A stretch of DNA of 41,812 bases. It comes from Candidatus Dojkabacteria bacterium (GTDB lineage: Bacteria; Patescibacteriota; Dojkabacteria; SC72). Each line of letters opens with the position of its first letter. Position 1 is the first letter of the stretch. Below, one piece after another: positions 1-41,812 of this stretch. The stretch covers positions 1-41,812 of the forward strand of contig JAXGRK010000011.1 of NCBI GenBank assembly GCA_040765985.1, read 5' to 3'. The position numbers were made by a program, and so were the translations under genes. The notes below the pieces were generated by a model. It was not told where the DNA came from and did not search any database. It saw nothing but the letters and a program-made list of their open reading frames with translations.

Positions 1-808
1 ACAAGGGAATACATATTGGTCGATGTCTGTTATTTCAGGGAAAACATATATACACCCAATGTATATTTCTGAAGAGTTTTCTATAAATGATAATAACTTC
101 GAGGAGATGTATGATATCCCTCCCTTAGTACAAAGCAGAAACTCTGTTAGAGTTCCAATCCTTATGTATCACCATATAGTCAAGATGCCCAATAGCAATT
201 CCCCTTTTGTAACTGGTCTGTATGTTACTCCAGAAATTTTTGAGGAGCAACTCGCATATCTTGTTAAAAAGAATTACAAAAGTTTAACCTCCCAAGAGCT
301 TTACAACCTGTTAGCTAGTGGCAAAAACCCTTCTCAAAAGAGTGTAATGATTACTTTTGATGATAGTACAAAAGGACAGTATACCAACGCATATCCCCTT
401 CTGAAAAAATATGGATTAGTTGGTATCTTTTATGTAATAACCCAAAGGACGTCAATAACATATAATCAGCTAAGAGAGATGGCAAATAATGGAATGATTA
501 TAGAGTCTCACTCAGCAACACACCCTGATTTAGCAAAAGAAAGTAGCTCCAGTCGTCTATACTCTGAAATTGTAGGTAGTAGATATACATTAAAGAGTGT
601 AACAAATCAGCCCGTAATATCAATCGCGTATCCTGGATGTGTGGCTGATTCACAAGCTTACAGCTATGTCTCTCAAGCAGGATATCTAATTGGAGGAAGC
701 TGTGGAAGATCTATAGACCATTACTTATCAAAGAGATACTCCCTATCTAGAGTTCACGTATTTAACAGTTCAGATAATCTTAAAAATCTTCTTTCTGGTA
801 AATACTAG
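1..808 (+). CDS. Polysaccharide deacetylase (CE4/NodB family), possibly 5'-truncated by the window edge
   Basis: Motifs PILMYHHI, ITFDD, ESHSATHPDL, IAYPG. Frame is open from position 2 to the ATG at 23. Confidence 0.85.
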   Translation, partial: QGNTYWSMSVISGKTYIHPMYISEEFSINDNNFEEMYDIPPLVQSRNSVRVPILMYHHIVKMPNSNSPFVTGLYVTPEIFEEQLAYLVKKNYKSLTSQELYNLLASGKNPSQKSVMITFDDSTKGQYTNAYPLLKKYGLVGIFYVITQRTSITYNQLREMANNGMIIESHSATHPDLAKESSSSRLYSEIVGSRYTLKSVTNQPVISIAYPGCVADSQAYSYVSQAGYLIGGSCGRSIDHYLSKRYSLSRVHVFNSSDNLKNLLSGKY

Positions 809-855
809 GATATATCATATATACTATAAATATATAAATTGGAAGATTTATTTCT

Positions 856-1257
856 ATGCTTAAATATATATATCTATATGGAATTACTTTCGGTATTTTT
901 CTAATAGTTGATTTAATATGGTTAAACTTCATAGCCAAAAATCTTTACCAAAAAGAAATTGGAACACTCTTACTTAAAAGCCCTAATCTGCTCCCAGCTT
1001 TCCTCTTCTACGCTCTCTTTATCATTGCTCTGCTTGTATTAGTATTAATTCCAGGGATTCAAAGTAACTCATTAACAAAAACTCTTTTACTAGGAGCTGT
1101 ATTCGGATTTATAACCTATGCAACCTACGATCTAACCAACCTAGCTACTCTACAGGGATGGAGCATTAAAATGACTGTAATAGATTTAATATGGGGTACA
1201 TCAGTATCCACCTTTGTGACTTTTTGGGGGTATATAATTGGAAGTAAAATAGTATAA
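856..1257 (+). CDS. DUF2177-family membrane protein
   Basis: Four hydrophobic segments; DLIWL, YATYDLTNLATL and DLIWG motifs. Confidence 0.75.
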   Translation: MLKYIYLYGITFGIFLIVDLIWLNFIAKNLYQKEIGTLLLKSPNLLPAFLFYALFIIALLVLVLIPGIQSNSLTKTLLLGAVFGFITYATYDLTNLATLQGWSIKMTVIDLIWGTSVSTFVTFWGYIIGSKIV

Positions 1258-1259
1258 AT

Positions 1260-1538
1260 ATGGAAGAGGATAAAGCCAAAAATTTTGCTTACGGTTTAGC
1301 CATTACTTTAGGTACAATCACATTGGGCTTAATAAGCTATATTTTCTTTACATCAAATAATGTAATAATAAAAGAACCTTCTAGGTGTGAATATAGTGGA
1401 TGGGCATATGCAGACAAAGAGATATTCGACTCTTCTGATGGATGTAATATATGTTTTTGCCATTCGGGAGAAACCATTTGCTCGAAGAACGATTGTATTG
1501 AAAATACTTCAGAACAAGATGATATAACTAATGAGTAA
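1260..1538 (+). CDS. Small membrane-anchored protein with a 6-Cys pacifastin/VWC-like module
   Basis: N-terminal TM helix, then CEYSG...DGCNICFCHSGETICSKNDC. Confidence 0.6.
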   Translation: MEEDKAKNFAYGLAITLGTITLGLISYIFFTSNNVIIKEPSRCEYSGWAYADKEIFDSSDGCNICFCHSGETICSKNDCIENTSEQDDITNE

Positions 1539-1571
1539 TTTATATAATTTTTAATTTTTTAATATAAACAA

Positions 1572-2456
1572 ATGGAAGACAAACCAAATATTGAGCAAGT
1601 TAAGGAGCAAGCTCCTAGTGAAGTAGTCAGTACTCCAGCAGTATCAGAGAAGTCAGAAACAGTACAAACAACTACAGATACAACCAAAAAGAAACCAACA
1701 TTACTCCCTCTAATCTTTGTATTACTACTCTTAATTTTTCTAGTCGGTATCTACTACCTTGTCTTTGAATTAAATATTCTTGATAGATTTACAAACAACA
1801 ACTCTGACAACGATACTGTAAATACTCAACAGGAAGAAGATAATCAGGAGGAAGATGTGCAAGAAGACGAGAACCAACAACAAGATACCCCTCAACTGAC
1901 TCTTTTCCAAGGAAAGTTTGTTTCTACAAATCTTCCAGAGGGCTGGACCGTTGTAGAGTACTCTGACGGGGATGGTTCCGACATGTTAACGCCAGGCGTT
2001 GGCTATGTTGGTCTTACTGGGTTAAAGATATTTAAAGAAGAAACGGAGCTCTTTTTCATGCAAGCAGTATCTGGGTTGGGCTTCGCTGGGTGCCCTCAGT
2101 ATGCTAAATTCTCAGATGAAAATCCTGATTACTACGCACAAATATTAGAAGACAATGAAGTAAGCGGACAGACATTAACACTCTCGGATTACACAAATAC
2201 CAAATATGAAGAATTTAACTGGTTTAATACTCCCTTTAGAAGGATAAATACAAGTTATGTATACGATACAGAGTTAGGAAATTCATATTTTGAACCACCC
2301 TGTGTCCCAACTTTGGTATCATTTCCGAACGTTTTAGAGTACTACATGGATGGAGATACACATACTACTACCTTTGATTATGGTGTGATAGAAGGGGCTA
2401 CCGAAGCTGATCTCCTAGTCATAGATCAGATACTTTCAGATATGAAAGTTGTTTAA
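1572..2456 (+). CDS. Bitopic membrane protein with acidic linker and unknown extracellular domain
   Basis: KKK followed by one TM helix, an N/Q/E/D-rich linker and a globular domain with two Cys. Confidence 0.65.
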   Translation: MEDKPNIEQVKEQAPSEVVSTPAVSEKSETVQTTTDTTKKKPTLLPLIFVLLLLIFLVGIYYLVFELNILDRFTNNNSDNDTVNTQQEEDNQEEDVQEDENQQQDTPQLTLFQGKFVSTNLPEGWTVVEYSDGDGSDMLTPGVGYVGLTGLKIFKEETELFFMQAVSGLGFAGCPQYAKFSDENPDYYAQILEDNEVSGQTLTLSDYTNTKYEEFNWFNTPFRRINTSYVYDTELGNSYFEPPCVPTLVSFPNVLEYYMDGDTHTTTFDYGVIEGATEADLLVIDQILSDMKVV

Positions 2457-2475
2457 GACACAATTGGAATTCTGA

Positions 2476-2504
2476 TTGACAGCTACATGGTACAAATGTA
2501 TATT
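2476..2504 (+). promoter_or_regulatory. Sigma70-type promoter of the pilin operon
   Basis: TTGACA (2476-2481), 17 nt spacer, TATATT (2499-2504). Confidence 0.65.
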
Positions 2505-2537
2505 TAATATTGTATATAAATTTAATATTTTTTCTTT

Positions 2538-2987
2538 ATGAAAGGAAAAAAGTATCAAGGATTCTCTCTTATCGAGATCCTAGTAGTAGTAGCACTTATC
2601 GTAATCTTGGCTACTATCACAATTGTTGCAATTAACCCTGCAAAGAACTTTAGAGACACAAGAAATGCTCAAAGAAGTGCAGACGTTATGCAAATCCTTA
2701 ACGCTGTAACACAGTATACCTCAGAAGAGGGACATGCTATTGCAGATCTAGGAACAATTCCAACATGTCCAGAAACAGGTCCTGGAACAGGGATTATCGG
2801 GAATGGTGGAGGCAATATAAACTTGGCAGCGACATTGGTTGATGAGTATCTTGTAGCAATTCCACAAGACCCTTCTGATGGAACAGATGCAGATACTGGT
2901 TATACAATTTGCCAAACTGCTGGAGGAAGAGTTCAAATAGATGCTCCAGGAGCAGAAGCTGACAAAGAAATTAGTGTAAAGAGATAA
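2538..2987 (+). CDS. Type IV pilin, probable major pilin
   Basis: Class III signal KKYQG|FSLIE followed by a hydrophobic helix; first gene after a near-consensus promoter. Confidence 0.9.
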   Translation: MKGKKYQGFSLIEILVVVALIVILATITIVAINPAKNFRDTRNAQRSADVMQILNAVTQYTSEEGHAIADLGTIPTCPETGPGTGIIGNGGGNINLAATLVDEYLVAIPQDPSDGTDADTGYTICQTAGGRVQIDAPGAEADKEISVKR

Positions 2988-3045
2988 CTGCTGATTTAAA
3001 TATATATAAGTGAATATCAGATAGCTCGAAGCTATCCGTACTGCC

Positions 3046-4494
3046 ATGGTAGAGCTTTTAAAACTTACAGACGATGTAATTAAAAGGAGAATAAATGTAT
3101 CTAACTTTCTAGATGCATTAATTTTGGATGCTTTAAGAAAAAAGGCTTCTGATATTCACGTTGAGGCAAAAGATGGTAATACACTCCTAGTAAGATACAG
3201 AATAGACGGAGTGTTACGAGATATCATCCCCATTGGACCTGAAATAAAAGACAGTCTTCTTTTCATCATAAAAGTTAGGTCTAAACTTAGAACCGATGTC
3301 CACTTTGCCCCACAGGATGGGAAAATACTCTTTACCGTTAAGAAAGAAGCTATCGACCCAACCCCTACTCCTGTTGAAGAGGAAAAGGAAGAAGAGAAAA
3401 AAGGCAAGGGAGATGAAGAGAAATCCAAGAAAGAGGAAGTTAAAAAGGCAGAGGAAGTGAAAGAGGAGAAGAAGGAGAAGAAGAACAAAAACAACGAAGA
3501 AGAAAATCCAATAAAAAACATGATAGAAAAACTCTCTCTATCTGGTGAGAAAGAAAAAGATTTCTATCACGTTGATGCAAGAATATCTATTCTCCCTGTC
3601 ACCCATGGGGAAAATATAGTAATTAGGTTACTCTCTCAAGCAAATCGTGCATACGGTTTACCAGATCTTGGATTTGAAGAAGAAGACTTAATTAAGCTCG
3701 AAAAAGCATATAAACAACCATTTGGCCTTTTTCTTGTTACTGGCCCAACAGGTAGTGGAAAAACAACTACACTCTACTCCATACTTAAGATATTAAATAC
3801 CAGGGATGTAAATATAACGACCATTGAAGACCCTGTTGAGTATAGTATAGATGGAGTAAACCATATTCAAATCAATCCTAAAGGAGATTTAACTTTTGCA
3901 AATGGATTAAGATCAATCTTAAGACAAGATCCTAATGTAATAATGGTAGGAGAGATTAGAGATAAAGAAACTGCAAGAATTACTGTAAACTCAGCTTTAA
4001 CAGGTCACTTAGTTCTCTCTACTGTACACGCTAACGATGCAGTAAGTACAATACCAAGATTGATAGATATGGGAATTGAACCATTTTTAGTTGCATCTAC
4101 TCTTAATATTGTTATTACCCAAAGACTAGCTAGAAGGTTATGTCCCAATTGTAAAAAGGAGTACTCTCCAAGTAGAGATGTAGCTCATAAAGAAATGATT
4201 AAACTAAGACCTGATATTCAAAAACATTTAGCAAATATTTCAAAAATGTACAAAGCTGTTGGATGTAAAGAATGTAACAATACAGGATACTCGGGAAGAA
4301 TTGGAATATACGAAATCCTTTCAATGACAAAAGCTGTAAGAGATGTCATTATCAGCAACCCAAACTCAGACGATATCCTTGCTGTTGCTAAAAAAGGAGG
4401 CTTTAGATTAATGATCGAAGATGGTGTTAAGAAATTAAAAAATGGAGATATTGATATTAAAGAATTAGCTAGAGTTATTGCAATAAAAGAGTAA
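3046..4494 (+). CDS. pilB: Type IV pilus assembly ATPase, PilB/GspE family
   Basis: ASDIHVE, RYRIDG, Walker A GPTGSGKTTT, TIEDPVE, LRQDPNVIMVGEIRD, CPNC/CKEC zinc site. Confidence 0.93.
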   Translation: MVELLKLTDDVIKRRINVSNFLDALILDALRKKASDIHVEAKDGNTLLVRYRIDGVLRDIIPIGPEIKDSLLFIIKVRSKLRTDVHFAPQDGKILFTVKKEAIDPTPTPVEEEKEEEKKGKGDEEKSKKEEVKKAEEVKEEKKEKKNKNNEEENPIKNMIEKLSLSGEKEKDFYHVDARISILPVTHGENIVIRLLSQANRAYGLPDLGFEEEDLIKLEKAYKQPFGLFLVTGPTGSGKTTTLYSILKILNTRDVNITTIEDPVEYSIDGVNHIQINPKGDLTFANGLRSILRQDPNVIMVGEIRDKETARITVNSALTGHLVLSTVHANDAVSTIPRLIDMGIEPFLVASTLNIVITQRLARRLCPNCKKEYSPSRDVAHKEMIKLRPDIQKHLANISKMYKAVGCKECNNTGYSGRIGIYEILSMTKAVRDVIISNPNSDDILAVAKKGGFRLMIEDGVKKLKNGDIDIKELARVIAIKE

Positions 4495-5597
4495 TGGAGA
4501 AAAAAACTGGAGACAAAAAACAATCAAGGGAAGAAGAATTCAAGAAATTAAAGAGGATAAAAGTGTCTACCTCAAATCTACTAATATCTATTAAATCCTT
4601 TTCTGCCCTACTTAAGGCAAGTATCCCTTTATCTGAAGCAGTAAAAACTATTGCAGAGCAATCTAGTGATCCCAATTTAAATAGAATATACAAATATGTA
4701 GGAGAAGAGGTAGATAAAGGGCTTACGATGGCACAAGCTATGAGACTTTTTCCGAAAGTATTTCCAGAAACCGTTTCAGCTGTAGTTGAAGCTGGAGAGT
4801 TAGGTGGCTCGTTAGAAACAAACCTTATGTTTATAGCGGAGACAATAAAGAAAGAGTGGGAATTAAAAAAGAAATTAAAGGGAGCAATAATATACCCAAT
4901 TATTATCATTAGTATGACTGCCTTTATGTTTTTAGGTATGATCTTTATTGTTTTCCCAAAATTAGAAGTTCTCTTTGAAGCCTTTGAGAATGTCCCCGCT
5001 ACTACCAAATTCATTATCAATACTGCAACCAGTATTAGAACATATTGGTATGTATTACTTGGAGGTATTATCTTACTGATAGGGGGCATAATGCTTTACT
5101 TAAGAACAAAATCTGGTAAAAGATTTTCTGGATGGTTAGCCTTAAATTTCCCGATCTTAAAGAAGCTTTTTAAAAGTAATATCCTAGCATCATTCTCAAG
5201 AACCTTAAGTGTCCTTTTAACAAGTGGAATACCATTAACTAAGTCTCTAGAAATCTCTACATCAACAACAAGTAATAGTAGATACTCTGAAGTATTACAA
5301 AAGGTTTGTGCCACTATTGAGAACGGGAAAGACCTCTCTATTTCTCTATCAGAATACCCTGAATTTTTTAATTCCTCCTATGTAAAAATGATTGATGTAG
5401 GAGAGATTAGTGGTACCCTAGAAGACAATTTAATGTACTTACATGAGTATTACTCAGATGAAGTAACTGAGATGAGTAACAACATAGTTACTTTCATAGA
5501 ACCCCTACTTCTGATTTTAGTTGGAGCAGTAATTGGTCTTTTAGGAGTAACAATCCTTCTTCCAATTTATCAACTAATGGGAACAATAAATGGTTAA
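4494..5597 (+). CDS. pilC: Pilus platform protein, PilC/GspF family
   Basis: Two T2SSF repeats (EAGELGGSLE, DVGEISGTLE), IIYP and IEPLLLILVG...LPIY motifs. Confidence 0.92.
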   Translation: MEKKTGDKKQSREEEFKKLKRIKVSTSNLLISIKSFSALLKASIPLSEAVKTIAEQSSDPNLNRIYKYVGEEVDKGLTMAQAMRLFPKVFPETVSAVVEAGELGGSLETNLMFIAETIKKEWELKKKLKGAIIYPIIIISMTAFMFLGMIFIVFPKLEVLFEAFENVPATTKFIINTATSIRTYWYVLLGGIILLIGGIMLYLRTKSGKRFSGWLALNFPILKKLFKSNILASFSRTLSVLLTSGIPLTKSLEISTSTTSNSRYSEVLQKVCATIENGKDLSISLSEYPEFFNSSYVKMIDVGEISGTLEDNLMYLHEYYSDEVTEMSNNIVTFIEPLLLILVGAVIGLLGVTILLPIYQLMGTING

Positions 5598-6048
5598 TAA
5601 TATCAAAGAGAAAAAGTTAAAAGGTTTTTCATTACTCGAAATAATTGTAACTTTGGGTATTATGATGCTTTTTGCTGGAATAGTTTTTCCTGTTGGTGTA
5701 AATAAAAGTCAAAAAACAAAATTAGAAAGCTACGCTTCACAACTTGTAACAGACATATACTATCAACAGCAGAGAAGTTCGTATAAAAACATATCATCTG
5801 GTGTCTCTTTGGGTGTTAATTCATATATTCTTTTTGATGGAGATTCTCTTTCTACTGCAACATATACAGAAGTAAAACAATTCCCTTCCAATACTCGTAT
5901 AACCTCAATTGCCTTGACTGCGTCAAATGAGATACTTTTTTCTGCTGGAGAATTTAAACCCACAGTGTATGGTACATTAGTTTTAACAGATGGAACAAAT
6001 ACTGTTGAGGTATATATAAATAGAGAGGGGTTAGTAGGATATGAATAA
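5590..6048 (+). CDS. Minor pilin (FimT/GspH-like)
   Basis: KLKG|FSLLE prepilin motif. Confidence 0.85.
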   Translation: MVNNIKEKKLKGFSLLEIIVTLGIMMLFAGIVFPVGVNKSQKTKLESYASQLVTDIYYQQQRSSYKNISSGVSLGVNSYILFDGDSLSTATYTEVKQFPSNTRITSIALTASNEILFSAGEFKPTVYGTLVLTDGTNTVEVYINREGLVGYE

Positions 6049-7981
6049 ACAAAAGAAAGGATTAAAAGGTTTTAGTCTTGCTGAGTTAATACTGGCAATA
6101 GGAATATTTTCGGCTATGTCGTCATTTTTAGTTCTTTTAGTAATTGACACTAGAAGAACAATAGAGAACGCAAATACAAGAATAAGGGCTACTCAGCTTG
6201 TAGAAGAGGTCTACAACTCTATACTAATCTTAAAACAAGATGCTTGGTATAACATAGCAAGACATACAGAAGATGGTGAGAAACATCTTGAACTAGTCTC
6301 TGGTGCTTTTCAGGTAGTAGATGGAAGAAGGGTCGTAGATAGTATGGAGTACTATTTTACAGTAGGAGGTGTCATGAGAAATTCTTCAAAAGAGATTGTA
6401 CAAGAAGGCGGTACTCTTGACCCACACTCCAGATTAATATCTATTCACATCTCTTGGACAGATAGATTAAAACATACAAATACCTTAAACCCCACATTGT
6501 ATATAAATGACTGGAACACGAACTCAATTGTGTATACTACGAAGGAGGATTTTCAAGCTGGAGAACACAACTACACGGTTGCAGTTGATACCCTAGGGGG
6601 AGAAACTAGATTACAATCAAGATATTACAGTAATTGGTGTAAACCTGAGTCTTCAATTAACAATTATGATATCCCGGGAGAGGCAACACCAAGATCGGTA
6701 TTCTCAGTACTTGGTTCTTCATATCTTGGGACAAGAGGCTCTCCAACAGGACAACCTTTTACAAAACTTTTGATTGAAGGAGTAACCCCTCCAATTTTAA
6801 CTGTAGAAGGTTATTTCTCTGGATACAATATCAATGATATCTTTGTAAAAGACAATTATGCATTTTTAGCAACAACAGATGATAATAAAGAGGTTGTAAT
6901 ATTGGATATGTCATCTTTGCCATATACTGAGATTGGATACTTCAATGCCTCGGGTTCAGACGATGGATTTACTGTATTTGTTGATGGGAATGTAGGATAT
7001 CTTGGACAAGGAAGATATGTTCGTTCCTTCAACCTATCAAGTTATACAGGATCACGTTCTCAGATTGGGTACAAAGATTTAAGTAGTATCCTTTTCAGAT
7101 GGGTGGCAAATGTAAGTCAGATTTACGCTAAAAATGGATATCTTTATGCCGTACTCAACTGGGACTGGTATGAACTCGCAATTGTTAATATCTCTAATCC
7201 CGCGAATATGGTTATTACCTCTCAAACATCAGTAAATAACCAACAGGTGTATGATATGCAAATCTCGGAAGATGCTACAAGAGCCTATTTTGGTACAACT
7301 GCATCAAGTAGTGAAAGAGAGTTGTTTATAATTAATACCTCATCAAAGAGTGGTAGTAGACCGATTATTGCTTCAATTGAGATGGATGGAACTACTATTC
7401 AAGGAATATCTGTTGTTGAAGATGGTAAAATATTAATAGCCGTAGGAACAGGTGGAGAGGAATATAAAGTTTACAACATTACCAATGAAGCGAGTCCTCA
7501 ATATTGTGGAGGTATGAATATTAATACCGGTATATATGATATTGACTCGATTAGGGATTCTCAAACTAATGCATTTTCATATATTGTCACTGGAGATACT
7601 GATTCTGAGTTTAAAATAATTAGAGGTGGACTGGGTGGAGGTGGTCCTGATGGTTATGGATATTATGAAGATGGAGTTCATACTTCTGCTATATATGATA
7701 CTAATTCAACCTCTTCTGAATATTATGTATTAGCAACAAATGGGAATATTCCACCAAATACTAGTATGAAAGTACAACTTAGGGTTAGTAATAGTTCTAA
7801 TATGAGTGGTGCAGTGTGGATAGGACCCGATGGAACATCTTCAACATATTTTGATGGGATATCAACCTTTGATTTGCCGATTGGGTTAATTGGAAGATAT
7901 ATACAATACAGAGTATTTTTTGAGTCTGACACTGTGTCAACTCCTTTACTTGAAGAACTAATAATTAATTATGAAAAATAG
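6041..7981 (+). CDS. Large minor pilin with LVIVD-like beta-propeller repeats; putative adhesin
   Basis: LKG|FSLAE motif, 646 aa, repeats such as DIFVKDNYAFLA...VVILDMS and QIYAKNGYLYAV...LAIVNISNP. Confidence 0.8.
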   Translation: MNKQKKGLKGFSLAELILAIGIFSAMSSFLVLLVIDTRRTIENANTRIRATQLVEEVYNSILILKQDAWYNIARHTEDGEKHLELVSGAFQVVDGRRVVDSMEYYFTVGGVMRNSSKEIVQEGGTLDPHSRLISIHISWTDRLKHTNTLNPTLYINDWNTNSIVYTTKEDFQAGEHNYTVAVDTLGGETRLQSRYYSNWCKPESSINNYDIPGEATPRSVFSVLGSSYLGTRGSPTGQPFTKLLIEGVTPPILTVEGYFSGYNINDIFVKDNYAFLATTDDNKEVVILDMSSLPYTEIGYFNASGSDDGFTVFVDGNVGYLGQGRYVRSFNLSSYTGSRSQIGYKDLSSILFRWVANVSQIYAKNGYLYAVLNWDWYELAIVNISNPANMVITSQTSVNNQQVYDMQISEDATRAYFGTTASSSERELFIINTSSKSGSRPIIASIEMDGTTIQGISVVEDGKILIAVGTGGEEYKVYNITNEASPQYCGGMNINTGIYDIDSIRDSQTNAFSYIVTGDTDSEFKIIRGGLGGGGPDGYGYYEDGVHTSAIYDTNSTSSEYYVLATNGNIPPNTSMKVQLRVSNSSNMSGAVWIGPDGTSSTYFDGISTFDLPIGLIGRYIQYRVFFESDTVSTPLLEELIINYEK

Positions 7982-8444
7982 ATTAAAAGGAGTAACGCTA
8001 ATTGAAACTATGTTGTACATAGGGATCTTTTCAATAATAATCGTAATTATTATCAATTTCATGCTTTCTACCCAAGAAGCAACAAGAACAAATGACATTG
8101 AATCATCCTTACAAAGGAGCTCGTCCTTTATCTCTCAACACTTAAATTCCTCCTTTAAAAAAGTAAAATCAATAGATGAAGTTAATAGCATATTTAATAA
8201 TGATCAGGGGAGACTAAGTATTGTGTTCTCAACTGGAAATAAAGAATATTCGCTTACAAACTCAAAACTTATGTTTGATGCAGAGCAGATTACACCAAAC
8301 AATCTTTTAATTAGAGTTTTTAATATAACTCCAATATATAAAAGTCCGGGGTCTATTATTGGGATAAATATATCAATCACGATTGAATCCAAGATTGACT
8401 CTTCCCGTTCTCAAACATCTAATCTGTTATACTTAGTACAGTGA
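7971..8444 (+). CDS. Minor pilin (PilW/GspJ-like)
   Basis: RLKG|VTLIE prepilin motif. Confidence 0.8.
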   Translation: MKNRLKGVTLIETMLYIGIFSIIIVIIINFMLSTQEATRTNDIESSLQRSSSFISQHLNSSFKKVKSIDEVNSIFNNDQGRLSIVFSTGNKEYSLTNSKLMFDAEQITPNNLLIRVFNITPIYKSPGSIIGINISITIESKIDSSRSQTSNLLYLVQ

Positions 8445-8821
8445 GGAATCATGGATATATAGCATTAACAACCGTTTTAGTAATACTACCCCTACTCCTA
8501 ATTACAGGAATAAACTCGTTATATAATAACACCACCTCATTAATAGTTGGGAAAATGAACTATGACTATCAAATACTTAGAAGTAACTCTGAAACATGTT
8601 TAGAAGAAGCAGTATACAAAATTAAAAGAGGTGGAACATATACTGGTACTTTTACCCTCTCAATGGATAATTGGTCTTGTGATGTAGTCGTTTCTGACAA
8701 AGTAGGTTTTCCAGGAATAAAGATAATTGAAATTAATTCATCTGATTCAAACAGTGTTAAGTTTAGTACCACTAAAGAATTAAATATAAATGTAGATCCC
8801 TTTGAAATCTCAAATACTTAA
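8441..8821 (+). CDS. Minor pilin (PilX/GspK-like)
   Basis: NHG|YIALT, lacking Glu5 as is typical of PilX/GspK; GTG start overlaps the previous stop. Confidence 0.7.
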   Translation: MRNHGYIALTTVLVILPLLLITGINSLYNNTTSLIVGKMNYDYQILRSNSETCLEEAVYKIKRGGTYTGTFTLSMDNWSCDVVVSDKVGFPGIKIIEINSSDSNSVKFSTTKELNINVDPFEISNT

Positions 8822-9398
8822 AACAAAGTGTAATACCACAGAAAAGATTTTTATCTCCTTTCTTGGAATCTCAATACTTTCCCTCTATGTAAAGGTCCTG
8901 CTCTACTCTAATTTTTCCATATTAAATATTGGGGTGTTTTTAATAGGCACAATAATATTTTCTTCTTTAGTATTTCTCGCATACATTGATTTAAAAATAA
9001 TGGAAGTTCACAATTTAACATCATTAATTTTGTTTTTTTTTCTCTCGGTGTTAAATATTGTTCTTTTTTTAATAAAGAGGGATATAACATTAACAAATGG
9101 GTGGCAATATATTGCATACAACAATATCTTTGCTGCATTAATCTTAGGAAGTATTTCTCAATTAATTGTATTAACCTCTAAAGAAAAAGCCCTAGGTCAG
9201 GGAGATGTTAGAATGCTTTTGATAGCTGGCCTGCTAGTGGGTAAAACAAACCTAATGATATGGGGATATTTAACTGTGTTTAGTGCACTTGCATATGGAG
9301 TTGTAATTGGATTAAGGAAGAAAAAATTTAAAAATGTAAAAATTCCTCTACTCCCCTTTATTGTTTTATCAATAATTATTACCCTTCTCTTCCTTTAA
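8802..9398 (+). CDS. Prepilin peptidase (A24 family), peptidase domain only
   Basis: Two catalytic Asp motifs, AYIDLK and LGQGDVR; C-terminal IPLLPF; multi-TM. Confidence 0.85.
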   Translation: MKSQILKTKCNTTEKIFISFLGISILSLYVKVLLYSNFSILNIGVFLIGTIIFSSLVFLAYIDLKIMEVHNLTSLILFFFLSVLNIVLFLIKRDITLTNGWQYIAYNNIFAALILGSISQLIVLTSKEKALGQGDVRMLLIAGLLVGKTNLMIWGYLTVFSALAYGVVIGLRKKKFKNVKIPLLPFIVLSIIITLLFL

Positions 9399-9421
9399 AA
9401 TCTAAACTTTAGAGAGCCCTA

Positions 9422-9450
9422 TTGCATACTTAAATATTAAGTGTTACATT
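9422..9450 (+). promoter_or_regulatory. Sigma70-type promoter of glnA with a palindrome in the spacer
   Basis: TTGCAT, 17 nt, TACATT with TGn extension; ACTTAA-ATA-TTAAGT at 9428-9442. Confidence 0.5.
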
Positions 9451-9480
9451 TTAAGGTTTATTTTTTACCAATTAATCCTT

Positions 9481-10920
9481 ATGGACGAACCCTTAAAAGA
9501 TTTTTTAACAATTTCCTACAATGAACTTGAGGTTTTAAACAAAGAAGCCAAAAAAAGAAGAATTGATAATTTTGGGAAACCTAATAACAAATTAGAATCC
9601 TACTATACAGAGTATTTAAAAAAGGAAACAAGAATAAAAGCTGTTACTGTTGGCTTTACCGATTTAGAGGGTAAATTCCAAATGCTTGATTACAACAAAG
9701 ATTACCTTTTAGAATCTAGTGATAACCTTACCTTTGATGGCTCCTCGGTAAAAGGGTTTACACAAGTTAGCGAGTCCGATCTAAAATTAAAATTAGATTG
9801 GAGCTCTTTTTACTGGCTTCCAAGTGATATCTTTGGCCCTGGGAAGGTCCTACTCTTTGCTGAAATATATACTTCAGATGATATGCCCCACCCTTCTGAT
9901 TTTAGGTCAAGACTTCGAACCTATCTACATGAGTTGTATAAAAAAGAGAAATATTTAGTTATGGGTGCTAACGAAATAGAAGGCATTCTTGTTGAGGGAT
10001 TAGATGCAGAAATGAATTTTAAGGAAGAAACTGGTTTTAAATTAGTCTCTTCTGGTGGATATTACCACTCTCTTCCTTTGGATAGGCTAAGAAAATTTAT
10101 AGATGCCACTGCCGAAGCACACAGAGCGTTAGGTTTTGAAAATGAAAAAGACCATCCAGAAGTAGCACCCTCTCAGTTTGAATTAAATTACAAACACTCT
10201 ATTGCCGACATAGCGTCAGACCAAGTACAACTGTACAAGTTAGTCGCAAGGCAGGTTGCAGAAATACAAGGGCTAACAGCCACATTTCTGCCTAAACCAA
10301 TTGTAGGAATAAATGGAAGTGGTATGCATACTAATATGTCCATTGAAAAAGATGGTAAAAATATTTTCTATCAAAAGAATGGTAATGTTCATCTTTCAGA
10401 CTTAGGTAACGACTTTATCGACCGAATACTTTTTAAAGCCTCTGCCATGTGTCTAATACTTAATCCTAGTGTAAATGCATACAGAAGATTAGACCCTAAT
10501 TTTGAAGCTCCAAATCAGATAAAGGCGTCAGCAGTAAATAGAACAGCAATGGTTAGAATACCTCTAGCATCTGAGAAATCAGCAAGAATTGAGGTTAGAT
10601 CTGTTGCTCCGGATGCTAACCCATATATGGTTTACTACACTCTTCTAAGAGTTGGGTTAGAGGGTAAAAAACAGAAACTACACAAAGGTATTACTCCAAG
10701 AACAAAGGTGTTACCAGACAATATATATGATGCAATCAAATTCTTAAAAAGAAGCTCTTTTATGTCCGAAATCTTAGGAGAGGAAACTAAAAATAAATAT
10801 ATTGCTCTAAAACAGGCATCTGCAGATAGATGCCCTAAGAATTTAGGAAACAAAGTAAAAAGGTCAGAGGTAATATTCCATCATGAAATAACAAATCAGT
10901 TACTTTGGAATGAGTTTTAA
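9481..10920 (+). CDS. glnA: Glutamine synthetase type I
   Basis: FDGSSVKGF, HPEVAPSQFE, ATFLPKP, NGSGMHTN, NAYRRL, FEAP, NRTAMVRIP, RIEVRSVAPDANPY. Confidence 0.93.
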   Translation: MDEPLKDFLTISYNELEVLNKEAKKRRIDNFGKPNNKLESYYTEYLKKETRIKAVTVGFTDLEGKFQMLDYNKDYLLESSDNLTFDGSSVKGFTQVSESDLKLKLDWSSFYWLPSDIFGPGKVLLFAEIYTSDDMPHPSDFRSRLRTYLHELYKKEKYLVMGANEIEGILVEGLDAEMNFKEETGFKLVSSGGYYHSLPLDRLRKFIDATAEAHRALGFENEKDHPEVAPSQFELNYKHSIADIASDQVQLYKLVARQVAEIQGLTATFLPKPIVGINGSGMHTNMSIEKDGKNIFYQKNGNVHLSDLGNDFIDRILFKASAMCLILNPSVNAYRRLDPNFEAPNQIKASAVNRTAMVRIPLASEKSARIEVRSVAPDANPYMVYYTLLRVGLEGKKQKLHKGITPRTKVLPDNIYDAIKFLKRSSFMSEILGEETKNKYIALKQASADRCPKNLGNKVKRSEVIFHHEITNQLLWNEF

Positions 10921-10977
10921 TCACATTTCAAATAGTATACAATCAAGATACACATTTTAACTAGAACTATCTCAAAA

Positions 10978-11379
10978 GTGATTAAAAAAGATAAAAATGA
11001 AAAATACCTAAAGATATCTAAAATAGTAACATACCTATTATCCTCTCTTTTAGGCTTTACCCTCTATTACTACTTCGGTTCAAGCTTCTATATCTTTGCA
11101 TTTGCATTACTCTTAGGATTAACACTCCCTAAATTAATTCTAAACAAATGGAAATACGAAGAAGACAAGTTTAATAAAATAGTATGGTTAAACCTAATTT
11201 TTGGTCTCTTCTATACTCCCCTTGGAGTCTTCTTTGGGGTATTTACTATTAAATACAACTTCCACCTATTAAAAAGTGAAAAACAAAATAAATACGAAGT
11301 ACTAGGAAAAATTGGAATATGTCTATCACTATTAAACTTTTTACTAGCCCTTATCCTTCCATTTGCCCTATCTAGATAA
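10978..11379 (+). CDS. Hypothetical multi-TM membrane protein
   Basis: 133 aa with about four hydrophobic segments; GTG start. Confidence 0.6.
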   Translation: MIKKDKNEKYLKISKIVTYLLSSLLGFTLYYYFGSSFYIFAFALLLGLTLPKLILNKWKYEEDKFNKIVWLNLIFGLFYTPLGVFFGVFTIKYNFHLLKSEKQNKYEVLGKIGICLSLLNFLLALILPFALSR

Positions 11380-11391
11380 GGATTACTCGCT

Positions 11392-12897
11392 CTATTGGGT
11401 TGGGATTATCTCGTAAAATGATCCCGATTCAGTTCGAAAACGCCACGATCTCCAAAGTCTTCTAACCTCAAGAACAGGCGATGTGTTTCCTGCGAAACCC
11501 CCTTTATCATTAACAAGTTCAATAACTTCATTCAACCTAGGAGATTTTTTCAATCTCCCAACAATTATTTGACCTATCACTACCTCCGACTCCCTTCCTT
11601 TTATTAGATTTCTCTTCATAAGAATAACTTCGCTGCCCCCCTTAATCCTGAGCTTTTCATTCATTTCTTCAATACTTTTTGGTATGGACTTCGGTTTTAC
11701 TTCTAGATTCCTGATTACTTCATATGTCGCTCCACTATCAGTCTTAGCAACAAACAAAGTTCTTCCATCTGGTAACAATCTACGACTCATCTCCTTTATG
11801 GGAGATGTTTGCACATACCTTGGATCATCAATATCCTGAATCAACCTCATACCTTCCCCGAGTGCTAATTGTCCATCTAAAAAACCTTTTGCCAAATACC
11901 CAATTGGTATTTGAGAATTCCCCTTTTGAGCAACCTTTTTAATAGTAATATTTTTACCATCTCGGATACCAGAAAGTATAAAATCTTCATCTTCCATCAT
12001 AATTTCTCCACCAGTTTTTATACGCCCTGAGTGATCATCTTTTTCCCCTAAAGACAGAAAATATTCATTACGATGCTTTCTTATATATTCTACTGCAAAA
12101 GAATCCGCAAAGGATTCTGAAGACATTTCTCGATATGCATTGGTTGAGACAATCTCAAATTGTTTTTTAGAGATTTTCCCATTCTTATCTGGTTTAATTC
12201 CAAAAGTCTCTAAACGCTTTGTATATTTTTTGAAATCTTCTTTACTAAAATCGATATGAGAAGGAGCAGGCTCAGTCATTAAATCCTTGAGACGACGTTC
12301 ATTAGCATCTGTTATTGCAATCTTTAATACTTCAGCAAGGGGTTTCTTCCCTTTATTCTCCTTTGGTTTCAAATAATTATCAAGAAAATCTTTAGCATGG
12401 CCAAATTCATGCAAAAAGATAAAAGTTGTAACAAGTTTCTTATTATCTTTAATATCTTCATATTTCGCTCCAAGTTGAATTGCAACACTCCTCAATAGAA
12501 ATTCAAGACTAGAATCAAAGTAAGTTTCTGGATTACTAAAGTTAAAAGCAATCTCTGGAATATACTGCCCTTCCTTAAGAGCAGCATTACAAAAATAAGC
12601 ATTCCTTTGAATATTCTCGTTATTAATTTTTACGACATGTAACTCAGGCTGTTCAGTTACTATATTTTCATATACCTTTGCAAGGTGAGGAGCTTCACTA
12701 TTTAACAGGATTGCATTTTCTTGCCAACGATTTCTCCAATACTCTTTTGTATTCTCCTCCGTTATGTCTATTTTCTTACCTAAATATCTCTCTGCTTGAT
12801 CAGAAAGGTTTGAAACACCACTACTCTGCTCAGGCAAAAGAAAGGAAGACTCCTTTGTATTAAACTCTGTATTCTCTAAACCTAGTACATTATTCAT
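11392..12897 (-). CDS. Putative zinc metallopeptidase (HEXXH) with two tandem C-terminal repeat domains
   Basis: FLHEFGH at 12397-12411, downstream ESFADSFA; duplicated TSP...TxSGxxYE domain. Confidence 0.65.
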   Translation of the reverse strand: MNNVLGLENTEFNTKESSFLLPEQSSGVSNLSDQAERYLGKKIDITEENTKEYWRNRWQENAILLNSEAPHLAKVYENIVTEQPELHVVKINNENIQRNAYFCNAALKEGQYIPEIAFNFSNPETYFDSSLEFLLRSVAIQLGAKYEDIKDNKKLVTTFIFLHEFGHAKDFLDNYLKPKENKGKKPLAEVLKIAITDANERRLKDLMTEPAPSHIDFSKEDFKKYTKRLETFGIKPDKNGKISKKQFEIVSTNAYREMSSESFADSFAVEYIRKHRNEYFLSLGEKDDHSGRIKTGGEIMMEDEDFILSGIRDGKNITIKKVAQKGNSQIPIGYLAKGFLDGQLALGEGMRLIQDIDDPRYVQTSPIKEMSRRLLPDGRTLFVAKTDSGATYEVIRNLEVKPKSIPKSIEEMNEKLRIKGGSEVILMKRNLIKGRESEVVIGQIIVGRLKKSPRLNEVIELVNDKGGFAGNTSPVLEVRRLWRSWRFRTESGSFYEIIPTQ

Positions 12898-13060
12898 CTT
12901 GTATACTTTTTGGAGAAATCTTATTTAATCTGTCTAGAACAAGTATCTTTTTTTCAGCCTCAGTAAAAGTATTCTCTTCTAGAATAAAATAGAATTCTTG
13001 TCTTAAAGATTCTGGTAGTTCTTCAACTAGTTTCAAAAGTTGCTCTAATGTATATTCCAT
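12890..13060 (-). CDS. Small helical hypothetical protein (56 aa) overlapping the peptidase start
   Basis: MEYTLEQLLKLVEELPESLRQEF...; start moved to the ATG at 13060; 8-nt overlap with the downstream gene. Confidence 0.55.
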   Translation of the reverse strand: MEYTLEQLLKLVEELPESLRQEFYFILEENTFTEAEKKILVLDRLNKISPKSIQDE

Positions 13061-13224
13061 ATATGGATATGCTTTAATTTCAAATATATATAAATAATAC
13101 GGAATAGAACTTAAGTTTTCAATAAATGAATTCTTCAAATGCAGCCTCCCCATTAATTAGGGTAGAAATAGCAATAGTATTATGTACTAGGAAAGACAAA
13201 ATGTAATTATCAGATGTGAATTAA

Positions 13225-13677
13225 TTAAACCTTTTCTTCAGGGATAAATATTTCCTCCGAAGTATAATCAAGCATTGAATCCGAACCAAGTTGCTTAAGG
13301 AATAGTACTTCTGTACCAAGCGTATTTGCGAGGGCTTGTTTACCATCTGGTCTAAAAAAACCTGTCAATTCAACCCTCCCCTCATCACTAACTGTTGTTT
13401 CATATATATTAAGCAATTGATCTCTTGGTATTTCTAGAATATCAAAGACTCTAATCATTGGGATGGTATCCACAACACCATTTTCCAATTCTACATTAAT
13501 CCCATTGTATTGAGGAAAAACAAAAGGACGGCAAGGAAACAGAAGCCTTTCCTTTGCTTTAACAGCCTTTTCCAAAAATTCTTCCTCTTTTTTTAACAAT
13601 TCTAAATAATAATTACCAGGGTCTACCCTGCTCTCACCAATAGGAACTCTTTGAGTCTTTTCTTTTAAATCTCCCAT
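13225..13677 (-). CDS. Hypothetical protein
   Basis: 150-aa ORF with TATAAT upstream; no recognised motif. Confidence 0.6.
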   Translation of the reverse strand: MGDLKEKTQRVPIGESRVDPGNYYLELLKKEEEFLEKAVKAKERLLFPCRPFVFPQYNGINVELENGVVDTIPMIRVFDILEIPRDQLLNIYETTVSDEGRVELTGFFRPDGKQALANTLGTEVLFLKQLGSDSMLDYTSEEIFIPEEKV

Positions 13678-13757
13678 TTTTCAACAACTATAAATTATTT
13701 CAACATTATAATACTTTCTATAGGGAAACTACAATTAAACTAACCAAAAATGTAAAG

Positions 13758-14166
13758 TGGAGACGGTGGGATTTGAACCCACGTCCAAAAGCTAAGCACA
13801 ATGTCATGTACAAATATATTTAGATTTGTATAGCTAGATTAAACTAAAAAATCTATCAAAAAGTATAATCTACTCAGTAATTGTATTCACTACGGATTCT
13901 CTACTGACAAAGAATACGTACTATACCCTAGTAACGACTGTCTATATCCCCTAACTAGGGATAAGAGAAATAGACATTGAGTAAAACTAATTACTCAAAC
14001 TTATGCAAAATTGTAAGCATATAAAGGTACGCTTAAAGCGTTCCTTAGCTTACTTGCAAAAGCGTTAAGTTTGTTTTCTACACTTATCTGTGTTTTAGTT
14101 TTACGAACTAAAAAACGATTTGTGACAACAGCACTTATATACTTCTGTCGAAAGCCTTACTTCCCC
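13758..14166 (-). ncRNA. ssrA: tmRNA
   Basis: 5' GGGGAAGTAAGGCTTTCGAC; 3' GGACGTGGGTTCAAATCCCACCGTCTCCA; G3-U70 Ala identity pair; helix-2 complementarity (TAAGTGC/GTGCTTA, TGTCA/TGACA); tag ORF at 14081-14001. Confidence 0.93.
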
Positions 14167-15422
14167 ATATTCTTAAAGAACGTATATATTATACCATTTT
14201 CTTTAATTATTTTGGAGTAATATCTTCCACTTTTCTTAATTATTCTCTCCTTTGTCTTAGGGTTAATTGAGACCAAACCAAACTTCGGCCAATAGCCTTT
14301 GTCCCATTCGAAATTGTCTAACAACGACCAATGCAAATACCCAAAAACGTTACAACCATCGTTAATAGCATTGTTCATTGCTTTAACACTCTCCCCTATC
14401 CACCACTTTCTATAAATATCTCTACTATCTGCTAACCCATTTTCTGTAATTAATATCGGTAGATGATATCTATCATTAACTAATTTGATAACATTGTATA
14501 GTTTATCTGGTTTTAACCACCATCCAAGATCAGACACTTTATCATTGTCATTCTTCAGACCACTTATATCTACCTTGTTATAAAAATAGAAATTAATTCC
14601 TAAGTAATCCACATATTCAATCACTTTATCAAGAGTCGATGTATTGATAAACTTACTTGTAAACCATACCAATGCCCTGTTCCATGTTAATCCTTTATAC
14701 GGTTCATAGAATGAGATACTCTTTGATAGAGATACTTTATTGTCTTTGTTCTTTTTCTTAATTATCTTATAAGCATCAATATGCATCTTTGGTAAAATTC
14801 TTTGATAAACCTTATAAAAGAGAATAATGTTTTTTCTTTGTGGAGGCCACTTCCCGGTTAGATAAGAATTAGCAAAAGATTCCGGTTCGTTAATGGTTAT
14901 CCAATAGTCTACAAAATCTGATAACTCATCAACAAGGTATTGTACATACTCTTTAAAGTATATATGAATCTCTTTGGATAGAAGCCCTCCCTCTTCTTCT
15001 ATCCATAATGGTATCGTCCAATGCCAACAGGTTAATATTATCTTAATATTGTTCTGCTTTATTTCAGAAAGATATTCCTTGTAATATTTTATAGCATCTT
15101 TATCAAAAAAACCTTTTCTTGGCTGTATACGAGACCATTCAATAGACAGTCGGTAAGCTTTAAGATTCAATTCTTTTATTACTTTCAAGTCTTCTTTCCA
15201 GTACTTAAAACTCTCTGGAGAATATTTTGAATTTGACCTGTAATTTTCTGGATTAGAGAAAGATTCTACTAGACTAGATAGGGTGGGTCTTTGTCCGTCC
15301 TTTGAGAGCCTCTGGGCGTTCTCTTCCTCCCATTTACTCCAGTTGTTAGTTAATCCCCCCTCTATTTGATGAGAAGCCGTTGCAGCCCCCCAGAGAAAGT
15401 CTTTAGGGAATTTAGATTCCAT
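14157..15422 (-). CDS. Glycoside hydrolase family 1 (beta-glucosidase-like)
   Basis: FPKDFLWGAATASHQIEG, acid/base INEP, nucleophile ITENG, WSLLDNFEW. Confidence 0.93.
   Translation of the reverse strand: MESKFPKDFLWGAATASHQIEGGLTNNWSKWEEENAQRLSKDGQRPTLSSLVESFSNPENYRSNSKYSPESFKYWKEDLKVIKELNLKAYRLSIEWSRIQPRKGFFDKDAIKYYKEYLSEIKQNNIKIILTCWHWTIPLWIEEEGGLLSKEIHIYFKEYVQYLVDELSDFVDYWITINEPESFANSYLTGKWPPQRKNIILFYKVYQRILPKMHIDAYKIIKKKNKDNKVSLSKSISFYEPYKGLTWNRALVWFTSKFINTSTLDKVIEYVDYLGINFYFYNKVDISGLKNDNDKVSDLGWWLKPDKLYNVIKLVNDRYHLPILITENGLADSRDIYRKWWIGESVKAMNNAINDGCNVFGYLHWSLLDNFEWDKGYWPKFGLVSINPKTKERIIKKSGRYYSKIIKENGIIYTFFKNMGK
14188..14196 (-). promoter_or_regulatory. Extended -10 promoter for ssrA, inside the GH1 gene
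   Basis: TGGTATAAT 21 nt upstream of the mature tmRNA 5' end. Confidence 0.6.
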
Positions 15423-16121
15423 TCTTACTTGCCTCCCATAAACTAATTGAAGTTGCTACTGATAGGTTGAGTGAATCTATTTCAGAAGAATGGGGAATGT
15501 ATACACTCTGGCCAATCTTTAAATACGAATCGTCCAACCCCTTAGATTCATTCCCCTGTAATATTGTATACGGTTTAACAAACCCAACCTCTTTAATATT
15601 CTTACTTCCTTTTAACATAAACGGATAGAGATTTTGATTAGGAAACTTCTTGATATACTCTTCTATACTATTAAACATCTCAAAGTTAATAGAAAAGAGA
15701 GCTCCCATTGTAGATCTAATTGCAAAAGGATCGAAGATATCTACAGAGAAACCTTTATTCCTAAATTCTTAAATCCAAAGCCCAACATAGTTCGTATAAT
15801 GGTACCCACATTTCCCATATTAGATGGGTTAACTAATACAAGATGGTTTTCATTTTTAAATAATTTGCTTTCGCGCTTTTTAAATACTCCTACCACATAT
15901 GTATTTTCTTTAACCGAAATCTTATCTATCTACTCATTAACACTCTACTTGCATATACTTTTTATACAAATCACTTGAACTCCTCTACCCCCTCTTGCCA
16001 AGTCCCCTTTACTTTAGGAGAACTTTCATCTTTTATCAAATGATTTTGGTAAGTCTAAAACAGGTTGCTCAAAAACATAAACTAATTTCTTTTGATATCT
16101 TTTTATCTTTGGTGAATGCAT
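15412..16121 (-). pseudogene. TrmH/SpoU-family RNA methyltransferase broken by several indels (probably sequence errors)
   Basis: Fragments across frames: MHSPKIKRYQKK, NPSNMGNVGTIIRTMLGFG, IRSTMGALF, GNESKGL, IDSLNLSVA. Confidence 0.8.
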
Positions 16122-16122
16122 T

Positions 16123-17082
16123 TTACTTCTTTAATATATCTTTAAATATCTTGTCTGTTGCTTTTTTCTTTTGATCTTTAGATATCTTCCATTTCTCTTC
16201 TCTAAGTATCATATATGCTTCCTCTACTTTCCTTTTAGTCATTGATAGTAGAAGGTTTTTTCTCTTTAACTCTCTTTGGACCTTCTCTTCGCTCTTGTAC
16301 ATTCGTATACGCTATACAGAAACCCTATCAAAAGAACAAGGTAGCTAATGAATTTCGCCAATGTAGAAATTTAGCATTAACTCATACTCAATATTTAAAT
16401 ATGGAAGGAAGAATATCTGAGAAAGTATGGAAAATGTTAACACGAGAAATATTATCCAGAAATCAAAATTCCTGTGATACATACCATCACTTCTTGTATA
16501 TCCGATTAGTGCTGCCAAGTAAACAAAAAAGGGAAACAGTTTGCATCACTATTGCAAATGAATATGACTCGAATCCAGAAAAAAAGTTTGTGAAAAAAGA
16601 TATAGATGCTGTAAAGAGACATATCGAAACAATTAGAGCCCCGAATGCAATCTTCTCCTTAAACTCTTTGACTTTGTCTTCCTCTTTCATCAATAACCAA
16701 CTCAGAAAGAATATTATCGATAGAAATACCCTGGAAAGCACCATGCTACTTGGAAACATCTCGGAGGGTTTAAATGAAAGTAAACTTGCGAAGCTATCTA
16801 AGCTAGCTAAAACATGAAAAGAAAGCAAATCTAAAAGGATATGCTTACAAACCTAGCCCTAAGAGTAAGTAGTTAATATATGTTTTCTTTGTATAAAATC
16901 TTACAAGAGTAAGGATTCCAATAAAAAAAGCGAAAGTAAAGGCAAAATAGATCTACTATGAGTTGAGAACCAGTAATCAATTAAAGTTCCCAGATATGTA
17001 AGCAAAAAGTAGGAAAAGAAATATTGAGAAAGAATGACTAATTCTTTTTCCTAATCTGTTGTTTTGTAAATCTCTTACTCAT
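16123..17082 (-). pseudogene. Multi-TM membrane protein broken by indels/stops
   Basis: ATG at 17082, hydrophobic fragment 16487-16828, charged C-terminal fragment ending at TAA 16123 next to the trmH-like start. Confidence 0.5.
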
Positions 17083-17106
17083 ATCAATATATTTTAATAC
17101 ATGTAT

Positions 17107-17619
17107 TTAGAAAATGATATCCTGTTCATTTCTCTCTGCATGGGGGGCACATACCGTAACGATGCCCTCTCCATCATGAGATACAAAATATCCAGTACCA
17201 TTAACAGATACGTACAAGGGATCATTAGGCATTACAACTAACTCGTCTGTATTTTCTTCCATTAATCCCATACTTACTAAATCTGTACAGTTGTAAGGTC
17301 CTGTTTTACATATCTCGTGTGTAAATTAAACGCATGTTTCTGATGTAGGAAGGGATGTAGGAATATCCTTCTTTCTGTCTACATACCCACTAATATATGT
17401 TAAGACTGTCGAAATATCTGCAGTTCTTTTAAGATTTCTCGCCTCGGATGCCTCTTTGCTTGGGTTTATAGCTAGTAAGCCAAGAAAAACTACTATACCA
17501 ACAGCAGAGAGTATCAAGAGTATCTCGGTTACTTTGTATCTTTTTTCAGAATCAACCTTTTTTAAAGATTTGTTCGGAATAAAGTTGATTGTGTCTTCGT
17601 TTAAATTAGATTCTTCCAT
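17107..17619 (-). CDS. Pilin paralog without a canonical cleavage site; in-frame TAA at 17326-17328
   Basis: AINPSKEASEARNLKRTADI matches the major pilin's AINPAKNFRDTRNAQRSADV. The same frame continues past the TAA with LVVMPNDP...GTGYFV...CAPHAE, versus LVAIPQDP...DTGYTI...DAPGAE. Confidence 0.75.
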
Positions 17620-17784
17620 ATATACATAATACATAAAAGTTAGAATGTTTGGTATAGAGGTATAACCGTAGGCCTATAAAACGATATGTGTAATTATATA
17701 GTAATTTTATATTTAAAAATGTTTTTATAGCAACGATTTCGCGCTTATCCACAGTGGTTCGGGAAATGTGGGGATCTAAGAAAA

Positions 17785-17871
17785 CGGAGAGGGTGGGATT
17801 TGAACCCACGGTACGCAAACGCGTACAACACATTTCGAGTGTGTCCTATTCGACCACTCTAGCACCTCTCC
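17785..17871 (-). tRNA. tRNA-Ser(CGA)
   Basis: GGAGAGG/CCTCTCC acceptor stem, ACACA-CTCGAAA-TGTGT anticodon arm, long variable arm, G discriminator; CCA not encoded. Confidence 0.95.
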
Positions 17872-17885
17872 AAAAGGATTATACT

Positions 17886-18575
17886 TTAAATTTCTTCAAA
17901 TGGGATATAGTTACCGAATGTGAGAATATCTACTCTACCCTGTTTTCTAATATCTTTATACAATACCTTCTCTTGAAGTAATACAAACAAAGCATCTTTA
18001 TCTACCTTATCTAACAAAAGTATTAAAGCTTTTGGATATCGGAGTCTTGTTTCTACTATTAAAAAGTACTGACCATTCTTAATAGAGAACCAGAAGTTAT
18101 CTAACATAAACCATTCATAAAGTTTCCCTCCAGTGTCTACTCCTCGAGCTGTAATTCTATGCTTTACTCTAATTGGTCTATTTGTTCCTGAAACATAGAT
18201 AAAGAAAAGGAGAGCTATTATCGAAGCCATCAAGTAATATTGCTCAAGAATAGCTAAGAAGAGAACGAACAGTAAAGAAACGGCTAATATAGACCAGAAA
18301 GTTTTCGTATTGAAATTAAACCTATATCTATCCGGAGCATCCCATTCAAAAAGTTTAATATTTTGTATAACATTTTTAACTGGGATATCACTCTCTTCTA
18401 AAACAATCTCTTTCTCTGCAACCTTCTTCCTATACTCCGCCTTCTGTCTTGTTTTTGCTTCTTCTTTCATCTTCGCAATCTTTTCTTCCTTCTCCCTCAA
18501 CTGCATCTCCCCAGAGAGAATATCTAAGATATCACTGAATTCATTTTTTATCTTTTCGTTCATTGGTTTTTCCAT
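17886..18575 (-). CDS. Conserved hypothetical membrane protein (DUF5673-like C-terminus)
   Basis: Charged N-terminus, EWDAP, two TM helices, ITARGV...LYEW...NFW. Confidence 0.6.
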   Translation of the reverse strand: MEKPMNEKIKNEFSDILDILSGEMQLREKEEKIAKMKEEAKTRQKAEYRKKVAEKEIVLEESDIPVKNVIQNIKLFEWDAPDRYRFNFNTKTFWSILAVSLLFVLFLAILEQYYLMASIIALLFFIYVSGTNRPIRVKHRITARGVDTGGKLYEWFMLDNFWFSIKNGQYFLIVETRLRYPKALILLLDKVDKDALFVLLQEKVLYKDIRKQGRVDILTFGNYIPFEEI

Positions 18576-18584
18576 ATATACATA

Positions 18585-18926
18585 TCATATAATAAAAGAA
18601 CCAATTATAACAATAAGAAGAACCCCTAACCCCCAATAGATATCTAAAACATGAAAGAAGTGAAGAAGTACCACTAAGAATATTCCAATTGTTACCCCTA
18701 TTCCTTGTCTTAAGGATAGTATTTCTAATTGCCTCGAAAGTTCTTTTTTAAAAAATACAGAAAGTATGAAGTAGAAAATGATAGAAAAGAGTGTAGAAAG
18801 TGATAAAAACGATAGAGAAACCAGTGTTAAAATATTTACCCATTCATATCCCCCCCTATCATTAAGTGGTAAGAATGTCTTTATATGGAGTAAATATAAC
18901 AGAATTGCAACAGAAAATACTAACAA
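18585..18926 (-). CDS. Hypothetical four-TM membrane protein; true start probably further upstream
   Basis: Hydrophobic ORF with SLRQG motif; frame stays open upstream of the TTG. Confidence 0.6.
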   Translation of the reverse strand: MLVFSVAILLYLLHIKTFLPLNDRGGYEWVNILTLVSLSFLSLSTLFSIIFYFILSVFFKKELSRQLEILSLRQGIGVTIGIFLVVLLHFFHVLDIYWGLGVLLIVIIGSFII

Positions 18927-19030
18927 AATTAGAAGTATAAAAACAAATTTAAGATTCTTTAGATTATAAGTTTTTGAATTCTCTTCTATTAGTACTATCC
19001 TTTTGAAATTAAATTTATATATCTTAATCC

Positions 19031-19750
19031 ATGAATATATTAATTATAGAGAAATCTAAGACAATTTCCCATATATTAAAAAGTACATTACTTGCTTACG
19101 GGTATAATATTACAGAAGATAATGCTAACTTCGCTTCCGAAAATCTTGTTAGGAGAGAGCTTTTTGATATCTTAATACTTGATACAAACCTTTCTGGGAA
19201 ATACGATACTAATGGTATTTTAAAACTAGTTAAGAAGAATAGTAATACTAAAAGTAAGATCTTAGGTATTTGTAGTATTGGTACATGGAAAGATAAGGTA
19301 AATTTCTTAAATAATGGTGGAGATGATGTCCTTTCGTACCCTTTTCCGGTACAAGAGTTGATTGCAAGAATACAATCACTACTAAGAAGGCCTAATAGCT
19401 ACATAGATAGTAGAGTTTACATAGGAGATGTTCTCTTGGATGTTAACAATAAAAGTGTTTCTGTTAAAAACAATGATCTTCTTTTAAGAAAAAAGGAGTA
19501 TCAATTACTAGAGTATTTGATAAGAAACAAAAACAGAACAGTAAGTAGATGTGAGCTTCTTGATCATGTATGGGATTATAGAAGCTATACAGGTTCTAAT
19601 ACTATCGATGTTCATGTCAAAAGATTAAGGGATAAATTGCCTAACAAAGCATTTATCCAAACTGTACACGGCCAGGGATATAGAATAAAGGATATTAAAG
19701 CATCATCGGCATTACAAGATGAACAAAGTCAGGATCCTCGACAATCTTAA
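19031..19750 (+). CDS. OmpR/PhoB-family response regulator with an atypical receiver domain
   Basis: DILILD, GGDDVLSYPF, ELIARIQSLLRR; winged helix KEYQLLEYL...SNTIDVHVKRLRDKL...TVHGQGY. Confidence 0.9.
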   Translation: MNILIIEKSKTISHILKSTLLAYGYNITEDNANFASENLVRRELFDILILDTNLSGKYDTNGILKLVKKNSNTKSKILGICSIGTWKDKVNFLNNGGDDVLSYPFPVQELIARIQSLLRRPNSYIDSRVYIGDVLLDVNNKSVSVKNNDLLLRKKEYQLLEYLIRNKNRTVSRCELLDHVWDYRSYTGSNTIDVHVKRLRDKLPNKAFIQTVHGQGYRIKDIKASSALQDEQSQDPRQS

Positions 19751-20816
19751 ATACACCCGGTTTAACAGTTTCTGAACATTCAAATGTAATGTCATCTGAA
19801 TCAAGGTGATTTAATATATCTGAGAGTAATCTAGAGCTAAAAGCTATTTTTAAATTATCACCTTCTATCTTTCCTTCAAATGTACTTTTGTTACTACCTA
19901 AATCTGTTTGAGTAGCAGAGAGAATAATTTTATTTGATTCAGAATCAATATCTAATATTATTTTATTCCCTAATACACTCTTCGCGATAATGTTAGTTAC
20001 CTTAAGAGAATTTAGAAACTCATTTTTAGATAAACTACATCTTGTTTTATATCCTGTTGGAATAATCTGTCTATACTCAGGAAACTGTCCATCGATAAGT
20101 CTAGAAACAAGATCAACATCACTATATCTAAAAAGTATTTGATTTTTCTCTTCAATTAGATAAACCTCAACAGTCTCTTCATCCCCTATTTCTGACACTA
20201 TATGAGCTAATTCAAGCAATGCTTTAACGGGTATCAATACGTTAACATCTTTTTCGGCACTACTATTTAATTTCAGGATCTGTCTTGATAGTCTTAAACC
20301 ATCAGTTCCAACAAAAGATACACTCTCACCATTAACTTCAAGAAGTACTCCGGTTAAAACTGGCTTTATATCATCAGTAGCAGATGCAAATGCAACTCTA
20401 TTTACAGCTTTAACAAGATCATCTTTAGAGATTTTAAGAAGAGGACTTTTATCAGTAACCGTAGCAACTGCTGGAAAATCCTCTGCAGACATAGTATTGA
20501 AACTCGCAGAGTTATTTACAGTAGTAATATTAAAATTCTGATTATCTAATTCAACATTTATTGTTTCAGAAGGAATAGATGTAACAAACTCAGTTAACTG
20601 TCTAGCAGGTACTGTAGTTTTACCTTCGGATTTAACATCTGCACCTATCCAAGTATTTATCCCTATTTCTAAATCAGTAGCAGTCATTATTAATTTTCCT
20701 CTATCTGCTTCAAACTGAACGTTATTTAAAATAGGCAAACCTGGCTTACTACTAACTACCCTACTTATTATATTAAGATACTTTGCTAAGGTATCTTGGT
20801 TACAAGAGAATTGCAT
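19695..20816 (-). CDS. dnaN: DNA polymerase III beta clamp
   Basis: LPILNN, ATDLEIG, GTDGLRLS, SRLIDGQFPEY, LVMPM; downstream of dnaA. Confidence 0.96.
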   Translation of the reverse strand: MQFSCNQDTLAKYLNIISRVVSSKPGLPILNNVQFEADRGKLIMTATDLEIGINTWIGADVKSEGKTTVPARQLTEFVTSIPSETINVELDNQNFNITTVNNSASFNTMSAEDFPAVATVTDKSPLLKISKDDLVKAVNRVAFASATDDIKPVLTGVLLEVNGESVSFVGTDGLRLSRQILKLNSSAEKDVNVLIPVKALLELAHIVSEIGDEETVEVYLIEEKNQILFRYSDVDLVSRLIDGQFPEYRQIIPTGYKTRCSLSKNEFLNSLKVTNIIAKSVLGNKIILDIDSESNKIILSATQTDLGSNKSTFEGKIEGDNLKIAFSSRLLSDILNHLDSDDITFECSETVKPGVFKIVEDPDFVHLVMPMML

Positions 20817-21238
20817 TTTAGTTTAATATTATATTATGTATTAGGCAGTTACATATATATTCTACTTAATATTGAGTTTCTTTTCTACTGTTTTAATTTT
20901 TAAATATAAATAGTTGTCTTAGTAGTAGGGAGTATGGATAAGTTCATAACGTAGATTTTACAACTCTTTAATTATTTCAATATAAGGGTTTCTAGTTTTT
21001 AATTAAATGTCGAGAACTTTTTAACTATTTTCTAATTAAATCCTTATTAAATTAAGTTCCAGTATATTAAAATTTAATGTGAACATCTTTTGTGTAAGAA
21101 GTAGTTAGAAGTTCACTTAATTGTGGTTTGTTCATAGCATCACATATGTTGTTAAAAAGCCACTCTTGTATTAAATCAACATTTCTGGTTGTGGAGTTAT
21201 ACCCTACTTATCAACAGTACTCCACAAGTAGTCCACAT
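20817..21238. other. Replication origin oriC in the dnaA-dnaN intergenic region
   Basis: DnaA-box-like TTATCAACA (21208-16), TACTCCACA (21218-26), TAGTCCACA (21229-37), TTATCCATA on minus (20933-41) next to TAG trios (20911-28) and an AT-rich tract. Confidence 0.85.
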
Positions 21239-22710
21239 TTAGTAAAATAAATCTCCCTTACATTTTTCATATTTCTCTGCTAAAGAGGTATCCTTCTTTA
21301 ACTTCTCCGGAATACGTTCACAAGCATACATAACGGTTGTATGGTCTTTTCTACCAACGGATTTCGCAACTGTTTGAAGTGGAAGCTCTAGCTCTACTCT
21401 AAGGATATACATAGCAATCTGCCTTGCAGTAGCAAGTCCATCTGTCTTTCTCGAACTTTTAAGAAATTTTATAGAGATATCAAATACTTCAGATACAACT
21501 TCAAGTACTCTTTCAGGTGTTACTCTTTTCTTTTACTCTCAATATCAACTTGAAGAATTTTAGCAACTTCTTCATATGTAGGAACCTCTCCTAATTTTGT
21601 TAATGTAATAACCTTGTTAAGAGAACCCTCTAGTTCTCTAACACTACTCTGAATATTTTTAGCAATTAAATCTAAGAATGCATCTGGAACGGAAACCCCT
21701 TTTTCAGAAAGAATCTGTTTTAAAATTGCCAACCTAGTTTCATATTCAGGTGGCTGAAGATCGCAGACCATACCCCCTTCGAATCTAGTTCTTAATCTAT
21801 CAGTAATGTTTTTAATCTCTCTAGGAGGCCTATCCGAAGCCAGTATTATCTGCTTGTTTGCTTGATACAAAGTATTAAAGGTATGGAATAGCTCCTCTTG
21901 GGTTTTAGGATATGCCTCAACGAACTGTATATCATCAATTATTAGTAAATCAACCTCTCTGTATTTAGTTCTGAAATCTTCGTTTCTCTTTGTTCTAATT
22001 GCCTCTATCATCTCGTTTAAGAATTGTTCTATAGATATGTAAGAGATTTTCCTCTCTGGATTGACTCTTAACACTTCATTTCCGATTGCTTGCATTAAAT
22101 GTGTTTTCCCTACACCCGTACTTCCATAGTAAAAAACAGGATTGTATGATTTAGAGAGCCCTTCATTTTCTATATCTGTAACTACTGATTGAGCAACAGC
22201 TTCGGCTAAACGATTATTTGGACCGACAACAAAATTTTTAAAAGTATACCTAGGATTTAACCGAGCATTCTTTACGGCCTCTTCGTATTTCTTCTTATCA
22301 CCCTCTAATTTAGTGAATAGGTCCATTACAGGGCTATTACTATTACTTGCGTATTTATATCTTTCCTTTGGAGTTTGATTATCATCTTGTTTTACTACAA
22401 TCTCTATTTGAAGATTTTGGCCAGTTGCCTTAGTTAAACAACTTTGTAAAAACTTGTTGTAATCTTTAAGTATGGTTTCTCTTTTGAAGTCATTAGAACA
22501 AGAGAGTGTAGCTACCCCACTTTGAATCCTCTCTAGATGGGTTCCAGCAAACCAAGAATCGAACTCTACCCTATCCAGTACCATACGTAAGTTTTCAGTA
22601 ACAATCTTCCATATATCGTTAACATCGGTATTAACAGAAACATTCTCAACATTTGTAAATTCCCCTTTAGGAATACTTTCGGAATATTTTTCAAAGTCGA
22701 TTTTATCCAT
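21239..22710 (-). CDS. dnaA: Replication initiator DnaA; one-base frameshift near 21525-21535 separates domain IV
   Basis: LNPRYTFKNFVVG, GSTGVGKTHL, IDDIQF, NIQSSVRELEG; alternate frame carries ARQIAMY...GRKDHTTVMYAC to TAA at 21239. Confidence 0.95.
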
Positions 22711-22985
22711 ACTGTTAATAAAGTATTTAAACATATTAAAATTACAAAGGGGCAGTCATGGTCGATTGGGACTAATACTCCTATTATATTCATTTCTTTC
22801 AGAATGTGGATATCTTTATTGGAATGAGTTAAAAAGAGTTATAGATAAAGAAAAATTATTACCCAGCACCTACTCTATATAGGATATACGCATTGGAAAT
22901 AGAACTCTCATATAGAATAAATAATAATATTTGCTTTAAATACACTAGGTAATATATAATAAGACCGTTTTTAATAAATAGAAAT

Positions 22986-23168
22986 ATGAAAAGAACATAT
23001 CAGCCAAAAAATTTAAAAAGAATTAGAAAATTCGGATTTAGAGCAAGGAATAAAAATGCTAAAGGAAAACTTGTTTTAAAAAGAAGAATTGCTAAAGGTA
23101 GAAAATCACTTAGTGCAAGTGAGGAGTACAAACTAAAAAGAAAGAGACCTTTATCAAGAGCTAGATAG
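22986..23168 (+). CDS. rpmH: 50S ribosomal protein bL34
   Basis: MKRTYQP...KFGFRAR...[10 protein letters not shown]; divergent from dnaA. Confidence 0.95.
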
Positions 23169-23181
23169 TGTATACTTAAAT

Positions 23182-23520
23182 ATGCTTCCTCAAAGAAATA
23201 AACTTAACCCCATCAAGTTCAAATCTGTTCTTAATCAAGGTATGAAAATACGAGGAGAGTATGGTATGTTAGTGGTACTTAGAAGTAATGAGAGTAGTTT
23301 TAAGATAGGATTTATCGTTAGTAAAAAGATAGGAAATGCTGTTGCTAGAAACAGAATGACTAGATTGTTAAGGGAAATTATTAAGAAGAATCTCTCAGAG
23401 TTGAGTAATAATATAGAAGCCGTATATGTAGCGTATAAATATTGTAATAACTATGAACAATTACAAAAAGACCTGGATAAACAGATTCAGACAATTATAT
23501 CTTCTACCAAGAAGAATTGA
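23182..23520 (+). CDS. rnpA: RNase P protein component
   Basis: IGFIVSKKIGNAVARNRMTRLLRE (RNR motif); synteny. Confidence 0.93.
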   Translation: MLPQRNKLNPIKFKSVLNQGMKIRGEYGMLVVLRSNESSFKIGFIVSKKIGNAVARNRMTRLLREIIKKNLSELSNNIEAVYVAYKYCNNYEQLQKDLDKQIQTIISSTKKN

Positions 23521-23752
23521 GTTACTAGGTATTAAGCTCTATCAAAAAACACTTTCCTTAGATCATGGGTACTTAGGAAAGATTTATCCGAATACTAGGG
23601 CATGTAAATTTATACCAACCTGTTCTGAGTATGGGTACGGAGCAGTAGAAAAGTTTGGGATCTTTAAGGGGAACTTTCTGGCCTTGAAAAGAGTTTTAAG
23701 ATGTAATCCGTGGGCTAAAGTGGGACAGTATGATCCAGTTCCTGAAAAATAG
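23453..23752 (+). CDS. yidD: Membrane protein insertion efficiency factor YidD
   Basis: CKFIPTCSEY...RVLRCNPW...YDPVP. Confidence 0.92.
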   Translation: MNNYKKTWINRFRQLYLLPRRIELLGIKLYQKTLSLDHGYLGKIYPNTRACKFIPTCSEYGYGAVEKFGIFKGNFLALKRVLRCNPWAKVGQYDPVPEK

Positions 23753-23803
23753 ATAAGTTTAGTGTATAATTCTCTAGATTTTTAATATTTTCTTTTTTAA
23801 TAT

Positions 23804-24655
23804 ATGCTCGCAACAATTTGGAATACAGTTTTCTTTAATCCTCTGTTAAATGTAATGATAATCTTTTATCACTTTTTAGGTGATAATTTGGGTTTAGCAA
23901 TTTTGGCAATTGCCATTATCGCTCGTATCTTTATGATTCCTTTAGTAAAGAAACAGACGGGAATGACAAAAAAAATGGCATCACTTAAACCACAGTTAGA
24001 CGAATTACAAAAGAAATATGCCAACAACAAAGAGAAATTGGCCTCAGAGCAGATGAAGCTATACAAAAAGACAGGATATAACCCATTAGGTTGTATTGGA
24101 ACATTCATTCCTCAGCTAATCATACTCTCTGTTTTAATTGGGGTCATTAGAAATGTTACAGCGAGTGATTTAGAAGGGCTCTACTCATGGGTCAGAGATC
24201 TTACAGGTATATCAAATGGTATTAGTGTAAATACAAAGTTCTTTTTCTTAGAATTAACAAAATCATACAATCAAGTATCTTCGGAGTTTGGTAGGATCTC
24301 GATGGAGAGCTTCCCGTATATACTCTTATCTGTTCTTGTTGGTGTAGTACAGTATTTCGCTACACTGTTTACCCAGAAAATGCAGAATGTATCTACGAGT
24401 AGTAAGGATAAAAAGAAAGAGAAAGGGGATGACCCAATGGGCAGTATGCAAGCCAATATGCAGAAATCTACAATGTATCTTTTACCAATAATGACAGTGT
24501 TTTTTGCAATTAGTATGCCTGCAGCATTAGGTTGGTACTGGATGGTCCAGTCTCTGCTTCTTGTCTTACAGTATATCTCTTTAGATTTTGATAAAACTAA
24601 AAAAGGTGTTCAAAACCTCTTAACATTGATATCAAAAAAGAAAGATAAATTTTAA
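23804..24655 (+). CDS. yidC: Membrane insertase YidC/Oxa1, short form without a large periplasmic domain
   Basis: LKPQLDELQKKY, EQMKLYK...NPLGC, PAALGWYW. Confidence 0.92.
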   Translation: MLATIWNTVFFNPLLNVMIIFYHFLGDNLGLAILAIAIIARIFMIPLVKKQTGMTKKMASLKPQLDELQKKYANNKEKLASEQMKLYKKTGYNPLGCIGTFIPQLIILSVLIGVIRNVTASDLEGLYSWVRDLTGISNGISVNTKFFFLELTKSYNQVSSEFGRISMESFPYILLSVLVGVVQYFATLFTQKMQNVSTSSKDKKKEKGDDPMGSMQANMQKSTMYLLPIMTVFFAISMPAALGWYWMVQSLLLVLQYISLDFDKTKKGVQNLLTLISKKKDKF

Positions 24656-24665
24656 TAATATATTC

Positions 24666-25181
24666 ATGGAGAAGATTGTTAAAAAAGAATTGGATGCCCT
24701 ACTCTCGCTTTTGGATATTGATACTCAGTATGAGTTAAATATTGAGAAGATAGAGGAGATTTCATATATTAAGGTCTCTTTTTCAGGTGAGAATCTCGGA
24801 TATTTAATTGGCAACCATGGAAAACACTTAGACTCTCTACAGTACATATTTAGTATGATTCTAAGAAACAAATTAGAAGAGGGAGCCAATTACAGAGTAA
24901 TCTTAGATGTATGCGGATATAGGGAGGAGAGAAGTAAGAAAATAGAGCATCTTGCTATGCAGAAAGCTGACGATGCGAGGATACTTGGAGAGCCAATAGA
25001 GTTAGAACCAATGACTGCTTCTGATAGAAGAGTTGTCCATGTTGCTCTTCAGATGTTTGATGATATTAAAACAGAGAGTGTAGGAGAGGGTATGGACAGA
25101 AAAGTACAGATAATTCCTCTGTCTGAGAAGGATATCATAAAATCCAAAGACAGTGATGAAAAGGATGAGGAGCAGGAGTAA
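24666..25181 (+). CDS. jag: Jag/KhpB RNA-binding protein (KH plus R3H, no Jag_N domain)
   Basis: LIGNHGKHLDSLQ (KH), LEPMTASDRRVVH (R3H); follows yidC. Confidence 0.88.
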   Translation: MEKIVKKELDALLSLLDIDTQYELNIEKIEEISYIKVSFSGENLGYLIGNHGKHLDSLQYIFSMILRNKLEEGANYRVILDVCGYREERSKKIEHLAMQKADDARILGEPIELEPMTASDRRVVHVALQMFDDIKTESVGEGMDRKVQIIPLSEKDIIKSKDSDEKDEEQE

Positions 25182-25335
25182 TTCCTGTAGTTGTTCAAAT
25201 ATATTAAACATGGTTTTCATATTCTCATTTATTGCATAACAAATTTAAACATTTCAACAGAATTTGTTGAGTTTTGTATTGAAAGATATCCCCAACAAGA
25301 AGTTTTAGATGTTACAAAAAGATATGAAAGGATAT

Positions 25336-25911
25336 CTATTTAGAGCTCTTTTCTAACAATACAATCTTACCAAAAACAATAGAAATTAAGATTGCTATCC
25401 ATAAAAGATACTCTGGGTAAGCAACAGTTTTAAACTGCGTAAATATCAAAATTAATAGAGCACCAATGATAAGAGAAAGGGTGACTAGTGCAAGCATAGG
25501 GAAATACTTTTTATTTAGTTTGCGAACAATAAGGAGTCTTGTTGTTGGGTATACAAATAGAAAGGTAAGAGCGAATAACCAATGAAGTGCTCTTTGTGTG
25601 TCCCAGGTAGATAGTCCTGTTAGTGGGAATATCCCTATCCCTAAGAGTGCAAAGGAGGATAGTGCATGGTAATTGTATAGTAGCTTATCAACTTTCTTGT
25701 AAATACTGTTTGTAATTGAGTCTAAGCCACATAATAATCCAGTTATGATTGCAGAGATACTAAAGAAGGTACTTGTTTCAAATAGTGTTCCATAATCACT
25801 TATTGCAAAGCCCTCTCTTAAGTCAAGAAACTCGTATAATCCTAATGGAAAGATTCCAAGGAGAGATAGTGTAGAAAACGTAAAATAAAGAATTCCTAAT
25901 ATATCTAACAT
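25336..25911 (-). CDS. Multi-TM membrane protein, DUF998-like
   Basis: AISDYG, GIFP, LHWLFA and PEY motifs; start reassigned to ATG 25911 because the longer ORF runs over a tRNA. Confidence 0.55.
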   Translation of the reverse strand: MLDILGILYFTFSTLSLLGIFPLGLYEFLDLREGFAISDYGTLFETSTFFSISAIITGLLCGLDSITNSIYKKVDKLLYNYHALSSFALLGIGIFPLTGLSTWDTQRALHWLFALTFLFVYPTTRLLIVRKLNKKYFPMLALVTLSLIIGALLILIFTQFKTVAYPEYLLWIAILISIVFGKIVLLEKSSK

Positions 25912-25949
25912 ATTAAAAGATATCAAAAATACGAAGGGAAGCAAAGGAA

Positions 25950-26036
25950 CGGAGAGAGTGGGATTCGAACCCACGGTACGATTTCTCATACGCACGCTCT
26001 CCAAGCGTGTCCTTTCGACCACTCAGGCATCTCTCC
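25950..26036 (-). tRNA. tRNA-Ser(GGA)
   Basis: GGAGAGA/TCTCTCC acceptor stem, CACGC-TTGGAGA-GCGTG anticodon arm, long variable arm; no CCA. Confidence 0.95.
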
Positions 26037-26037
26037 A

Positions 26038-26114
26038 TGGTGTACCCGGCCGGAATCGAACCGGCAACCTACTGCTTAGAAGGCAATTGCTCTATCCGAT
26101 TAAGCTACGGGTAC
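26038..26114 (-). tRNA. tRNA-Arg(TCT)
   Basis: GTACCCG/CGGGTAC acceptor stem, ATTGC-CTTCTAA-GCAGT anticodon arm, encoded CCA. Confidence 0.95.
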
Positions 26115-26157
26115 ATGAGCAAACAATTCTATCAATAAATTGAATCAAAATAAAGGT

Positions 26158-27986
26158 TTAATCACTTACTTCTAACTCTATAATAGAGATTAGTACCCTC
26201 CTCTTCTTTCAGGGAATCTCTTTAAGAAGCTTGGGTAATTCATAGGGTTAAATGTAATTTCTGGCTTTCTCTCTGCATATTTCAGAGAATTTATATACTC
26301 TCTCCCCTCTTCCCACTCCATACCTTTCAATTCCTCTGCTAACTTCTCCTTATCTATCTTTGGTTTAATAGTTGCTTTAGCTACTATCTTAATTTTAATC
26401 GAATCCTTCTTACTCTCCTCTACCGTTATCTTTTTCTCTATTTCATCTCCTAGTACTAATTCTAAATCTTTATCACTTTCAAAAAGATTATCTTCTTCTG
26501 CCTGAGTTCTTATCAACGCTGCAAGTTTTTCACTTAAACCTTTTGTTTGATAGTAGGTTGCACTACCCTTGATAGTCAAGTCTAGATTCGCCTCAGTTGC
26601 TTCTGTACCGACTTTCTTATCTGTTTTAATACTACTCTTATCAACCTCACTTAATATTGTATCTTCGATTATCTCCCATCCATTGGAAGTATCTCTTAAT
26701 TCTGATTTAACTTCTTCTATGGCAGTAGCACTTAAGGATTCTACTCCTTCATCTATATCTACTTGAGAGAGAACAGAATACTCTTCTTTAGTTCCTCCTG
26801 TTATGGCTACAATGTTTTTAGCAAAAAGCGTTTCTGAATGACCAACGATTGTGAAGGATTGACCGGCAGAGAGATTGTACTCATCACCGATATTCTCTGC
26901 AATGATGGATACATCGGAAACAGACACATCATCACATGGGAATTCAACCGCGTTAACAAGCTGGTAAGTCTTACTGCTTGTAGTTAAAGTTTGTCCAGCA
27001 AGTAGTGATATCTTAGGAGTCTCTTCGACGCAACTCCCTGTGTAAAAGATAATGATCTTTCCAGTTGCCTTCTCTCCTTTATACGCTTTCCCTGTTGCTG
27101 TAATAGTGTTTGAAAGACTCTTACTTGCTACTTCTGTTTTAATAGGAATCTTTAGATTCTCAAAATCTAGCTCTTCTATATCTGTATCCCCTGTTAATAT
27201 ACTCTCTACTTCGATTGGTTTAGATTCAACAAAAATCTTTACTTTAACAAATGTCCCGAATTGATTGTAAAGAAACATTCCAAGTAAAGTAAGAAAAATG
27301 ATGGGAACCACTGTTAGAAGAAGTATTTTGCCTATTTTTTTCTTGTTTAAGTTTTTAAATCTCTGGAAAAAGCTTGAAGTAGGCATTTTCTTAAAAGAGA
27401 AAGAACTCATAGATTTTTTAAAGGAAGGGCTGTTTTGCTGTAATGGCTCAGTTGTCAGAACCGTTGCTTTTGTAGGGATATCACCATCTATTGAGATGAA
27501 GCCAGGTTGAACTTTTGTACCTCTTCTATCTTCATATCCTTTTCTTTTCTCTTGCTCAATATTCTGTTCTACGTTATCTTCGAATATTTCTTTCTCGTCT
27601 TCTAGCTTAGTAGTTTCTAGAATCCTTTTCTTCTCAGATACTTCCCTTTTCTTAAGTTGTATTAACTCCTCTGCTTCCTCCCAATCAATCTCTGTTGGAT
27701 TAGAGGGTGTGTCAATTGTTTTTATACCTGCTAATTTTGCATTACGAATACCTGTTGGATTTTGGATTATTTGCGCAATTAAGAGTTTGTCTTCCCTTTG
27801 AGCTGCCTCTAAAAGAACTCTTAAGTTTATGGAACTTATTAAAATATCTGTATGTTCTGTAAAAGTAAGAACTATTCTATCTGTTTTAGCTCTATGGATC
27901 TCTCTTACTAAATCTGTTAGTTCCTGAGATTCTTCGACTACTATTTTTGATGTTGAGATTCTCTTTTCCATTCTTATATTTTCCAA
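26158..27986 (-). CDS. Bitopic membrane protein with a baseplate-J/gp47-like extracellular segment; probable 1-nt deletion near the 3' end
   Basis: ATG...GEKATGKIIIF...VSIIAENIGDEYNL...AITGGT pattern after one TM helix. The ORF stops at 26190, but one extra G gives GGVLISIIELEVSD* ending at 26158. Confidence 0.65.
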
Positions 27987-29230
27987 TTTATATCTTTTGT
28001 GGTTCTATCTATCTCCATATCATACAGAAATTTCGCTAATGAAGCTGGTGTTATATCATAGAGATTTTCTAACTCACCACTATTATCCACTATGGAGCCA
28101 AGTAAGTTTGGGGTAAACATCTCTATCTTTGGTATTACAGCAACTGGTAAATATTTCTTCCAAGGGAATTCTAACAGAGACTGCTTAATGTCAGGTAAGA
28201 GTGCTCCTCCACCGCATAGATATATCTGTGTAGGTAATGGTCCGATATCTTCGCAATTTTCCAAAGCGACTTTCAATGTTCTTACCCAGAGTCCTGCGGT
28301 TGTGTACATCGTTTTTTGAACCTGTCTCATTATATCTTTAGGTAGTTCCTTTTCTGAGTACTTAATCTTTCTTTGTTCAGCATGTCTAAAATCGGTATCT
28401 GTTAAATTTGCTAACTCTTTTGTAAATACTCTCCCTCCAAATGCAAACATTTGGGTCTCAGCTACATTACCTTGTTTTACAATCGCTACATCTGTAGTAC
28501 CTCCTCCAATATCTATGAATATTGCAGAGAAGTTCGTATTGCTTCCTCCGGAGTGTGCCCTAGCTACTGCAAATGGTTGGGATACGATGCCTAAGACCTC
28601 AAAATTTAAAGAGTTTGCAACTTTGCGAAGGGCTTCCGTATATGTCTTGGGAGCGAAAGATGCGTAAAAATTTAATTTCACATCTCTCCCCTTATATCCA
28701 ACTAATGAACTTACTGGCATTCCTCCGATTTCTAATCCCATTGGTGTTATATGTAAAATCTCTATATCATCATTCTTAAGTCCAGTTCTTACTCCTAAAT
28801 CATCTTTCCCACTCATTGCTATCTGAGATTTAACTTCGTTTAATATTTTGTCCTGTTCCTTTTTTGTAACCTCTTTTTCAAAGTGTTGTTCTCTTTCATA
28901 GTTAACAATGATAGAGACTCCCTGTATATATTCTCCAGCAATACCCATTATTACTTTTTTGGGGTACTCTTCTGGTTTAAGGTTACTTAAGAGTTGGTTG
29001 ATTGAGAGTCTACAATTTTCTAACACAGTATCGAGGTTGGTGATAATGCCACTTCTCATTGCATGCTGTTGTTGTGCTATTCGGGATACCCGGCTAACGG
29101 TTACTCCGTATTCTCCCATGGTAAACAGTAAACTTTTAATAGTTTCTGTACCTATATCAAGAGCGACAACAGAGGTTACTCCATCAAGAAGGGTTTTCTT
29201 CTTAGTTTGTATCTTTGGCAGTTTTATCAT
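27974..29230 (-). CDS. ftsA: FtsA-family actin-like ATPase
   Basis: ALDIGTETIK, MRSGIITNLD, FIDIGGGTTD, AEQRK, YLCGGGA. Confidence 0.75.
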   Translation of the reverse strand: MIKLPKIQTKKKTLLDGVTSVVALDIGTETIKSLLFTMGEYGVTVSRVSRIAQQQHAMRSGIITNLDTVLENCRLSINQLLSNLKPEEYPKKVIMGIAGEYIQGVSIIVNYEREQHFEKEVTKKEQDKILNEVKSQIAMSGKDDLGVRTGLKNDDIEILHITPMGLEIGGMPVSSLVGYKGRDVKLNFYASFAPKTYTEALRKVANSLNFEVLGIVSQPFAVARAHSGGSNTNFSAIFIDIGGGTTDVAIVKQGNVAETQMFAFGGRVFTKELANLTDTDFRHAEQRKIKYSEKELPKDIMRQVQKTMYTTAGLWVRTLKVALENCEDIGPLPTQIYLCGGGALLPDIKQSLLEFPWKKYLPVAVIPKIEMFTPNLLGSIVDNSGELENLYDITPASLAKFLYDMEIDRTTKDINWKI

Positions 29231-29261
29231 ATCTCCAAATTATATCATTTAATCTACTACA

Positions 29262-30959
29262 CTATACAACAACTATTTGAATAATTGGTTCTCTTTCTGT
29301 TTTTTTGTATATGTATTTTCCTACTGTTTTCTCTATAGATGTTTTTAGTTCCTCATATTCAAACTTCTTACTTCTTTCAGAGGTATTTAACCACTCTCTG
29401 TGTACGTCGTAAAGAATAGTTTGAATCTCTTTAAGAAGCTCTTGAGATTTTTTCATGTATATGAAACCCCTGGAAACAAACTGTGGTCTCCCCATTAGCC
29501 GATGTGTTTTAGTACTTAGGTTGAGGATAATGATAAACATACCGTATTCTGCCAACTGTCTCCTATCCTTAAGAACAATCTCCCCAGTATCTCCTACTCC
29601 TAGACCATCTATTAGTATTGGTCTAGACTCTATAGCTTTTCCTTTAGACCATGACCTACCATTAAAGTTCCAAATCTGTCCATCATCTGTTAAATAGATA
29701 TCCTCCTCTCGCATTCCCCATGATACATAGTTCTTTTTATTAAAATATCTGAATGTTAGAGGCCCATGTATGGGTAAAACCGACTTTGGTTTAATCAGTT
29801 CATACATTATCCTCATATCTTCTTGATTACCGTGTCCAGTTGAGTGAATCTTGGTTTCTATTGTGTCTTTTAGTAAATCAGCACCTATCCCTATTAATCT
29901 GTCTGTCATTCTCTCTATACTAGATACATTCTCGGGGATTTCAGACGAAGACATTATTACAAGATCTCCTTTTTTAACTTTAATATACTTATGTTCATTA
30001 AGGGATATCCTATTTAACGCAGCAAACCTCTCCCCTTGGCTTCCAGTGCACAGTATTAGCAATTCATTATCTTTGTATTTAGGTATATCCCTTTCCTTAA
30101 TTACAAGTTTATCTGGAATTTTAATATATCCCTGTTTATATGCAATAGATACGGATTGATCTAAGCTTCTACCAGATATTACAATCTTTCTTCCTGTTCT
30201 TTTAGCTATTTCAAATAGGGCGTAGAGCCGAGTAAGCAAAGATGCAAAGGCAGCAACTATTACTCTCCCCTCTGTTTTGGCAATAACTGCCTCTAAATTT
30301 TTAAATACCTCTGTTTCAGATGGGGCTTTTCCTGTTTTAGAAGCGTTAGTACTCTCCATTAAGGCAAGGTCTACTCTACCCCTTAGAGATTTTAATTTTT
30401 CGTAATCTGCTTCTAATTCATTTGTTGGTTGTGTATCTATTTTGTAATCCCCAGAGAAAAATACATTACCCCTAGGGGTTTGTACAAAGATAGAGAAAGC
30501 GTCTGGAATACTATGGTTTATCCCTATAAAGGTGGTTCTAAAATTCTTCCCAATATTTATAGTGGTATGTCTTGTTACGCCAAATATTTTTGCTTTACTT
30601 TTTAGATTGTACTCTTCTAGTCTTGCCTCAATTAAAGCTTTAGCAAAAGCACCTGCATATACCGGTGGGAAACCAAGATCAGGTAGCATCCATCTTAGAG
30701 CACCTGTATGATCTAAATGTCCATGAGTAATTAATATTGCCTTTACCTTCTTCTTGTTCCTTTTTAGGTAGCTTAAATTAGGAATTAGGTAATCTATTCC
30801 ATACATCTCTTGGCCTGGGAATGAATATCCAGCATCCACTATTATTATCTCATCTCCCAGTTCAATGAAGTTACAATTTCTTCCTATCTCACTTGTTCCT
30901 GAGAGTGTACATACTCTTAGGTTATCATTTCTAAAAAATCTTTTTTTTGGCTTATTCAT
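29262..30959 (-). CDS. rnj: Ribonuclease J
   Basis: EIGRN, ITHGHLDHTG, NHSIPD, GDYKID, MESTN, TGSQGE, HSTGH, PIHG. Confidence 0.95.
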   Translation of the reverse strand: MNKPKKRFFRNDNLRVCTLSGTSEIGRNCNFIELGDEIIIVDAGYSFPGQEMYGIDYLIPNLSYLKRNKKKVKAILITHGHLDHTGALRWMLPDLGFPPVYAGAFAKALIEARLEEYNLKSKAKIFGVTRHTTINIGKNFRTTFIGINHSIPDAFSIFVQTPRGNVFFSGDYKIDTQPTNELEADYEKLKSLRGRVDLALMESTNASKTGKAPSETEVFKNLEAVIAKTEGRVIVAAFASLLTRLYALFEIAKRTGRKIVISGRSLDQSVSIAYKQGYIKIPDKLVIKERDIPKYKDNELLILCTGSQGERFAALNRISLNEHKYIKVKKGDLVIMSSSEIPENVSSIERMTDRLIGIGADLLKDTIETKIHSTGHGNQEDMRIMYELIKPKSVLPIHGPLTFRYFNKKNYVSWGMREEDIYLTDDGQIWNFNGRSWSKGKAIESRPILIDGLGVGDTGEIVLKDRRQLAEYGMFIIILNLSTKTHRLMGRPQFVSRGFIYMKKSQELLKEIQTILYDVHREWLNTSERSKKFEYEELKTSIEKTVGKYIYKKTEREPIIQIVVV

Positions 30960-31087
30960 AATGCTATATTATATCAGATAATTGAGAAACCCCACCCACC
31001 CAGCTTAGAGGGAAACTCTATAGGGTTGTTCTCTGGTTTGTGCTTATGTATAATATTCGCTAATCAATTAAATTCTTAACGTTATAC

Positions 31088-31675
31088 ATGATGAAAGATC
31101 TTAACGAAGTAGATATATCAAGAAAACAAAAAGTTGTTAGTGAACTAATATTTGCAAATCTTCAAGAGAAAGAGTGTTTTGAAAAATGTAAACAGGGTTT
31201 TCTTTATAGATTTACCCAATCCTATCAGAAGAAATCCGAGAAAGTGTCACCCAGGGATTCTTTTGTTGATAGGGTTGGTATAACCCTTTCAAATGTTTTT
31301 AAAGATTATTCAAAAGTATCAGAGAGAAACCCTTCTGTTCCTAGTTTAAGAGCTCTAAGGTCTGTTAGGGATGGCTCTAAATTCTTTTCAAGGTTGTTTA
31401 GAAATGAAGAGTATTACTTAGCCATGGGTTACTCCTATGATCAATTTTCTACTTTGTTTCCAAATATACTAGGGGATAATTTAAATAATATTGTAAAAAT
31501 TCAAGGGATAGATGCATGGGACCCTCGTGATGGCGATATCCAAATATTAGAGGAAACATATACAGATCCTGAAGAGGATGTAAAAGAGATTGTTGTTGCA
31601 ATTAGAATTAATCCAGAGAGTGAATTAGCACAAGAATTATCTGCTTTTAATTTTAAAACTAAGACTCTGGATTAA
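31088..31675 (+). CDS. Hypothetical protein, paralog of 31780-32394
   Basis: 195-aa ORF with upstream TATAAT; shares EYYL...FP, WDPxxG and EIVV blocks with its neighbour. Confidence 0.65.
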   Translation: MMKDLNEVDISRKQKVVSELIFANLQEKECFEKCKQGFLYRFTQSYQKKSEKVSPRDSFVDRVGITLSNVFKDYSKVSERNPSVPSLRALRSVRDGSKFFSRLFRNEEYYLAMGYSYDQFSTLFPNILGDNLNNIVKIQGIDAWDPRDGDIQILEETYTDPEEDVKEIVVAIRINPESELAQELSAFNFKTKTLD

Positions 31676-31779
31676 GTTTAAGTAGTTCACAAATAGATAT
31701 CCCAGAGTTATGTGTTATGAGTTGATACCGCTAAAGTTTTGTGTATATAATATGCGAATAATTTTTTGAAAATATTTAT

Positions 31780-32394
31780 ATGGCACCATTAATTGAAGAT
31801 ATTCGTGACAAAATTATAATTGCAAAGGATACTGCTATAGATGAATTATCGGTAGAAAAAGATACGTTATTATTTAATGATTGGAAGGACACCTATTTAA
31901 ACAATCTTGAGAAGGAATACTGTCAAATTTCTGAATCCCTATTTGGAGAAGATAAACAAGATGGATATTATGAAAATCTCCTTGTCATAGAACAACTTCT
32001 TAAGTATGGTACTTTTCCGGATACTCCTCAAGAACCGTATTTAAAATATATAGAACGTGTACGTGCTGATAAGAAAGAACGTTATTACGATGGGAGCTAT
32101 AAAATAGATGAGTTTTACTTAGGTGTCGCTTGGGATTTTGATGCTCTAAGATTACAATTTCCTGTTTTTCATTCATACCAATCAGGACACAATGGTATAA
32201 GGAGAATGCCTACTAGTTTCCTTAGCGGTGGGAAGAAAAAAGAATCCTGGGACCCTAAAAAGGGATACCTTCAGGTAAGTTATAAGGAGCTCTCAGATTT
32301 AGCTGAAATTATTGTTACTTTAAAAGTTCCACAGAAAAGCCATATATATAAAGCTCTCAAAACTGTAAATGATGCTACAGGAATGTTTGATTAA
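31780..32394 (+). CDS. Hypothetical protein, paralog of 31088-31675
   Basis: 204-aa ORF with upstream TATAAT; same shared blocks. Confidence 0.65.
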   Translation: MAPLIEDIRDKIIIAKDTAIDELSVEKDTLLFNDWKDTYLNNLEKEYCQISESLFGEDKQDGYYENLLVIEQLLKYGTFPDTPQEPYLKYIERVRADKKERYYDGSYKIDEFYLGVAWDFDALRLQFPVFHSYQSGHNGIRRMPTSFLSGGKKKESWDPKKGYLQVSYKELSDLAEIIVTLKVPQKSHIYKALKTVNDATGMFD

Positions 32395-32443
32395 AGAAAT
32401 ACAGTTTTTCCACATACATTTTTTGTAAGAGTAGAAGTATTAC

Positions 32444-32452
32444 TGATATAAT
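32444..32452 (+). promoter_or_regulatory. Extended -10 promoter of valS with leaderless-type spacing
   Basis: TGATATAAT 6 nt before the ATG. Confidence 0.6.
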
Positions 32453-32458
32453 GCTTTT

Positions 32459-34717
32459 ATGAAAGATACAATATCCAAAACATTTGAAGAGAAAGAAAAA
32501 GAGATATTTCCTCTTTGGGAGAAATCTGGTCTATTTAATCCAGATAGTATGGAGATGTATTTGAAAGATAAGGGATTTGAAGTAAAAAAACCTTTTACAA
32601 TTACACTACCTCCTCCTAATGCGAATGGGAATTTACACTTAGGACATATGTGTGGGTACTCTTTTCATGATGCAATTGGTAGGTATATGAGAATGACAGG
32701 ACATCCTACCCTACTACTTCCTGGTAAAGATCATGCAGGAATACAAACAGAAACTTCTTTTACAAAAGAGTTACAAAAACAAGGGAAGAACAAATGGGAT
32801 ATGGGAAGAGATGAATTCTATAAACAGTGCTACGACTTCTGTATGAAAAATGCGTCTAATGCAAGAGATCAAGAGAGAAAGATAGGATTAAGTGCAGATT
32901 TTAGTAGAGAGTTTTTTACGTTAGACCCTCGGCTAACAAAAATTGTATATGAGACATTTGAGATGATGTTTAAAGAAGGTATGGTGTATAGAGATAAGAG
33001 GATTGTAAATGTATGTCCTTACTGTAAGACAGCCCTTGCAGATATAGATACCGAGCATGAGCAAAGGAGAGGAATATTCGCATATATTAAATACCCAGTA
33101 GTGGGAAGTAAAGATGAATCCATTATGGTAGCAACTACTAGACCAGAAACTATGCTTGGAGACAGTGCTGTTGCTGTGAATCCCAAAGATGAGAGATACC
33201 AGAAATATATTGGCAAGAAGGTTTTACTCCCTATACAAAACAAAGAGATTCCAGTTATTGCTGACGAAGAAGTAGATATGGAGTTAGGAACAGGTGCTGT
33301 TAAAGTTACTCCTGCCCATTCACCAATAGACTTTGAGATGAGTATGAGACATAACTTGGAGATTGTTGATGTTATAGATGAAAACGGCATTATGACAGGA
33401 GATATACCAGAAAAATACAAGGGGCTAGATACAATCTCTTGTTCTAAACAGTTATGCCAAGATTTAGATGATTTAGGACTACTCGAGGATATTCAGAATA
33501 TTAAACACGAAGTAGCCATTTGTGAAAGATGTAAAACACCTGTTGAACCAGTAATATCCAATCAGTGGTATGTTAATGTCTCTGATTTAGCTAAAAAAGC
33601 ATTAGAAGAACTACATAGTGGAAGGGTAAAAGTAATTCCAGAAGGACAACAGAAGGCATTAGAATTCTTTTTTGAAAATATTAAACCTTGGTGTATCTCT
33701 CGGCAGTTATGGTGGGGGCAAAGAATCCCCGTATGGTATAGCGGGGGGAAAAAACTCTACGATTGGATGTTAGAAAATAAAGGAAAAGAGATTAAGGACT
33801 TTGAAAAAGAATTTAATACTAAAGTAAATGGTGATGGAAGTATCTCTGTTGGAGAAAATCCACCTTCTAACTCTGACGAATGGGAATCAGAAACTGATAT
33901 GTTTGATACATGGTTTAGCTCTGGGCAGTGGCCATACTCTACATTGGGTGGTCCAGATGGAGAGGACTTTAAAAAGTATTACCCTACTCAGATGATGATT
34001 CATGCTAGAGATATTCTGTTTTGGTGGTCAGCAAGAATGTTAATGATGGGTATATACAAAACAAAAGAAGTTCCTTTCAATATAATATTTCTAACAGGTA
34101 TGATACTTGCATCTGATGGTTCTAAAATGTCAAAGAGTAAGGGTAACGGTATTGAACCACAAGAGGTATTTGAAAAGTATGGAGCAGATGCACTGCGTCT
34201 TTGGTATTACTCTGATGCTCTACCTGGTTCTAATGCGCCAATTAGAGAGGAGAAGATTAAAGGTAACAGGAATTTTGTTAACAAGATATGGAACGCTAGT
34301 AGGTTTATCTTGATGAATATCGATGATAGTGAGATTAAGAGGGTTGGAGAATACAAAGTAGATATGAAATCTTTAAGAATTAAAGAAACAGAAGATCATG
34401 TTAAAAAGATATCTAAATATATAGAGAGATATCAATTTAATCTTGGAGCAGAGAGTATTAGAGAGTTTTTCTGGCATGAACTATGTGATGTCTGGATTGA
34501 AGAGGTAAAAAATGAAATTAAAGAAGAAGATTTTGGTTCTGAGGTAAGAATTAGTAAACTTGCAGAACTTCTGTATATTCTTAAAGAGAATCTTAAAATG
34601 ATGCATCCTTTTATACCCTTTGTTACTGAATCTGTATGGCAAGAGCTAGTAAAGCTCAAACTTGCAGAAGGGGTATTGATGAGGTCAACAGATATAGATA
34701 GGGATAGCAATTTCTAA
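32459..34717 (+). CDS. valS: Valine-tRNA ligase lacking the C-terminal coiled coil
   Basis: PPPNANGNLHLGH, DHAGIQT, ATTRPETMLGD, WCISRQLWWG, DTWFSS, KMSKS. Confidence 0.95.
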   Translation: MKDTISKTFEEKEKEIFPLWEKSGLFNPDSMEMYLKDKGFEVKKPFTITLPPPNANGNLHLGHMCGYSFHDAIGRYMRMTGHPTLLLPGKDHAGIQTETSFTKELQKQGKNKWDMGRDEFYKQCYDFCMKNASNARDQERKIGLSADFSREFFTLDPRLTKIVYETFEMMFKEGMVYRDKRIVNVCPYCKTALADIDTEHEQRRGIFAYIKYPVVGSKDESIMVATTRPETMLGDSAVAVNPKDERYQKYIGKKVLLPIQNKEIPVIADEEVDMELGTGAVKVTPAHSPIDFEMSMRHNLEIVDVIDENGIMTGDIPEKYKGLDTISCSKQLCQDLDDLGLLEDIQNIKHEVAICERCKTPVEPVISNQWYVNVSDLAKKALEELHSGRVKVIPEGQQKALEFFFENIKPWCISRQLWWGQRIPVWYSGGKKLYDWMLENKGKEIKDFEKEFNTKVNGDGSISVGENPPSNSDEWESETDMFDTWFSSGQWPYSTLGGPDGEDFKKYYPTQMMIHARDILFWWSARMLMMGIYKTKEVPFNIIFLTGMILASDGSKMSKSKGNGIEPQEVFEKYGADALRLWYYSDALPGSNAPIREEKIKGNRNFVNKIWNASRFILMNIDDSEIKRVGEYKVDMKSLRIKETEDHVKKISKYIERYQFNLGAESIREFFWHELCDVWIEEVKNEIKEEDFGSEVRISKLAELLYILKENLKMMHPFIPFVTESVWQELVKLKLAEGVLMRSTDIDRDSNF

Positions 34718-34738
34718 AAAATTTCCAATAGGTAAAAC

Positions 34739-34786
34739 GATGGAGAGAATCTAAGACATAAGTCAGAGGAACGGATTCTCTCCATC
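34739..34786. terminator. 13-bp perfect hairpin; possible terminator for the minus-strand transcript
   Basis: GATGGAGAGAATC (34739-51) pairs with GATTCTCTCCATC (34774-86); followed by GTTTT on the minus strand. Confidence 0.55.
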
Positions 34787-34798
34787 AAGCGACATAAA

Positions 34799-34954
34799 CT
34801 AATGCCCGTGTCGCTTGGAGCCCGGATCACCTCCTTTCTTTCTTGCTACCCCACAGGTTGGCTTTTGAACCTTCCTCTCCTCACTTTTTGAAACTCTTGA
34901 AGAGAGTTTCCCAACTAAATTATTGGGCTTGCAGACAACAAGAATAGTAGGCAT
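34799..34954 (-). CDS. Unannotated 51-aa basic small ORF
   Basis: AGGAGG 5 nt before ATG; MPTILVVCKPNNLVGKLSSRVSKSEERKVQKPTCGVARKKGGDPGSKRHGH*; shorter than anything in the ORF track. Confidence 0.55.
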   Translation of the reverse strand: MPTILVVCKPNNLVGKLSSRVSKSEERKVQKPTCGVARKKGGDPGSKRHGH

Positions 34955-35006
34955 ATCCACCTCCTATGATGTTTATATCAGAATCTATAATCTTTTGGAA
35001 TATATA

Positions 35007-36746
35007 TTAACTCTCTAGTATTTTTTCAAAAAGAATTTCTGGAGGATTTAATTTGGTATTAGGTTGTACTGTTTCAAATGACCATTTGTTTTCAAAGTTC
35101 TTTACTTCTCCAATCTCTTTTAGTTCAATATTTGGATCATATTCATTTTGAATATTTAGGAGTTTTGTAATTTCTATAGAACTAATTGGTAGGAAGGGTT
35201 TAATTAATATTCTTAACGCATTAACTAGCTGGATTGAGTTGTAGAGAGTATTTTCACACTCTTTAATATCTTCTTTGTATGATATCCATGGGGCCTTATC
35301 ATTAAAATATTTATTACAAAAATCTCCAAATCTAAGTAACTCGTCTGTAGATTTCACAAATTCGCAGTTATTAATGTTTTCTCCTATATTCTTAAGAGTG
35401 TTATCAATAGCGTTTTTAACATTATTATCTAATACTCCGTTAGGAACAGTATTCTCAAACTTACTATTAAGAAAAGAGAGAGTTCTATTTATGAAATTAC
35501 CTATGTTTGCAACTAGTTCATTGTTATTACAATCTATTAAGTCTTTCCACTCAAATTCTCTGTCATGGTTTTCTGGAGCATACCTTACAAAGAAAAATCT
35601 TATTAAATCACTATTATATTTCTCTAAGAGAGAATCTACATCCATACTGTTTCCATCTCCTTTTGACATTTTCTTTCCTTTGTTAAGAAGCATTTTGTTT
35701 GAAGGAATATTGTATGGGAGATTTAAATTCTCTTTTAGAGTTTCTCCTGGTAGTTTGTATTTCTCCCAGAGCGTATTGTCTGAATATTTTTCACTGTATG
35801 CAAGAAGTTCGGCTGGCCAAATTATTGTATGGAAGGGAGTATTACCACCTGCTATGAAGTAGTAATGTTTGCATTTAGGATCTTTCCAAAACTCTTCCCA
35901 TTCACTTGGTTTTCCAATTATATTTGCCCATTCTATAGAGGCAGAAAGATAGCCAACAACAGCTTCTATCCATACATAGATTACTTTGTCTTCCCATCCC
36001 TCTACTGGTACAGGTATTCCAAATTTCATATCTCTTGTTACTTCTCTAGGTCGTAATCCTTCCTTTATCCAGCCCTTGGAGAACTCTCTTACCCATTTTC
36101 TCCATACTCCACTACTATCTTCAACCCACTCCTTTATCTTGGGTTCTAACTTTTTTAAATCAAGGTAAAAATGTTCTGTTTCTTTCAATACGGGCTTCGT
36201 ATCAGAGAGCGTACTAAAAGGGCTTAGTAGATCTTCTGGGGAAAGGAATTCTCCACACTCAGGGCATTCATCCCCTCTTGCATTGACTGCCCCACATTTT
36301 GGGCAAATCCCTCTAACATATCTATCAGGTAAATATTTGTTTACTTTTTCATCGTAATACTGTTTCGATTTCTGAGTGTAAAGATATCCTCTCTCTTTTA
36401 ATACTAAGAAGATATTTTGTACAACCTTTTTGTGATTCTCTGTTGTTGTAGAGGTGTAATTTTCGTATAGGAGGGAGAGTTTGTCGAAGGTACTTAGGAT
36501 ATTTTTGTGTGATTCTTCTACTAGTTGTTCAGGGGGAATTCCTAATTCTTCAGCTTTAAACAGTATTGGTGTCCCATGGCTATCACTTCCAGAGACCATT
36601 AGTACTCTGTTTCCTCTTAACCTATGATATCTAGCGAATACATCACAGGCGATATTTTGTCCAGCAAGATGTCCTAAGTGAATTTTACCACTGGCGTAAG
36701 GCCATGATACTCCAATGAAGATTTTGTTTGTTGTTGTTTTGTCCAT
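35007..36746 (-). CDS. metG: Methionine-tRNA ligase without the C-terminal OB-fold
   Basis: WPYASGKIHLGH, SGSDSHGTP, CPKC/CPECG zinc knuckle, YVWIEA, KMSKG. Confidence 0.95.
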   Translation of the reverse strand: MDKTTTNKIFIGVSWPYASGKIHLGHLAGQNIACDVFARYHRLRGNRVLMVSGSDSHGTPILFKAEELGIPPEQLVEESHKNILSTFDKLSLLYENYTSTTTENHKKVVQNIFLVLKERGYLYTQKSKQYYDEKVNKYLPDRYVRGICPKCGAVNARGDECPECGEFLSPEDLLSPFSTLSDTKPVLKETEHFYLDLKKLEPKIKEWVEDSSGVWRKWVREFSKGWIKEGLRPREVTRDMKFGIPVPVEGWEDKVIYVWIEAVVGYLSASIEWANIIGKPSEWEEFWKDPKCKHYYFIAGGNTPFHTIIWPAELLAYSEKYSDNTLWEKYKLPGETLKENLNLPYNIPSNKMLLNKGKKMSKGDGNSMDVDSLLEKYNSDLIRFFFVRYAPENHDREFEWKDLIDCNNNELVANIGNFINRTLSFLNSKFENTVPNGVLDNNVKNAIDNTLKNIGENINNCEFVKSTDELLRFGDFCNKYFNDKAPWISYKEDIKECENTLYNSIQLVNALRILIKPFLPISSIEITKLLNIQNEYDPNIELKEIGEVKNFENKWSFETVQPNTKLNPPEILFEKILES

Positions 36747-36848
36747 ATTTGTAGTGATAATTATATCAGAATATATATTGCATAACTAATATATGGAATC
36801 TTTCTTAAAACCTTTGTATACTGTAAGTATAAAAGTAAATACTGCCTA

Positions 36849-37406
36849 ATGTTTAAAAGTAAAGATCAAACAAAATCAATAAATTTCTTAACCCCAGTTG
36901 GTGGTTCTGACAGTGTTGGTCGTACTTCTTTTTATTGGCTAACAACCGTTGGCAAGTATATGCTAATTGTAGTTCAGGCAATAGTACTAGCTGCTTTTGG
37001 ATTTAGGTTGGTTAGAGATGGTAGGAACAATGATTTGGCAGATGAGATTAATAGGCAGGTGGGAGTACTAGAAAATGATACGTGGAAAAAGAATGTAATT
37101 AAGTATGAAAATATTCAATCTTTATTAGGTGATATTAAAGAGATTAAAGATAATCAGGATATCAATTCAAACCTTATTTCAGAAATCATAAGTGGAATAC
37201 CTGTAACAATTAACGCAGAGAGCGTATCGATAAGTGGGAATCGAATATCTCTTTCGTTAAAAACTGTTGATTTCCAAGCTTTGAAGGGATACGAAGATTC
37301 TCTTAAAAACAATACTTACTACTCTGATGTAAAGTTTAATATTACTTTACAAGGTGGAGAGTATGAAGTTGGAGTTAGTTTCTTAGTAAATAAGGAGGTA
37401 GAGTAA
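36849..37406 (+). CDS. PilN-like pilus alignment protein
   Basis: INFL N-terminal motif, one TM helix, coiled coil, IP...L...YYSDVK C-terminal domain. Confidence 0.7.
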   Translation: MFKSKDQTKSINFLTPVGGSDSVGRTSFYWLTTVGKYMLIVVQAIVLAAFGFRLVRDGRNNDLADEINRQVGVLENDTWKKNVIKYENIQSLLGDIKEIKDNQDINSNLISEIISGIPVTINAESVSISGNRISLSLKTVDFQALKGYEDSLKNNTYYSDVKFNITLQGGEYEVGVSFLVNKEVE

Positions 37407-37407
37407 T

Positions 37408-38037
37408 ATGGGAACAATGGAAAATACAGAAAGACAACTTGAGTATGTAGGTATAGCAAAAAAAGGTCCTAGTAAGAAAGCAGAAATGATTTTTACTGGT
37501 TTAACCTTTATTGTAGCTGTATTGTTAATTGTCTTTGCAATCTCACCAACCATTACGACTGTTACAGATATAAATAAAGAGATAAAAGAGAAGGAGGGAA
37601 TTACGCAAGCACTTGAGTTAAAGATTAAAGCTTTAAATGAATTGGATAATCAATATAATGAGAACAAAGAGACTTTTAAGGATATTAGTTTAATATTTCC
37701 AACTTCCCAAAATTTTAGTTTGTTTCTAGCAAATATCGATGCCATTGTTACAAGAAACAACTTTATTCTTACTTCAATTGGTTTTTCAGAGTATAAAGAA
37801 ACAACAAAAGATGAGGATTCGTTGAGTATTTCATCTTTAACACCCTTCTCTGTTAGATTATCAGTGAAGGGAAGCAGAATGAATCTGATATCTTTTCTTA
37901 AAGATTTAGAGAGTTTACCAATGTATCCAGTTGTAGAGAGTATTAACTATAGTAGTGATGTTGACGAAGAGGGATTTACGGATTTCTCTGTTAGTTTAAG
38001 GGTATATCATATAGAGAATGTAAACTTTTATGAATAA
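37408..38037 (+). CDS. PilO-like pilus alignment protein
   Basis: TM helix, coiled coil, FPT...VKGS...FLKDLESLP...VESI; SD AAGGAGGT upstream. Confidence 0.75.
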   Translation: MGTMENTERQLEYVGIAKKGPSKKAEMIFTGLTFIVAVLLIVFAISPTITTVTDINKEIKEKEGITQALELKIKALNELDNQYNENKETFKDISLIFPTSQNFSLFLANIDAIVTRNNFILTSIGFSEYKETTKDEDSLSISSLTPFSVRLSVKGSRMNLISFLKDLESLPMYPVVESINYSSDVDEEGFTDFSVSLRVYHIENVNFYE

Positions 38038-38042
38038 ATAGT

Positions 38043-38291
38043 ATGGAGTATTTTAGAAAATATTTTGTTATTATAATTTTAACTGTAGCGATAGCTATTG
38101 TTTGGGCAGGAATATTAGTTTTTTCTAAAGATTCTTTTGTATCAATAAACTCTAGTGCACAGATGTATGCTACTCCTCTAAGTCCTAGCTTTGATTCGGA
38201 TACACTAGATGAAATTTCAGAGAGAATAGAAAAAGGTTTTGCAATACAGCCAAGTTCTTTCTTTGAGATGGAAGATACTCAGAGTGATTAA
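38043..38291 (+). CDS. Small single-TM protein following pilN/O
   Basis: TM helix with W, then PLSPSFD; operon-like spacing. Confidence 0.6.
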
Positions 38292-39373
38292 ATATCTATA
38301 TAATCATCAAGCTTCTTTTCGGCAGATTTCTCTTTAAGTTTCTTTAATGCCTTTGCTTCAATCTGTCTAATTCTTTCTCTCGTTACTCCAAATTCTCTTC
38401 CTACCTCTTCTAATGTTCTTGTAACACCATCTGTTAATCCAAATCTTAGTGCTAATACTCTTCTTTCTCTGTCTTGCAAGGAGTCTAATATATCTTTTAA
38501 TTGATTTTTTAGATACTCTGAAGTTGCAAAATCTTCAGGACTTTGTGACCATTCATCTGGGAGAATATCTTGAAGCTTACTATCTTTTTCATCTCCAATT
38601 GGAGTTGCTAGAGAGGAAGGGTTTTGTTTAATTTTCCTTATCTCTGCTATCTTTTCTAACTCTATGTCCATTTCTTTAGCTATCTCTTCATCTGTTGGTT
38701 GTCTACCTAGTCTTGTTGTAAGGGTCCCGTTTACTTTATTAAATTTGTTTATTGTCTCAATCATGTGTACTGGTACACGTATAGTTCTTGCTTGATCTGC
38801 TATGGCTCTAGTAATTGCCTGTCTTATCCACCAAGTGGCATAGGTTGAGAATTTAAAACCCTTATGATAATCAAACTTCTCTACAGCTCTCATTAAGCCG
38901 ATATTACCTTCCTGTATTAAATCCAAGAGTTCAAGGCCACTCTTACTGTACTTTTTCGCTATACTTACAACTAGTCTAAGATTTGCAGTTATGAGTAATT
39001 GACCTGCTTCTTTATCTCCATTTTCTATTCTTTTTGCTAAAATAACTTCTTCTTCTCCAGTAAGTAAAGGGATTTTCCCTATTTCGTAAAGATATGATCT
39101 AATAGCATCGGTAGAAAGACTTGATTGAATAGTTTTTAATATTCGAATCTTCTTCTCAAGAGTTAACTCTTCATTTTCTGAAGAGATATCTTCTTCTGGG
39201 TCTAGTACCTCAATTTCGTTTTCTTGTAACTCTTTAAAAATATCATCAAGTAGTACAATATCTTCTTCGATAGTAGGAAAAACTTCTAGAATATCCTCTT
39301 GGGATAGAAATCCTTGCTCTTTTCCTTTCTTAACTAATTCTAAAATGTGTTTTGATTTTGCTGAATCACTCAT
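38288..39373 (-). CDS. rpoD: Primary sigma factor
   Basis: Region 1.1 (GKEQGFLS), [60 protein letters not shown]. Confidence 0.96.
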
Positions 39374-39399
39374 ATTTTTGATGTGGTATAATTAAATAT

Positions 39400-39744
39400 A
39401 TGATAAAAACCTTAAATAGAAATAGTTTAGATGATAAAAAGCAGTTCTTTATTGATACTATTGCTAAATTTTGTGATAAATGTGGTAACGCTTATTCCAG
39501 AAATGATTTAGAAATAATTCAAGATACAAACATCTCGAGTATTATACACTTCTCTTGTGCAAATTGTAAATCGAATCACATTGCTACATTTTTTAAACCA
39601 ATTGGTATTAGTAAGAGAATGCCTATCAATACGGATTTAGATGTAGAAGAAATTGGAAAATTTGCATCTATGAAAGAAACTTCTGTTGAAGAGATTTTGG
39701 ATTTATACCTATACCTTAAAGAGAAAACAACGGTTATGGTTTAA
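39400..39744 (+). CDS. Zinc-ribbon hypothetical protein
   Basis: CDKC...CANC; TGGTATAAT 7 nt upstream. Confidence 0.7.
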   Translation: MIKTLNRNSLDDKKQFFIDTIAKFCDKCGNAYSRNDLEIIQDTNISSIIHFSCANCKSNHIATFFKPIGISKRMPINTDLDVEEIGKFASMKETSVEEILDLYLYLKEKTTVMV

Positions 39745-41812
39745 CTATCTTTGCCAAGATATGTAGAAAGATTGATCAGACGAGAGTTCAAATCTTCTAT
39801 TTACATTGTTTTCAATTCTTGTAAGAGCTTCGCTACTTTCTATAACCCAGCCCTCTGGATAGCTAAGAGAAAAATTATATGCATCTTTTCTACTTCCTGG
39901 TTGTTTATATATATCAATATTCATTTCGTAATGATTGTCTCCTTTATTAAGAAAGAACTCAGTATCATTCTCTCCTCTTTCTAATCGATATTTAAGTTCT
40001 AAACAGTTTCTTTTGATTGGAATATTAAACCACCCTCCCACTACCTTATATCCGTCTTCTTCATAGATATTGTATTTATTGTTTGCTATACCTCTTATGC
40101 TTGTGACTGTAGCATTATATGGGATATAGATTCTAACATAATTTTTATATTCTCCTTGTGGGTATTCATCTTTAGTTGAATCATTCTGTATAGCTATTTG
40201 ATATGAGTAATCTATTGTATTCTCATCTTGGATATCAATATCTAGAGTGTGATTCTTTTTTATATATAGATTTGTTTTTAAGTTACTCCAATTCCAATCT
40301 ATATTTATTGGTGCACTTTGAAATTTAGAATCTAAATTACCATCCCAACCATTCTCATCTGCATATGCTCTTGCCATTGAATTCTTAAAAGTAAAAAGAA
40401 TATGCTTATCTTCGAGTGATTCTTGTATTGATTCATAAATATCTTTGCTGTTACTTAGTTTAGATGAGAAGATCCTTGTAATAACTGCATCAAAGAAGTC
40501 AGTAAGAAATGTTGAGTTCCGAACATCTTCGGGTTTCTCTCCAGAGTAAGTTTCAAATATGTTGGTATAAAGGTTTTCAGAAGTAATAAGGTCACTTTCT
40601 CCTGGAACTTGGATACCTCCCCATTTATCAAGTAATCTTTGAATGAAAACTAAATCAACCATTATTACCCCATCCAAAGAGTTTCCTTTATCTAAATCAA
40701 ATACAAACTGTTCAGAAGAAAGTAGTACCCTATCCATATTGGGATTCCAATTAACTAGAGGAAAAGAGAATGATGCTTCGGGTATTGCTTGTGCTAATGA
40801 AGGGGGTGTCCTGTATGTATTTCCTTGTAATTTAAGCATTGTTTGTGCGTTGTAAATATCATCGATAAAGAGTTCTCTGATTTGACCATCCTCTATAGCT
40901 ACTATTGCGTAATTTGAAATCCATCCCCCAGTGCTTCTAATTTCAGCGTTATCTTGAAGTAAGATTAGATATCTTTTTCTTTCTTCTAAGCCAAGTATAT
41001 TAGGCAAGAATTGGGATATTTGTTCTAATGGTTTAACCGTGTTATCAATTTCCTCTATTAAATCCTTGTATTGTAATACATATTCTGTTAAAAATTCTGG
41101 TAGATTTCTAATATCTACTTGAGAGATAGTATTTTGTGCTAGAGACATTTTATATATACCCTCTTGGAGAATATATCTGTTATCATCTATTGCTTCGAGG
41201 TATTCGCTATACTCCTCGATGTTTTCAGATGTATTACTATCCATTCCGGTTGTTGGATTAAATTCTTTTATATATTCTCCAAATGGGCGGAGTCCAACAA
41301 TTAGATCTTTTGAACTTTCAGAGATATATTTTGTTCCTTGAATAATTTGATAGAAATCAGAATACACATTTTGGGTTCTGGTAATTTTAAAAATCCAATA
41401 CAATCTTTTAAAACTATTTTCTACTCTGAAAATATTATTAGAAAGTGAAATACTGTTCTTCTCAATATTATCAAAATCTAACTCGGATACTGAAGATTTC
41501 AGTTTATTACCATCATTTAATACTAAGGAACCTCCTATAAGGGTACCAATTATAGGGGCGATTAAAAAATATACTGAAAGAAGAAATACAATTGCTAGAA
41601 CAATATTTCTAGAGATCTTTGTATAATCAATTTTAGTAAAAAGTTCTTTTGGTTTGGTTAGTTTGTTTAGAGGATCTGTTATTGAAGAAATCAATTCTCC
41701 TAGTTTTGTTTTAGAGATATTCGATATACTCTTTTCTGTTGTAAATCTTTTATTTACTGTTTTATCAAATTCCCACTTCTTATCAGATCTTTCATAGTAT
41801 GCTTTTACTTGG
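39745..41812 (-). CDS. DUF4012-like membrane-anchored protein, 5'-truncated by the window edge
   Basis: RYLILLQDNAEIRSTGGWI, NWNPN, DGVI, YKNYVRIYIP, YKQPG; frame open to the window end. Confidence 0.75.
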   Translation of the reverse strand, partial: QVKAYYERSDKKWEFDKTVNKRFTTEKSISNISKTKLGELISSITDPLNKLTKPKELFTKIDYTKISRNIVLAIVFLLSVYFLIAPIIGTLIGGSLVLNDGNKLKSSVSELDFDNIEKNSISLSNNIFRVENSFKRLYWIFKITRTQNVYSDFYQIIQGTKYISESSKDLIVGLRPFGEYIKEFNPTTGMDSNTSENIEEYSEYLEAIDDNRYILQEGIYKMSLAQNTISQVDIRNLPEFLTEYVLQYKDLIEEIDNTVKPLEQISQFLPNILGLEERKRYLILLQDNAEIRSTGGWISNYAIVAIEDGQIRELFIDDIYNAQTMLKLQGNTYRTPPSLAQAIPEASFSFPLVNWNPNMDRVLLSSEQFVFDLDKGNSLDGVIMVDLVFIQRLLDKWGGIQVPGESDLITSENLYTNIFETYSGEKPEDVRNSTFLTDFFDAVITRIFSSKLSNSKDIYESIQESLEDKHILFTFKNSMARAYADENGWDGNLDSKFQSAPINIDWNWSNLKTNLYIKKNHTLDIDIQDENTIDYSYQIAIQNDSTKDEYPQGEYKNYVRIYIPYNATVTSIRGIANNKYNIYEEDGYKVVGGWFNIPIKRNCLELKYRLERGENDTEFFLNKGDNHYEMNIDIYKQPGSRKDAYNFSLSYPEGWVIESSEALTRIENNVNRRFELSSDQSFYISWQR

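Follow-up and report, generated by a model that had tools for sequence, protein, structure and literature searches.

A short unit between two aminoacyl-tRNA synthetase genes of a Dojkabacteria genome encodes a lineage-restricted small protein and carries a second, frame-independent Shine-Dalgarno-like box

Why should a bacterium in which almost no gene uses a Shine-Dalgarno (SD) sequence carry, in the spacer between two convergent genes, a long sequence that resembles the complement of the 3' end of 16S rRNA? The window, that is, the whole stretch of DNA analysed, is a contig of 41,812 nucleotides from a Candidatus Dojkabacteria bacterium, and it is part of a 632,856-base, 12-contig assembly that is 65% complete by marker genes. 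The spacer that contains the element is 289 nt long (34718–35006) and is situated between a gene for a class I aminoacyl-tRNA synthetase with a leucyl editing domain (32459–34717, plus strand) and the gene for methionyl-tRNA synthetase (MetRS; 35007–36746, minus strand). The original prediction for this spacer, made from the letters alone, listed an AGGAGG motif, a small open reading frame, an SD-like box and three hairpins, and reading of the sequence recovered all of them in place on the minus strand. The segment was also said to be GC-richer than other spacers. The G+C fraction of 34730–34842 is 0.47, compared with 0.30–0.38 in the 1-kb windows of the contig. The 289-nt spacer folds better than 200 of 200 dinucleotide shuffles (z −4.43), which shows that the structure proposed for the segment goes beyond chance.

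The minus strand of 34727–35000 has the appearance of a self-contained unit of ∼230 nt. It consists, in order, of a promoter-like box, AGGAGGTG followed by an ATG, an open reading frame of 51 codons (sORF1), the box AGAAAGGAGGTGATCC, a variable hairpin and a long conserved hairpin. The promoter-like region (34972–35000, minus strand) contains TTCCAA (35000–34995), a 17-nt spacer and TG-A-TATAAA (34980–34972), and it ends 6 nt before the AGGAGG. A TTTTTGATATAA-type box is found 8–10 nt upstream of the first SD sequence (SD1) in 15 of the 22 aligned homologues. We read it as an extended −10 element, which would place the 5' end of the transcript just before SD1; a simple consensus scan called no promoter in the unit. 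No RNA run was listed as containing the stretch, and two metatranscriptome runs yielded no contig of it, which counts neither for nor against transcription. The spacer of a related strain from another run has 1 listed difference in 289 nt, compared with 20 in 712 nt of the flanking genes (6 on the left and 14 on the right), and this single listed difference is a synonymous change in a His codon.

sORF1 comprises 51 codons plus a TAG (34799–34954, minus strand), with the ATG at 34954–34952 and the stop at 34801–34799; the program-made list of reading frames gives a 53-residue variant that starts from a GTG at 34960. SD1, AGGAGGTG (34958–34965, minus strand, with AGGAGG at 34965–34960), lies 5 nt before the ATG, and its predicted pairing with the 16S core amounts to −11.5 kcal/mol. 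All 22 homologous reading frames listed have GGAGG, GGAGA or GGAGT a few bases upstream of the start codon, and in three of the 22 the apparent start codon is ATT or ATC. The frame is open in 22 loci. The product is a basic peptide with a conserved core, ..SK.EE.K.QKPT.. (E-K-K-x-Q-K-P-T). Over the 22 aligned homologues, the entropy summed by codon position is 34.8, 35.6 and 48.0 for the first, second and third positions. The columns of the conserved core (K, E, K, Q, K, P) show 0–0.8 bits at positions 1 and 2 and 0.9–1.5 bits at position 3, and for the Q, K and P columns the values at positions 1 and 2 are as low as 0–0.27 bits (0.9–1.5 at position 3). Single-nucleotide codon differences among homologues are synonymous in 1418 cases and non-synonymous in 935. 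Because third-position variation dominates the conserved core, the alignment indicates that sORF1 is a genuine protein-coding gene under peptide-level selection. The original description of the segment as a hidden small reading frame or a structured RNA thus holds insofar as there are both a small ORF and a structured 3' region, but the ORF is not a by-product of the RNA, given the selection on the peptide. When nucleotide and peptide conservation were compared, as had been proposed, the answer differed along the unit: the peptide is conserved in sORF1, and the nucleotides are conserved in the box irrespective of the frame.

Public gene calls already carry sORF1 as a hypothetical protein. A search with a peptide profile retrieved 19 proteins among 5.8 billion, and 19 among 1.84 billion when clusters were searched; all matches are 36–65 residues long, are unnamed or "hypothetical," and where organism names are attached these are candidate division WS6 only. 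There was no credible Pfam match for any of the 22 members of the peptide family, no NCBIfam match for the 4 peptides searched, and no usable match for the peptide in the ESM Atlas. The AlphaFold2 model of the peptide (mean pLDDT 64.5) shows one short helix, residues 19–29, at low confidence. A resemblance to ribosomal protein bS21 was considered and is not supported: Pfam gave no match even at an E-value of 10 and a normal bS21 gene is present.

To judge from these searches, the gene occurs in a single family of tiny genomes, and the only relatives that bear a name belong to candidate division WS6. The spacer was found by DNA search in 3 of 38 other related genomes. With a profile built from four peptides, the ORF was detected in 23 of the 118 genomes of the order, the window included, and every match falls within one family, in which 22 of 97 other genomes have it, compared with 0 of 20 genomes from four sister families. 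When the 3' part of the unit was searched for with a covariance model, 30 of 98 family genomes, from 12 of 21 genera, gave a match, with one locus per genome. A search for the box outside rRNA genes and followed by hairpins, which had been suggested as a check, thus succeeded in those 30 genomes, again with the window counted. In a class-wide sample the same model gave a weak, atypical match in 1 of 105 genomes outside the family. Since the element is missing in 68 of the 98 family genomes searched, it is not essential. A genome of the window's own genus (G002) has no ORF, and there the stop codon of MetRS is directly followed by the 3' half of the long hairpin, as a relic of a deletion. In most of the relatives read, the convergent synthetase gene likewise has its 3' end after the unit, and a single-copy, syntenic locus of this kind is not the end of a mobile element.

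The SD-like box, AGAAAGGAGGTGATCC (SD3; 34824–34839, minus strand), is read as K-K-G-G-D-P in the window. It is present in 24 of the 26 loci that have sORF1, representing 12 genera. Its core, A-GGAGGTGATC (34835–34825, minus strand), is near-invariant across these 24 loci; the 11 core positions show 0–0.79 bits each, compared with 1.0–1.9 bits in most flanking positions. The box encodes an in-frame Gly-Gly-Asp in 8 loci, contains the stop TGA in 2 and follows the stop of sORF1 in 14, where the distance is 3–64 nt. Because it is conserved whether coding, stop-containing or situated in the 3' untranslated region, the box appears to be kept as RNA, and we conclude from the alignment that it is an RNA-level element whose conservation does not depend on reading frame. 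GGAGGTGATC occurs once in the 633-kb assembly, and SD1 and the box have GGAGGTG in common. As the original prediction stated, no start codon is found at normal spacing after the box: there is no ATG, GTG or TTG, and the sole GTG is inside the box itself. A 16S gene fragment on the plus strand was also considered and, on reading, rejected, as the match is limited to 16 nt and the preceding bases are unlike helix 45.

The relation of the box to the ends of reading frames is close. In seven loci from four genera, inspection by eye shows a different architecture, in which sORF1 is followed by another SD sequence and a mini-ORF of 10–14 codons. The sequence of the mini-ORF is not conserved, and it ends at or inside the box. 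When mini-ORFs are counted, the upstream ORF of 16 of the 24 loci stops either inside the box or at most ∼7 nt away from it (determined partly by eye), and the TGA of GGAGGTGA is the stop in 5 loci (by eye). In the remaining 8 loci the ORF is read through the box and continues 27–33 nt past it. With a stop near or inside the box in 16 of 24 loci and read-through in the other 8, translating ribosomes would therefore always reach the box.

The resemblance of the box to a ribosome-binding site can be assessed against the 16S rRNA of relatives, as the assembly contains no 16S gene. All 12 full-length 16S genes from the family end with ...CUGAAUUACCUCCUUU, and three of these genomes carry the element. 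The 16S end in the family is GAAUUACCUCCUUU instead of the canonical GGAUCACCUCCUUU, and the CCUCC core is present in 12 of 12 genes. The family tail looks derived, because the canonical GGAUCACCUCCUUU is found in other families of the class. Against the family tail, the box forms a perfect AGAAAGGAGGU helix, provided that the mature 16S end extends far enough for the 5'-most positions to pair, and this helix is followed by G·U, A-U and U-A pairs, a C·A mismatch and a C-G pair. The claim of a perfect 16-nt complement to the organism's own 16S tail is thus not borne out: the family tail leaves one wobble and one mismatch, whereas the match to the canonical tail is perfect. Both imperfections fall on invariant positions of the box. 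Even so, no other site in the assembly is predicted to bind the family tail as strongly (the box ranks first, with −19.3 kcal/mol, among the 789 sites at or below −11 kcal/mol), and in all 17 homologues evaluated the predicted pairing is between −14.6 and −19.5 kcal/mol.

Such affinity stands in a genome that, as had been predicted, uses SD sequences sparingly; its start regions as a whole show no SD signal. An SD 4-mer is present in 7.2% of 416 start regions, compared with 10.5% of random windows. The energy of tail pairing averages −0.96 over 415 start regions and −1.35 over control windows, and −7 kcal/mol is reached in 3.1% of these 415 regions and in 2.7% of the control windows. An upstream G peak was sought in the 415 start regions and was absent. 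Among 11,831 candidate starts the best SD belongs to rpsU, followed by the genes for HU and for a PilO-like protein that lies in the window; a number of the remaining top-scoring sites fall inside larger genes. Of 30 family genomes, 11 have a strong rpsU SD, which is absent from two carriers of the element (G081 and G048).

Directly after the core lies a second conserved feature, a pyrimidine-rich anti-SD tract, GATCCGGGCTCCA (34816–34828, minus strand), which overlaps the 3' end of the box and is complementary to SD1 and its spacer (AGGAG-G-TGGAT). Its form, UGAUCC-N-CUCU, opposes GGAG-G-UGGAU of SD1 plus spacer. In the window the duplex has a predicted energy of −12.1 kcal/mol, equalled by 9 of 300 shuffles; the minimum free energy fold of the whole spacer contains this pairing, and its ensemble probability in the window transcript is 0.79. 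The mean over the loci is −10.35 kcal/mol, compared with −6.49 (S.D. 2.25) for composition-matched shuffles. For 10 of 17 loci, no more than 9 of 300 shuffles equal the real duplex, and the other 7 loci do not surpass their shuffles. Where the unit has a mini-ORF, the tract pairs with the SD of the mini-ORF in 4 of 7 loci, and 3 of 7 are no better than shuffles, so that complementarity to the first ribosome-binding site (SD1 or the mini-ORF's SD) is significant in 14 of 24 loci. The duplex of G046 has 10 pairs, with an exchange of A-U for G-C between G046 and G047. Covariation of this panhandle is weak, because cognate and non-cognate combinations of tract and SD1 score alike (−10.35 and −9.57). 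Over 16 transcripts, the ensemble probability of the SD1-tract pairing is at least 0.5 in 5, 0.12–0.30 in 5 and below 0.05 in 6, and the core of the box is predicted to be mostly paired and not exposed. Pairing of the tract with the SD1 spacer would explain the invariance of GAUC despite its poor fit to the family 16S tail.

The 3' end of the unit is formed by hairpins. The first (hp1; 34787–34816, minus strand) is a 9-bp stem that encloses the stop codon (34817–34809 with 34794–34786, minus strand) and retains its structure as its sequence varies: it is predicted in 16 of the 17 loci with the architecture of the window, with unrelated stem sequences, G086 being the locus that has no hp1. The second (hp2) is a long conserved hairpin (34739–34786, minus strand) with a 13-bp lower stem (34786–34774 with 34751–34739), an internal loop and a small apical stem. 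Its 13 pairs are formed in 96.3% of the alignment cells, and 11 of them are changed on both sides. None of the shuffles tried, 500 in number, reproduces this covariation, nor does any slid register come near it; of the 21 rows of the alignment, 1 is the opposite strand of one locus, a palindromic match. Ten G·U cells in hp2 favour the minus strand, which is that of the ORF. hp2 is followed by a pyrimidine- and U-rich tail, CGTTTTACCTAT (34727–34738, minus strand), and lies 22 nt from the stop codon of the convergent synthetase gene. It probably terminates transcription of the unit; the tail has at most 4 U in a row in the window, and a consensus scan calls no terminator. The third hairpin of the original prediction, an 8-bp stem of GAAACTCT and AGAGTTTC (34910–34903 with 34897–34890, minus strand), is inside sORF1, where the minimum free energy fold pairs the stretch differently. 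One homologue has the box without the hairpins, and another has the hairpins without the box. A helix between the box and the tail after hp2, which would close a three-way junction, was also considered and rejected, as in most of 17 loci it does not outperform shuffles, and its energies are −10.05 kcal/mol for cognate and −10.41 kcal/mol for non-cognate combinations.

The unit is best described as a short mRNA for a lineage-restricted basic peptide of 51 residues, equipped with a frame-independent second SD-like box. What the sequences show is the gene with its conservation, a box kept irrespective of frame, the hairpins, the scarcity of SD sites in the genome and the predicted affinities; we infer the promoter, the panhandle, any binding of ribosomes and the role of the peptide. 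The reading that we favor, tentatively and at somewhat less than an even chance, is that the box is a cis-acting element of translational control of sORF1 that the ribosome operates through the 16S tail. In a first step, the tract 3' of the box would pair with SD1 and its spacer to form a panhandle that masks initiation; in the genera with a mini-ORF, the SD of the mini-ORF would take the place of SD1. The box itself would provide the 16S 3' tail with a landing site of great strength. The panhandle may then be opened by a 30S subunit with a free tail, or by a ribosome that translates or terminates across the box, and the opening ribosome could perhaps be held nearby for another round of initiation. 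The unit would consequently be translated mainly when 16S tails are free for pairing, as is described for rpsU of Flavobacteria. The link to tail availability is suggested because almost no other gene uses an SD, the strongest start-linked one being that of rpsU. Weighing against this reading are the uneven support for the panhandle among the loci, the mostly paired core of the box, its wobble and mismatch with the family tail, the failure of the consensus scan to call a promoter or terminator, the limited recurrence of the strong rpsU SD and the absence of the element from 68 of 98 family genomes. A compact unit of ∼230 nt is amenable to testing in vitro, and it may be a bacterial case of communication between the 5' and 3' ends of an mRNA that is coupled to ribosome binding.

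A stronger version of this scheme, which we regard as unlikely though worth stating, is that the unit senses the state of the ribosome: the 30S subunit with a free tail would be the "ligand" that opens the panhandle, and the small protein would act back on the ribosome. Were it true, this would be a second, independent invention of control by tail availability, known only for bS21 in Flavobacteria, and it would combine a new protein with a new RNA architecture in an ultra-small bacterium of the candidate phyla. The question touched here is why SD-poor bacteria retain the anti-SD tail. Retention has so far been explained experimentally only in Flavobacterium, by rpsU autoregulation and rRNA processing, and the present locus would point to a second, unrelated lineage with a like signature, namely the lack of an SD signal together with an rpsU gene that has the best SD. 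The unit also contributes an uncharacterized family of small proteins to genomes that are tiny and have a sparse complement of genes.

Other explanations of the box were weighed against the favored one. It may serve to stabilize the mRNA, with a 30S subunit parked on the box, and another on SD1 at the 5' end, shielding the message from exonucleases and exerting no control over initiation. The absence of a start codon after an SD-like sequence, the very high predicted affinity of the box for the 16S tail and the position of SD1 within a few nucleotides of the inferred 5' end are all in keeping with this, and the STAB-SD of cry3A mRNA acts in this way according to the available text of its description (PMC4113751). 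That sequence lies near the 5' end, however, whereas the box is ∼130 nt from the inferred 5' end and in the 3' third of the RNA, where two stable hairpins downstream already protect the 3' end. Stabilization would also leave unexplained the conserved tract after the box and the clustering of stop codons at the box. We consider it rather improbable, and if the box does no more than this it would be a modest curiosity.

Ranking next, and improbable as well, is the proposal that the box is not read by ribosomes at all and is instead a strand of an intramolecular helix or a site for a protein or another RNA, its likeness to an SD arising from pairing with, or copying of, the SD1 region. Box positions 7 and 10 argue for it, as their invariant G and C misfit the family 16S tail and fit pairing with the SD1 spacer, and so do the GGAGGTG shared with SD1 and the mostly paired state of the core in predicted ensembles. 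The invariant GGAGG core and the A that precedes it, however, are not needed for pairing with the SD1 spacer, and pairing with the 3' tail after hp2 does not exceed that of shuffles. A second RNA complementary to the box was sought in three genomes (G000, G081 and G083); no exact site was found, and sites with one mismatch occur at the level of the reversed-pattern control.

The RNA could also act in trans as a decoy or trap that binds free 16S tails or 30S subunits, whether as a sponge, an aid to hibernation or a handle on 16S maturation, with the peptide secondary. This comes closest to the original prediction, and we give it little credence, ranking it behind the two preceding explanations. 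Two or three strong SD boxes on one short RNA in an SD-poor genome, among them the strongest predicted tail-binding site of that genome, would suit a decoy, and rRNA processing in Flavobacterium johnsoniae is inhibited when the 16S anti-SD is ablated, according to the available part of the report (PMC13000453). Against this, selection acts on the peptide, the family tail is matched imperfectly, and the element has been lost repeatedly within the family. There is also a single copy per genome, and titration of ribosomes would need very high expression.

Least probable of the four, in our estimate, is a signal at the end of translation, by which the box would catch the terminating ribosome for re-initiation, promote recoding or be the relic SD of a lost cistron. 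Translationally coupled genes typically have SD sites at ORF ends, and the frameshift site of prfB includes an SD; such a role would fit the 16 of 24 loci in which a stop codon is inside the box or at most ∼7 nt away. No conserved ORF, start codon or slippery sequence follows the box, however, and in 8 loci the ORF runs 27–33 nt past it. A conserved ORF starting after the box was specifically considered and rejected, as the frame opened by the GTG or ATC in the box closes after 3 codons in the closest relative. A leader-peptide attenuator is dismissed, as there is no gene downstream on the same strand, the next one being the convergent class I synthetase gene that ends at 34717.

The favored reading, cis-acting control of sORF1, has parallels in several known systems. 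In the standby-site model of de Smit and van Duin, a 30S subunit held nearby reportedly awaits or promotes the opening of a masked SD. The scheme proposed here likewise has a 30S holding site near a masked SD, but that site would be an extended SD located ∼130 nt downstream and would be brought near only by the panhandle.

No known Rfam family attains its gathering threshold in the region, in agreement with the original proposal of an undescribed element; the matches in the window are a tmRNA and three tRNAs elsewhere. RNase P RNA was considered for UCCGGGCUCCA and rejected, with no RNase P match in the region at E-values up to 10; a full RNase P RNA is present elsewhere in the assembly (C11:1321–1652, 160 bits). 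The nearest family is RF01867, the CC2171 sRNA, which the available text describes as alphaproteobacterial and of unknown function (bioRxiv 10.1101/2022.01.24.477521). Its consensus begins with an unpaired GAAAGGAGGUGAUCC that is followed by two hairpins, the last of which is terminator-like, as in the present unit. The hairpins are unrelated in sequence, however, the phylum is remote and the match rests on the 15-nt box; the score of 27.9 bits (E 3.8e-4 in a 431-nt search) compares with a gathering score of 75.

Like the STAB-SD of Bacillus thuringiensis cry3A, which in the available text is placed close to the 5' end and blocks RNase J1 (PMC4113751), the box resembles an SD and is complementary to the 3' end of 16S rRNA yet directs no initiation; it differs from that element, as described there, in its position ahead of two hairpins within the 3' third of the RNA. 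The icaR mRNA of Staphylococcus aureus is the known precedent for such a tract. According to the part of its description that was available, a UCCCCUG motif in the 3' untranslated region pairs with the SD in the 5' untranslated region (PMC3868564), and the present RNA likewise has in its 3' part a pyrimidine tract with predicted complementarity to its own SD region, by which initiation would be masked. As far as that description extends, the tract of the present unit differs in abutting a strong SD-like box within reach of a translating ribosome, in belonging to an mRNA of ∼230 nt with no long 3' untranslated region, and in that its pairing is a prediction, significant in 14 of 24 loci.

A further parallel is the rpsU circuit of Bacteroidia. 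A search of the literature retrieved no paper on sORF1 or on SD use in WS6/Dojkabacteria, and in the available text of a further source loss of the anti-SD is mentioned only for some Parcubacteria (PMC9297842). In Bacteroidia, according to the portions of the reports at hand, the 16S tail is hidden by bS21, bS18 and bS6, and the SD of rpsU is used for autoregulation (PMC7797042; PMC9976891; PMC13000453). The two cases have in common an SD-poor genome that retains the CCUCC core in 16S rRNA, very few genes with an extended SD, rpsU having the strongest in the element's genome, and an extended SD on the regulated gene, here SD1, in 22 of 22 homologues listed. They differ in that the present element belongs to another phylum, that a strong SD precedes rpsU in no more than 11 of 30 family genomes, and that the gene encodes a 51-residue peptide instead of bS21. 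In contrast to the rpsU circuit, moreover, the unit carries a second SD-like box at its 3' end together with an anti-SD tract.

The 3' end of 16S rRNA was compared across the class (loci L108-L132), and the tail varies between families, appearing as GGAUCACC, GAAUCACC, GGAUUACC and GAAUUACC. In family f14, the anti-Shine-Dalgarno core is altered in three genomes, to AACUCC or UAUCUCC. [quoted passage not shown]

Within the assembly that contains the window, strong Shine-Dalgarno (SD) sequences occur at a few genuine starts. The top-ranked start-linked SD among 11,831 candidate starts is AAAGGAGGTAAAAATG, located upstream of rpsU (bS21) on the minus strand of another contig (C1:121160-121360), and the rest of the genome is free of an SD signal in its start regions. 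An SD of similar strength precedes rpsU in 11 of 30 genomes from the family. The other genuine starts with a strong SD include that of the HU gene (C11:8075-8347) and that of a plus-strand gene in the window (37408-38037), weakly matching PilO or type II secretion protein M, with AATAAGGAGGTAGAGTAATATG upstream.

Sequences of this kind are also found inside genes. Many of the strongest within-gene sites complementary to the 16S tail in this assembly derive from glycine-rich coding repeats (GGAGGTGGTGGT...) at about 30.9-31.5 kb of contig C1 and 6.3-6.7 kb of contig C4. In several homologues of the 51-codon small ORF (L008, L011, L013, L017), the conserved Lys-Glu-Glu codons are often spelled AAGGAGGA or GAGGAGGA, and a further SD-like stretch therefore arises within the ORF.

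In three relatives (L067, L069 and L070, from G055, G020 and G061, respectively), the apparent start codon of the small ORF is ATT or ATC and lies just 3 nucleotides past GGAGG. No nearby in-frame ATG, GTG or TTG was seen in G061 and G020, and in G055 a TTG is in frame at codon 5, ~15 nucleotides downstream of the SD. In G002, a member of the window's genus, the small ORF and its 16-nucleotide internal SD-like box are deleted (L068), and the 3' half of the long hairpin hp2, the probable terminator of the unit, directly follows the stop codon of the methionyl-tRNA synthetase gene. This half-hairpin is a relic showing recent loss of both elements.

Elsewhere in the window, Rfam identifies a tmRNA gene on the minus strand (13755-14166; 90.8 bits), which was not reported by ARAGORN. 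The minus strand also encodes adjoining tRNA-Arg(TCT) and tRNA-Ser(GGA) with zero spacer (25949-26114), and a second tRNA-Ser, with anticodon CGA, is located at 17784-17872.

Outside the family, G154, a genome from another family of the class, has a 17-codon ORF that includes GAAAGGAGATGATCC, with a strong terminator hairpin after it (L078:530-700). This ORF lies downstream of an unrelated gene, and the locus is a weak match (E = 1.5e-5) to R1, the covariance model of the 3' part of the unit. The arrangement is possibly analogous to the small-ORF unit.
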